Assembly: GCF_009834535.1 (NCBI RefSeq)
Contig: NC_045704.1
Span: 21,328,001-21,392,000 of the forward strand
Direction: 5' to 3'
Source of the DNA: Camelus ferus
Lineage: Eukaryota
Length of the DNA: 64,000 nt
Shown: one piece after another, positions 1-64,000 of the stretch
Numbering within the stretch: the stretch's first letter is position 1
Layout: each line of letters opens with the position of its first letter
The notes under the pieces: model-generated
What the model was told of the DNA's origin: nothing
The model's database searches: none
Seen by the model: only the letters and a program-made list of their open reading frames with translations
Made by a program: the position numbers and the translations under genes

Positions 1-1964
1 CTGCCTGTACTGATGCTTGTGGAAGATAGTGGAGGGGAGCAGGGGGGAGGGGTCCCACATGTTTCCTGACAGATGGTATTGCAGGAAGAGGGATGTGGGC
101 CGTGGTCCACAAGCCTGGCTTGGGAACTTGGTTATAGCAACACGGGGACCTAATCTTGGGAGGTCTGGTCCAAAGGGGCCACCGCTTTTGTTTGTGGTCG
201 CAGCCCTACCCTGGGGAAACCTGATCACGCCAACCCAGGGAACGCCCATCTGAGAGGAAGAGTAAAGCAAACTTGTTGGGGGCAGGGGCATGAATGCACA
301 TCCACCCTGGCATCCCTAGCTCTGCTGAAGGTTTCAGAGCAGACTTTTGGCTCCTTCCACTTCTGTGTATTGAAAAATTGCAGCTAAAATTAACTCAGCT
401 CAGGGGCCCGCCTTTCTCGATCATTAGCAAAGTTCATCAGTGCTCCTGGCCCAGCATAGCAGATACTGGCTTCCCAGACATTCAGAAAAAGGATGAGACG
501 TTTCGGAGACGCTACAGAAGTGGTGGAGGTGGGTGAGATAGAGGGAAATACCTGGAGACAATCCCGAAAAGACGGGGATTAGAATTCAGTGGAACTGGGC
601 TGATTTGGGCGTGGCCCCAGGAAATGGGCAAGGGACGTGGAAGAGCGAGGCAGAGGAGGAACAGTTAATAGGAGGTTCAGATGAGGAGCAGGTTATTCCT
701 TTGGACAACTGGGGCTCAGTTCTGCTGGGGAACATTTAGGTAGAGAGGCTGGGGCATTTATCCACCGAATCTTGCCGCATTTGGTGATGACTGTCCATTT
801 GGTGAGAGGCGGTGGTGCTGAGAGCCATCTGAAATTTGAGGTGAAAAAGCAGAGAGGGATGCCTTGCGGGAGCTGGACCAGAGGTCCTCACACTGTAGCT
901 GCATCAGGATCACCTGGAGGACTTGTTACTGTAGATCTCCAGGCCCTAGTCCCACAGTTTCTGATTTGCATTTCTAAATTCCCAGGCAATGGTAATGCTG
1001 TTGGCCTAGGGACCATATTTTGAGACCCACTGGGCTAAACCAGGAACATCAGCAGTGTGCATGGTTCTGTCCACCACAGCTATGCCAAAATGTGGTGCTC
1101 TGAGGGCATGTTACACCCTAAGTGTGTGCCAAAGAAACCAACATGTTTAGAGACATAAAATGGGATTTGGCATTAGAGAGAGGCAGAGGCAAAGATGCCA
1201 GTTCAACATTTACTTTGGATTTCTGGGCATGGTTGTGTACTAGATGACACTGCAGTAAAAGTGTGACCAAGACAGCATCAGGGCCGGCTTCATGGAACTC
1301 ACATTCCAAAAGGGAGAAAGACACATCTCCAGACAGCCCAGAGTGGTCAGGGCCAGGATGGGAGAATCTTGGTGTAAAAAGATTGGGACTGTCATGACAG
1401 AGGCCTAGGCCACAGTGGTCAGGGTGTGATCAGGGAAGCAGAGGGCAAAATAATAAGGGCTTTGATAACAAAGCACAGGCCAGAGTGATCAGGGCTCTGT
1501 TGAGGGAAACAGAGTGTGTGGGGCCCCAAAAGCAGAGTCTAACCCTTCCACCCCCTCCCCCCAGAGTCAGGAGGGCTTCCTGGAGGAAGGGAACTTTATA
1601 CTGAGACCTGAAGGATAAGTACGAATGAAGCCGGTGGCCAAAGGGAACCCCTATGCTGTTTGTGTGTCTTCATGCCATGGCATGTGCAGTCTAGGGGTCC
1701 CTGTGGTGCCTGAATGGTACCACGAGTGTGTCTGCATGTGCTGTAATCCCTCATTAGCTCCCGGAAGGGGATCCTAGTGGGATGGTTGTTTTCGGGGACT
1801 CCGCTTAATTGCTGCATTTACTTAATTGCAACATCTGGAGAAGGGGACAGAAGCAGCGGAAACAGCCACAGCAGGAAGAATGAGGTTAAACTGCCTGAGA
1901 GCTGAGGGAGCTGAGGGAGGAAGGGAACTGCTCATATCCACACACGGAATCTCCCTGAAAATAT

Positions 1965-2320
1965 ACATGCATACTCACACATGCACATCACATCCTCAGA
2001 GGCTCACCAGAATACACACGGACACAGCAGACACGTGGAACACACATCATCTGGTCTCCTGTTCAAATATAGGGGACATACACAAGTGCACACTTAGACA
2101 CACACTTCCAAAACACACACAGACTCACACCCAGACACGTGAGAGGTCACACATGCCGAAACACACTGCACGCAGATTCTCTTGTACACATGTGTGAGAC
2201 ACATGCCCACACATATACACAAGGAACATATTCAGAGTCACATCAAACACTGTAAGGGTTGGGCTCAAACACTGTAAGGGTTGGGCACACACACCCACAC
2301 ACACACACATTTCCATGCAT
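1965..2320 (+). repeat. CA-rich low-complexity tract with a 22-bp tandem duplication
   Basis: Dense CAC/ACA runs; TCAAACACTGTAAGGGTTGGGC at 2243-2264 and 2265-2286. Confidence 0.7.
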
Positions 2321-4284
2321 GTATACACTAAAATCAATGAAGTCGGTCTGTCTGCCAAAAAAGCGTCAAATAAACTCAGGCTGCTTCCAAGTCAGGGGGT
2401 TGTTAGACCAAGAAAGGTTGGGGGTAGCATCTCCTCATACTCAACTGGTTCCCACCAACTAGTACATCCTACGTCCAGCCGGTGGGGTTCACTGAAATTA
2501 GCTCAGCTTTGTAAACAGCACATGAACCAGAACTGAGGACTAGGAGTCACCTTAAAGATCATGTCTGAAGGTGCACCCCGATATGGAGGGGTCAGGGGGG
2601 CAGGAAGATGAGTAAGTTCTTCCCACCCCCACCCCCCATATACATACACTGATCAGACTCATGGGTCCCCAGCAAGCACAGACTTCTACACGGCAACCAC
2701 AAGACCTGTGCAGGAGGTTCTGATTAACTATGGTAGAAGACGGAATGCAGCTTTCAGGGGCTGCTTTGATGACTGCCAGCTATCACCATGGACGAAGACT
2801 TCGGTAAGAACATGGGGAAAGTTTACATTAGTGCAAAGAATGGAGGAAAATATGCTGAAAACTTTTAACTAGCAAATGTAGAGACTTTGGGCCATTGTAT
2901 AGATCTGCTCTGTGAAAGCCTGAACACCACAGTTGGGGATTAGAGGCTCATTTTACAGAACGACAGGGGGGCTCAAGCCTTACTCATATCTGGGGCCCAG
3001 AAAGGAAGGATCAGTGTATTAGTAATGCCAGCTGCTGTAACAAATAACCTTCTGAATTTCAGTGACTTCAATACAAACAGTTTATTTCTCCCCGCAGGCG
3101 TCCTGCTTGGTTGATAGCTATCTTCCATCTGTTGATTCACACACCAGACTTGTTAATCTTGTGCCTCCATTATTTCCTGGGGCTTAGAATTATCTGCTTC
3201 TACTTGGCAAATGGGAAGAGATAGGGTGGAGAAGGTTCACCAGCTTTTTAAAAAACTTGGCCCAGAAGTGACCTTCTACAAATTTCCCTTCTGCCCATAT
3301 TTTACTGGAGAGATGCAAGGGGGGGGGGGGCTGAGAACATATTCCCAGGCTGGGTAACTCCCTTCCCGTCACAATTATGCAAAGAATGTGGATTATAATG
3401 GACCAAACATCAACCACCACCAGATCCACAACCTCAGGGGAGGCAGCAGGAAGAGGCTGTGGGATCTCCTTCCAGTCACTGCACGGAGTCCTGCTGCAGG
3501 GGGAAGTCCCCAGCCCCACTCTGACTACCCACTCACCTGCCCTGATCTCCTGCCTTTGGAGTGGGTGACCACAAATTTGACTCCTTTGAGGGCAAAGAGA
3601 ATCTGGCTTGATCTGATCATCTTTAGGTTAGTGCTGAAGGATAATGGTGAGTTCAGTGTTCTTTTTCCAAGCACTTATTGAGCCCTTACTGTGTGCCAGG
3701 CCGGATGCTGGGAACGTGACCGTGAATCAGATACAGTCGAGCTTTGGAATTGTGTCTCCTCATAAAGCAGAAAGAGAACAGATAATTTCTGAACCTGTGG
3801 TTGTCGCTGTGATATTTCATTACGAACAAGATGAGGAAGAGAAAAGGGGCAAGGAAATCACCAAGTCTGCCTGCCTAGTTGGTGATGGTGGGGGTGGGGT
3901 TCAGGAAATGGATGGAAACATTTGAAGAGGAGGTCACCTGGACCAAAAGGGGGTAGGGTTTTCTAGGCAAGAGCATAACCCCTATGTGCAGATCCAAGTG
4001 CTAATCAGAAACCTAGTGATTCCAGCTCTTAACACAAACTACTGCTGATTCAAGTGCTAATCAGAAATCTGATACCTGTGAACACAAACCTGTCTGATTC
4101 ATCTGCTAATTATAAATCTATGCTTGTAAACTCTGTCCTGGAGCAGGGCTAAATCACAGACTTGGGCAGGAATAGATACTGATAGTCATCAACCCAAAGA
4201 TCCACGTTGCTAATGGCCATCTTGAGTTGATTCATGTGCTAATTACAATCTTAGGATAATTTAACAGTGATCAGAGGGTGTCAT

Positions 4285-4505
4285 ATTCACAGTGGAAAAG
4301 GGCACAGACTCTGAAGCCTGACAGCCTGGGTTCAAATTCCATTCCTGTAAAGAGGGGGCTGATAGTACTTCAGATGTCTACTGGGAGGACTAAATGAGTC
4401 AGTACAAGTAAAGAGCTGGGAGCAGTGCATAGCACCTAAGTGCTGACTCCGTCCCTAAGTACTAGCTGTAATAAAAATGATAATATGCAGCCAACAGTTA
4501 CTGTT
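4285..4505 (+). mobile_element. MIR SINE
   Basis: CACAGTGGAAAAGGGCACAGACTCTGAAGCCTGACAGCCTGGGTTCAAATTCC is the MIR core. Confidence 0.6.
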
Positions 4506-4599
4506 CTGATTTCATTTAATTCCGATAGCGGGCCCTACGTACAGTTTTTCACCACCGTAATCCTTCCTTGGCCCAGGTCTGAGGGTCTCACTCTCTGCA

Positions 4600-5180
4600 A
4601 AGTCTTCCCAGAGTTTCCCAGAAGTCCCCAGTCCCGCCCCCGCCCACATCCCTTTCTGCACCTTTCCCGGGCCGGGGCGAAACCTCCCAATCGCCACGTG
4701 GGGGCAGCAACACACCTTTCAGCAACTGCGCGCGCGATGCATTGTAGGATACGTAGTCTTGCGGACAGGTTAAGCGGTAACTGCGGTTGGGCATGCGAAC
4801 TGCATTTCCCAGAAGGCCACGCGACACCCTCTGCCTCACCTTCCTCAAATCTGGAGGCGGAGGCCTCGCCCCCTCAGAGAGCGCGCCTGCAGAGCGGCGC
4901 GGGGAGTTATGGGGTGTAGGGGCTGAGTCCGTTGCACCGAGGACGGGGTGCTGCGCAGGCGTGGGTGGTCTGTCGCGCCCGGGGGACCTTAGCTGGCGGG
5001 TGGCCCAGGTGCCACAGACGCCACAACTACAAGTTGAGGCAGCGGTGGAGGCTCTGCCGTTCCTTACTCGAGGGAGAGCAAGACCCTCACACTGTGTTTT
5101 GCCCCAGAGCCAGCTCAGCCGCCTTCCGGCTCACCTGCATCTCCTCCACCTCTGGAGTCTGTTCATGGCGCTCCGGTCTT
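4600..5180. promoter_or_regulatory. Orphan CpG-island promoter with two ZNF143 (SBS) motifs
   Basis: CpG-dense segment. GC box 4633-4645, CACGTG 4695-4700, GCGCGCGCG 4728-4736. SBS-like ACTACGTATCCTACAATGCA (minus, 4738-4757) and ACTGCATTTCCCAGAAGGC (plus, 4799-4817). Confidence 0.6.
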
Positions 5181-6099
5181 AAGAGGAAAAAAAAAAATTC
5201 CTTTCCCCTATTTCTCTTCTGTCCTTCACAACCACCCCCTCCCCCCTTAAAAAAAGAAAACCTTATTATGCTAATGTTCAGCTGTGCACAAAAATAGAAT
5301 AGTATGGTGATTCTCCAGGTACCCATCACTTTTCTTCAACAATTATTAACATATGGCCAATCTTACTTTATTTTTTCCGCTTCCCTCGGCGCCAAATTAG
5401 TTGAAAGCAAACCCCAGACAGCATATGATTTCATCCATAAAAACTTATGTATATATCTCTAAAATATGAGATTCTTAAAAAACATAACTATAACACCTAA
5501 AAATGAATAATTCCACAATATTATCTAATATCCAACCCATCTCCAAATTTCCCTGATTGTCTCCTAAATGTCTTTTAACTCTTGGCTTTTTCAAATCAGT
5601 ATCCAAACAGGATAGTGCATTGCATTTTGTTGATATCTCTTAAAGTCTTTTATTTTATGGTAGTCCTCCCTCACTCTCATTCATCTCACAGTCTGATCTG
5701 GCTGGTTGCACTTCTTGGCGTACTTTAATATGTTCTATCCCCTGTATGCCCTGCAAACTGATAAATCTAGAGGCTGGGTCAGATTCAGTTTCAGTTTGCG
5801 GGTAAGTGTACTTCATGGGTGATGTCGAGTTCTTCCAACAGGAGACATATAATAATGTCTGGATGTTTCTTTCTTGTGTGTGATGTTAATATTCAGTGCT
5901 GGGTTTGAGTGTTGCCAATCCATTATTATTATTCCATCCATTATAATGCCACACAGCCAAACTTCAGGAAGGAAGTGTCTCCATGCTCTCCCTGTCTATT
6001 TCATAAATGTTGCTTCTTGTTGCTAAAGTTCTTCCTTGTTGCTAAACTCAAGAGGCAATTCTCCATCTTCAACTCACTGGTCCTGCAATAATAGGCCTG

Positions 6100-6700
6100 T
6101 CTTCTTGTGCTGTGTAGTAGGGTAGCGGCTAGCCATGCAACTGACTTTTGAGAGCTTAACTAGTCCTAATTGTGATGTGCTATAAATATAAACAAATACA
6201 CTGGGATTTCAAAGACTTAGGACCAAAAAAAGAATGTAAAATATCTCAAGAATTTAAAAAATATTGATAATATGTTGAAATGATAGTCTTTGGGATATAT
6301 TAATAATATGCATGAATGAACTATTTTATTAAAATTAATTTCACTTGTTTCTTTTTACTTTTAAAGTGTGGCTACTAGAAATTTTAAAATCACATAGATG
6401 GCTCGCATTGTATTTCTATTAGAAAGTATTGCTCTAGACCAGTGGTTTTCAAAGTGTGATTGCTGGACCGGCAGCTTCAGCATCAGCATCACATGACAAC
6501 TTGTTAAAAATGCAAATTGTCTGTTGCCTTAAACCTACTGAACCAGAATCTCTGGGGATGAGACCCAGCAGTCTGCATTCTGACAAATTCTCCTGACGAT
6601 TCTTAGTCTGAAAACTCCCCTCCCGTGACACAGGGCTGTCCCAACTGCACCCACCTCTCACCCCGCAACTGTTAACACCTTGGTCTGAGAACCATTCTCT
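6100..6700. mobile_element. hAT-Charlie DNA transposon relics (MER3/MER33-like followed by MER5A-like)
   Basis: CAGTGGTTTTCAAAGTG...CAGCATCACATG...AATGCAAATT...CCTACTGAACCAGAATCTCTGGGG resembles MER5A; the upstream AT-rich part resembles MER3/33. Subfamily from memory. Confidence 0.55.
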
Positions 6701-6739
6701 TCTACCAACTGGTTTGCTGGCATTTAATCTTTGGTCCTA

Positions 6740-7345
6740 CTTGTAATCCTCAAACCACAGCTCTCGGGCTGATTCAAAAACATAAATCAGATCACATTAC
6801 TTCCCTGCTTAAAACCTTCCAATGGCTTCTTATTACACTTAAGGTAAAATCCAAACTCCTTCCTGTGATCCTTGCAGCCTCCTTGTCTTCACATCATCCT
6901 CTGATTCCCTTTCGCTCTTCATGCCCCAGCCTTGCCACTTTTCTCGCCGTTACTCGCACACTCCCAGCTCTTTCCTACCTCGGGGACTTTGTGATGGTCA
7001 TTCCCTCTTCTGAGAGCATGGTTCTCCCTTTCTAGGGCTGGCTCTCTCTTTTCCTTCAGTCTCAGCTTAGATGCCCCCTTCTCAATGCAGCCATTGTGCC
7101 ACTAAAGCCCGACTCTCCCACAACCACGTTCACACCATATCAACCATCTTTCATTCTCTGCATGGCATGTACCACACACTGTTCTTCCTCTTCTCCATTC
7201 ATCTGTCTGTCTGTCTCCCCCACTATCACGTACCCATATGAGGGCAGGAAGTCATCTCTTGAGCCCACCACCTTGTCTCCAGCTCCCCCCACAGTGCCTC
7301 CACACAGTAGGTGCTCAGAAAAGGTCTGCTCACTGACCCAGCACG
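6740..7345 (+). mobile_element. L2 3' fragment
   Basis: CAGATCACATTACTTCCCTGCTTAAAACCTTCCAATGGCTT...CAGTAGGTGCTCAG are characteristic L2 3' segments; boundaries approximate. Confidence 0.6.
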
Positions 7346-10300
7346 TAAACTGCTGCAGCTGCCCCTCCTCGGTCTCTCTTCCTGCCTCCTCCTCCTCTGA
7401 AGTCAGAGGACCGTTGGCATTCAAAATGTTTGAAATCTCGGAGCATTCCCCAGGACAATCTGATTTCTGGCTTCTGCCACACTGGGATAGCTGATGACAC
7501 AGAGCCTGCTTTCCTGCTTGGGCCTAGTAGGCTGGAGTTGCTAGACCTGTGAGGGCCCCATGAGGCTACAGAAACCACTCCCATATTAGAACAGAGGGAT
7601 GTTAACACATCAGGGTGGTTATGCTGCGGATGGAGGAACTTAAAGCCATCATCTTCTTTTCCCTCCAACTTTATGGATCAGAAATACACCAAGGGCTCAG
7701 TGGGACTTTTCTCACTGAGTATCTGTCCTGTGGTTGAAGTCAGAGTTGACTGGGGCTGGAGGTGTTTAAAAAGCGACTGGGCTGATGTCCAAGATGGCTC
7801 ACTCACACTGCTGGCAGTGTTGCTGGCTGTCAGGTGAGAACTCAGTGGGCTGTTGACCAGAGGAACTACACGTGGCCACTCCACCATGATGACCTTACAT
7901 GGTGGCTGATTTCTTCCAGAGCTTTTGTCCTGAAAGATCCAGGTGAAAACTGTATGGGGTTTTTTCTGACTCAGCCTCAGAAGTCACAGTGCATCACTTT
8001 GGCAGTCACAGACCCACCCAGACTCAACATGACCCCACCTCTAAGTGTGAGGAATTGGTGGCCACATCTTGCTACAAAGAATGTTCTTTAAGGCACTGAT
8101 GAGTCTTTTTCTCTCCTGACTCTAGACATTCTCCTTAGATGAACTTCTCCATTATGTTCTGGTGGCTTTGATAACAAGGCTACGATTCCCAGTCCTGTTA
8201 GCTGCCCAGATCATCCTTTGATGTGTAGAGTGGCTACTAGCTGGACATCTTCCTGACCCAGATATTGCTCAGACGCCTCAAAATATTTAAACTTGGGTAA
8301 TTCAGATACCCAGTTGCTGGTTGGGAATCACTGTTCATCAAGATGAAGTCTGGACTCAACAAAATAAAAAGACTTAGCAGGCTTCAAAAAAAAGATGAAT
8401 TCCAGATTTCTTACTGTGGCATTCAGGGCCTCCACCTCCCCTATTATATGGACCCTGATTTTGCCCCAGCCTTGTCTCTCTGCCTTGGACTTTAGGGATT
8501 CACCAAGACAGTCTCTCAGTGGTTTCTCACCTGTGTGCCTCTGTACACACTCTTCCATTTGACTGACTGTGTTCTCCTCATTTTTAAGACACATGTCTGG
8601 GGTTACCTCCACTGGAAGTCACTTCCTTTCTTGGGCTTGGAGAGGTACTCCCTCAGGGTCCAGGAATGGCCTGGGCCCCTGCATTCACTGCATTTAAGGA
8701 GCCTATGTCTGTGTGGTCTGCCGTTGTATCTGCATCCTGCCTGACCCTTGTGAATGGTCAATAAGGAGCCATTTAATGGATTGTGGAAGTCAGTTACACT
8801 GAGATTCCCAAAGAACTAAACTTCCCTATTCACAATCTTATATAGTGCTCCCCCCTTGAATCTGCCTTGGACATATAACTTGCTTTAACCAAAAGGATGA
8901 GAGAGAAGTCACACTTGGCCAGTTTTGGCCTAAGGCTTTTGTGCACTCAGGAGCCCTGAGCTCCTTGTTGGCGAGACCACATGGAAAGGCCATGTGGAGA
9001 CCTGTAGAAGCCACATAGCAGTGAGAATTGATGCCTCTGATATATGAGCCAAGTCCAGCTGTTCTAGTTATCCCTTAGCCATTCAAACTTTTCCTGAAGC
9101 ACCAGACTTGCAAGTGAAGAAGCCCTCTTGGATGTTCTAACTGTAGCTGACATGACATGGAACAGAGAAACAATCTCTGCTGTGTCCTATTCAAATTCTT
9201 GAAACACAGGGCATTGAACAAATAATAACATGGTTGCTCTTTTAAGCCATTAGTTGTGGGAAATTTTGTTATGCAGCAATAGCTACCTGATACAGCCTGA
9301 GTAAACTGTTTCCTATTTATCTGCAGGCCTCACAGAGGAAGGGGCAGAATATTATTCCCAGCATAAATACACTCACTGCCAAGATCAGGGCTAGCATATT
9401 GTATGCATTCATCTATTTGCTCACTATTCATTCATTCACTTACTTATTCTTTCACCAGATAGTTATTAAGATTCTGCCATGTGCCAAGCTCTGTTCTATG
9501 TGCTGTGAATACACTGGTGACGAGACAGACAAAATCATGGAGTACACATATTATAAAGTGTGATTTCAGTGTAAGGGCAAGCATCCTGGGTAATGTACCG
9601 GAATGACTGGCCAAAGACTGCGTAAAGAAAGCAAGAATAGATTAAAGAACAGAAGCATAATGTCACACCAGTTGGGTTTATGTCTCAGCCATTTGGGGGA
9701 AAATATCAACTTAGAGCCTCATCTTGCATGATAAATGAAAATAAATCCCAGATGGACCAGAGCAAGATGTGGGAAGAAAATTACACAATAAAAATCTTGA
9801 AGATGAAATAAATATTTAATGACCTCTGGGTTGGGAAAGACTTTCTGAACTTGAAAGTAAAACAAAAAAACAAAACAACAACAACAACAAAAATCACTAA
9901 GGAAAATTTTGATGGGTTTGACTGTCTAAAAAAGCTGAATATTCCATTTGCTCAAAAAGGGCATGACTAAAATTGCAGTCAAACAAATAATAAAGAAAAA
10001 TATTTGCAACAGATATGATAGAAAAGTGGTTAACATGATGTAATAAAGATATTAATAAATGAATGTGGAATTAGCATGAAAAGCCAATCCCCCGAAGAAA
10101 GATGGGCAATTAATATAAAAAGACAATTCAAAGAAGAACTACAAATAACCAAAAAAAGTTGAAAGTCAAGTTTATCCCCAGTAATAGTCAAATAATTTGC
10201 CACTTGAAACACTGAGATGTTGCCCTTTGCCTGTCAAATCAGCAAAGATGTTTGAAATATGGTTGCCTTTGGCTGAGAAGAGTTCAAGGCAATGGGAGAC

Positions 10301-10971
10301 CCCATTCACCATGAATGGGATGTGAATGGAATCCGAATTGGAATGACCCTTCTGGAGATAGATTGGGCAGCCTGAGTCCAGAGCCTGAAAATATGCATAT
10401 CTGTTAATTCACCATTTACACTACTAGGAATTTAGCCCCTGGAAGGAATCCAGCAAGTGGAAAAAGATTTCACTAGAAGGATTTTCATGGCACCATTTAA
10501 AAAATAATAGCCAAACAAATAAAAACAAACTGGAAATAATTTGATTATGTCCTACTAACACTTGACAAAGATCCATGGGATGTTAATTAGTATTTGATAA
10601 TAAAAGGCTCCTTGATAAAATAAATATGGGAAATGCTGGCTTGAATGAAGTTAGGTGAGTTGCAGGAATTTTCATCAACATGCTGGAGTCCATGATACCT
10701 GTACAAGAGGGGACGTCCTAGGCACTTTTTTCCTGAAATTATTTATTTCTGAATTTATTTTCAGTCATTCAGCTATTGCTGGCAACCGTCATGTTGTTTC
10801 TTCTGCCTCATTCTATTGACCACGTCAGGTCCCAAGACCCACTCAGATTCAAGGGGTGGGGAAATAGATTCCACTCTTTGGTGGAAGTTGCTGTGCAGTC
10901 AGGTGGCAAAGGGCATGGAGACAGGGAGGGGTGAAAAACTGGGGCCATTTTTGCAGTCCACTGGAGCCCTT

Positions 10972-11129
10972 AAAATTAAAAAAAAAATTTTATTTACTTA
11001 TTTTAATTTTTAGGGGGAGGTAATTAGGTTTACTTATTTATTTATTTTTAGAGGAGGTACTGGGTGTTGAACCCAGGACCTTGTGTATGCTAAACATGTG
11101 CTCTACCACTCAAGCTATACCCTCCCCTT
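10972..11129 (-). mobile_element. tRNA-Ala-derived SINE (vic-1 type)
   Basis: Reverse copy of the same element; 11-bp TSD CTGGAGCCCTT at 10961-10971 and 11130-11140. Confidence 0.88.
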
Positions 11130-12479
11130 CTGGAGCCCTTTCTTCATGTGTGTTAGGTAAGGTAAACTTCTAGCAATTGTTAACCAAAGAATCCCGAAAT
11201 CTCAGTGGCTTGATACAGTCTGTCTTCTTTCACATGATAGTATGATGTAGTCAGTAGGGTTTCAGGGACTCAGGCCCATCCCATCCGGCAACTCCGGGCT
11301 CCTTTATCTCCCCTGCTCCTGCCCCCAGTCTTCTCCATCGGTGGCTGTTGAAAGAGATGAGAGCCACAAGTGGGAAGTTTTTAGGATCACACCTGGTGGT
11401 CAGACACACATCTGCTCACTTGCGCATTGCCTCAAAGACCTGATTGCAAGGGAGGATGGGCAATGTGGTCCAGCCGTGTGCCAAGAGGCAACAGGGGAGC
11501 AGTTTTAGTGAGCAGTTAGTCTCTGCCACACATTTGGGAACATGCTGTATCTGAGTGTAGAGAAGGGATGTGTGTTTATTTGCTTTCTTTATCACATATC
11601 TTCCTCCACGAGGGCAGTTTTATTCACCATTGCATACCCATTGCCTATCCAGGGGCCCACTAAGCACTCAACCGATATGTGTGGAATAAATGAATGAATG
11701 CATGAGTAAGTAAAAAATTCAGTAACTTCAGAGGATATAATACTATGAACCAGTTAAAGACTGATATATGTAAGGAGATTTTTGGGAATGTGAGAAATTA
11801 CTCACGTGTAGTGAGCACTTAGGTAGGGTCTAGGGTTAGGTAGGCTATGAACCCATAACAGAACTGAATGTAACAGTAGCCAAAACAAAGGAGAACTGTA
11901 TTTCTGTCTCACCAATAGACCAAGCATAAATAGTCCAGGGCTTCATGGCATCAGTATGGAGATTTTATGACATCAGAGATCCAGATTGCTTTGACTACAG
12001 TCCTGCATCCCCAGGGTTCCTTGACCTGAATGGTCCAAGATGGCTCCCACCACATCCACATTCCAGGCAGTGGGAGGGTGAAAAGGGAAATGGAGACCCA
12101 TCCCTTGGCTCTGTCTGAGCATAGGTGAATTGAGAAGTAAAATCTTAGCTTGATGCCTAATTTATTCTGAGGGTCATCTCTGGTTCCTTCCCAGGGCGAA
12201 GAGCAGATGTATAACAGTCATGTCAGGTCACAGGTGAACAGTCGAAGGGAATATAGCTGCTTGTTCCATCTTAATACAAGTTGTTTGCAAAAATGTGCAG
12301 GATGCAAATTTGCATATATGGTATGGTCAGAAATATCTAAAAATATTCCCAGTAAAATGACAGGAAGGAAATACAACAAAATATTGTAAGGAAGTTGTCT
12401 CTCTGAGGTAGGCGAAGTTTCTTGTTCATTTTGTATTTTGCTGTATTTTTCCAAATGAGCAAGCATTATCAGATCTTTA

Positions 12480-15100
12480 AATTTTATTTATTGTGACATG
12501 TAGAACACTGATCCCACAGTAGGATACTATGGGTACGCTGCAATGTCTGTACCCATTCTCCTGTGATGGGCATTTGGTTTGATTCCCCTGAAGGGCTTTG
12601 CAAACAGGGCAACCGTGAAGAGCCTCGCACAGCCTTCCTGGTGTCCACCCACCAGTGTCTCCAGGGTACAGATCCAGACGCAGAATTTTCAAGTCACCAG
12701 GAAAAGCAATGTTAAACTTTCCAAAGTGGTTAAACCACTTCCACTTGCTCTTCCAGCAAGTGTCTGAGAGTTTCTGTTGCTCCACATCTTCACCACACCT
12801 GGTATTGTCAGATTTTGCCACTTTTGTCATTTCTAGGTGAAGAGGGGAAGGTGTTTTCATTTGCATTTCCCATTGAAGTTGAGCACCTTTTCATACCTGT
12901 ATTGCATTTGGATTTTCTCTTTTGTAAAGTGTCTGCTTAAGAGTTTTGCTCATTTTTCTTTTGAGGTCGGCTGTTTGATTTTTAAGGAGTTCCTTGTATA
13001 TGCTGGGTATGTATCAAATCCTTAGTCTATATTATATGTTGCAAATATCTTTTCCCACTCTGTGACCATTTTCTAACGGTATCTTTTTTTTTAAGTGAAA
13101 AATCTTAAATATACACAAAAGTGGAGAGAACAGAATTCCCATAAACTCATAACCAGCTTCAACAGTTGTCAATTTATAGCTGATCTTATTTCCTCTCTAC
13201 CTGTACTTACTCCTTCCTCCTTGGATTACTTTAAACAAATTCCAAATATCTTATTATTTTACCCCCCAAAATTTAGTAAGTAGGTATCTATATGTGTAAA
13301 TATAAAAATATAACTGTATAACCATATCAGTCTAAGATATCTCTTTTATTTTATTTTATTTTTAAGATATCTCTTGAGAAATGCAAATTCTTAGTGTTAA
13401 TTAGTCAAATGTAACCACGTCATCTTTTACAGTTAGTGCCTTTTGGGGTCTTGATTAAGAAATCTTTTCTCTTCCTTGAGGTTATGAATTTATTATCCTA
13501 CATTATCTTGTAAAAACTCTTGTTTTGCCTTTCTGGGTCCGTGATCTACCTAGAGTTGATTTTTGTGCATGGTATGAGGTAGGAGTCTAGTGTAATTTTC
13601 ATCCATTTAGATAACAAACTAACTCAGCCTATTTATTGAAAAGACTGTCTTTAAAAAATTTTTTTCTAAGGCGGGGAGGTAATTAGGTTTTGCTTACTTA
13701 TTTTTAGAGGCGGTATTGGGGATTGAACCCAGGACCTTGTACATGCTAAGCATACACTCTACCGGTTGAGCTATACCCTCCCCCCTGAAAAGACCATCTT
13801 TTTCTATATTGTTTTGCAGGAAAACCTCTATCACAAAGCAGGTGATCTTATGTGTATTGGTATATTTCTGGAATCTCTGTTCTGTGCTAGTTCACCAATC
13901 ACTGCATTAATTCCCAAAGCTTTACAGTAGGTCTTGATATCAGGTAGGGTGAGACCTCTCACCTTGTTCTTCTCCAAGAGCATCTTTGTTAAACTTGGGT
14001 CTTTATATTTTTGCATAAAATTTAGGATCTGCCTTCAAGTTCCACAAGAAAAAACTTTTAGACTCTAGATTATGAATGGATTGAATATATAGATAAATTC
14101 AGGGAAAACTACTATCCAATCCAATAACATGATATATCAAACCATTTATTTCGATTTTTTAAAAAGTCTTTTATAAAGTTTCCCCGTACAGACTTTTCAC
14201 ATAGTTTGTTAGATTTATTGCTAGGTACTTGACCATTTATGCTAATGTAAATCGTTACTTTTCTCCACTTTTGTTTGGTTTATGGCTGGCACACAGCAAT
14301 GAAATCGATTTTTATAGATTGATTTTATATCCAGTAACTTAGCAAATTCTGATATGAATTCTAATAAATGGTCTGTAGAGTCTTCTGAATTTTCTTTAGC
14401 CAGAATCATATAATCTATTAATAATGAGGCCAATAACTTTCATTTCCTGCTTTACTGCAGAGTTAAGGTCTCTGGGATAAAACTGAACAAATGTGGTGAC
14501 AACGAGCATCTTTCTTTTTCTTATTCCAAACTTAGGAGGAAAGCTTTAAATATTTAACTATTAAATCTTTTAATACTTAACCATAAACGATGTTAGCTTT
14601 TGCTAGTGCTTTTCATCAAATTTTAAAATACACTTCTAGTCCTAGTTTTCTGAGACTTTCATGAGTTGATGCTGAATTTTATCAAACACCTCTGGCATCT
14701 GTTGAGATAATCATACACTTCCCCCCTTAACCTGTTAACGTGCTGGTTGACATTAATTGATTTACTAATACTCAGACAGCCTTGCATTTTCACTATAACT
14801 CTAACTTGATCATGATCTAATCAAATATGGCTTCTGTCTCATTCTTCTAGGACAACAATAAACTTGAGTTAGAAATTCTCTTTCATCCAATCTTTCATAT
14901 TTCTCTCTTTTTTTTTTTTTACCTCCACTGAATTCTGGAGAGTTTCTTCCAACCTACCTCCATTTTACAGCTACATCGAATCTCTGTAAACACTAATCTT
15001 TATTACCTAGTGAGTTATTAATTTCAGTGATTGCATTTTTCAGTTCTAGAATGCTTTTTGTTTTATATTCTAATATGCTCTCTCACTTTTTATAGTTTCC
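12480..15100 (-). mobile_element. Degenerate L1 (L1M-type) ORF2 and 3' region
   Basis: Minus-strand ORF fragments resemble L1 ORF2p: KNKVRGLTLPDIKTYCKA (13831-14016) and LLIDYMILAKENSEDSTDHLLEFISEFAK (14242-14433). Boundaries approximate; interrupted by younger inserts. Confidence 0.75.
13653..13785 (-). mobile_element. tRNA-Ala-derived SINE (vic-1 type) inserted in an L1
   Basis: Reverse copy; diverged TSD TGAAAAGACTGTCTTT / TGAAAAGACCATCTTT. Confidence 0.85.
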
Positions 15101-16739
15101 AGTTTCCTGATGAAAACTTCAAACTCGTGTTTTGTTTTCTTGAAAATACGTGTAGCTATAGTGCAGTGTAGGGGGTACAAGGACAAACTGTAAGTTCACA
15201 TGAAGGCCAGGTGACTCCTGGCCCATTCTGACCTGGAGCGTGATGGCCTTCAGGTCTCGCTTAAAATGAAGAGCTGAGGCTCAGACTCTCCAATCTGGGG
15301 GGACCTGGGTTACTTTTGCTCCTCTGGTCCCAGGCTGCCTTTCGCGTTGGAAAATGCCTTTAGAACAAATGAAGTTTGGGGCTCCTCTCTTATTTTATTC
15401 TGAATTTTCATTTTGATTTCCTTTTCCTCTTACTAGTGTTTTACTGCTTTTAGTAATATTTTTTCTGCATAGATTTTATCTTGCATTTTTATCTGTTATC
15501 CAGTGAAGGGTGGTTTCTGATTTCTTTAGAACACCATTCCTTTCAGGAGAAGTCCTGTGTTTTATTCTTGTGCAGAATTGAATTTATTTGTTTGTTGTGT
15601 TTTCTGAAATTAAAATACCTTTCCCCCCCAATTATATAGATGGAAAATACTTCCCGTAAAAAAAAATTAAATTAAAAAAAATTACAAATAATCTAAATTC
15701 CACAGCCCAGAGATACCACTGTTGACATTCTCTTGACTACACATTCATTCTTTATTCTATGCAGATATACAGTTTTACATACATCATTTTATATTAACAG
15801 CATCATTATAGACACTATTGTTCTCATATAGTTCCTTTATTTTCAACCTTCTTTTGTGCTTGCCCTCCACCATCTCCTATCCTGACCCATGTCACCAGCG
15901 TTACCAACATTAGCAGCCTGGGCGTATCCTTACATAGCTTTCTCTACCACCACTCAAATATGCAAACATATATATGCATATTTATAAGAGATTCTTTTTG
16001 GTCATTGTTTGGACAGGAATTTCCTACCTTATGAGTTCAGCCTCCCGGATCTAGAAGCCAGAAACCCACATTCCCAAGCTTCCTTGAAGCTGTGATGCAG
16101 GCGTGTGTTCTGCATTCTGTCAAGCAAATGCGCTCATGTTTAATTTTTTTTTTAATTTGGAAAATTTTGAAAAGACAGAAAAATAGAAAAGTGTGAGGAA
16201 CCCTCAATAATCTATCTACCCTCAACAACAATCCAACAATCCAACCAACAATCCTTTCCCACTCATTCCCCTCTCCTGTGTTGTTATGTAGCAAGTCCCA
16301 AATACCATCTTTCATCTGTAGGTATGTTGGGACTCACAACAGAATTTGATTTGAAAGAGAGTGAGGGGAAGAAGGAGACAACCTGGAAAACTGATTCTGA
16401 TGCAAATATCAGAAGTCTTAGCAGAAAGTGCTGGGTGGCATTAGGATTTGTGAATCCCAGGACTGATTCTCTGGCCCTCCTAGGGATTCGGACATCCTTG
16501 ATCACATCCGCTTTTCTGTTTAAACTAGTTACCTTGGCTTCTATGGTATGAGGTGAAGAACCCTGACTGCTACATTGGAATCAGGCATAATATTGATTAA
16601 ATGACCAGAGCCAGGGCATATGGCGTTCCTACTTTTAAACTGTGGAAGACGCGGGTTCTTTAAGAAAGAGGCGGGGATGGGAGCTGTCTTGGGCATCTGT
16701 TGTGCTGATGACCCAGTGCCCCTCTTCCCTTCTGGGAAT

Positions 16740-18220
16740 TAAACTCCCTTTGTCTTAGTGTAGGTTCCCCCCAAAACCAGAACCTGAAAAGAGGATTCAA
16801 GTTTAAGCCATTTACTTGGGAAATTCAGAGAATGCCAGCAGGGAGTGGGGAAGGCAGACAGGGAAGGGTGAGCCAATGAAGAATGTGTTATCTAGAGCAG
16901 CTGGAGCTTAATCTTGCTGGGGAGTTCTGGAAGATGGTAGAATCCTAGAGTTGTTCATCCAAGGGGTGAGGGGGCTGGAATATTTATCCACCAACTCCCA
17001 TCAGTTATTAGTAGAGGGCTGCTCCCAGAAGCATTAACTCCCTGGCCCCTTCCAGCTTGGGCAGAGTGGATCCTAGCAGCCAGAAAGAGCCCTTGAGAAG
17101 ACAGTCGCAGTGCAGGCAGTTGGAAGCCCAGTTGTGTGCTTGGAAATGATCACTGCTGAGGGAATATGGATGAGAGACCAACAGCATCCCTGCCATGCTG
17201 TTCCTCCCTTCCTTCTCTATTCAGTGTTCTCAGGGATCCTGCATTTTCTCATAGACTTCACCCCTAACCACAGCCATAGGTGATTATTTTGAGATAGGCA
17301 AGTTATTTGTGCTGAGCCAATCTTAGCCCTTTCCTAGTGTATATGTGTATACTTATATATAGTATATTATATATGGTATAATATGCATATATATAAATCA
17401 AGGAATCAGCAAGAGTGAGCTATTGATGGCAGAAACTCTGCTTTTCCATAAGGAATGGAGAGGGATGAACAAAGCTGGCCCAGAGAGAAGCAGACACAAT
17501 CTCTGGAAAGACAGTCCTGGAGTCTGTCCAGATCCATCTAAAGCTCCATCACCTCTTTCCCCTGATGTTCATGTGCTCAGCTTTCCCTTAGAGCACATGT
17601 GCGCTGGCCTCTGAACCTTCACAAACAGCACCCTCTAAGCTCAGCGAGTTCAAGCAAGGCATTCGAAACTATGTCATATAGGATATGGATTTGGCTGCAG
17701 TAACAAAGTCCCCCCAAATAACAGTGCTATTTCCATTGTCTCTTGCTTTGTAACAGGTTACCCCGACATGCAGTGGCTTAAAACAGTAAGACTGATTGTT
17801 TCTCATGATTCTGTGAGCTGGCGGCGGAGGTGGAGGTGCTTATGCTTCACATGGTATTGCCTGGGGTCATTCAAGGGGCTGCATTTAGCCGGGGGCTGGC
17901 ATGGCATGGAAGGTCCAAGACGACTGGATTTTCTGGGGCTCTGGCATTTGCTGTTGGCTGGGCTGCCTTGGTTCTTATCCCTGTGGCCTCTCTCTACATG
18001 CTGCCTCATCCTCTAGGGCCTCTTTGTGTGGCCTCACTCTCCAGGAAGGGAGCTTGGACTTCCTTGCAGCATGGCAGCTGGGTCCCAAGAGCATAACAGT
18101 GGAAGCTGTAAGGCTTTTTACAGCCTTGGCTCAGGGCGAGCACAGCATCCCTTCCACTGCGTTCTTAGTCAAAGCGATCTCATGGTCAGCTCAGATGCAA
18201 GGGGAAGAAAAATGGACTCT
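16740..18220. mobile_element. Cluster of ERVL-MaLR (MLT1-like) LTR fragments
   Basis: TGTCTTAGTGTAGGTTCCCCCCAAAACCAGAACCTG... and TGTAACAGGTTACCCC...CAGTGGCTTAAAACA...TTTCTCATGATTCTGTG; subfamily unresolved. Confidence 0.5.
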
Positions 18221-18224
18221 ATAA

Positions 18225-18410
18225 CTTTAAAAATATACATATTTCTATTGAAGTACAGTCAGTTTACAATGCTGTGTCAATTTCTGGTGTAGACAATACT
18301 TTAGTCACATAGGAACATACATTAATTCTCATATTCTTCTTCACCATAGGTTACTACAAGATATTGAATATAGTTCCCTGCGCTATGTGGTATAAAGTTG
18401 TTGTTTTCTA
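18225..18410 (-). mobile_element. Cetartiodactyl-type L1 3' end fragment
   Basis: ATTGAAGTACAGTCAGTTTACAATG...TTACTACAAGATATTGAATATAGTTCCCTG is a typical reverse L1 3' terminus; recognised from memory. Confidence 0.6.
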
Positions 18411-21249
18411 TAACTCTTTTTTTTTTTCTGTAACTCTTGATGAGAGGGATGGCATGTATATTGGGCAGAAGAAACTCTTGGTGACCGTTTTTGGAGACTA
18501 CCTGCCTTGAGTGGCTTAAACGAGGGAGGAGGTCCTCTCTCACATAACAGTCCAGGGCTGGCGTGGCTCTTCCAAGGTGATGGGCACTGAGGCTCCTTCT
18601 GTCTTGCTGCTGTTTTGTCCTTATGATGGTGTCCTTACCCACTTGTTCCAAGATGACACTTCCCTTGTTCAAATTCTAGCAAATGAGGAAATTGACTATA
18701 TCCTTCCACAAAAGCTAAGACCCATAAATAGCTCATTCACTTCCCATGCTGCCCATCAGCCAGAATGAAGTCACATGGCCACTCTAAATGCAAATGAGGC
18801 CGGATAATGCAGTCTTTAGTGACCAGACACTCTGATAAAAATTCTGTGCAAGAAGGAACAGGAGGATATGGGGGACACTACCGTTCTTATCTGGCAAATG
18901 ATTAATTCCAGAAGAAATAGTGGGCATGTCTGGGATACCCTCAAACCTCTGCAGAGACAAGGAGCCATGTTTAATCCAACCTGTTGCCACTGGTGGTCAT
19001 TCGGTCCAGTAGCCAAAGAACAGTGATTGAGCATCTCCTCTGTGTGCTGGGGAATACAACAGTGAACAAGACAGAAAGGTCCCTGTTCTCACGGAGTTTC
19101 CATTCTAGAGGAAGTGGCAGACAGTAGAAATGGGAATACCTAAGTCAGAGAATTTCAGGTATGGCCAATATGGGAAGAAAATGAAATTGGTGGGAGGTGA
19201 CATGAGCAGCAGTGATCAGGGGAGGCCTCTGTGAGGGTGTGACATTTGGGCTGACACCTGGAGGATGAGAAGGGGTCAGTTATACAAAGACTTCGGGGAA
19301 AGTATCATAGGCAGGGGGCACAGCAGGTACAAAGGCCCTGAGGTGAGAATGAGCTTGACTTATTCAAGAAACAGCGAGAAGGCCAGCATAGCTGGAGTAG
19401 GGTAACAGGGGGAAGAGAGGCAGGAGGGGAGGACAGAGAGATGGGCAGGTCTTTATGTTGAAGATACGTTTTTATCTCTCTTGGGTAAATGCCTACTTTT
19501 GCGGAATGGCCAGATCTGTGAGTAAGTGAATATTTCACTTTATAAAAGAAATGCCAAACTCTTTTCCAAGGTGGTGGCTGTTTTCCACTTCCCCTAGCAG
19601 TGTGTGAGATTTTCAATGGCTCCACATCTCTGCTGACACTTGGAAGGGCCAGTCTTTTTAATTTTTGTCATTGCAGTGGGTGTGTAATGGTATTTCATTG
19701 TGGTTTTTAGTTTGTATTTCCCTAATGACTAATGATGTGGAGAGCTTTTTCACATGCTTATTGGCTATTCACATCTCTTCTTTTGTGACGTGTCTGTTCA
19801 ACACTTTTGGCCATTTAAAAAAAGTGGGTTATTTGTCTGATTTTTCAAAAAGCTGCTGTGGGGAGGATGGGCTGGATGGGGGAAAAGTGGAGGCAAGGAG
19901 GGTGGGGAGGGACTCCAGCTTCCACAGAAGTGAGCTTGTCACAGGTTCAAAACATTGCCTGCTTTCTGGGAAAGTCAGCCTTGGCCTTCCCCAAGTCTTG
20001 GGCTGCTGCCAGGAGAGATTGAGACACTTTACAGATTTCGTGGGGGTGGGGGCACCCCTGCTTCCTGGATTCTGGCACTGTGAAGATGGTGGTGCCCTGC
20101 ATTTCAGCTTCTTCCTTCACCAAGTGGGATGGGGACCGTGGAGCAGAGACCAGCCCAGGCTGGCATCTTGGGGTCTGCACCAGTTCGGTTGTACCTGTTG
20201 CTAAAATATTGCAATGTTTGACTTTTGGTTGATAAAGAGTCTCTACCCGACATCCCACAAGTATCTGCCAGCATCCCAGTCCACTTCCTTGGGACACCTT
20301 GGACTTCCCCACATCTCAGCAACAAACGGTGGTTCCAGGACTCTGACCCAGCCCTATGGCCACATCTGTTCTGATTGGATGGCGCCTGGGTGTGGGGGCT
20401 GTTAGACTGAATTCTGGGAACAGCCCGGGCCTGGCTGGCGTTGGAAGGATCACATCAGGAGGCTGAGGCTGAGAGGTGGTGGGAGGATTTCTATTGAGGT
20501 GAGCCCAGAGCAGGAGACTTGAAGCACTATAATAACAATAACAATAATGATGTTGATAATAATGAACATTCATTGAGCAGATTCAGTGTGCCAGGCAGGC
20601 ATTATTCTAACAGACCTCCTCAAGTCCTCCCAATAAACGACTGGAACAGCAGGCTGGCCCCTGCCTCCCGCAGTCTGCTCCCCACCCTCAGCCAGAGGGG
20701 GCTGTGAACACCTGAGTCAGATCAAGGCCCTCCTGGCTCAGACCTTCCTCTCCTCCCTGATTGCCTGCTGCTCACTGGGCTTCAGCCACCTTGAGATGCC
20801 AGGTGTGCTGGTAAGGCCTGCAGGACCTGTCCTCTCTGGGCCCACTCCAGACAGACCTGGGGTGGGGGTGGGGTGGGGGCGCGGGTGAGTGTCGATTCTT
20901 CTGCGACAGGACTGCCAGGCCTTGTCAGTGTCAGCGGCATTAGCAGCCAGTGCTCCCTGGGACTTGGTCCTGATGGTCTTCTGGACTCCAAGTACTCTCC
21001 CTCCCCAACCCCAGCAGACCATTCAGCGTCTGTCCCATGACCAGCATCCAGTTTCCCCTTTTCTCTCCTGAGCCCCGGCCCCAGGGGGAGCGGTGGGTGT
21101 GATGCCTGGACGGGGGAGGGCTTCCTGCTGCTAACCCATCCCCCCCAGCGCCCTAACCTCAGGTTCCTCCTTTCCCAGCCCCAGCTCAGGCTCCTGTTTG
21201 GGGCTAGAAGTCCTTGTCATCTCCTGCGTAGCCTCCCTTGATACTCGCT

Positions 21250-22186
21250 TCCAGCCACTTCCTCATTTGGTGGGGGCCGCCCAGCTTGGCTCATGCTGTC
21301 ACAACCACGTTGTCCCCCACCTGCCTCACCCCAAAGCCCCAGTCCTGGGTCTGTGCTGTGTGCCTCTGTGTCACTGCCTATTCCTCTCCCTCTTTCTCTG
21401 CCTTGCCATCACTTTCTTCTTCCCTATCTTCCACCTTGCTTCTTTTTTCTTTCTCTCTAAGGGTCAAATATCTGTCTTTGGTTCCCGGGTTCCATTTCCA
21501 CCTTTACTTGCTGTGTGACCTTGGCACAGATTATCTTTCTGTAAAATGGGGCTAAGAGCATCTCCCTCAGAAGGGTGTTGTTGGGGGTTAAATGCATTAC
21601 TATTTGGGACAGAGTGTCCGCATGTCATTAGTATCCATATCCTGATGGTTCTCTTTTAATATCCTGTGAACATTACAAGGTTCTGATTATCAAATAACTG
21701 TAAGTGGTGCTAATAAAAAGCTGACAAGTGTCAGATCCTGTTCTAGAAATATTAACTCATGTGATCCCCGCAACACCCTACAAAGTAGGTACTATTTTAC
21801 TCCTCATTTTACAGATGAGGAAACTGAGGCCCAGAGAGGTTGAGAGACTTGCTCAAGGTTGCCCAGCCAGGAAGAAGGAGAGATGGGTTCACTCGTAGTC
21901 AGCCACTGACCCTCCTGTTACGATGATGTCTGACCCCTGTTTGGAGACGAAGGCCGAGCTGACACACATACCCTTTGCCCTTCATTCCAGCCTGGGGGCT
22001 GCAGCCTGGCTCCTGGGGTGTCTGGGCCTGATTCTTTCTGGTGTTATCTGTCTCTGTTCCTCCTCCCCCAACGTCTCCTCCTCCGTCCTGCCGCCACCCA
22101 CCTCAGACTTCCTCCTTTACTTGGTTGGACACTACGCCACATCCCATCCGCCGTGGACTGCAGTGTCCAGCACCGTCGCCTGCATC
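21250..22186 (+). promoter_or_regulatory. TYROBP promoter with PU.1/ETS sites
   Basis: CACTTCCTCATTT at 21256-21268 (rc AAATGAGGAAGTG) and ACTTCCTCCT at 22107-22116, upstream of the ATG; no obvious TATA box. Consistent with myeloid expression. Confidence 0.55.
21560..21875. mobile_element. MIR fragments upstream of TYROBP
   Basis: CCTCATTTTACAGATGAGGAAACTGAGGCCCAGAGAGGTT...CTTGCTCAAGGT is the MIR core. Confidence 0.65.
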
Positions 22187-24945
<2,759 letters not shown>

Positions 24946-25367
24946 GGCCCAGCCAGGGCAGTCAACAACCTGATGCCTGGATCCAGTCATTCCTGACACC
25001 TGCCCAGCACCCTATTCGACTCCCACTACGATACAGATCCACAGTGTCCTCCATGAGATGTCAGACCTCTTCCCACTATTGCCCCCAAATAAACATGGAG
25101 CGCATAAACACTGTTGAGTTATTCGAGATCCCTGGGCTGGTGGGATGGGCATATGTGGCGTTCTGGGGGAGATCAAAGACTCAGAAATAGCTAAATGAGA
25201 AAGAAGGAGGCTTGGGGGACTCTGGGTTCTTTGAGGAAGAATTCGAACTTGAGGTATTTCAATTGTTTTATTCCAGCCTCAAAGAGGAGTAGGTTTCCTG
25301 TGCCACCACACACAATCCAGGATGAGAGGGTCAGAAGTCAAAGGTCTCAGTTACAGAGTTCCAGGGC

Positions 25368-26600
25368 TCAGCCCCTGCCAGGCATGTTGATGTAGATTTT
25401 GCCATCTTCTGGGGGTGGGGGAGAGAAAGCACGAGGCCTGACCACCCACCTCCCACCCACATCGCCACCTCCCTGGGGACCCCCTGCTTCAGGGGTTTCC
25501 TCAGGAGTTCCCCCAAGCACCGCCCCCAGGGTTTCCCCAGAACCTCCAGGGCTTGCCCGGGGGCCCCCGCCCGGGGACCCCCTCCCTCGGGACCAGGCCT
25601 GGCTCTGTCCCTGCCCCCACCTTGGGTGGGCCTGCCGCGTGGGCGGGCACACAGAAACACCACCACCACGATCAGCAGTGACACAACAGCATCTGCGGCC
25701 ACGAGCCCCACCAGGAGTGGCAGGGAGAGGGGCCCACATCCGGAACAGGAACCTTAAGGGTGGGGGCCAAGACAAGAAGGTGGCTGAGGGGGCTTCCAGG
25801 CATTCAGGGCTGGGCTTTGGGTATAGGGGGCAGAGGAAGTCCCTGTGGGGGTGGGTATCCCAGATTCCCGGGGAATGAGAGGGGAGATGGAGATCCAGAG
25901 AGAGGTTGCGGGTGTCCCAAGGCTCTCGAGGCTCTGCTTTGGGTATAGTGGGTACACCTGAAGACAGGTCGGGGGTGGCCAAGTCCTTGGGCCTTCAATT
26001 TGGTGATGAGATGGGGACCCAGAGAGGGGATGAGAGGTAAGATGGTGACCTGGAGAACCTCTGGGGATGTTCCAGGACACTCAGGCCACACTTGACAGAT
26101 GGAAGCAGTACCTGAAGCGATGCAGCAAAGGGGAAGGGGTGTTGATTTCTCACCTGGGGTCATCTGAGCGGCAGCCACTGTAGAAGGAGAGGGAAGGTCG
26201 ATCAGCAGGGAGAGGTGGTTCCCAAAACAGGGTGCAGGGGAAGGTGATGTCCTGAGAAGTAACCTCCACTCCAGAGAGATCAAATGAGAAAAAGGGGCCC
26301 AATGGGAGGGGAGCTCCCAGAGACAGAGAGAGGCAGAAAATCAGAAGTAAAGGCAGAGACCCAGCAGTGAGAAGGGGATGAACAGCCACTCCAAACCCAG
26401 CTTCCCTCCCCCAAAGAACCAGGCCAGAAGCCTATCTCTAGAAGGGAAAGGGCACCCGGAGAAGGACCCACACTCAGCACCCCTCCCTTCAGATACCACC
26501 CAAAACCTCCCCTTTCACAAAACTCTGCCTAACACCCCCCACAGCTGCTGGCTTCACCTGGGAGCAAAAGCAGGAACAGGATGTCACCTGAAGGGACCAT
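25368..26600 (-). CDS. HCST: HCST / DAP10 adaptor, 4 exons, 79 aa
   Basis: Exons 26600-26558, 26177-26154 (alternative donor extends it to 26112), 25752-25621, 25408-25368. Protein [79 protein letters not shown], with CxxC, TM Asp and the YINM p85/Grb2 motif. Minus-strand AATAAA at 25267-25272. Confidence 0.97.
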
Positions 26601-28559
26601 GGTAGGCTGGGGGCTGGAAGGGGTCTGGCAAAGGGCTTTGTTTCCAGAGAGGTCCTGAGGAACAGTGGGGGAATAGAGAGGCAGCAATAGCGGATGTCAC
26701 TCTTGCTGGTGACAAGGCCACCTGCTTCCTGTGTGCATGTGTGGGAGGGGAAGAGCTGGTGGATCCCTGTGACTGCCTTTGGGGACAAACTGGGGGGAGG
26801 GTCAGAGAACCAGGGAGGCTGTTCTGATAGTTCAGATGGGAGGTGACAGATAGCCCAGGGTGTGGGCACTGGGGAGATTCTGGTAAGGTTTTGGAGTTAG
26901 AGCCAACAAAACTTGCTGATGGAGTGGATATGAGTATGTACGAGAGACAGCATTCCAGGATGACCAAACTCCTGGCCTGAGCAACTGGAAAGATGAGCAT
27001 CCTTTGACCGGGTAGAGGAGGGGAAGCAGGTTTGGGGGGAAGTGCCAAGGTTTGGGCACACTGAGTTGGAAATGCCTGATGGATCTCCCTGTGGAGAAAC
27101 TGAATGACCACAGCTGCCTCTATAAGTTCAGGGGATAAATCTGGTCTGGAGATGTAAATTTGGGGGTTGATGGCCTATGGATGGTATTTAAAGCCATGAG
27201 ACGGGGTGAGATCATTGAGGAAGTGAGTCCAGACAGAGGCGCAACACCAAACACACCACCTCCCCCCAACACCAAGAATGGATGAAGAGGAGGAAACAGC
27301 CAGGAAAACAGAAGGGGCAGCAAGCGAGGGAGGAGAATCAGGAGAGCATGGAGTCTTGAAATCAGGGGAGAAATATGATTTACATCGTCACCAAGTTAAG
27401 AACTGAGAATGAGCCTCCCACTGGAATGTCAGTCTGCTAGAGGGCTGGGAATTCCTGCCTGCTGAGTTCATAGCTATACCATAGCACCCAGCAAAGTGCC
27501 TCCCTTGTGGTAATTAATTATTTTTAATGATGAATGCATAAAGGAGAACTGACCTCTGAAAAAGAAGGGGATGTGGGAAAGAGGGAGAAATTGAGTCCAC
27601 CTATATCACTTTTATGTATACAGATCTTTCCTCTCTGGAGACCAGGGAGTCCAGAACCCCAGTCGCCTTCTTCCTCAGGACCCAGTAATAATGCCACCAC
27701 CACACGCCTATGCCAGCCCAGGATCCAGGAGTCAAGGCCTCCAACACCCCCTTGGACAGAGATGCCAAAACCCAGGTCCCCAGTTCCCTCTTCCTTCAGG
27801 AGTCCTCCACCCCAGGCCCCTTCTCCCTCAGACCAAAGATGGGGCTCCCAAACCCCTCTTTCCGGGTTGACTCAGGAGTCTGGCCCTCAGAGTCAGCCCC
27901 GCCCATTCAGAGACTGGGTTTGCTACAGCGCAAAGTGGGGACTCCCGGGCCTGTGGGCGGGGCCCTGCCTAGGACTGGGCGGTGCCAGAACCTCAGTTTA
28001 AAAACTCGCGGGGGACCCGACACAAGATCGGGGACCCGGCGGCGGCTCCGCGGGGAAACAGCGAGACTGGCGCAGCGCCGAGGCCGGGGCCCTGGGGGCC
28101 CGCAATCCACGCCACGGAATCCCCGAGGTAACGGGCGGGGAGGTGAGGCGCGCTGGCCCCTAAGAGTGGGGCTGGGAGGCGGTCACTTGAGGCTCTAAAG
28201 GATTGAGCTGGAGCACTAAGTCCTGGGTCCTGAGAGTGAGGGTACCCGGTGTTTGGAGGGGCAGAAGGCCCAGACTCCTTGGTCGTGATAGAGGAGCGGC
28301 TGGGATTCTGGACTCCTGAATCCCAGGGGGGCGGGGGCGTTAAAGGACTGGGGATCCGGTATCCTAGGTCCCGCGGGTGAAAGCGCTGGGAGCCCGGACG
28401 CCTGGGTCCTGGGAGGAGGGGGCTGGCGGCCTGGACTCCAAGCTCCAGAAAGAGGCTGGATCGTGTCCTTGGGGGGCGTGGTTGTTTAAAATCAGCCAAG
28501 GTTTCAGTGGGGAAGGTCCGGCGCTTGGCCGCAGGGATCCACGCTGGTCGTGACCCTGC

Positions 28560-28740
28560 CTCCGCCTCGGGATTTCCCGAGTCACCACTCGGCCTGGGTC
28601 CCGGGGCTGAGGAGGAATTCCCCACGTGCGCCACGCTTGGCCACGCATCGCGTCTCGGAGCCGGACACCTGGGGCGCGGGGCAGAGAGGAAGAGGGAGGT
28701 GGAAGATTCCCTTGCGTGAGCTCTGTGACGTCAGCGCGTC
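28560..28740 (+). promoter_or_regulatory. NFKBID promoter: kappaB sites plus full CRE within a CpG island
   Basis: GGGATTTCCC 28569-28578, GGAATTCCCC 28614-28623, CACGTG 28623-28628, GGAAGATTCCC 28701-28711, TGACGTCA 28726-28733. Confidence 0.75.
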
Positions 28741-30460
28741 GCGTCTGGGCTGTTTCCGAGCCCGCCCTACTCCGCTTAACTCTTTCTCAGCCGGAACTGA
28801 GCTCGGAAGGGTGAGGGCTGAGGGCTGAGGGCCTGGCCTTCCTGGGTCGTGCGAACCAGGAGTCTGGAAACTGGGGCTCCCAGGACCTAGGGGGAAGTAG
28901 GCTGAGAGCCCGGACTTCTGGGTCCTGGGGAAGGGGGTGCGGGTCTCCCAGACTCCTGCGGATTGAGGCTGGGCTCCTGGCCCTGAAGAGAGGGCGAGGT
29001 CTGAACCTTTGGATCCCTGATGAGCTAGGGGGCTATCGACTTCGTGGTTTCTCGGAGATCGGGGCTGGGGACTCGGATGGCTGGTTTCTTGAGGAAAGGG
29101 TATCAGGGCAGCTTGCAGAGCAGAGAGATAATTGGGATATGTGCGTCTCTGGGAAGGGATGTCTGGCGACGTCCGGAATCCCTCAGTACTGGGAGATCTG
29201 GGGGTGAGGTGGAGTGGGATTTTTCACGGAAGTGGCGGGGGGGGGGGGTTGCAGCAGAGGGCACCCTCCACCCCCTTCCTCATTTTCCACGACGCTGGTG
29301 GAAAGTTGGGTCAGAGGGGAAAGTGCGGAGCAAAAGGAAGGAAACGGCGGAGGCGGCGCAGCACTCGAAATCTTAGATTGGCTTTGGAGTTCTCAGGCGG
29401 CATCAGTGTGCCAGTTTTTCCGCGCGGGAGGGCGATCAAATCCACGCCCCCGCGTACTTGGGTGACTTAAGGACCCCTTATAACTTCCCTCCCACCTCAC
29501 CCCGCAGTGAGCCGGAATGAGCGCAGCCACTGCCCATCACAGACGGTGAAGAAGCTCCTGGAAGAACAGAGGCGCCGCCAGCAGCAGCCTGACGCTGCTG
29601 GGCTACCGGTGAGGCCCGTGAAGCCCTGTAAACTACAACTCCCATGAGGCCATGTCCTGTTGGGCAGGGGCTTGCTGCCTTGCTGGGCCCTCAGGGCTGA
29701 CTCAGATGACCTGTAGGTGGGGGAATGGGTGCTGAGGACTCTGCCAGATAAATTCACCCTTGTTTCTTTTTGCTTCTGCCTCTACAGGGACAGTTCCCGC
29801 CTCCCCTGGCCCAGCCTCTGACCCCATCTGTGAATGAAGGTGAAGCCAGTAAGTCTGGAAACTTACCTGGTTCCCTCAGCTCCCAGCCCCAGCTTCCCTC
29901 AGGGACTCAAACATCCCAACTCTCAGAACTTTAGGGAATTTAGGAGTTAGGCCCTCATTCTTGCTGAGACCTGGAAGAAGTTTGATCTCCCGAAGTCTCA
30001 GGGGCCCAGGCTCCCAGCCTTTCGGTGCTCTAGGAGTCTAGGCCCTCAACCCCTCAGTGTCCCAGGTGCCTAGGTCCTCAAAATCCAAACTTCCAACCCC
30101 TTGGTGTCCCAGGATTCTGGGTCCAAGCCCCGTGGTGCCCCAGAAGTACTTGCTTTCAGTAACTTGGGAGACTCCAGGTTCCTGTCTGGGCTGTGACTTC
30201 CCTAACTCTGGTAACCAGGCCTGCCCCTGCTCCTCCTCTCACATGCAGGCCATACTCACTTCCCAGCACACCAGGAGACTGTGGGTTCTGGACTTGGCAG
30301 CCTGGCCCCCTCCACGGGCTTTCCAGACTGGAACCCCAACACGCATGCTGCCTACACAGACAGCCACTACTCTTACCCTGCTTCTGCTGCTGACGTTTTC
30401 CTGGCTCCTGACTTCTACCCACCCTCGGACCCAGGGCGGCCGTGTCCGTTTCCCCCGGGG
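28740..30460 (+). other. NFKBID: NFKBID upstream exons (5' leader or non-AUG N-terminal extension)
   Basis: Donor at 28810/28811; exons 29508-29608, 29788-29839 and 30249-30466, all GT-AG, splice into one stop-free frame continuous with ATG 30461. The first-exon start is approximate. Confidence 0.8.
29632..29650 (+). promoter_or_regulatory. ZNF143 SBS-like motif in NFKBID intron
   Basis: ACTACAACTCCCATGAGGC matches the ACTACA-n-TCCCA composite motif. Confidence 0.45.
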
Positions 30461-33400
30461 ATGGAGGTGAGATTCAGAGTGGGAACAGGATGCTGAAGGG
30501 CCCCCAAGATTCCCAGTTGTCCTCATGCAGCATCCTGAGATGTCTGGGGCTAGATTAAGATCCCATTCCTCAGATGGGCAAAACTGAGGCCCAAAGGTCC
30601 AGGGTCACTTGGCACAAATGGGACACCCAACCACTCTACCTGGCACTCTGTATGTGTATATGTCTGTGGTGGGCTAGGAAGAGGGGATTCTCAGCTGACT
30701 GGCTCTCTCCACCACCTACACCCTTCAGGAGCCCCTGGATACCCGGCTCTATGTAGACCCTTCCCTGCCACAGACGGGATCCTGGAGAGGTTCTGGACTC
30801 CCCTCAGGACCCCCACAGTTGCCCCCTGTGGTCACCGGACCATCCCTGGACACTGCCCGTGCTCACATGCTGGCTTTAGGGCCACAGAACCTGCTGGCCC
30901 AGGATGAGGAGGGAGACACGTGAGTATAGGGGAGTGGAGTTTGCAGGCTTCCTGCTCAGCTAGGGTGCTGTGCTCACTGCTGCCTCCCGCCCATCCTCAG
31001 GTTCCTGCACCTGTTTGCGGCTCGGGGGATGCGCTGGGCAGCATACGCTGCAGCTGAGCTGCTCCAAGCGTACAGACATCTGGACATTCGTGAGCATAAG
31101 GGCAAGGTGAGGGCCAGGGGCTTGGATTTCTGGATCTGAGGGCAGAGGGTTTGGGGGCTTGGATTCCTGGTTTTCAGACGGGAAGGGGCTAAGGGGCTGA
31201 GGGCCCAGACTGATGTTTCCTGATACCTGCAGACCCCTCTCCTGGTGGCTGCTGCTGCCAACCAGCCCCTGATTGTGGAGGATCTACTGAACCTGGGAGC
31301 TGAACCCAATGCCACTGATCATCAAGGACGTTCTGTCTTGCACGTGGCCGCTACCTATGGACTCCCAAGGGTCCTCTCGGTATGTCCAGCTGGAATGAGA
31401 TGAATGAGATGGACTGGTTGCCTAGATCCTAGCTTCCAGAACTAGGAGACCTGGGGAGACTCTAACCCAGCACTCTGCCTTCTTCTTCTCCCAGGCTGTG
31501 ATTAACTCAGGGGTTCACGTTGACCTAGAAGCCAGAGACTTCGAGGGTAAGTTGGGTGGTGGAGAGGGTGGGTGTGGCTAGTGGGCTGGGTGGGATGAGA
31601 GCTCCAGATGCAGAGCCCTCCCTGTCTCTACTCTGCAGGCCTCACTCCACTCCACACAGCCATCCTGGCCCTCAATGTTGCTATGCACCCTCCTGACCTA
31701 TGTCCCACGGTGCTGAGTACCCAGGCCCAAGACAGGCTGGCTTGCGTCCAGATGTTGCTGCAGATGGGTGCTGACCACACCAGCCAGGTGAGCTGGGCAG
31801 TGGGCAGCTGGCCCCTAGGAGGGCATGTGGGATGGGGGCTCCTGGATGTCCAGGGCCTCTCAACAAATGCTGACTTGTCTCTTCCCAGCTGTGAGACCTT
31901 AAGCACATTACTTGACTTCTCTGTGCCCCAGTTGTCAACTGTGAATAACATTACTGACCTTAGCTTATATTTATCAAGCACTTACTAGTCATCAAGCACT
32001 GAGTGTCATGGATTAGCTCATTGAATCTCCACAAACACCCTTTGATGCGTGTGCCATTATTACTTTCTCTGTTTCACTGATAAAAAAACTGAGGCACAAG
32101 GACTCAGAAATCTTATTGCTTATGAGTGTCAGAGAGGGAATTAAAACTCAGGTGGGCTGACCCCAAAATCTAGCTTTTAATAATTATACCCTCCTCCTTC
32201 CTGACAGTAACTCCTTCACAGGCTGGCTGAGAATTAAACATCCACTCATTGTTTTGGGCTTTTTTTTTTTTTTCAGTTAAAGAATTTTGAACACAGATAA
32301 AGTACAGAAAGTAATATAATGAGCTCATGTACCCAACATCAATAACCAGCAACTCATAGCCGGTCTTGTCCCATCCATTTCTCTGCTCTCCTGTATTATT
32401 TTTAGGCAAATTCAGGCATAAAATTTTATCCATAAATGTCTGTATGTCTTTAAAAGATAAGAAATATTTTTAACCTCAGTACCATTATTCCACCTTAAAA
32501 ATAATTAACCATCTCATACATAATATCAAATATCCTGACGGTGTTCGAATTTTTGTTTGGCTCTAAAGTGACATATGTTTACTTTTTTCATAAAACAAAC
32601 AACTAGGATCCAAATAAAACCCACACATTGCAATGATATGTCCTTTTACATTGACATTTAGAACTTACTCTCCATCTCTTTCTTTTTTCTACATAATTTA
32701 TTTAGTGAACCAACTAGGTTGTTTTGCCCTATATAAACACAAAATTTTTAATGTTTACTGTCATTACAGACGCTTTAAAGGCACATAATGGGGGGAGGGT
32801 GTAGCTCAGTGGTAGAGCACATGCTTAGCATGCACGAGGTCCTGGGTTCAATACCCCGTACCTCCTCCAGATATAAATAAATAAATAAACCTAATTACCT
32901 CCCCCTCATAAAACAAAACAAAAAAAAAAAAAAAAAGAAAGGCACATAATAAAGTCTCATTATGGAAAGTGCCTTTATTTGCTTCAAAAGATGAAGAGAA
33001 CAATTCAGTATGGAAGTAGATACAAGCTTAGGTTGTCCACTGATTAATGCTGCTCAACTCTCATCCTTGTAAAGTACAGCCCACGTGGGATGTGGGTGCA
33101 TTTTACTGTGTTTAATAGAATGTGGGGTGGCCAGTGCAGCTGCTAGTCCAGAGAGCTCCTTTGGAGGAACAGAAAAGGAGTCTTTTTCTTAAAGATGCTT
33201 GGGCTGGAAAATTGTCTTAATAAATGTACAGTTCTGTGATGCGTGTGATCTGAATGGTACCCCCACAACCTGGTGTTCTTGTACAGTGCACAACACATAC
33301 AACCATATAGGGCCGCTTCTACAGCCCAGGTCAGCTAAAGCTGAATCCTTGGTACCCGCGAGTGCTTGCAAAGGGGAGACAGGGTCTCTAAAGGCTCGCG

Positions 33401-34846
33401 GGTTCCATGAGAGAAGGCCTGGGTGTGAGAACTAGCCTGACCTCTACCATTCCCCACCCCACAGGAGATCAAGAGCAACAAGACTGTTCTGCACTTGGCT
33501 GTGCAGGCTGCCAACCCTACTCTGGTTCAGCTGCTGCTGGAGCTGCCACGGGGAGACCTGCGGGCCTTTGTCAACATGAAGGTGGGGGCCTAGGCTGGAA
33601 TGTGCAGATGGTGTGAGACATGGCAGACAGGGGCAGGGGGATGTTAGGAGGCCTGTGGGCTGTGGCTGTGGAGGGGACAATGCATGGGACATGGGCGGGG
33701 ACTACATAGGATGAGGATGTAGACTGGGGGCCTGTGTCCAGCATAGGCCGAGGGGTGTGTGGAATGTGGTTGTGGAGGAGGTTCTGGGATGTGAAAGGGG
33801 GCATGAGGGATGTGGATGAGGCAGAATGTGAGGGTGAGGCCCAGGCCAGCTGAGTCTGAGTCCTTAGCAATCCTCCCTTCAGCTGTCCCCAGGCCCACGG
33901 GAATACAGCCCTCCACATGGCAGCTGCCCTGCCCCCAGGGCCGGCCCAGGAGGCCATTGTGCGGCGCCTGCTGGCAGCTGGGGCGGATCCAACACTGCGC
34001 AACCTGGAGAACGAGCAGCCTGTCCACTTGCTGCGGCCCGGGCCGGGCCCCGAGGGGGTGAGCACTGACCCCGCCCTGACTGCAGGGTGACCTAACCTGG
34101 TGAACTCCTGACCCCACCCATTCCTGCCTTTAGAGGGTGACCTGTAATCTCAGGAGGAGACTTTGACCCTTATCCAACCGTGACTTCAAAATGTGCCCCT
34201 TGACCTCAGTGTTTGATCCCTTGCCTTGTACTGGTGGCTCCTCCTGACCTCTGTTTCAACCCTGACCTTAAAGTATGACCTCTACTTCCAACCCCGAATC
34301 CTGACCTCAAGGAATGACCTTTGATCCTCAAGTATGACCTTTAGCCCCCTGCCCCTGAACTCTTAGTCCTGACCTCAAAGTGGGATTTTGTTCTCACCTC
34401 AAATATGACTCTGACCCCTCGCCTCTCCTGTTTGACTCCCCGTCCTCAATGCTAGTCCCCAGGTGGGAACCTCCTACCAGCCACACCTTTCCCTTCGTCC
34501 CCAGTTCTGGCTCCTGAGCCTTTACTCTGTGTGAATGAACCTTCACCCCCAAGCCCACGTCTTGCCTCAGAACCTCTGAGCTTCAAACTCAACTAGCCCC
34601 ACTCACTTCTCCTCTCTAACCCCCAACTTCATGGGGTATGTCTGCCCCACCTCTCCTTGCAGCCTCCCAAACTCCTCCCCCTNNNNNNNNNNNNNNNNNN
34701 NNNNNNNNNNNNNNNNNNNNNNNNNNNNNNNNNNNNNNNNNNNNNNNNNNNNNNNNNNNNNNNNNNNNNNNNNNNNNNNNNNNNNNNNNNNNNNNNNNNN
34801 NNNNNNNNNNNNNNNNNNNNNNNNNNNNNNNNNNNNNNNNNNNNNN
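30461..34846 (+). CDS. NFKBID: NFKBID / IkappaBNS atypical nuclear IkB (ankyrin repeats); last coding exon falls in the N gap
   Basis: ATG 30461-30463. Exons 30461-30466, 30729-30919, 31001-31106, 31233-31379, 31495-31546, 31639-31787, 33465-33581, 33893-34057, all in phase. Peptides include LAQDEEGDTFLHLFAARG, GKTPLLVAAAANQPLIVEDLL, EIKSNKTVLHLAVQAANP and AHGNTALHMAAALPPGP. The terminal exon (expected LRQLLKRSR...) is not visible; a candidate acceptor at 34661-34662 precedes the gap 34683-34846. Confidence 0.95.
32790..32937 (+). mobile_element. tRNA-Ala-derived SINE (camelid vic-1 type) with TSD
   Basis: Head GGGGGGAGGGTGTAGCTCAGTGGTAGAGCACATGCTTAGCATGCACGAGGTCCTGGGTTCAATACCCC, then (TAAA)n, CCTAATTACCTCCCCC and poly-A. 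Perfect 13-bp TSD AAAGGCACATAAT at 32777-32789 and 32938-32950. Confidence 0.9.
34683..34846. other. Assembly gap (164 N) covering the NFKBID last coding exon
   Basis: Run of N. Confidence 0.99.
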
Positions 34847-34859
34847 TGTGGAATGTCCT

Positions 34860-35012
34860 GCCATTGGGGTCTTACATTAAAACCCCAAAATGGCTGCTGG
34901 GGGGTAAACAGTCCCCAATATTTGGGGTGGTATGTTACCCCTCCCCCACCCACAAGGGGCCCCTTTGATGATTTCTGTGAAATCGAGGCCCCTTGATTGT
35001 TTCTGTGAAACA
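34860..35012 (+). promoter_or_regulatory. NFKBID 3'UTR Roquin/Regnase-type stem-loop array including tandem CDEs
   Basis: GATTTC-TGT-GAAATC 34970-34984, TGTTTC-TGT-GAAACA 34998-35012, CCCCAA-TAT-TTGGGG 34913-34927, and a CAT-triloop hairpin 34860-34894. All have Py-Pu-Py triloops. Confidence 0.85.
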
Positions 35013-36059
35013 CCCTGGACCCCTAACCCTTTCCCCACCAGGATTTTTTGGGGTCCCCTCCCCTAACTCAGTTCTTTACACCTGGAACCCCACATGTAAT
35101 TCCCCTGCATGGTACTTGGGTTACTCCTAAACAGCTTCCAGTACCATCCCAGTAGAGCTCCGAAGATGACCCCCTTAACCTCCCCAGGACCCGCTCCCTG
35201 CAGGTCCTTAGCCCTAAGACAGGAAAGCCTCTCCTGGGTTAGGGTCCCCTAGGTCCTACTGCTTCTTAATTCAGAACCCAACCAGGCCCCTGTCCCAGAA
35301 CTCAGTGTTTCCGGTGAATCCCTCCCCTGTCTGAAAGCCCCTATTAAACTCAATTTGAACTAGAGCTACGATTGTGTAATCTCTAATCATTGGTGCAGGG
35401 AAGCGGCTGAGGAATCATGTTTGGACGAGTGTGTCTGGGTGGGTGTTACAGCAGATGCCGTGGGTGCCCAGTCCATACCCCATCACCCTCTCAGCGCCTG
35501 CTGGTCTGACTGCCAGAGCCAGCACAGGAATCTGCCTGTGGGCATTCTCAGACCACCCGTGCCCAGTTTGCCCTGGGTGTGAGTGTGGCAAGAGCCAAAT
35601 GCCAGGAGATTCTTGCCGCTTGCCACTCCAGCAGCCCTCAAGCAGTGACTGACTGGCAGGAGACGGTACGTGAGTAGCCCAGGCCCCTCGCCTCTATGGG
35701 GACAGCTTGGAAGTACGTGTTCTGCTTGGGCGCTCAGAGCTCCCCGATGAATGAAGATCTGGCTCCCCACAGTGGCTCTGGCTTGAGAACATACCATTTC
35801 TTGGGTGCTTTCCCCTTTGTGTGTCACTTCCTGCCTCCCCTAGGAATGTTCTCCACCCCTTCCAGATAATCTTGTCCCCAAAGCCTTGCCTCAGCCTCTG
35901 CTTCTGGAGAAACCCAAAGTAAGAAGACCTCCACAGCACTCCTTTCTCATACCTGCCCCGCAGCCTCTGCTCTGGCCTCCATCCCAGTCTCTTCACTCCA
36001 GGAAGCCCTCAGACTCACTGTAGCCCCTCACTGCTCAGAGCCTCCCAGACCACAAACCA

Positions 36060-36450
36060 AGTACACTTCAGGGTATGTGCCAGTATCTGTATCCCAAAAT
36101 TTAAGGCTTAAAACAACCACCACTTTTTTGTTCATGATTCTGTAATCTGGACTGGGCTGAGCTGGGCAGTCCTACAGTCTTGCTTTGGTCACTCATGTGG
36201 CTGCAGTCAGCTAGACGCCCGATGGGGTTGGACACCTGCACTCATGTGTCTGATAGCTCGGCTGAGATGTTGGAACCCCTGAGAGTGAGCTGAGCATCCC
36301 TTTCCATGTGGTCTCTCCAGGAGGGTAGGGGGATCTCTCCACGGGGTGGCTCCAAGAAGTTTTCCAAGAGAGTGAGCCCCTGCTTGCATCCTGCTAGCTG
36401 ATACCCCATTGGTCAAAGTCAGTCACGTGACCAGGCCCAGAATCAATGAA
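36060..36450. mobile_element. MLT1-like LTR between NFKBID and APLP1
   Basis: GGCTTAAAACAACCAC...CATGATTCTGTAATCTGGACTGGGCTGAGCTGGGCAG...CCCATTGGTCAAAGTCAGTCACGTGACCAGGCCCAGA. Confidence 0.55.
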
Positions 36451-36829
36451 GGGAGGGGTAGCACATAAGGACAAGAATATTGGCTGGGTGGAGTTATCAG
36501 TGGTGCCAGGACAAGTCTTCCACATCTGATGCCTTGGACCAGTACGCGTGTGCTCTTCCGTGTGTACTCACATAGTGGCAGCTGACCTATGAAAAATTCA
36601 TAAAAATATGTTGTGTTTCATCAATTCTAAGAAGAACTTAATTTGAATTCATCTTACAGTCAACTATGTGGCATAATTTAACATCTGCTTTTTTTTCCTT
36701 TGTGGTACCTAAAATGATAGTACTTCTTATTATTTATGGCACTTTTGATTCTGTTGACGTACACGATGTATGTCCTGACGTATCAACACACACACACACC
36801 ACTAACATAATAATAAATGAACTAGTTAA

Positions 36830-36920
36830 TTAATTAATTTTAATGGAGGCAGTGGGGACTGAACCCAGGACCTGGTGCATGCCAAGCACACACTCTACCA
36901 CTCAGCTATACTCTCCCCCC
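36830..36920 (-). mobile_element. Older or truncated tRNA-derived SINE
   Basis: GGGGACTGAACCCAGGACCTGGTGCATGCCAAGCACACACTCTACCACTCAGCTATACTCTCCCCC is the reverse of the SINE head. Confidence 0.75.
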
Positions 36921-38872
36921 ACCCCCAGAAACTTTGCATTATTAAAAGAAGAATTAAATCGTTTTCAGTGGGAAAAGAAGAGTAGCTTGGGGGCACAAAA
37001 GCAACAAATGAGCAATAGCGAAGTTATTTTTCCTGCTGGAATTTCAATAAAAACAGTGTTTTTAAACTAATTACTGTAAGGATTAGCATTAAAATGCAAT
37101 ATTATTAAGGAATCATGCACTGAGCATATTGAGCAAAATGGCCTTTTATTGTCTATCCCACCTGCTTGGAGCTCCTTACCCATTGTTAGCCTATTAACCA
37201 CCCTTAGCTATGAAAATACAAAGGCAGTTTTCCCCCTGCTTGTGGTGTTAGTTATGAGTTTCTGCTAGGGTACACTTGATGGTATAGCCAGTATCAGAAT
37301 AATGTTGCAAACTGGGTTCGTAATGAAACTGGGGCCTTGTATCCAACTTGCATCAGGTACACATCTTCCCCCCAATACCTACCCTCTATATTTAATATAT
37401 GTGACCTATATTTACGTGTATATATTATGAAGAGCCACTGTGAGCTCATAGATCTTTTGGGAGAATTAAAAATAGGTGGTCCCTCCCTCAGCCATCTGTC
37501 AGGAAATTGTGCAATCCTGACATTAGAACAAGGCACACTACTACCATCTGCTGGGAAGTTGTAAGAATACAAATCTGCACTGTCTAACCGATGAATGGTA
37601 TCACCTGAAATTTTGCAGTGCACAACCAGAACACCATATGGGACAGTCACAAATTATTAGGCACCAGTTTAGCGAAATGGCCAAGAGTATGGGTGCTGGA
37701 AGCCAGGTTTCCTGGGCTGAAATCTTACCTCTGACCCTTCCTAGATGGTGATCTTGGGAATGTGATGTAAACTCTTAGCCTCCATTTCCTAATCTATAAG
37801 AGGATAGTCATGGTACCTAATTTGTGGGGTAGAAGTAATGGTTAAGTATGCCAATGCATGTAAAGACCCTGGAGCAGTGCCTGGAACAGGATGAGTGCCA
37901 TATGAGTGTTCGCTGCCATGACATTTTAGAATTTATTCAACAGACACTTGTGAAGAGGCAGGCACAGTTCTAATGTCTCCACAAATATTAATCCTTTTAA
38001 TCCTCATAACAATCCTCTTGAGACAGGTAACAGCATAGGTAGAGAGACAGTTCCAACATGTCACAAAATGGACGCAGTTGCAGACATCACATAAGCCTCT
38101 CTGGGACACGTGGTTGGATTTCCATGCTCCAGGGGGATTCCTATGGACTCCCCAAGAAGTGCAAACTTGGGACTGGGAAGAGGGATTCAAGATTCCTTGT
38201 TCCTCATTGGGCTTACAGGCTGGGGGTGGATGCTGCATGTGATTGTGTGTGGGGGTGAGTAGAAGGCAGGGGAAACTTGCTAGAGCCCAGCCTCCTAGGA
38301 GTCCACTCTGAAACTCAGCGGATAGAGGCTTAGAAATCAGCACCGCGGAAAGCTCCTGGATACAATCCCAGCTCTCTGGGCCCTGCCCCCTCCCATAGGC
38401 CCCACCCAGATTTAAAGAGCTCTCCTACAGTTTAAAGAGGTGAAGGAGGCCTAATCAAAGATGCACACCAGCGTCCAGAGCTTGATACACATTGATTCCC
38501 CCAGAGAGACACAGGATGGTCTGGTGGGGAAGAGAACTTTATTGGGGTATTAGTGGGGGACATGTGGGAGGATGGATTCCAGGGAACAACAAACACTAGG
38601 ACCAAGTTGGTAGCCACTTTAAGAAACAATAAATTAATGTACAAAATAAATTAAGGTGAGGAGGTCCTAAGCGGGGATGCAGCTGGGAATACCTAGGGAT
38701 TTCTCAGGGATGGAATTTGAAATTGGAAAGGGGAAGTGAGAATTTCCAGCCCCTTCACAAAGGATGTGTAATGAACTTTTTCAAGACCCCTCCTCCAGGC
38801 TGGGAGTTGGGGTTCTGGGGCTCCAGGAAGAGAGACGGTCTGGGCTCAGCCGAAGGGGTGAAGGGGGCTGGT

Positions 38873-41800
38873 TCAGGGTCGTTCCTCCAGGAAGCGGTAG
38901 GTAGGGTTCTCGTAGCCATGACGCTGCAGTTCACGCAGCTGCTGCTCCTCCAGGGTCAGCATGGGGTCCACCTGCAGTAGGGGCGGGAGAGGGATAGTGG
39001 GGCATAGGGACCTGACCGCAGATCTCACTCCACCCCCAACGCCCAGGGTCTGGAACTCCTCCTCACTCCAGGTCTTTGTGCCTCTCACCTCCACCACTCC
39101 ATGGCTGATGGCCCCGTAGGGCTTCTTCCTGCGCAAAAGCAGCATGGAGAGGACGATCAGGGAGCCCCCACCAGCTCCCATGATCAGCAGACCTGACACA
39201 GCCTCTCGGGATATGCCTGTTCCAGCTGGTGCCTGCAGGGAGAGGAGATAGGGCGGGGTCATCTTTGAGGCTCACCAGGGCCCTGTGTTGGCTTTGGGAG
39301 TTGCAGCCTAGCCACTGTCGTCTGACCTCTCCCCCTAGGTACACAGAATATTCCTCCTCTTACCAGCTCATCTCTCTGAATCTCCGATGAGTGGAAAGGA
39401 AAACCCCTTGGAACAGACACATTCACCTGGGGGAGCAGGAGGTGTCAGGGAACCAGGAGTCTGGGTCCCAGCCGCCTCCTCCCCTGAGCCCCAAGAAGAC
39501 ATCCACCAGCCCTTTTCTTCCCTGGGACCCTGAAGTCCACGTCCTCAGTTCCTCCTTCCCTCAGGTCAAGGAATCCAAACCCCTAGCACCTCCTCCTTCA
39601 GACCTAGGAGACCAGTCCCCGTCTCCAGGCACCCACAGGTCTAGCTTACCTTTCGTTCATACTGCTCCAGGGGGGACATCTTCTCTTTCCCAGAGGATGC
39701 AGCATCTTGTTCTGTGGACCCTACCCCCCAAATCCTATCTTATTTCTGAGACTCCAGAACGGTGCTACCCCTACCTGAGGAGGGGGTCAGAAGGGGCACT
39801 GGACTCCACCCCAGGAGGTTCCCAGTGCATGGGCCCTTTTCCAGCCTGGGCTCAAGGGCTCAGTGGGATTTGGTGGCTGGGGGCTACTCAGTGAGATACT
39901 CACCTTTTGGAAGGGCCATGGGGGTGTCTGCTGGCAGCCAGAGAAGGCAAGACAGGTGGAACAGTGAAGAGAGGAGAGCATCACTGAAGAAAGTATGGGG
40001 AACACCCTCCCAGGGGCCAAGGAAGGAGGAGCAAGGACCCTGCAAAGGCCTCCACAATCTCAGACATCCCTTCCCATCCTCTCCCACTCACTGCGGTGGC
40101 TAAGACCCCTCAGACTTCAGGGGATTAGAACTGAGGTTGGGGGCCTGTCTCCCAAAGTCTGAGATTCTTTATAGTTGGGTTAACTCACCGTCCTTGGAAT
40201 CCAGAGGCTGTAGCCCACCCTTGTCCTCACTGCTGCCCCCTGGGGCAGGGGCTTCCAATTCATTGGGACCCAGGTGTTCAGAGTGGAGGAGCTCCTCTGA
40301 GGGGAACATGCAGAGAGGTGGTGAGGTCATGAGCACAGGGATCCAAAAAACAGAACTGGGTGAACGGATGGCACCCCAACAGTAGAGTGATTGGGGGTAG
40401 CCATACAGGGATCATGGGAAGTGGGGAGCTGAATGGAGGAGGATGGAGAAGTTCAAGAGAGTGGCCTTAAAGAGCAGGAGAATTAGGGTTAGGCATGGGA
40501 CATCCAGGAGGAAGTCACATTAGATCTGCGGGCTGTCACATTCTTGAATCTGGACTGGGCTGGTGACTTGCTTTAACCAGTGGAATGTGGACCCAAGCCT
40601 TAAGAAGACCTGGCAGTTTCCACTTTCGTGCTTTGGGGAGCCTCAACCACCATGTAGGAGGTCCAGGTGCCCTGCTGGGGAGACCACATGGAGGGGCTCC
40701 ACAGAGGAGAGAAGCCCTGAGCTTTCACGGAGAGGGAGAGAGACTCACTTGTGCCAGAGTCCCAGCCCCCGGCTGACCTGCTAGCCAGTGTAGCTCCACG
40801 CTTGACTGCTGACAAGACCAGCAGAAGAAGCACCCAGTGGAACCCAGACCAGACAGCAGAATCATGAGCAAAGAAAGTGCTTGACTTAAGCCACTATGTT
40901 CTTCAGTTTTTTACATAGGAATAGATATTGGAAATGGCGGGTGGGGTGGGGAGTCAAAGGTCGGGGGTCAAGATGAAGTACTCACGGATCTGGGGCCGCA
41001 ACTCCTGAGCGAGCTGGGGGTTCTGGTCAAGCAGCCCCAGGCTCTGATTCATTCTTTCTTCGATTACTTGAAGGTGGGTCTGCACCTGTTGGGGAGTGAA
41101 TATGAAGGATGAACTGAGCAGTGCAGGCTAGAGACGGGGAAACAGAGGCAGGGTGCAGGGGGAGGTCAGTAGGGCTGAAGGAAAAGTAGCACATACTGGA
41201 CAGGAAATAGCGGACAAGGGCCGGGAAGTGGGCCACAGGAGGCAGGAAACTGAAGGAGGAGCAGCAGAATACAAAGAAAAGGAAAAGATGTACAGAAAAC
41301 AGGAAGTGAGAGTCTTGGAAAGAAAATAAGGGAGAAGGAAAAGGAATAGCTGTTAAGAGATAGACTAAGTATAGGATGCAAGGAACATGGTTTAGAAGAC
41401 AGGGCATGGTGGTAAGTGGGTAGGAGGGGCAGAAAGTACGGTCTGAGGAATCAAAAGAGAGGTTTGACGGGGTTCAGGAGAAGGAAGTGGGGTTGGAGGG
41501 TCATATAGAAATGGTGTGGTTCAAGGGCGAGGCTTGGGGTTCAAGAGCATAGAATGGAGTATTCTGGGACAGGAAGAGAACACCCAAGACACAGAAATTA
41601 GGATCTGAGGGCACAGAAAAAGGGTTCCAGGGAGAATAAGTGGGGTTGGGGGAAAGAAGGGCTGAGGGACGGGAAAAGGGTTCAAGACACAGGAGGGGGA
41701 TCTGAGAAAGGAAGTAGGAGACCAAGGGACAGGAAGTAGGGATTCAAGGGACAAAAAAGGGATCAAAGCGGGTGGGGGAGACAGCGTTCCAAGGTCAGGA

Positions 41801-44800
41801 AGTAGGGATCTGAGGGACTGGAATAGGTCCCAAGCACAGAGAGGGGGTTCCAGGGGTAGGAAGGAGGTCCAAGGGACAGAAAGAGGGTCTGAGAGGCAAG
41901 AGAAGAGTCTGAGAGATGGAGGCCAAGAGACTGGGGTCTGAGGGATAGCAGAGTACTTGGGAGCTGGAAGATTCTGAGCACCTGGAAGCGCATCTGCTGG
42001 GCCTTCTCGGGGTCCACGGCGGCCACGTGCTGGTAGTGTCGCAGCGTGTGCCTTTGCTCCTTCTGCTCCGCACGCAGGTAGCGACGCAGGGCCAGCAGGA
42101 CACGCTCTGGCTGTGGGAGGGGTGAAGGCTGTCCAGGTCTGCCCCAGCCCTTTTCACCCTCTGCTCTCTGCCCCGACGGCTCCCACACCTGAGGCGGATC
42201 CCCCTGCAGCGCCGCCAGGAAACCTTCCAAGGCAGCCCGGCGCTGGTCGTTGATGAGGGCGATGACTCGGGTGGCATGGGTCTCCACCAGGCGCTGTCGC
42301 TCACCAGACACCTGCTCCTCCAGGGTCTGCAGAATGGACTGAAAGTGCTGGCGACGGGGTGGGCACCGGGTCAGGAGAGGCAAAGATGGATGAAAGCACG
42401 GGTTAAAGGGGGTCTGGAAAGGCAGGGAGCTAGGGCCAAGTGGGGTGGGGGTGCAGTGGATCCAGGCCTGGGCAGAGCCAACCTGGGGCAGGACTAGATC
42501 ACAGCAGGTGATCATAGACTGGTGGGGGTGGGGCTGCAGGGCCAGGTAGAGTAGGGGCAGGACTAGGTCTACTGGGAACTCAGCTGAAGGTGTAAATGGC
42601 ATTGGATGGGAACAATCTTAGGACAGCTGGCCTGTGTTATGGTGAAATGGACCAAGTGCTGTAGGAAAGGTGGGGCTCCAGGCCTGGGAAGGGCCAGATG
42701 GAGACAGGTTGTGCCTAAATGAGACTGTAGGGGGTGGGTGAAAGAGTCTGGGAATGGGGCTAACTGAGCAGGGTCTGCACAGGGCAGGGCTGTACCACGG
42801 TGAGGCTGAGAGAGGTGGGTGGGAGTGTCATGAGGCCCACTGAGGAAGGACTAAGTAAAAGTGAGATTGGAGGGGCAGGACCAGAGTCAGGGGGCAGGGC
42901 CTAGCATCAAAAAGAGGCTGAGAAGGACCTGGCTGTTTTTGCAGGGGCCCTGCCTGGGAGAGGGCTCCAGAGCCAGCCCTCAGGGGTTGGGATCAAGTTA
43001 AGGCAGGGGAAAACATGGCCAATCGGAGGAGGGCAATGTCAGGTTGGATGTAGGCCAAGAAGGTGGAGCCAAATGCAGGGGTGGGGCCAGGAGAGGCCCA
43101 TATAAGTAGAAAGAGGTGAAACTGGCCCAGGCCAGACAAAGCCTGAGCAGGGCTGAGACCCCGTGTGCCCCAGCTGGTGGACAGGTCTGAGCAGGACCCC
43201 CTGGAGGCTGTGCTACCTCATTCAGGGCCTGTCTGTCGGCTTTAGGCAGGTTCTTGGACTGGTTGTCCGCCATGGCCCATTCACGCATCACCTGGGGAAA
43301 AGGGGAGCTTCAGGATCCTCGAATCCACCCTATTCTACCCAGTGAGTCCTTCAACCCCTCTTCAGAAGTTCCAGATCCCTTAAATACCACTGCCTCTTGG
43401 ATTCCCAAGAGCGAGGATTCAGAAGGAATTTAAAGTGGAAGAGTGTCATGCACCGGAGTTTGCACAGAATCTGTCAGTGGGATTCTAGACGGGTGAGGGA
43501 TCCCTGATCAACTTAGGGGTGGTGTTGAGGGATGGGGGTTGATGGGGGCTTGGGGAGCCTTTAGAGATAGTCTCAATGTGTCCCTGAGAAATTCCCTGGT
43601 ATTTAGGGAGCTCTGTGTTATGGGGGATCCTGGGGCCCCCAGTACCATCACCTCATTAATCTGGCGCATCCTGCGCTCCTCCAGATCCATCTTGGCCCGC
43701 AGGAACCCCTCATGCTCGCTGATTTCTCCAGGCATGCCAAAGTACACGTCCACACCATCTGTGGGCCTCGGGGTGGGAGTCACTGCAAGGCCACGAATCA
43801 GGGAGTCAGCCTGAAGCCCACCTCCAGGTCACCTTCCCTTCCCAGAGAAATGCATTTCCCGGAGCACACTGGAGACCATCATGTGTTCACTTTAGCCATG
43901 GTTGCTGCCTGGCATCATATGAGACAGGGTTCTGGACTGGGCCTGTTCTTGAGAAGCTTAGGAATCCATTACACTGTCCTCCAAGGTTTCCTCAAATAAT
44001 CTTCAGGACCTAACAAATGGCTCCTCTACTTCCAGGTACCCTCAGACCACCCTCACTCTTTGCATACTTAGCAGGTTGGCCCTTCCACCTCTACTTAACG
44101 CAAAGCCCCTCCCATTCCTCTCATTTCCTCCAACAGGGCTTCTCACCCACAGGTCCCTCCCAAAGATGCCCCTATACCAAGGCTCCCTTAAAACATCCTC
44201 CTTCCAGGGTGGAGGGGACTAGGGGTTCAGAGACTGCCTTACCTTTGCTGACCCCTGCAGGGGTATGAGAGCTTGAGGGTGGGACTCTTTCCTCCTCTTC
44301 TTCCTCTTCAGCCCGTGGTGGCTCCACGAAGTAATCATCTACTGGCTGTAGGAAGGAGTCCTCCTCTTCCTCGTCCTCACCCCCCTCTACTCTGCCCCCC
44401 AGGGGCCAGGACCGGGTGGAGGGGTCACTGAGGGAGCAGAAGACCCGAGGCAGTAAGAACCTGGGCCCAGGCCCCCAGGCTTCCATCTTCTGCCTCAGGA
44501 GCCTTGGGTTGAGCATGGAGGGTGCCCTCCCACTCACCCAACTGCTGTCCCAGACGGGTTGGGGGTCACTGGAGGGGGGCAGCACACATACTCCACACCT
44601 CGGAACCGATCTGTGCCACAGGGCAAAAGCATGCCCGAGCCATGCAGGATGAGGCCCTGGGAGCTGCAGGCCTGCGGGAAGAGTGGGCCCAGATGCCAGG
44701 ACTGTGGGGTAAGAGAGGGTAGACAAGGAGCCAGGATGCCGGGGGTTTGGGGACTGATGGGGCTGGGAGCCTGGATTTCTCATTCTACCCCAGTGGGAAG

Positions 44801-47331
44801 AGGGGGCTGAGGTCCAGACTTGGGTTCTGGAGGAGGAAGGTGTTAGAGGACTGTACCCCTGGGTTCTGAGGGGATGAGNNNNNNNNNNNNNNNNNNNNNN
44901 NNNNNNNNNNNNNNNNNNNNNNNNNNNNNNNNNNNNNNNNNNNNNNNNNNNNNNNNNNNNNNNNNNNNNNNNNNNNNNNNNNNNNNNNNNNNNNNNNNNN
45001 NNNNNNNNNNCCGCTGGCAAATGGGGGCATCAGAGTGAGACACTCCCACAGCCACGAATCCTACCCTCCTCAGAATCCAGATCTTTTATCCTCAGAGTCT
45101 TCTCTGCCCCACTCTGGACCCAGGCATCATCCTCTCTAATGTGAGCCGGAAACCAGGGCCAGAATTTCACCCCTTGGATACACTCTCCCACCACTTCCGT
45201 TCCCCTCCCTTAGCCTGTGACTCACGCAGGCAGCGGAAAGGCACAACCTGGTGGTGGGTGTGGGCACAGTGGCCACCCCGGGCATCCCCGCACCAGCGCT
45301 CCATGGGGATGGCCTGCGTCGCTTGTTCCACACGTGCAATCTGCAGCTCCGGGTACATCTGGGGGCACCAGGTGGAGGCGATCAACCCCCTGCCCTGTCC
45401 CTGCCAAAGGCGCTTCTGCACTGGTATGTCCCTTTTCAAGACTCTGGTATTCATAAGGATATTTCCTCCCCAGGTTCTTCTGCTCTGTGGAACCAGTCTT
45501 AGGTATCTAAGCCCCTCAAGCGCATTGACCACGCCCCCTAGTAGCACTCTTAAAAGCCACGCCATCCTTAGGCTCCGCCCATTTGCCTGTCGTTTCTTTA
45601 CGAAGGTCCCTCGACCTGCCCACATCTCAGTCCCTCCTAGCCCATCTCTCTTGTAGTCGTCTCTGCCCCCTTCCGCAATCAGATTCATTTCCCCCTAGAT
45701 TCCACCCTTTAAGCCTCGCCTCTCTCGCCGTTAGGCCTCTCAGTAGATAGCCCTTCTCTTTGTGTTAGACCTGCCTTTTCATAACCTCTCCCGCACTGGG
45801 GTCCACCCCTTTCCTAGTCTCGCTGGTCCAGGTCTTTTTGTTTTAGCCCCGCCTCTCCTTTGGCCACGCCCATCTACGACCCTACTCTTTAAAAAGCCCA
45901 CCAATATGTCTAAACCCTGTCTCTTCACTCGACACTTCCCTTAGCTGGCTGTCTTTGCACGGTTCTACCCTTTTCCTGACTTGGTTTCTCAAAAAACCAG
46001 GTCCTGTCTTACCCTAACTTCGCTTCTTTGTTGGCCACGCCCCCTAGCTTTCCATGCCGCCTTGGATCCCTCATCTCCCTGGACCTTGCCTTTTGCACTA
46101 CTAGCTTCTTCGGGGGGACCCGGCCCCAAGTTGGACCCGCTGTCCTGCTGGCCACGCCCCTCCCGGTAGGTCCCGCCTACCTGTCTGCAGTACTCCAGCA
46201 CGCGTTGCGGGTCCCGGAGGCAGCGTCGCGAGCGCTGTGGGTCTGGTTCCCAACGGCCGGTGCGCAGATCCCGGTGAAGGGTTAGGCGCCCGCATAGTCC
46301 AGCCACCTGGGCCGACCCAGGGGCCTGGGGGTGGGGGCGGAGGGGTCAGCGAGGGCACGGGGGACGCTGGCATGTGGGTCCCCTGGTCTTTGCTCCCTAG
46401 GACCCAAACGTTCAGACCCCCAGCACCAGCCCTCTCCACCACGCACCGCGCACCCGCCTCCGTAGAGGTTCGGTTCCCTGGGAAACAGCTCCCACAGGGC
46501 GGGGGCGCCCCAGCTCTGCCGTTGCTACGGCGACCCGGGTCCCCCGGGATTCTCGCAGCCTTGTTGCCGTGGAGACAGGCTCCGCCTTCACCCCAGCGCA
46601 GTCGCACTAGAGCCCGAAGGGGTTAAACCCAAATGGCGGGGGAGGAGGCCAGAACCCAGGCGTTCTGGCCCCTCCTCCCTACATCCCTAGTTCAGGCTCC
46701 CATTCTCGGGTGCAAAGACCACAAGGCCTGGCTTCAGGGCCCTGCAGGCCTGGACACCAAATCCTTGAGGGATGGAGAGCTACATCTTGACTTGGGGGGC
46801 GGTGGCAGGAGGCCTAGATGCCTGGGTCCTGGGAGGCTTGCGGGAGCCCTCATATGGGTCCAGAGGATGCAAAGGGCCCAGGTTTTTGGCTGTAGGTGCC
46901 TTGCTGCCCTGTGAGTCCTGTTCAGGTGGGAAAGGGCTGGGGCTGAGTCACCAGGTCGATAGGGTCTGAGGGGGCTGGACTTCTGGGACCAGGGGCTCTA
47001 GAAAATCCAATTTCTATACTGGGGGCAGGAGGGGGCTGGGACTGGGACGACAGATGATGGGGGAGATGGGGCCTGGACTTCTGGGTTCATGAATGTCTAG
47101 TGCTGTTAGGGGCCCTGGGAACCGGCCACCTGGCTGGAAAGACTACGTTTTCTGCTCTGGACGTGTCCGCGTCGGTGTCCAGAGGCCCAGTCCCGCCCCT
47201 TCCCCCATCCCCCAGAACCCAGTGGAGCCTCACCTCGGCGGCGCTGGGGCTCCCACCGGTCAGGCTCCCGACGGCGAGCTGCGCGCGCAGAAGCAGCAGC
47301 AATAGTGGCAGCAGCAGTAGCAGCGGGCCCA
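38873..47331 (-). CDS. APLP1: APLP1 amyloid precursor-like protein 1, 17 exons; start codon and most of exon 4 are in N gaps
   Basis: Exons: gap-47234, 46324-46181, 45358-45226, 45013-gap, 44671-44538, 44427-44243, 43782-43652, 43291-43217, 42347-42189, 42110-41982, 41085-40986, 40296-40189, 39930/39927-39904, 39720-39650, 39426-39364, 39232-39089, 38971-38873. E1 and E2 domains, acidic stretch, TM and C-terminal [14 protein letters not shown]. Minus-strand AATAAA at 38538-38543. Confidence 0.97.
44879..45010. other. Assembly gap (132 N) covering most of APLP1 exon 4
   Basis: Run of N; the exon 4 acceptor is visible at 45014-45015. Confidence 0.99.
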
Positions 47332-47540
47332 NNNNNNNNNNNNNNNNNNNNNNNNNNNNNNNNNNNNNNNNNNNNNNNNNNNNNNNNNNNNNNNNNNNNN
47401 NNNNNNNNNNNNNNNNNNNNNNNNNNNNNNNNNNNNNNNNNNNNNNNNNNNNNNNNNNNNNNNNNNNNNNNNNNNNNNNNNNNNNNNNNNNNNNNNNNNN
47501 NNNNNNNNNNNNNNNNNNNNNNNNNNNNNNNNNNNNNNNN
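47332..47540. other. Assembly gap (209 N) covering the APLP1 start codon
   Basis: Run of N adjacent to signal-peptide codons ([17 protein letters not shown]). Confidence 0.99.
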
Positions 47541-49093
47541 TGGCAGCTCTGCGCAGAGTGGAGCGGCTCGGGAACCCCGGGTGGGAGCCTGAGCCAGGCG
47601 TCTGCCCCCTTGAGAGTCCAGGCGTCCCACCCCACGCAAGGGCGCAGCCAGGAGTCTGGGTCATGGACTCTGCAGTTGTGGATTTCGAGTTCAGACCGCT
47701 CACCCCAAGCTTTCTCCTCCCTCGGACCCAGACACTAACAAATCATCTTCCTTTTCTTCCAGGGGTGCCAGCATTGGATACCACTCCCTACCTCCTCTAT
47801 CCTCTCTTGAGGTCCCAGGAATACAGGCCTCCAAAATCTCCCCAGTCAAGAACACAGTGATTGAGACCTAGTCCCCTTCTCCCTCATATCCAGGAGTCTG
47901 GGCCCCAGGAACCTTCTTTCTCAGGGCTAGAGACCAAGTCCTTAGCCCTTTCTCCCTAAGACCCAGGAGTCCAGGCCGTCTGCTGTTTCCCAGGGGCCCT
48001 AGGCACCCAGGCCTTTAATTCCTAAATCAAAGATCCATGAACCAAAGCCTCCAGGCCCTTTCTTTAAGGATGAGTTGGGTCAGGTACCCAGCACCTCTGT
48101 ATAAGGATCTGGACCCCCAACCTTGCTCTAAGCACCAGGGCATTTCTATTTTCCCACCTCTGGCCTCTCCCTGACCGCCTTCTCCTTCAAGGCTCACTGC
48201 TTTGTCTCCTCAAAAGATAGTGTTAGTGTAACTGTCTTCCTCAAGGGGACTGGGCCTTGTCATGTGTATGCATCTGTGCATACATGTTTGTGTAGATATG
48301 TATTAAAAGAGCTCAGAGCACTAAATAGGTAATAAAAGGCTGGGGGTGGCTCACAGTTTTTCTTATACCCATTTCATAGTCTAGAGGAAGGGCCTTGGGG
48401 CAGGTTTGATGGCTCTCTTGATGGATGGCAATGATGCCAGGAGAATCTCTAAGACATTCACTTCTTGACTTTTTTAATTAAACATAAATATTCTTATTCC
48501 TAGATTCTAACACCCCCTCCCATTCCTGCCATGGCAGTTCTCACCCTATCTTTGCTCCTTGGGTCCAGTTCTTTCTGGGCCTTTAAGGGAGGTAGAAGGA
48601 ATTAAGATGGTGGTCATCTTGGGTTTCTGGAGAGTGAATGGCCATTTTGGCTGCATTTCCATGGATGAAGCCAAGTACCCCTTGGAAACAGCCAGGACAG
48701 GGCCTCCATCTTATTCTGCCTTATGTTGCCTTTCTTCTCAGTGCAGGTGGTCATCTTGAAATATCTTCTGTCAGTATCTGGAAACAACTTCCTTCTCTGC
48801 CCCTAATTTCTATCACCCCTTGTCCCCCATCCCTCTGCAAAGGGCCCATTTGCCATCTCGAATCTCTTTTACACAGGGGAATTGGGTTGGCATGGTGGCC
48901 ATTTTGCTCCCACTTGGGTCATCCCCTTTGGCTGAGCTGTTTATCAATGACCCAGACAATTGTAATGAACTCTCCCTCCCCTCGATGTTCAATTTTGGAA
49001 GAGTAAGGTCGCCAACTTGCTCTGGTTCCTCAGAAGTCAGGATAGTCCATCAGGGCAAGTTGAAGATCCCAGGGCTCTTCAGTTGGAGAGATG

Positions 49094-52000
49094 TCACACG
49101 TGAGTCTGGAGACGAGGGTGGCTGGGTGTGGGGAAGGCAGCATATGGGAAGGGGGGAGTGCTGGGGGCCAGATCTGGGGGTCCAAAGGATGTGGGCTTGA
49201 TGTAGCTGGTAAAAGCTCGAGGATGGGGTGTGGTGAGATAACCAGCCCGGGCTCTATATAGTCTGCAGGCGGGGACCATGCCCAGATGTGGGTTGAAGTC
49301 ATAGAAGGTAGGGGTCCCTGGTGGTCCAAGGGGCGAGGAGGGTGGTAGGAAGAGGCCTCCTCCAGGGGCTTCTCCAAGGCTCAGGCTCACACTGACTCCT
49401 CGGACCTTGTAGTAACCATTGGTTGGGTCCTGAAAGGACAAAATGGGATTTGGTAAGGTATATGAGGGTATAGAGAGGCGAGGGTCACTGATGGAGAGAC
49501 ACACTGAGATAGAACCAGACATCAGGAGATACAGAAAGGGAGCAGGCAGAAACTCAGAGACATAGAGACTAGAAGAACAAAGCGAGAGAGAAAAACAGTG
49601 ACAAGAAACAAAGGAGTCGAAGGAGATGGGCAGAGAAAGGCAGAGACAAAGGGATCCAGGCCTGCTGAAGGGTGGAGGTGTGGAAGGGGATGCAAAGGGA
49701 ACAAGAGAGGGAAATTGAGATCAAGATATTAATTCATTCATTTGCCCAGTAGCTCAAGGCTTTGATTCTTTGTCATCCCCTGTGCTGCTGCTGGAGACAC
49801 GTGTCACAAGGATAGACCTAGCCCTGTCCTCATGGAGATCCCAGGCCAAAGGAGAAATGATGAATCACCAGACAGAGCCAGGAAGGGTCAGGGTTGTGAT
49901 GGGGGAAGTTCAGGCAGAGAGACTGGGACGGTGATGCGATAGTGATCAGACTGGGACGGAGAAGCTGAGATCACAGTGGTTGTGGCTGTTAATAGGTGAA
50001 ACATAGAATGATCAGGAGGGAAGCATGCTTTCTGGAACAAGAAATGTTTGCACTGAGACCAGAGGAATGACTAGAATTAGGTAGGTATGTGAAGAAGAGT
50101 AGGAGTGTTTCAGACCAGGGGAATAGCAATGTACTAGGTACAGAGAAGAGAGAGAAGGACTCTGGACTGGGGACGGGGGTCAATGGGGCCCTAAAGAGAT
50201 GGGCCCCCAAAGGAAGGGCAGATCTGGGGAGGTCACTGTGGAAACTGGAAGGTGGAAGGGGACTGAGAGAAGCAACCAGGGAGAGGCATCTAGAAGGCCA
50301 GAAACAGGACTGTGATGGGAAAGCACAGGCAGAGTCAATCTTGATCTGGGATGGAGGCCAAGGCTGGAGCAGATATGTGGGCATAGACAGCAGATATACA
50401 AACTGAGACTGGGGAGGTGGATAAGATGGCCCAGGAGGTGGCAAGATGTGGGCAGAGGGGGTGAGGTGCCAGCTCTGGGGGCAACAGAATGAAAAAGGAG
50501 GGGACAGAAGTGAAGAGAGAGTTAGTGACACGGAAAAGGGAGCCCCTCCTCTCCCAACACTCACCTTTGCCTCCAGAGCCCCCTCCTCATCCAGCACCAG
50601 GTCACTGTGGTCTGTGTGCACGATGGGGCCCTGGGGTGGGGTACTTAGTGAGAGGGAGTGTAGAAGATCCTCCTTCCCTAGTGCCAGACCCCAGGGACCC
50701 TCAGTGGAACATCTGGGGCCAGGCAGGAGGGACCAAAGGCACCTGGGAGCTAGGGTCTGGGCTCAGGACAACTAGGAGCCCTGGGGACATATTTGATCTA
50801 GGGAATAATTGTGTCAGGGGTTCTATTTGAGTTGGGGGGGCCTGATTGGGAGGACAGATATCACAATTGAGACTGCATTACTATTTGAGACTTGAGGTAC
50901 AGTCAGGTCTGGGGACCCTGGCATCCTACCTGGTCCTCACCGTTGCCTGTCTCCTCCTCCTCGTGGCCCCTTGAACTGGATGCATCGCTGCTTCCTAGGA
51001 TTCGTACCAGGTTCTTTTGATTGGAGAAAGAGGCTGAGGCCAGGGACATTGAGGGTGGGGGCAGAGGTAAGCAATGGGGCTGGGTTACAGCTTGTGGAGG
51101 CCAACAAGCAGGAAGAGAGAGGACTGAGACAATCAGGTTGAGAGGCAGGGAACCAGTGAGAACTCTGGCCTAGGAGGGCAGGGGGTGTGACCCTGAGGGG
51201 GTGGAGTTAAAGCTTGAGGGAGGGATCAGGTCCCGAAAGCGAGCCAAGTCAAGGGAAGGTCTAGAGAGGCAGGGCTGGGACCAGCTCCCAAGGCCAGGCC
51301 CGTCAGTGGGCAGGGGTGGGGCCTAGGCACTGACCCTTGCTGTGGCGCCAGCAGCAGAGGACCACCCCAGTGATGATCAGTAAGTAGAGTCATGGCCACA
51401 GCAGCCACTCCAGCCACAATCCTCACCATGGGCAGCAAGTCTGCAGGAAAGAGAGGGGTGTCCTGAGGAGGCTGAGCAGAAGACTGAGCAGGAACTGGGG
51501 GACTGGGCTCAGGGCTTGGGTAGGGAACCTCTGGGTTCAAAGGTCACCAAGTTTGGAGATTCCCAAGTTTTGTAGCCTGGGATCCCTATATTTAAGGGCT
51601 CATGAACTTGGGGTTTTACAAGTTTAAACTCCCTGACTTTAGGGAGTCTTAGAGTTTGAGGGCATTTTTACTTTGCAATTCTTAATATGTGGAGATTGCC
51701 TTCTTTGAAACACGTAAGTGTAGAGGGCTTTCAGTTTATGATCCCGTACCCGAGGGAACTTATTGTTTAGGGGGTCTCAGGATTCAAGGGACTCATGGTT
51801 TTGAGGCTCCCAAAGTTTGGGGGTCTCTGCATTTGAGGGTCCTCTGTTTGGGGATGGTGACATTTTGGAGGTTTGAAATCCTCAGATTTGGGGTCTTCAG
51901 GCCCAGAGTCTCACCTCTACGGCCCAGGCTGACCCGGGTGCCTCCCTCTCCCAGCCGGTTCCGGGCACTACAGTTGAAGCCCCGGCTAAAGTCGGACTCC

Positions 52001-55000
52001 TGGGTCCCGGAAATGTGTAGCACAGAGATCAGGCCTGGACCTTGTCCTCCGCGGCCCTCTGGGGCTGGGAACGTCTCCACCAGGAACCTACCCCGAGACC
52101 CCGCTGCCAGGAAGCCGTCATCCCAAGACCAGATCTGGGGGCACAAAAGAGGAAGATCACTGAGGAGACTAGGGAGGGCAGACAGGGGCGGTGGGCGCGG
52201 TGAGGAATGTCAGAGGTAGTCACAATAGTTTTGGGAGTCCGGCTGAGAGGTCCAGGATCATGGCTTGGATGAGTCTTGAGAGCGGGGACATTTCCTTACC
52301 ACGGCTTCTGGGGCGGGGGAGGCGAAGACCAGACACTGGAGGCGGGCGGGGCCCCTCAGGAAGGCGGGCGCAGAGTGCAGGGCGGTCACTACTGGTGGTG
52401 CTGGTTTGGAGATTGTGGACCAATCAGAGGAGAGGCCCCGCCCTCCCTCAAGCCCGTCCTCAATCGGGCGGGGCCAGGCCTGGGCACTCCCCACTAACCC
52501 CAGCGAACCAGGCCACGCCTCTCCACAAATTCGAAACCCCACTGGGGCTGGCCTTCGCTAGGTCCTGCTGCAATCCCCAGGTCCCGCCGTCTGTTGAGCT
52601 TCCCCTCTAAAGGCCATGTTCACTCTCATTAGACCTCGTCCCCTCTGCCCACTCCTTATCTAGGACCTGTCGGTTCCACTAGGAAGCACCCCTTTCTCAC
52701 CGTTCACAGTCAACCTAGCCTCAGCAGCGCCGCCCCCCAGGCCGGAGAGCCCTGGCTCAGCCTTGCACACGTAGTCGCCTGCATCCTCGGGCCCCACCGC
52801 GGGAAGACGCAGAGTGGGCCCGGAGGCCAGCACCTGGGATAGTGAAGGGGCGTCACGGCCAGGAACTTGGGAAGGATCAGTGCCACTGCCAGCCACCGCC
52901 ACAAGCCCCAGATCGGGTCTCACCTGCGCGTCCCCGCGGCGGGTCCAGGTTACCCGTGGGAGCGGATTTCCGCGCCAGACACAGGTGAAGAAGGCATCGT
53001 TCCCGAGGTCCACGGACACGGGTTTCGGCTTTGCCTGAAGAATCGGCCCGACTGAAGGAGAGAGTTGAGCGGGTCACATGACCAGGGAGGGCTGCAACTT
53101 CTGACTCGGGATCAGCTACTCAGAAACGACACCCACAAGAGCCCACTGGGTTTAAGCCCCTGTCCATAGCTCACACTCCCGGCTCACATGCCCGACTCAC
53201 ACCCCTGGGCCCCGCCTTCGCCCCGCCCCTGCTCCACTTTGGCTTGGATCCAGCACTGCCAACCCCCGCCTAAATCCTATTCTGGCCCCACCTCCTCCCT
53301 CAGCGGGACACAGCCACGCCCCACCGTAGCCCCCAGCTCATCCAGCGCGCCCCACTTTGGACACAGGCACGGCCCCGCCCCGGCTCACACTGCACATCCA
53401 GCGCTGTGCTGCGGTTGGCGCTACCCACGGCGTTGCTGACCTCACAGGACACCGGCGCGGTCAGGAATGAAGCGTCCGCCACTACCACCAACATTGGCCC
53501 GCGGGCCCCAAGCACCGGGGACCCCCCCTTTGCCCACCTGCGACGGTGATAGGCTGTTAGTGTTGTCCTTGCTCTTCATGCACACCTACTCACATCCTAG
53601 CCCCAGCCCTCCCCAAGCCCATGCTCCAGGCTGGGGAAGAGATGATCTTCGTCCTCACCTATAGCCGGTAACAGGAGGCTGAGCAGTCGCTTGGCATCGG
53701 AAAGTGACCTTCTCTCCCTCCTGCACTGTCTGTGGTTCTGCAGACAGAGTCACCACTGGGGGGTCTGTGAAGGTGAGTCAAAGGTCAGCGATGGGCAAGG
53801 ACATGGAACACCCCCACTGACGACCTAGGAATCAAATTCTCAGCTCCTTCACTCCAGGAGTTTGAGTCCCCAGTACTCTCTTCCCTTTCAACTAGGAGTC
53901 TAGGCCTCCAGTTCCCAATTCCCTCAGGGACTTCAGGTTCACAGCCCTCTCCTTCCTCTTATCCTGGAGTCCAGGTTCCAGTCCCCTCTTTCCCCAAGGA
54001 CCTCAGCCTCAAAGCCCAGTGTCTAACTGCACTCACACTGCAGGCTCAGTGTGACAGCTGTGTCCTTTCCTGCGGGCATGGCTTGGCTTCGGGCCCGGCA
54101 AACCAAGGTGGCTCCATCATCATGGCTGGAAGGGGTCAAGGATAAGATGCTCTCCACTGATCCAGTGGTTCCTTCCTTCAACAGGGTCTGAATAATAATA
54201 ATAATCTCATCAGGTTATGAATAATAATAATTTCACCTACCCTTACGTAGTACTTTACTATGTCAAGCACTCTTCTAGGCATTTATAAATACTACTTCAT
54301 TTAATCCTCACAACTACCCTAGAGGTGCATACTACAATTGGCCCCATTGTACAGATAAGTAAACTGAGGGACAGAGAGGTTAAGATCAATCAACTGGTGA
54401 ATTGTTGGGTCAGAATTTGAACCCAGGTAGTCTGGCCCTAGAGCCCTTATCCTTAATCACATACCAAGGATCCCAGGCTTTGAATCCTTGCCCTCCCATT
54501 GCTTTTTCTCTTCTGGATGAGCCTATGGTCTGAATGGACTCCCAAATTTCCCTGAATGAGCAAGGGCTGGCACAGAGTGTTGGACCTGACCTGGTGGAAG
54601 GTGGCCCCATCCAGCCGGACCCCATCACGGAACCACAGCAGCTCAGGGGTGGGGCGGGCATCCCCACGGCTCCGACAGGTCAGATTCGCAGGAATCCCAG
54701 CAACCAGAGACACAGAAGGGCCTCCCAGCACCTGGGGAGCTTCTGGCGGCACTGTGGGGGTGGATCTGGGGTCAGAGCTAGATCCTGGGCCCAGAGACCC
54801 TGATCTTCCCAGCTCTAACCCGCCATTTTTCCATTCTCCTGGACTCAGACTCCCAGTTAGCACTGGTTGTGCCCAAAGGGCTCCCTGGGGACGAGTGGGC
54901 TGGATCCTCACCCAGCACGTGCAATTGGGCTGGTCGAGAACGGAGGCCTGCTTGTGTAGCCTGACATTCGTACGATGCTTGATCCTCTAGCTCCACAGGC

Positions 55001-56060
55001 CTAATGTGGAGGTCGTGCTGGCCACTGACTGCATTCCCTGATATCCAGTACCGGGACCACCCTGGAGTCAGGGAAGACGCAGTCACACCATGGTTGTGAT
55101 TTCCTGGCCCCAGGCCTCCATTCCCAGACATCTCATACGAGAAAAACACTACCAAAGGTGGGTGCTGGGCCAGAGAAACAGTAACCCTCTCCCAATCCAG
55201 AATCACTGCAGCTCGGAGGTGACAAATTTAAAAAAAAAAATCAAGAAAACTATCGCCATAAAGGTCAAATTAGATGCCACCTCTTGGGTGAGAAGGGAGT
55301 GGGAAGGGACTGAGGAGGGCTTCTGGGAGCTGGCAATGGACCTCGGTAGTGGTTACATGCATGTCTATGGTAGAATTATTTGACAAACCTTCCACTTATG
55401 TTTTATGTGTTTTTCTGCATTTATGTAATATTTTACAATAAAAATTAAAATCCACAAACCCTGTAAGTCACCTCCAGAAAAGCTGAAAATACAGGACTCC
55501 CAAATGTTTACCTGAGCACATTAACTACCCCAACTTAAAAATGTCAAAATAGAAACTTCAGTTCTTGCACAAGACCAGCACTCTCACCCTGGAGCCAACC
55601 CCTCCCTGAACAGAGAAAACAGTCTCACCCGGCAGGTCCCTTTCGCCCCCGAGAGCCAGCCCATCCTTAGTCCACTGAACCAGCCCCCAGTATGCGCCCA
55701 GGGCACAGGGCAGCCGGGCCTCATCCCCTAGCAGTACTACCAGGTCCTCAGGCTGTTGCAGGAAATGGGGTGACAGGCCTAGGAGAAAGGAGTGAGGGGG
55801 GAGCAGAGCTGAGCTTGGCACATTCAAGAACTTCCTCATTCAGGACCCGGGAGTCCAGTCCCCAGCCCGCTCTTTCCTCAGATCCAGAAGCTAGAGTTCT
55901 CCTCCCTCAGACCTAGGAGTACAAGACCTTAGGCTCACCCACCCCAGTAAAGCAGCAGCTGACAAAGAATTCTCTCCTATGTTTATCTGTCCCCGCCCCT
56001 CCCGGTACCTGCACGCCCTCTGAGGCAGAAGAAGAGGACCAGGAGTGTGGGGACCAGCAT
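49094..56060 (-). CDS. KIRREL2: KIRREL2 / NEPH3 Ig-superfamily adhesion protein, 15 exons; as assembled carries a +1 frameshift in TM exon 12
   Basis: Exons 56060-56009, 55778-55629, 55061-54912, 54751-54591, 54187-54037, 53764-53659, 53537-53389, 53051-52924, 52833-52701, 52400-52300, 52134-51915, 51440-51335, 51033-50930, 50630-50565, 49429-49094. Five Ig domains ([15 protein letters not shown]..., [12 protein letters not shown]...), DPTNGYYKV motif and PDZ-binding C-terminus LQTHV*. Confidence 0.96.
54200..54480. mobile_element. MIR in KIRREL2 intron 4
   Basis: CATTGTACAGATAAGTAAACTGAGGGACAGAGAGGTTAAG...GAATTTGAACCCAGGTAGTCTGG. Confidence 0.65.
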
Positions 56061-59000
56061 CGTGAGCGTGTGTCCCCCAAGATGCAGCCGATTTGCTGTT
56101 GCACTGGCTTCCCTGCCAGCCGTTTCCTCGGGAGCACACCTCCCACCACTCTGGCCTGGAGATCCCTTCGGTCCCGACTCTTCGCCCCAGGCTAGCGGTC
56201 CCCCTTTCTCTGGCCTGGAGTTCCCCTAATCTGCTCAGCTGCAGGTTCCGAGGCTCTGAAACGCTGGCCAGTTCCGCGCGCAGGTTCTTGGAAAGATCCG
56301 TGAGGGCTTGATCCTACTCGCCCCGCCCCGCCCCGCCCCCTGGGAGACCCGCCCTCTTCCCATTGAGAAACTCCCGCGGCCCAGACGCGGATGAACGGGG
56401 GCACGCAGGGCGGAATCCCCCCAGCTGGTGGACGCCGCAGCCCCCTTTCGGTCTGGGAGCTGGAACACCTGGGTCGAAGGAAGGGGTCCCGGCTGGGTTG
56501 GACACCTGTACCCTGTCGGGGTTGGTGGGTGGCTGAGGGTGAAGAGGAGGGAGGGGAGGGAGTGGAAGAAACTTGCTCAGCTCGGGTCCTGGAGGGACCT
56601 CGCTGAGTGGAAACGGAGCTATAAATGGGAACCCTTGGGGACTTGCTAGTTTCCGCGCCCTGGGGAGGCGGGGCCCAGGGCTCCCCTGGGTCTGAGGGTC
56701 AGGAAAAGGGCACCAGGTTTCTCGGGGGGGGGGGCAGCTGGGACCTCTGAGAAAGGGGGTTCAGTTCTCCCCACCTCAAAACCCCTGTTCAGAATATTCC
56801 TCTTCCTGCCTTGTTACCGCTGCAAACCACAGCGTCCTAAGATCCAGGAATCCAGGCCCCACAGCCCCTCCGGTCCCAGGACTCCCGCAGGCCGGGACCA
56901 CCCCCCTCGCCTCACTCAGCAGCGGTTGCTGGGCGACGGCTGGGAGGCGGCGGTGCCCGGGCTGGGGCAGGCCGGGAGGCTGGGAACTGCGCAGCTTGTC
57001 CTGACGGCTGCATGCCGCCCAGCTGGGGCGTTCCCACGCTGCGGGCTGGCGGTGCGCTGCGCAGCTGGCGGGACAGGTGGGTGGGACCCCGAGTCGACAG
57101 AGGGGGACGGGGCCGGGGGCCTAGGACCGTGGATCTGACTGACATCTTGGAGACTGTAGGGACTGGGGAGCCACACTCAGGTTCTCTGTTGTTTCTGAGC
57201 TCAGATTCTTGTGTCCCTAAATAGCGGGGCATGGACGCCCAGGATTCTAAGCCTGGGGATTCAGACCTCTGATGACTGCGACGCCAATGGCCTGAACTCC
57301 GAGTTTCTTAAGAGCTGGGGACTCAACTAGGTCCTCTGCCTGCAGCAGGGTGCAGTTGGGAGAGGATGACCGGGGGTCAGAAAATCTGATCTTAAGTCTT
57401 AGAGTCAGTGGATTTAACCACCAATCTCTCTCCCACCCCTACACAGGCCCAGGAGGATTTGAAAATCAACAGACAGTGAACATCTGCCCTAAGTCCTATG
57501 GGCGGGGAGTGGGAAGGGGGGAGGATTGGAGGCCTGAACTTCCCGGTCCTTGGGGAGAGAGGGCTGCAGTCTTGGAATCCTGAATCTGAGAAGAGTGGGT
57601 CCAAGGGGTCCCAGACTTCTAGAACTTCTGGCTTCTGGGTTTGGGGATCTAGTCCCTGGCTTTTGAAATAGGTTGAGCTTGGAGCCAGGACACCTGAGTC
57701 AGATAGTAAGGCTATTTTTTCCAGACACCTGATATCGCTTCCCCTTCCTGTCTCTGGGGCCACAGACATGGAAAGATAGAGAGCCTGAGGTCTCAGGAGC
57801 ATCTAAGAAGGAAAGTATCCAAGGTGGAGGGTGAAAGGTTTGTGCTAATTAAAGATCCCAGCAATGGACAGCTCTGCACGGTGACCCTGAGGGACACCAT
57901 CTGGTGACGACCTTATGACAGAACCCCCGGCTCTGTATCCAGCCCAGTCCCCAGGAGGCACAGGGCAGTTGGGAGAGGGGATGTGGGAGGCGGGCAAGGA
58001 GTCAGTAAGGGGAGGGAAGAAGAAATACCAGAGGGAGCATCAAGGATGGAGCTGTGGGGCTCAGGCTAGCTGCCTCATCTTATTCCTGGAGGAGGACCAG
58101 ATGGGGGGTCATGGGGGAAGAGAGAGAGAGAAAACGGGCAGCTCCAATTCCTGTAGGAGATAAGCGGGCAGAAGAAGCTTATCCCCTGTGGGTGTGTATG
58201 CCCATGATGGGGTGGGGAGGGCAGGCCAGCCAGCATATGGTTATAAAATTCAAAGATGTGACAATCAGAAAGACTCAGAGATGGAGAAACAAATAAAAGG
58301 AAGAGGCATAGTCAAAGGCTGACTGAGAACAAATATTTATTGAGACAGAGTATGGAGTGGGAGAGACAGAGATGAGAACAGAGACAGAAAGAGAAAAACA
58401 GAGACACACAGGGGCCTAGACAGTGACAGAGTTAAAGGTGACTGAGATGTAACTGCCGAGTGTGGCGTGGCGGGAGACACTGAGACAGAGTAGGAAAGTC
58501 TCAAAGCGATGATGAGAGATAGGAAGATAAATTGAGGTGGGTTGAGGGAGAGAGGAAGAGACAGAGATACTCAGAAGAAGAGACTGGGAGAGACAGAGGG
58601 AAGCTACGTGAACAAGAACTCACGGCTCTTGCCAAAGGGTTCCCACCTGGGCTCAGCGCTGATGGCCTTAACCCTGCCTTTCACTCCCACCCCCTCTGAC
58701 TGTGCTGCACACTTACTCTTTAGACACTTACCCGCTCATACACTCTGTACACGCTTCCACAGATCACAATTCACTCTCACCTTCCCCAGGCTCACATGCA
58801 CGCTTATGCACTCATGTGCCCTTTACATACACACGTGCACACGGATACCTGCACTCTCCCAATCTCTCACACACACTTCTGCCCAGTCTCTGGCAGAGAT
58901 CCCTGACATCAGAGAGTGAGGTGTCCACTCAGGGAAGGAAGGGACTTGAAGGTCACGTACCAGGGCAGGAAGAGTGGGGCAGTCCTACCCCCATGCCAGG

Positions 59001-59715
59001 CCAAGCTCTCTGCTCCCCATGCTGAGCTGGGACCACTTGGGTCTGACCAGCTCCCCCTCACCCCTGGCCCAAGCCAGGCCCTGGAGGTCATGGGGGCAGG
59101 GGAGGCACCCAAGAATGTGCCTGGCATGTGCTGACAGGGGATTTCTAGCTCCAGCTGTGCTGGGAGGAGCCTGTTGGGTAGAGGCCTGAAGCTGGAGACT
59201 TGGGAGTGTGCCTGGGGGAGGTAGCAGTGTGAGCATGAGATTCCACTGGGTCTGACAACAACTCTGCCGCTGACCGCATCATTGCTCTCTGGGGCTCATG
59301 GAACCTGCTGGACTCTGAACATTTTGTCCTTTCTGAGGGGCTGTGAGTAGTGAGAGGAGACCAGGGGTGGAGGTGGCAGGAGAGAAAAAAGAAAAATAGA
59401 GACTGACTAGGAGGGACATAGAGACTCAGAGAGAAAGAGAAAGAGAGCACCTTAGGCAGGGGGAGGAAGAGAGAGAGAATCCAGGAGGGAGCGTGCAGGG
59501 GACTTAGGGCAGGGAGAGAGAGAGAGACAGAAGGAGAGGGCGTGGGGCCAGAGAGACTGACTCCTGGGGAGAGAGACAAACAGAGAAAGAGAAGGAGAAA
59601 ATAGAAAAAGAGAGACAAAGAGATGAGACCTAGAGAGAGGGACCCAGAGAGAGGCAGAGGCAGAAACAGGAGGCAGGAGGTGGGCCCTGAGGGAGCCACA
59701 GGCAGAGGACCTGGG
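56061..59715. promoter_or_regulatory. KIRREL2/NPHS1 head-to-head shared regulatory region
   Basis: Divergent ATGs at 56060 and 59716. CpG-rich 56200-57130; PTF1-type site 57020-57038; MAF half-site TGCTGAC 59129-59135; GA-rich tract about 59380-59670. Confidence 0.7.
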
Positions 59716-63253
<3,538 letters not shown>

Positions 63254-63289
63254 GTTGGTGCCACACAAGGGTTGTGAGTGGCCAGGAAT

Positions 63290-64000
63290 ATGGGGGAACA
63301 GTGAAGCCCTTTCTGCCCTCCAGAGTCTTGGGAAATCTTGGAAAACTTGAATTTCTTTAAAAATACTGGAGATTTTGAGTTTTGGCAGGGAATTGGAAAA
63401 GACACAAATGCCATGAAAATCAAATGCAATCTTAGGAAAATAGATGAAATTCTAGGGGAAAATGTGAGAATTCTAGAGTAAAAGAAGGAATTCTGGATCA
63501 GGATTGGGGATTCTAGAGAAAAGGCAATTAATTTAATTAAAATTAAAGGAAATTCTGGTGAAATCTTGAAATTCAACTGAAATGGCAGAAATTTTAGAGA
63601 AAGACCAAGAATTCCAGAAACAAAGACAATGGTGGGCAAAGGCTAGAAATTTGGGGAGAAAGACTAGTAATTCCACAGAACATTTGAAAATCCATTAATA
63701 TTAAATTGAATTCTTGGGATTTGGGGGTAAGACAATGAAACTCCATTAAAACTGAAAGAAAGTCTGACAGAATTCTGGGAAAATCTTGGGAAACTAGGAA
63801 TCTAGTGGAAATTCTGGGGGAAAGACTAAGAAGTATAGGAGTGAAGTTGAATTCCATTTAATTGGATGGAATTCTGTGGAAATGCCCAAAATTGGGGTAA
63901 AGCAAAAGATTCTACTAAAAGACTAGGATAATAAGAAAATATTGGGGAAAGATTCAGAAATCTGCGGCCAGAGAATGAAATTAAGGGAAAGATCAAAGGA
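63290..64000 (+). repeat. Degenerate ~20-bp tandem repeat in NPHS1 intron 11
   Basis: AATTCT/AATTY cores at 63448, 63469, 63489, 63509, 63530, 63551, 63570, 63590, 63610, 63648 and 63669. Confidence 0.7.

What the first reader, a model, noticed from the sequence alone, without database searches (positions are those of the whole stretch)
28789..30463. 122-codon spliced, AUG-less frame extends IkappaBNS N-terminally
Exons 29508-29608, 29788-29839 and 30249-30460 join in matching phases into VSRNERSHCPSQTVKKLLEEQRRRQQQPDAAGLPGQFPPPLAQPLTPSVNEGHTHFPAHQETVGSGLGSLAPSTGFPDWNPNTHAAYTDSHYSYPASAADVFLAPDFYPPSDPGRPCPFPPG-ME, with no stop and no in-frame AUG. The upstream exon (donor 28810) misses this frame by one base. 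Candidate starts are the junction GUG (aagGUGa), ACG/GUG at ~29543-29548, or CUG 28797 (G at -3) if one G of GGG 28809-28811 is spurious. A Pro/Ser-rich N-terminus would make IkappaBNS resemble IkappaBzeta, which has a transactivation N-terminus. I recall NFKBID being proposed as a non-AUG-extended gene and a larger IkappaBNS band being reported; both need verifying.
Basis: partly seen in the sequence, partly recalled or inferred. Interest (0 to 1): 0.7.

Follow-up and report, generated by a model that had tools for sequence, protein, structure and literature searches.

The report
Known CUG-started long form of NFKBID

Summary
The window holds a camelid NFKBID gene. The three exons do join into an open frame with no stop and no AUG.

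An alternative first exon (1a) carries CUG 28067 in the context agaCUGg. It splices at 28127|gt into exon 2 in frame, giving 145 codons before AUG 30461.

- **Conservation of the start:** the CUG, A at -3 and G at +4 are kept in 8 of 8 mammals read, including koala and platypus.
- **Conservation of the frame:** the ORF is intact in 6 of 6 genomes. All exonic indels are multiples of three. dN/dS is 0.23, against 1-2 in the other frames.
- **Exon 1b:** Its frame is not conserved and neither is CUG 28797.
- **Exon 3:** the conserved donor is 29848, not 29839.

This is already known. GENCODE annotates a 142-codon non-AUG extension in human with Ribo-seq support. A 2026 preprint shows the ~55 kDa long form predominating in CD8 T cells, with a functional N-terminus.

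The N-terminus is ancestral in bony vertebrates and starts at AUG outside mammals. Its invariant helix resembles the OCA peptide helix at E=0.027.

The parts
27997..28004 (+). TATA-like TTTAAAAA box upstream of exon 1a. The start of transcription, about 25-30 nt downstream, is inferred.
   Evidence: Invariant block GTTTAAAAACTCGCGGGG in 6 of 6 placental genomes. Koala has GGATTTAAAGCG at the matching place.
28067..28069 (+). CUG initiation codon of the long isoform, context agaCUGg (A at -3, G at +4)
   Evidence: It is the first in-frame near-cognate codon after the presumed start of transcription. CTG, A-3 and G+4 are kept in camelid, sheep, deer mouse, sloth, lemur, bat, koala and platypus. 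A 1-nt indel 12 nt upstream breaks the frame between species. In public gene models the residue is Leu when internal (15 of 15) and Met or Leu only when first.
28067..28127 (+). Coding part of exon 1a: 20 codons plus 1 base, donor GAG|gtaac
   Evidence: About 94% identical across six mammals. Variable columns by codon position are 3/1/9. It joins exon 2 in frame.
28569..28810 (+). Alternative promoter and non-coding exon 1b. It holds kappaB-like sites (28569-28578, 28614-28623, 28700-28711), a CRE TGACGTCA (28726-28733) and donor 28810|gt.
   Evidence: The binding sites are conserved. The transcribed part has indels that are not multiples of three, and CUG 28797 is not conserved. TGA 28798-28800 lies in the extension frame.
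29508..29608 (+). Exon 2 (101 nt). It encodes the invariant TVKKLLEEQRRR helix motif at 29543-29578.
   Evidence: Same length and phase in 6 of 6 genomes. Pooled dN/dS for codons 1-54 is 0.11, equal to the ankyrin exons. The motif is kept from Polypterus to mammals.
29788..29848 (+). Exon 3 (61 nt) with the conserved donor A|gtaagt.
   Evidence: Alignment of six genomes. The pig mRNA contig L004 uses the site equivalent to 29848.
30249..30466 (+). Exon 4. The extension runs to 30460. The canonical AUG of the short form is at 30461-30463.
   Evidence: The frame is kept, with only 3-nt and 6-nt deletions in bat and deer mouse. dN/dS of the last 50 codons is 0.32.
29200..29507 (+). Conserved intronic, promoter-like region just upstream of exon 2. 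ATA 29480-29482 sits where sloth and lemur DNA has an in-frame ATG; squirrel and mole gene models start with Met at this position, and the deer mouse ATG is out of frame.
   Evidence: 78-88% identity to other mammals. The pig mRNA contig L004 reads through it. ATG, ATA, ATT or GTA occur at this place depending on species.

Best explanation
This is the 5' part of a camelid NFKBID gene. Transcripts that begin at exon 1a carry a CUG codon (28067) in a strong Kozak context, downstream of a TATA-like box. It is the first near-cognate start a scanning ribosome meets. Initiation there reads through exons 1a, 2, 3 and 4 for 145 codons into the canonical AUG frame. The product is the long isoform, called IkappaBNS-L or IkappaBdelta-L: about 143-145 extra residues on the ankyrin-repeat core. 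The extension is rich in proline, serine and glycine. It has two conserved islands: a basic helix (TVKKLLE..R) and an aromatic/acidic stretch (FPDW...Y.D). Shown here: the anatomy, the conservation of the CUG and its context, the conservation of the frame, and purifying selection. Taken from papers: translation in human cells (Ribo-seq) and a ~55 kDa predominant protein in mouse T cells whose N-terminus is needed for effector function. Inferred: splicing of exon 1a to exon 2 in this species, the position of the transcription start, and that the human annotated start is this CUG.
For: Exon 1a joins exon 2 in frame, and there are 145 codons from the CUG to the AUG. The CUG, A-3 and G+4 are kept in 8 of 8 mammals, including a marsupial and a monotreme. 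A 1-nt indel breaks the frame just upstream of the CUG. The ORF is intact in 6 of 6 genomes with exon lengths 61/101/61/212, and the only indels are 3 or 6 nt. Pairwise dN/dS is 0.13-0.43 in frame against about 1-2 out of frame. Variable sites by codon position are 38/29/78. Pooled dN/dS is 0.11 for codons 1-54, the same as the ankyrin exons, with dS about 0.39 in both. The human GENCODE extension is 142 codons. The human partial protein P0002 has exactly 142 residues before the canonical Met and begins at the exon 1a peptide. The bioRxiv version of Fedorova et al. lists NFKBID among 16 annotated non-AUG genes clearly supported by Ribo-seq. The long form predominates in mouse CD8 T cells and its 143-residue N-terminus has a function. 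On the spliced mRNA three out-of-frame AUGs (29517, 29834, 30345) precede the canonical AUG. This would disfavour the short form on these transcripts.
Against: No RNA or ribosome data were seen for this species, so use of exon 1a and its junction with exon 2 is inferred from conservation. The published PhyloCSF score for the 50 codons next to the AUG is negative, -398. That is the least constrained part, with dN/dS 0.32 in my count. The codon at the human start was not read directly. Reported sizes disagree (70 kDa, ~55 kDa), and no size was computed here for the camelid long form. A downstream hairpin that might aid CUG use is not more stable than shuffled sequence (z = +1.9) and shows essentially no covariation: 1 of 17 predicted pairs has a compensatory change and the covariation term is unfavourable.
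Confidence: 0.85

Rival explanations
1. The long form starts inside or at the edge of exon 2 (junction GUG, ACG 29543, GUG 29546), on transcripts that begin at exon 1b or in the intron just upstream of exon 2.
For: These near-cognate codons exist in frame, and GUG 29546 and the junction GUG have A at -3. Exon 1b sits behind a conserved kappaB/CRE promoter, so such transcripts are likely to be abundant after stimulation. A pig mRNA contig starts in the intron and lacks exon 1a.
Against: This would leave the 20 exon 1a codons untranslated, yet they vary mostly at third positions (3/1/9) and keep their frame. None of these codons combines CUG with a full Kozak context. An out-of-frame AUG at 29517 lies before ACG 29543 and GUG 29546. 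This may be a minor extra source of shorter long forms rather than the main start.
Confidence: 0.1
2. CUG 28797 in exon 1b is the start, and the one-base frame mismatch is an assembly error in the GGG run at 28809-28811.
For: CUG 28797 has G at -3, and removing one base would restore the frame.
Against: Exon 1b differs between six mammals by indels that are not multiples of three. The CUG is absent in sheep, sloth and others, and no frame is conserved there. A fully in-frame conserved alternative exists in exon 1a.
Confidence: 0.02
3. The frame is an untranslated 5' leader that is open by chance in GC-rich sequence.
For: 3-5% of shuffles are open. The PhyloCSF score of the AUG-proximal 50 codons is negative.
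Against: The frame is open in every genome examined, indels are multiples of three only, and dN/dS is 0.23 against more than 1 in the other frames. A homologous N-terminus is annotated, starting at AUG, in reptiles, frogs and Polypterus. Ribo-seq and protein data are published.
Confidence: 0.02

Closest known systems
Human NFKBID long isoform (GENCODE ENST00000641389, non-AUG start, 142-codon extension) and mouse IkappaBdelta-Long (470 aa, ~55 kDa)
   Same: Same gene, same exon structure and same exon 1a peptide. The extension length is nearly the same: 142 codons in human, 143 in mouse, 145 here.
   Different: It differs only in species-level detail. The camelid has Ser rather than Gly at the exon 3/4 junction, an in-frame TGA in its exon 1b leader, and ATA where some species have an intronic ATG.
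IkappaBzeta (NFKBIZ), an atypical nuclear IkappaB whose N-terminus carries an OCA motif, an NLS and a transactivation domain
   Same: Both have a C-terminal ankyrin core preceded by a long N-terminus (for IkappaBzeta described as largely unstructured; for NFKBID inferred from its composition) holding a short basic helix. The NFKBID helix keeps the V-K-x-L-L-x-x-x-R pattern of OCA helices.
   Different: The NFKBID N-terminus is far shorter. It lacks the coil half of the OCA motif that contacts DNA. Neither it nor the motif profile reached significance against Pfam or PDB, where the best value was E=0.027. Homology to IkappaBzeta itself was not tested, because no NFKBIZ sequence was retrieved.
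Other conserved CUG- or non-AUG-extended regulators listed (MYC, WT1, BAG1, TEAD1/3/4)
   Same: [quoted passage not shown]
   Different: Here the extended form is the ancestral protein, started by AUG in non-mammals. The AUG of the short form appears only in placentals.

Membership tests
NFKBID (IkappaBNS / IkappaBdelta) orthologue | Ankyrin-repeat core orthologous to NFKBID, in the conserved neighbourhood HCST(DAP10) - NFKBID - APLP1 | tested here: met
   Downstream exons at 30723-34060 match NFKBID proteins. The match is 95.5% to a Camelus ferus model. Ank Pfam domains are found in the pig orthologue. Orthologous loci show DAP10 upstream and an APP-family gene downstream. The neighbours were not checked in the window itself.
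Conserved non-AUG-initiated N-terminal extension | Open frame upstream of the annotated AUG, in frame with it, with no in-frame AUG | tested here: met
   145 codons from CUG 28067 to AUG 30461, with no stop and no AUG.
Conserved non-AUG-initiated N-terminal extension | Near-cognate codon in a good Kozak context, conserved across species | tested here: met
   CTG with A-3 and G+4 in 8 of 8 mammals.
Conserved non-AUG-initiated N-terminal extension | Protein-coding constraint downstream of the start, and loss of frame conservation upstream of it | tested here: met
   dN/dS is 0.23 in frame against 1-2 in the other frames. Indels are multiples of three only. A 1-nt indel lies 12 nt upstream of the CUG.
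Conserved non-AUG-initiated N-terminal extension | Direct evidence of translation (ribosome footprints or protein) | not testable with these tools
   Literature only: Ribo-seq support in human and the ~55 kDa long form in mouse T cells. Nothing is available for camelids.
OCA motif (POU2AF1-3, IkappaBzeta) | C-terminal alpha-helix with two packed leucines and an essential arginine four residues later | tested here: inconclusive
   T, V, L, L, E and R are invariant in 24 vertebrate NFKBID sequences. The top PDB hit of the motif profile is the OCA-T2 peptide helix, at E=0.027. The spacing matches OCA-T1 L25, L26 and R30.
OCA motif (POU2AF1-3, IkappaBzeta) | N-terminal coil that contacts octamer DNA and the POU domain | tested here: not met
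   The profile alignment covers only the helix. The sequence before it in NFKBID varies between vertebrate classes. The Pfam scan (E up to 10, though HMMER filters drop most matches above ~0.1) returned no OCA-related family.
OCA motif (POU2AF1-3, IkappaBzeta) | DNA-dependent binding to POU2F factors | not testable with these tools
   This needs a binding assay.

The most novel reading that the evidence does not exclude
The invariant TVKKLLE..R helix at the start of the NFKBID long form is a surviving half of the OCA motif shared with its relative IkappaBzeta. It docks on POU-specific domains, or on a similar hydrophobic cleft. That would make IkappaBNS-L, but not the short form, a cofactor for both NF-kappaB and POU factors. 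It would also explain why only the long form drives effector programmes. In this reading the long form is the ancestral vertebrate protein and the textbook 313-327 aa protein is a truncation that arose in placentals.
Probability: 0.2. Interest if true: 0.65.

Novelty: already known. Interest (0 to 1): 0.2.

Why it matters
For this genome the practical value is annotation. Gene predictors that insist on AUG produce many ad hoc NFKBID models, including a fusion with the neighbouring TYROBP gene in Camelus ferus. The correct long form starts at CUG 28067. Biologically, the long isoform is already annotated in human and mouse. A 2026 preprint shows it to be the predominant, functionally distinct form in CD8 T cells, so the finding adds nothing new in kind. 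Two side results may interest specialists. First, the N-terminus is ancestral to bony vertebrates, and the canonical AUG is absent from marsupial and platypus models. Second, its most conserved element resembles the OCA helix. This gives a testable idea of what the N-terminus binds.

Tried and rejected
- **Whole-extension family search:** Pfam and PDB sequence searches with the pig long-form N-terminus and the window's exon peptides found no family at E up to 10.
- **Downstream RNA hairpin as an aid to CUG initiation:** the exon 1a RNA folds less stably than shuffled sequence (z = +1.9). The invariant 6-bp GC hairpin about 17 nt after the CUG never varies, so it cannot be tested by covariation. 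This idea is not supported.
- **CUG 28797 with a sequencing error:** rejected on the lack of conservation in exon 1b.
- **Donor 29839:** rejected as the main donor because it is not conserved, whereas 29848|gtaagt is invariant and is used in pig mRNA.
- **Ivanov et al. 2011 as the source of the NFKBID prediction:** the gene is not named in that paper's main text. Its inclusion among the 24 annotated genes comes from Fedorova et al..
- **Failed look-ups:** three orthologue look-ups (shrew, pika, meerkat) returned no locus. One literature search on band sizes was wasted because of how the protein's name is spelled. The Alpsoy 2024 paper is not held in the library.
- **NFKBIZ comparison:** no NFKBIZ sequences were retrieved, because the ankyrin-core search listed only NFKBID orthologues. 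No profile-to-profile test against the IkappaBzeta N-terminus was therefore run.
Full report
**1. What the window holds**

The region is the 5' part of NFKBID. Downstream exons at 30723-34060 match NF-kappa-B inhibitor delta proteins from many mammals. The best match is a Camelus ferus model at 95.5% identity, so the window is from a camelid. Orthologous loci show the same neighbours: DAP10/HCST upstream on the other strand and an APP-family gene downstream.

**2. The observation**

They join into 121 codons plus a junction GUG, with no stop and no AUG. The other two frames of the same 365 nt carry 4 and 5 stops. In the extension frame, the exon ending at 28810 has TGA at 28798-28800. Openness alone is weak evidence: 3-5% of mononucleotide shuffles are open.

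**3.

A search of 1.84 billion representative proteins with the exon 4 peptide found four relatives. A follow-up search with a long model found 57 relatives across placental orders. All carry the same N-terminal sequence. Upstream of the conserved V-S-R-N-E-R-S-H-C they diverge into many ad hoc beginnings.

One beginning recurs: (M/L)AQRRGRGPGGPQS.PRNPR. That peptide is encoded in the window at 28067-28127, in an exon ending GAG|gtaac. This exon 1a joins exon 2 in frame.

Its first codon is CTG 28067 in the context agaCUGg. It is the first in-frame near-cognate codon downstream of an invariant TTTAAAAA box at 27997-28004. From the CUG to the canonical AUG at 30461 there are 145 codons.

**4. 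Comparative test**

I fetched the genomic loci of sheep, deer mouse, two-toed sloth, ring-tailed lemur and horseshoe bat, plus a pig mRNA contig. Koala and platypus were added later.

- **Start codon.** The CTG, A at -3 and G at +4 are present in all eight species. Twelve nucleotides upstream, a 1-nt indel shifts the frame between lineages. Coding constraint therefore begins at about the CUG.
- **Public models.** The residue at this position is Leu whenever it is internal (15 of 15). It is Met or Leu only when it is the first residue, which is the signature of an annotated non-AUG start.
- **Exon structure.** All six genomes keep exon lengths 61/101/61/212. The only differences are a 6-nt deletion in sloth exon 3, and 6-nt and 3-nt deletions in deer mouse and bat exon 4.
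- **Stops.** The frame has no stop in any species, while the other frames have 4-7 stops each.
- **Selection.** Pairwise Nei-Gojobori dN/dS is 0.13-0.43 in frame and about 1-2 in the shifted frames. Variable columns by codon position are 38/29/78. Pooled dN/dS is 0.11 for codons 1-54, identical to three ankyrin exons of the same gene. It is 0.29-0.32 for the rest. dS is about 0.39 throughout.

The extension is therefore protein-coding and under purifying selection.

**5. Corrections to the anatomy**

The conserved donor of the middle exon is 29848|gtaagt. It is invariant in six genomes and is used in the pig mRNA contig.

Its transcribed part differs between species by indels that are not multiples of three. 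CUG 28797 is not conserved. Exon 1b is a non-coding alternative leader, and no sequencing error needs to be invoked.

A third 5' end lies in the intron just upstream of exon 2. The pig mRNA contig reads through it. Sloth and lemur DNA, and squirrel and mole gene models, place an in-frame ATG nine codons before the junction. At that position the camelid and sheep have ATA, the bat ATT and the pig GTA.

**6. What is already known**

- **Annotation.** Fedorova et al. (Nat Commun 2022) list NFKBID among 24 genes with non-AUG extensions annotated in GENCODE v35. The transcript is ENST00000641389.1 with a real extension of 142 codons.
- **Link to exon 1a.** The human partial protein P0002 begins with the exon 1a peptide and has exactly 142 residues before the canonical Met. 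This ties the annotation to this CUG. The human codon itself is inferred, not read.
- **PhyloCSF.** Their score of -398 applies to the 50 codons next to the AUG, which are the least constrained part in my count.
- **Protein evidence.** A 2025 review still called the 470-aa mouse isoform unverified. A June 2026 preprint then showed that the ~55 kDa long form predominates in stimulated CD8 T cells. It also showed that the 143-residue N-terminus is needed for effector function, while the ankyrin core suffices for accumulation. An earlier report of a 70 kDa nuclear form and a 35 kDa cytoplasmic form is cited.

The finding is therefore already known.

**7. Mechanism**

On exon 1a transcripts the CUG is the first usable start codon. 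Ribosomes that pass it meet three out-of-frame AUGs before the canonical AUG:

- 29517, opening a 10-codon uORF;
- 29834, opening an 86-codon ORF that overlaps the main AUG;
- 30345, within that same overlapping ORF.

The long form should therefore be favoured on these transcripts. This last step is inference.

A downstream hairpin that could aid CUG recognition exists, but it is not supported by stability or covariation.

The extension is 57% Pro, Ser, Gly, Ala, Gln and Thr. It matches no Pfam or PDB family.

**8. Beyond the finding**

NFKBID models from marsupials, platypus, turtles, squamates, frogs and Polypterus all carry an N-terminal region with the motif P.QTV(K/R)(K/E)LLE.(K/R)R. In non-mammals it starts at an AUG 10-30 residues upstream of the motif. 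Marsupial and platypus models lack the canonical Met of the placental short form. The long form therefore looks ancestral, and the short form looks like a placental addition. This rests on gene models and on only two non-placental DNA loci.

A profile of the motif from 24 vertebrates has T, V, L, L, E and R invariant. Its best hit among 177,635 PDB sequences is the OCA-T2 (POU2AF3) peptide helix, at E=0.027. The L-L-x-x-x-R spacing matches the OCA-T1 residues that do not tolerate mutation. IkappaBzeta is known to carry an OCA motif.

The coil half of the motif, which contacts DNA, is not recognisable in NFKBID. I treat this as a lead, in agreement with an earlier scan note on the same helix.

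**9. Verdict**

Novelty: already known.

Noticed in passing
window 28569-28735: The promoter of exon 1b holds conserved kappaB-like sites and a perfect CRE (TGACGTCA). The camelid lacks a 15-nt stretch with an extra GGGGATTCC site that the five other mammals have.
   Followed up: partly
window 29200-29507; L004:537-830: The intron upstream of exon 2 is conserved like a promoter (GGGATTTTTCACGGAAGTGG and more), and a pig mRNA contig reads through it. Sloth and lemur DNA, and squirrel and mole gene models, have an in-frame ATG where the camelid has ATA 29480; this ATG would start the long form with an AUG on such transcripts.
   Followed up: partly
window 29517-29549, 29834, 30345: Three out-of-frame AUGs precede the canonical AUG on the spliced mRNA. 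One opens a 10-codon uORF. The other two lie in an 86-codon ORF that overlaps the main AUG. The 29834 AUG is not conserved in deer mouse, bat or lemur.
   Followed up: partly
P0092-P0129 (marsupials, platypus, reptiles, frogs, Polypterus): The N-terminal region is ancestral to bony vertebrates and starts at AUG outside mammals. The Met of the placental short form is replaced by Leu in marsupial models and is absent from the platypus model.
   Followed up: partly
window 29543-29578; alignment A1: The invariant TVKKLLE..R helix gives its best PDB profile hit to the OCA-T2 peptide helix (9pfn_B, E=0.027). The L-L-x-x-x-R spacing matches essential OCA residues.
   Followed up: partly
P0017, P0065, P0077 and other public models: Public NFKBID gene models invent many different AUG-bearing 5' ends. 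Examples are a Camelus ferus fusion with a TYROBP-like transmembrane segment, and afrotherian models that read exon 1a in the wrong frame.
   Followed up: no
window 28811-28833 and 29234-29246: A GAGGGCT unit occurs three times just after the exon 1b donor, against two copies in the other mammals. A run of about 12 G lies in the intronic promoter-like region, where the pig has a shorter, interrupted run.
   Followed up: no
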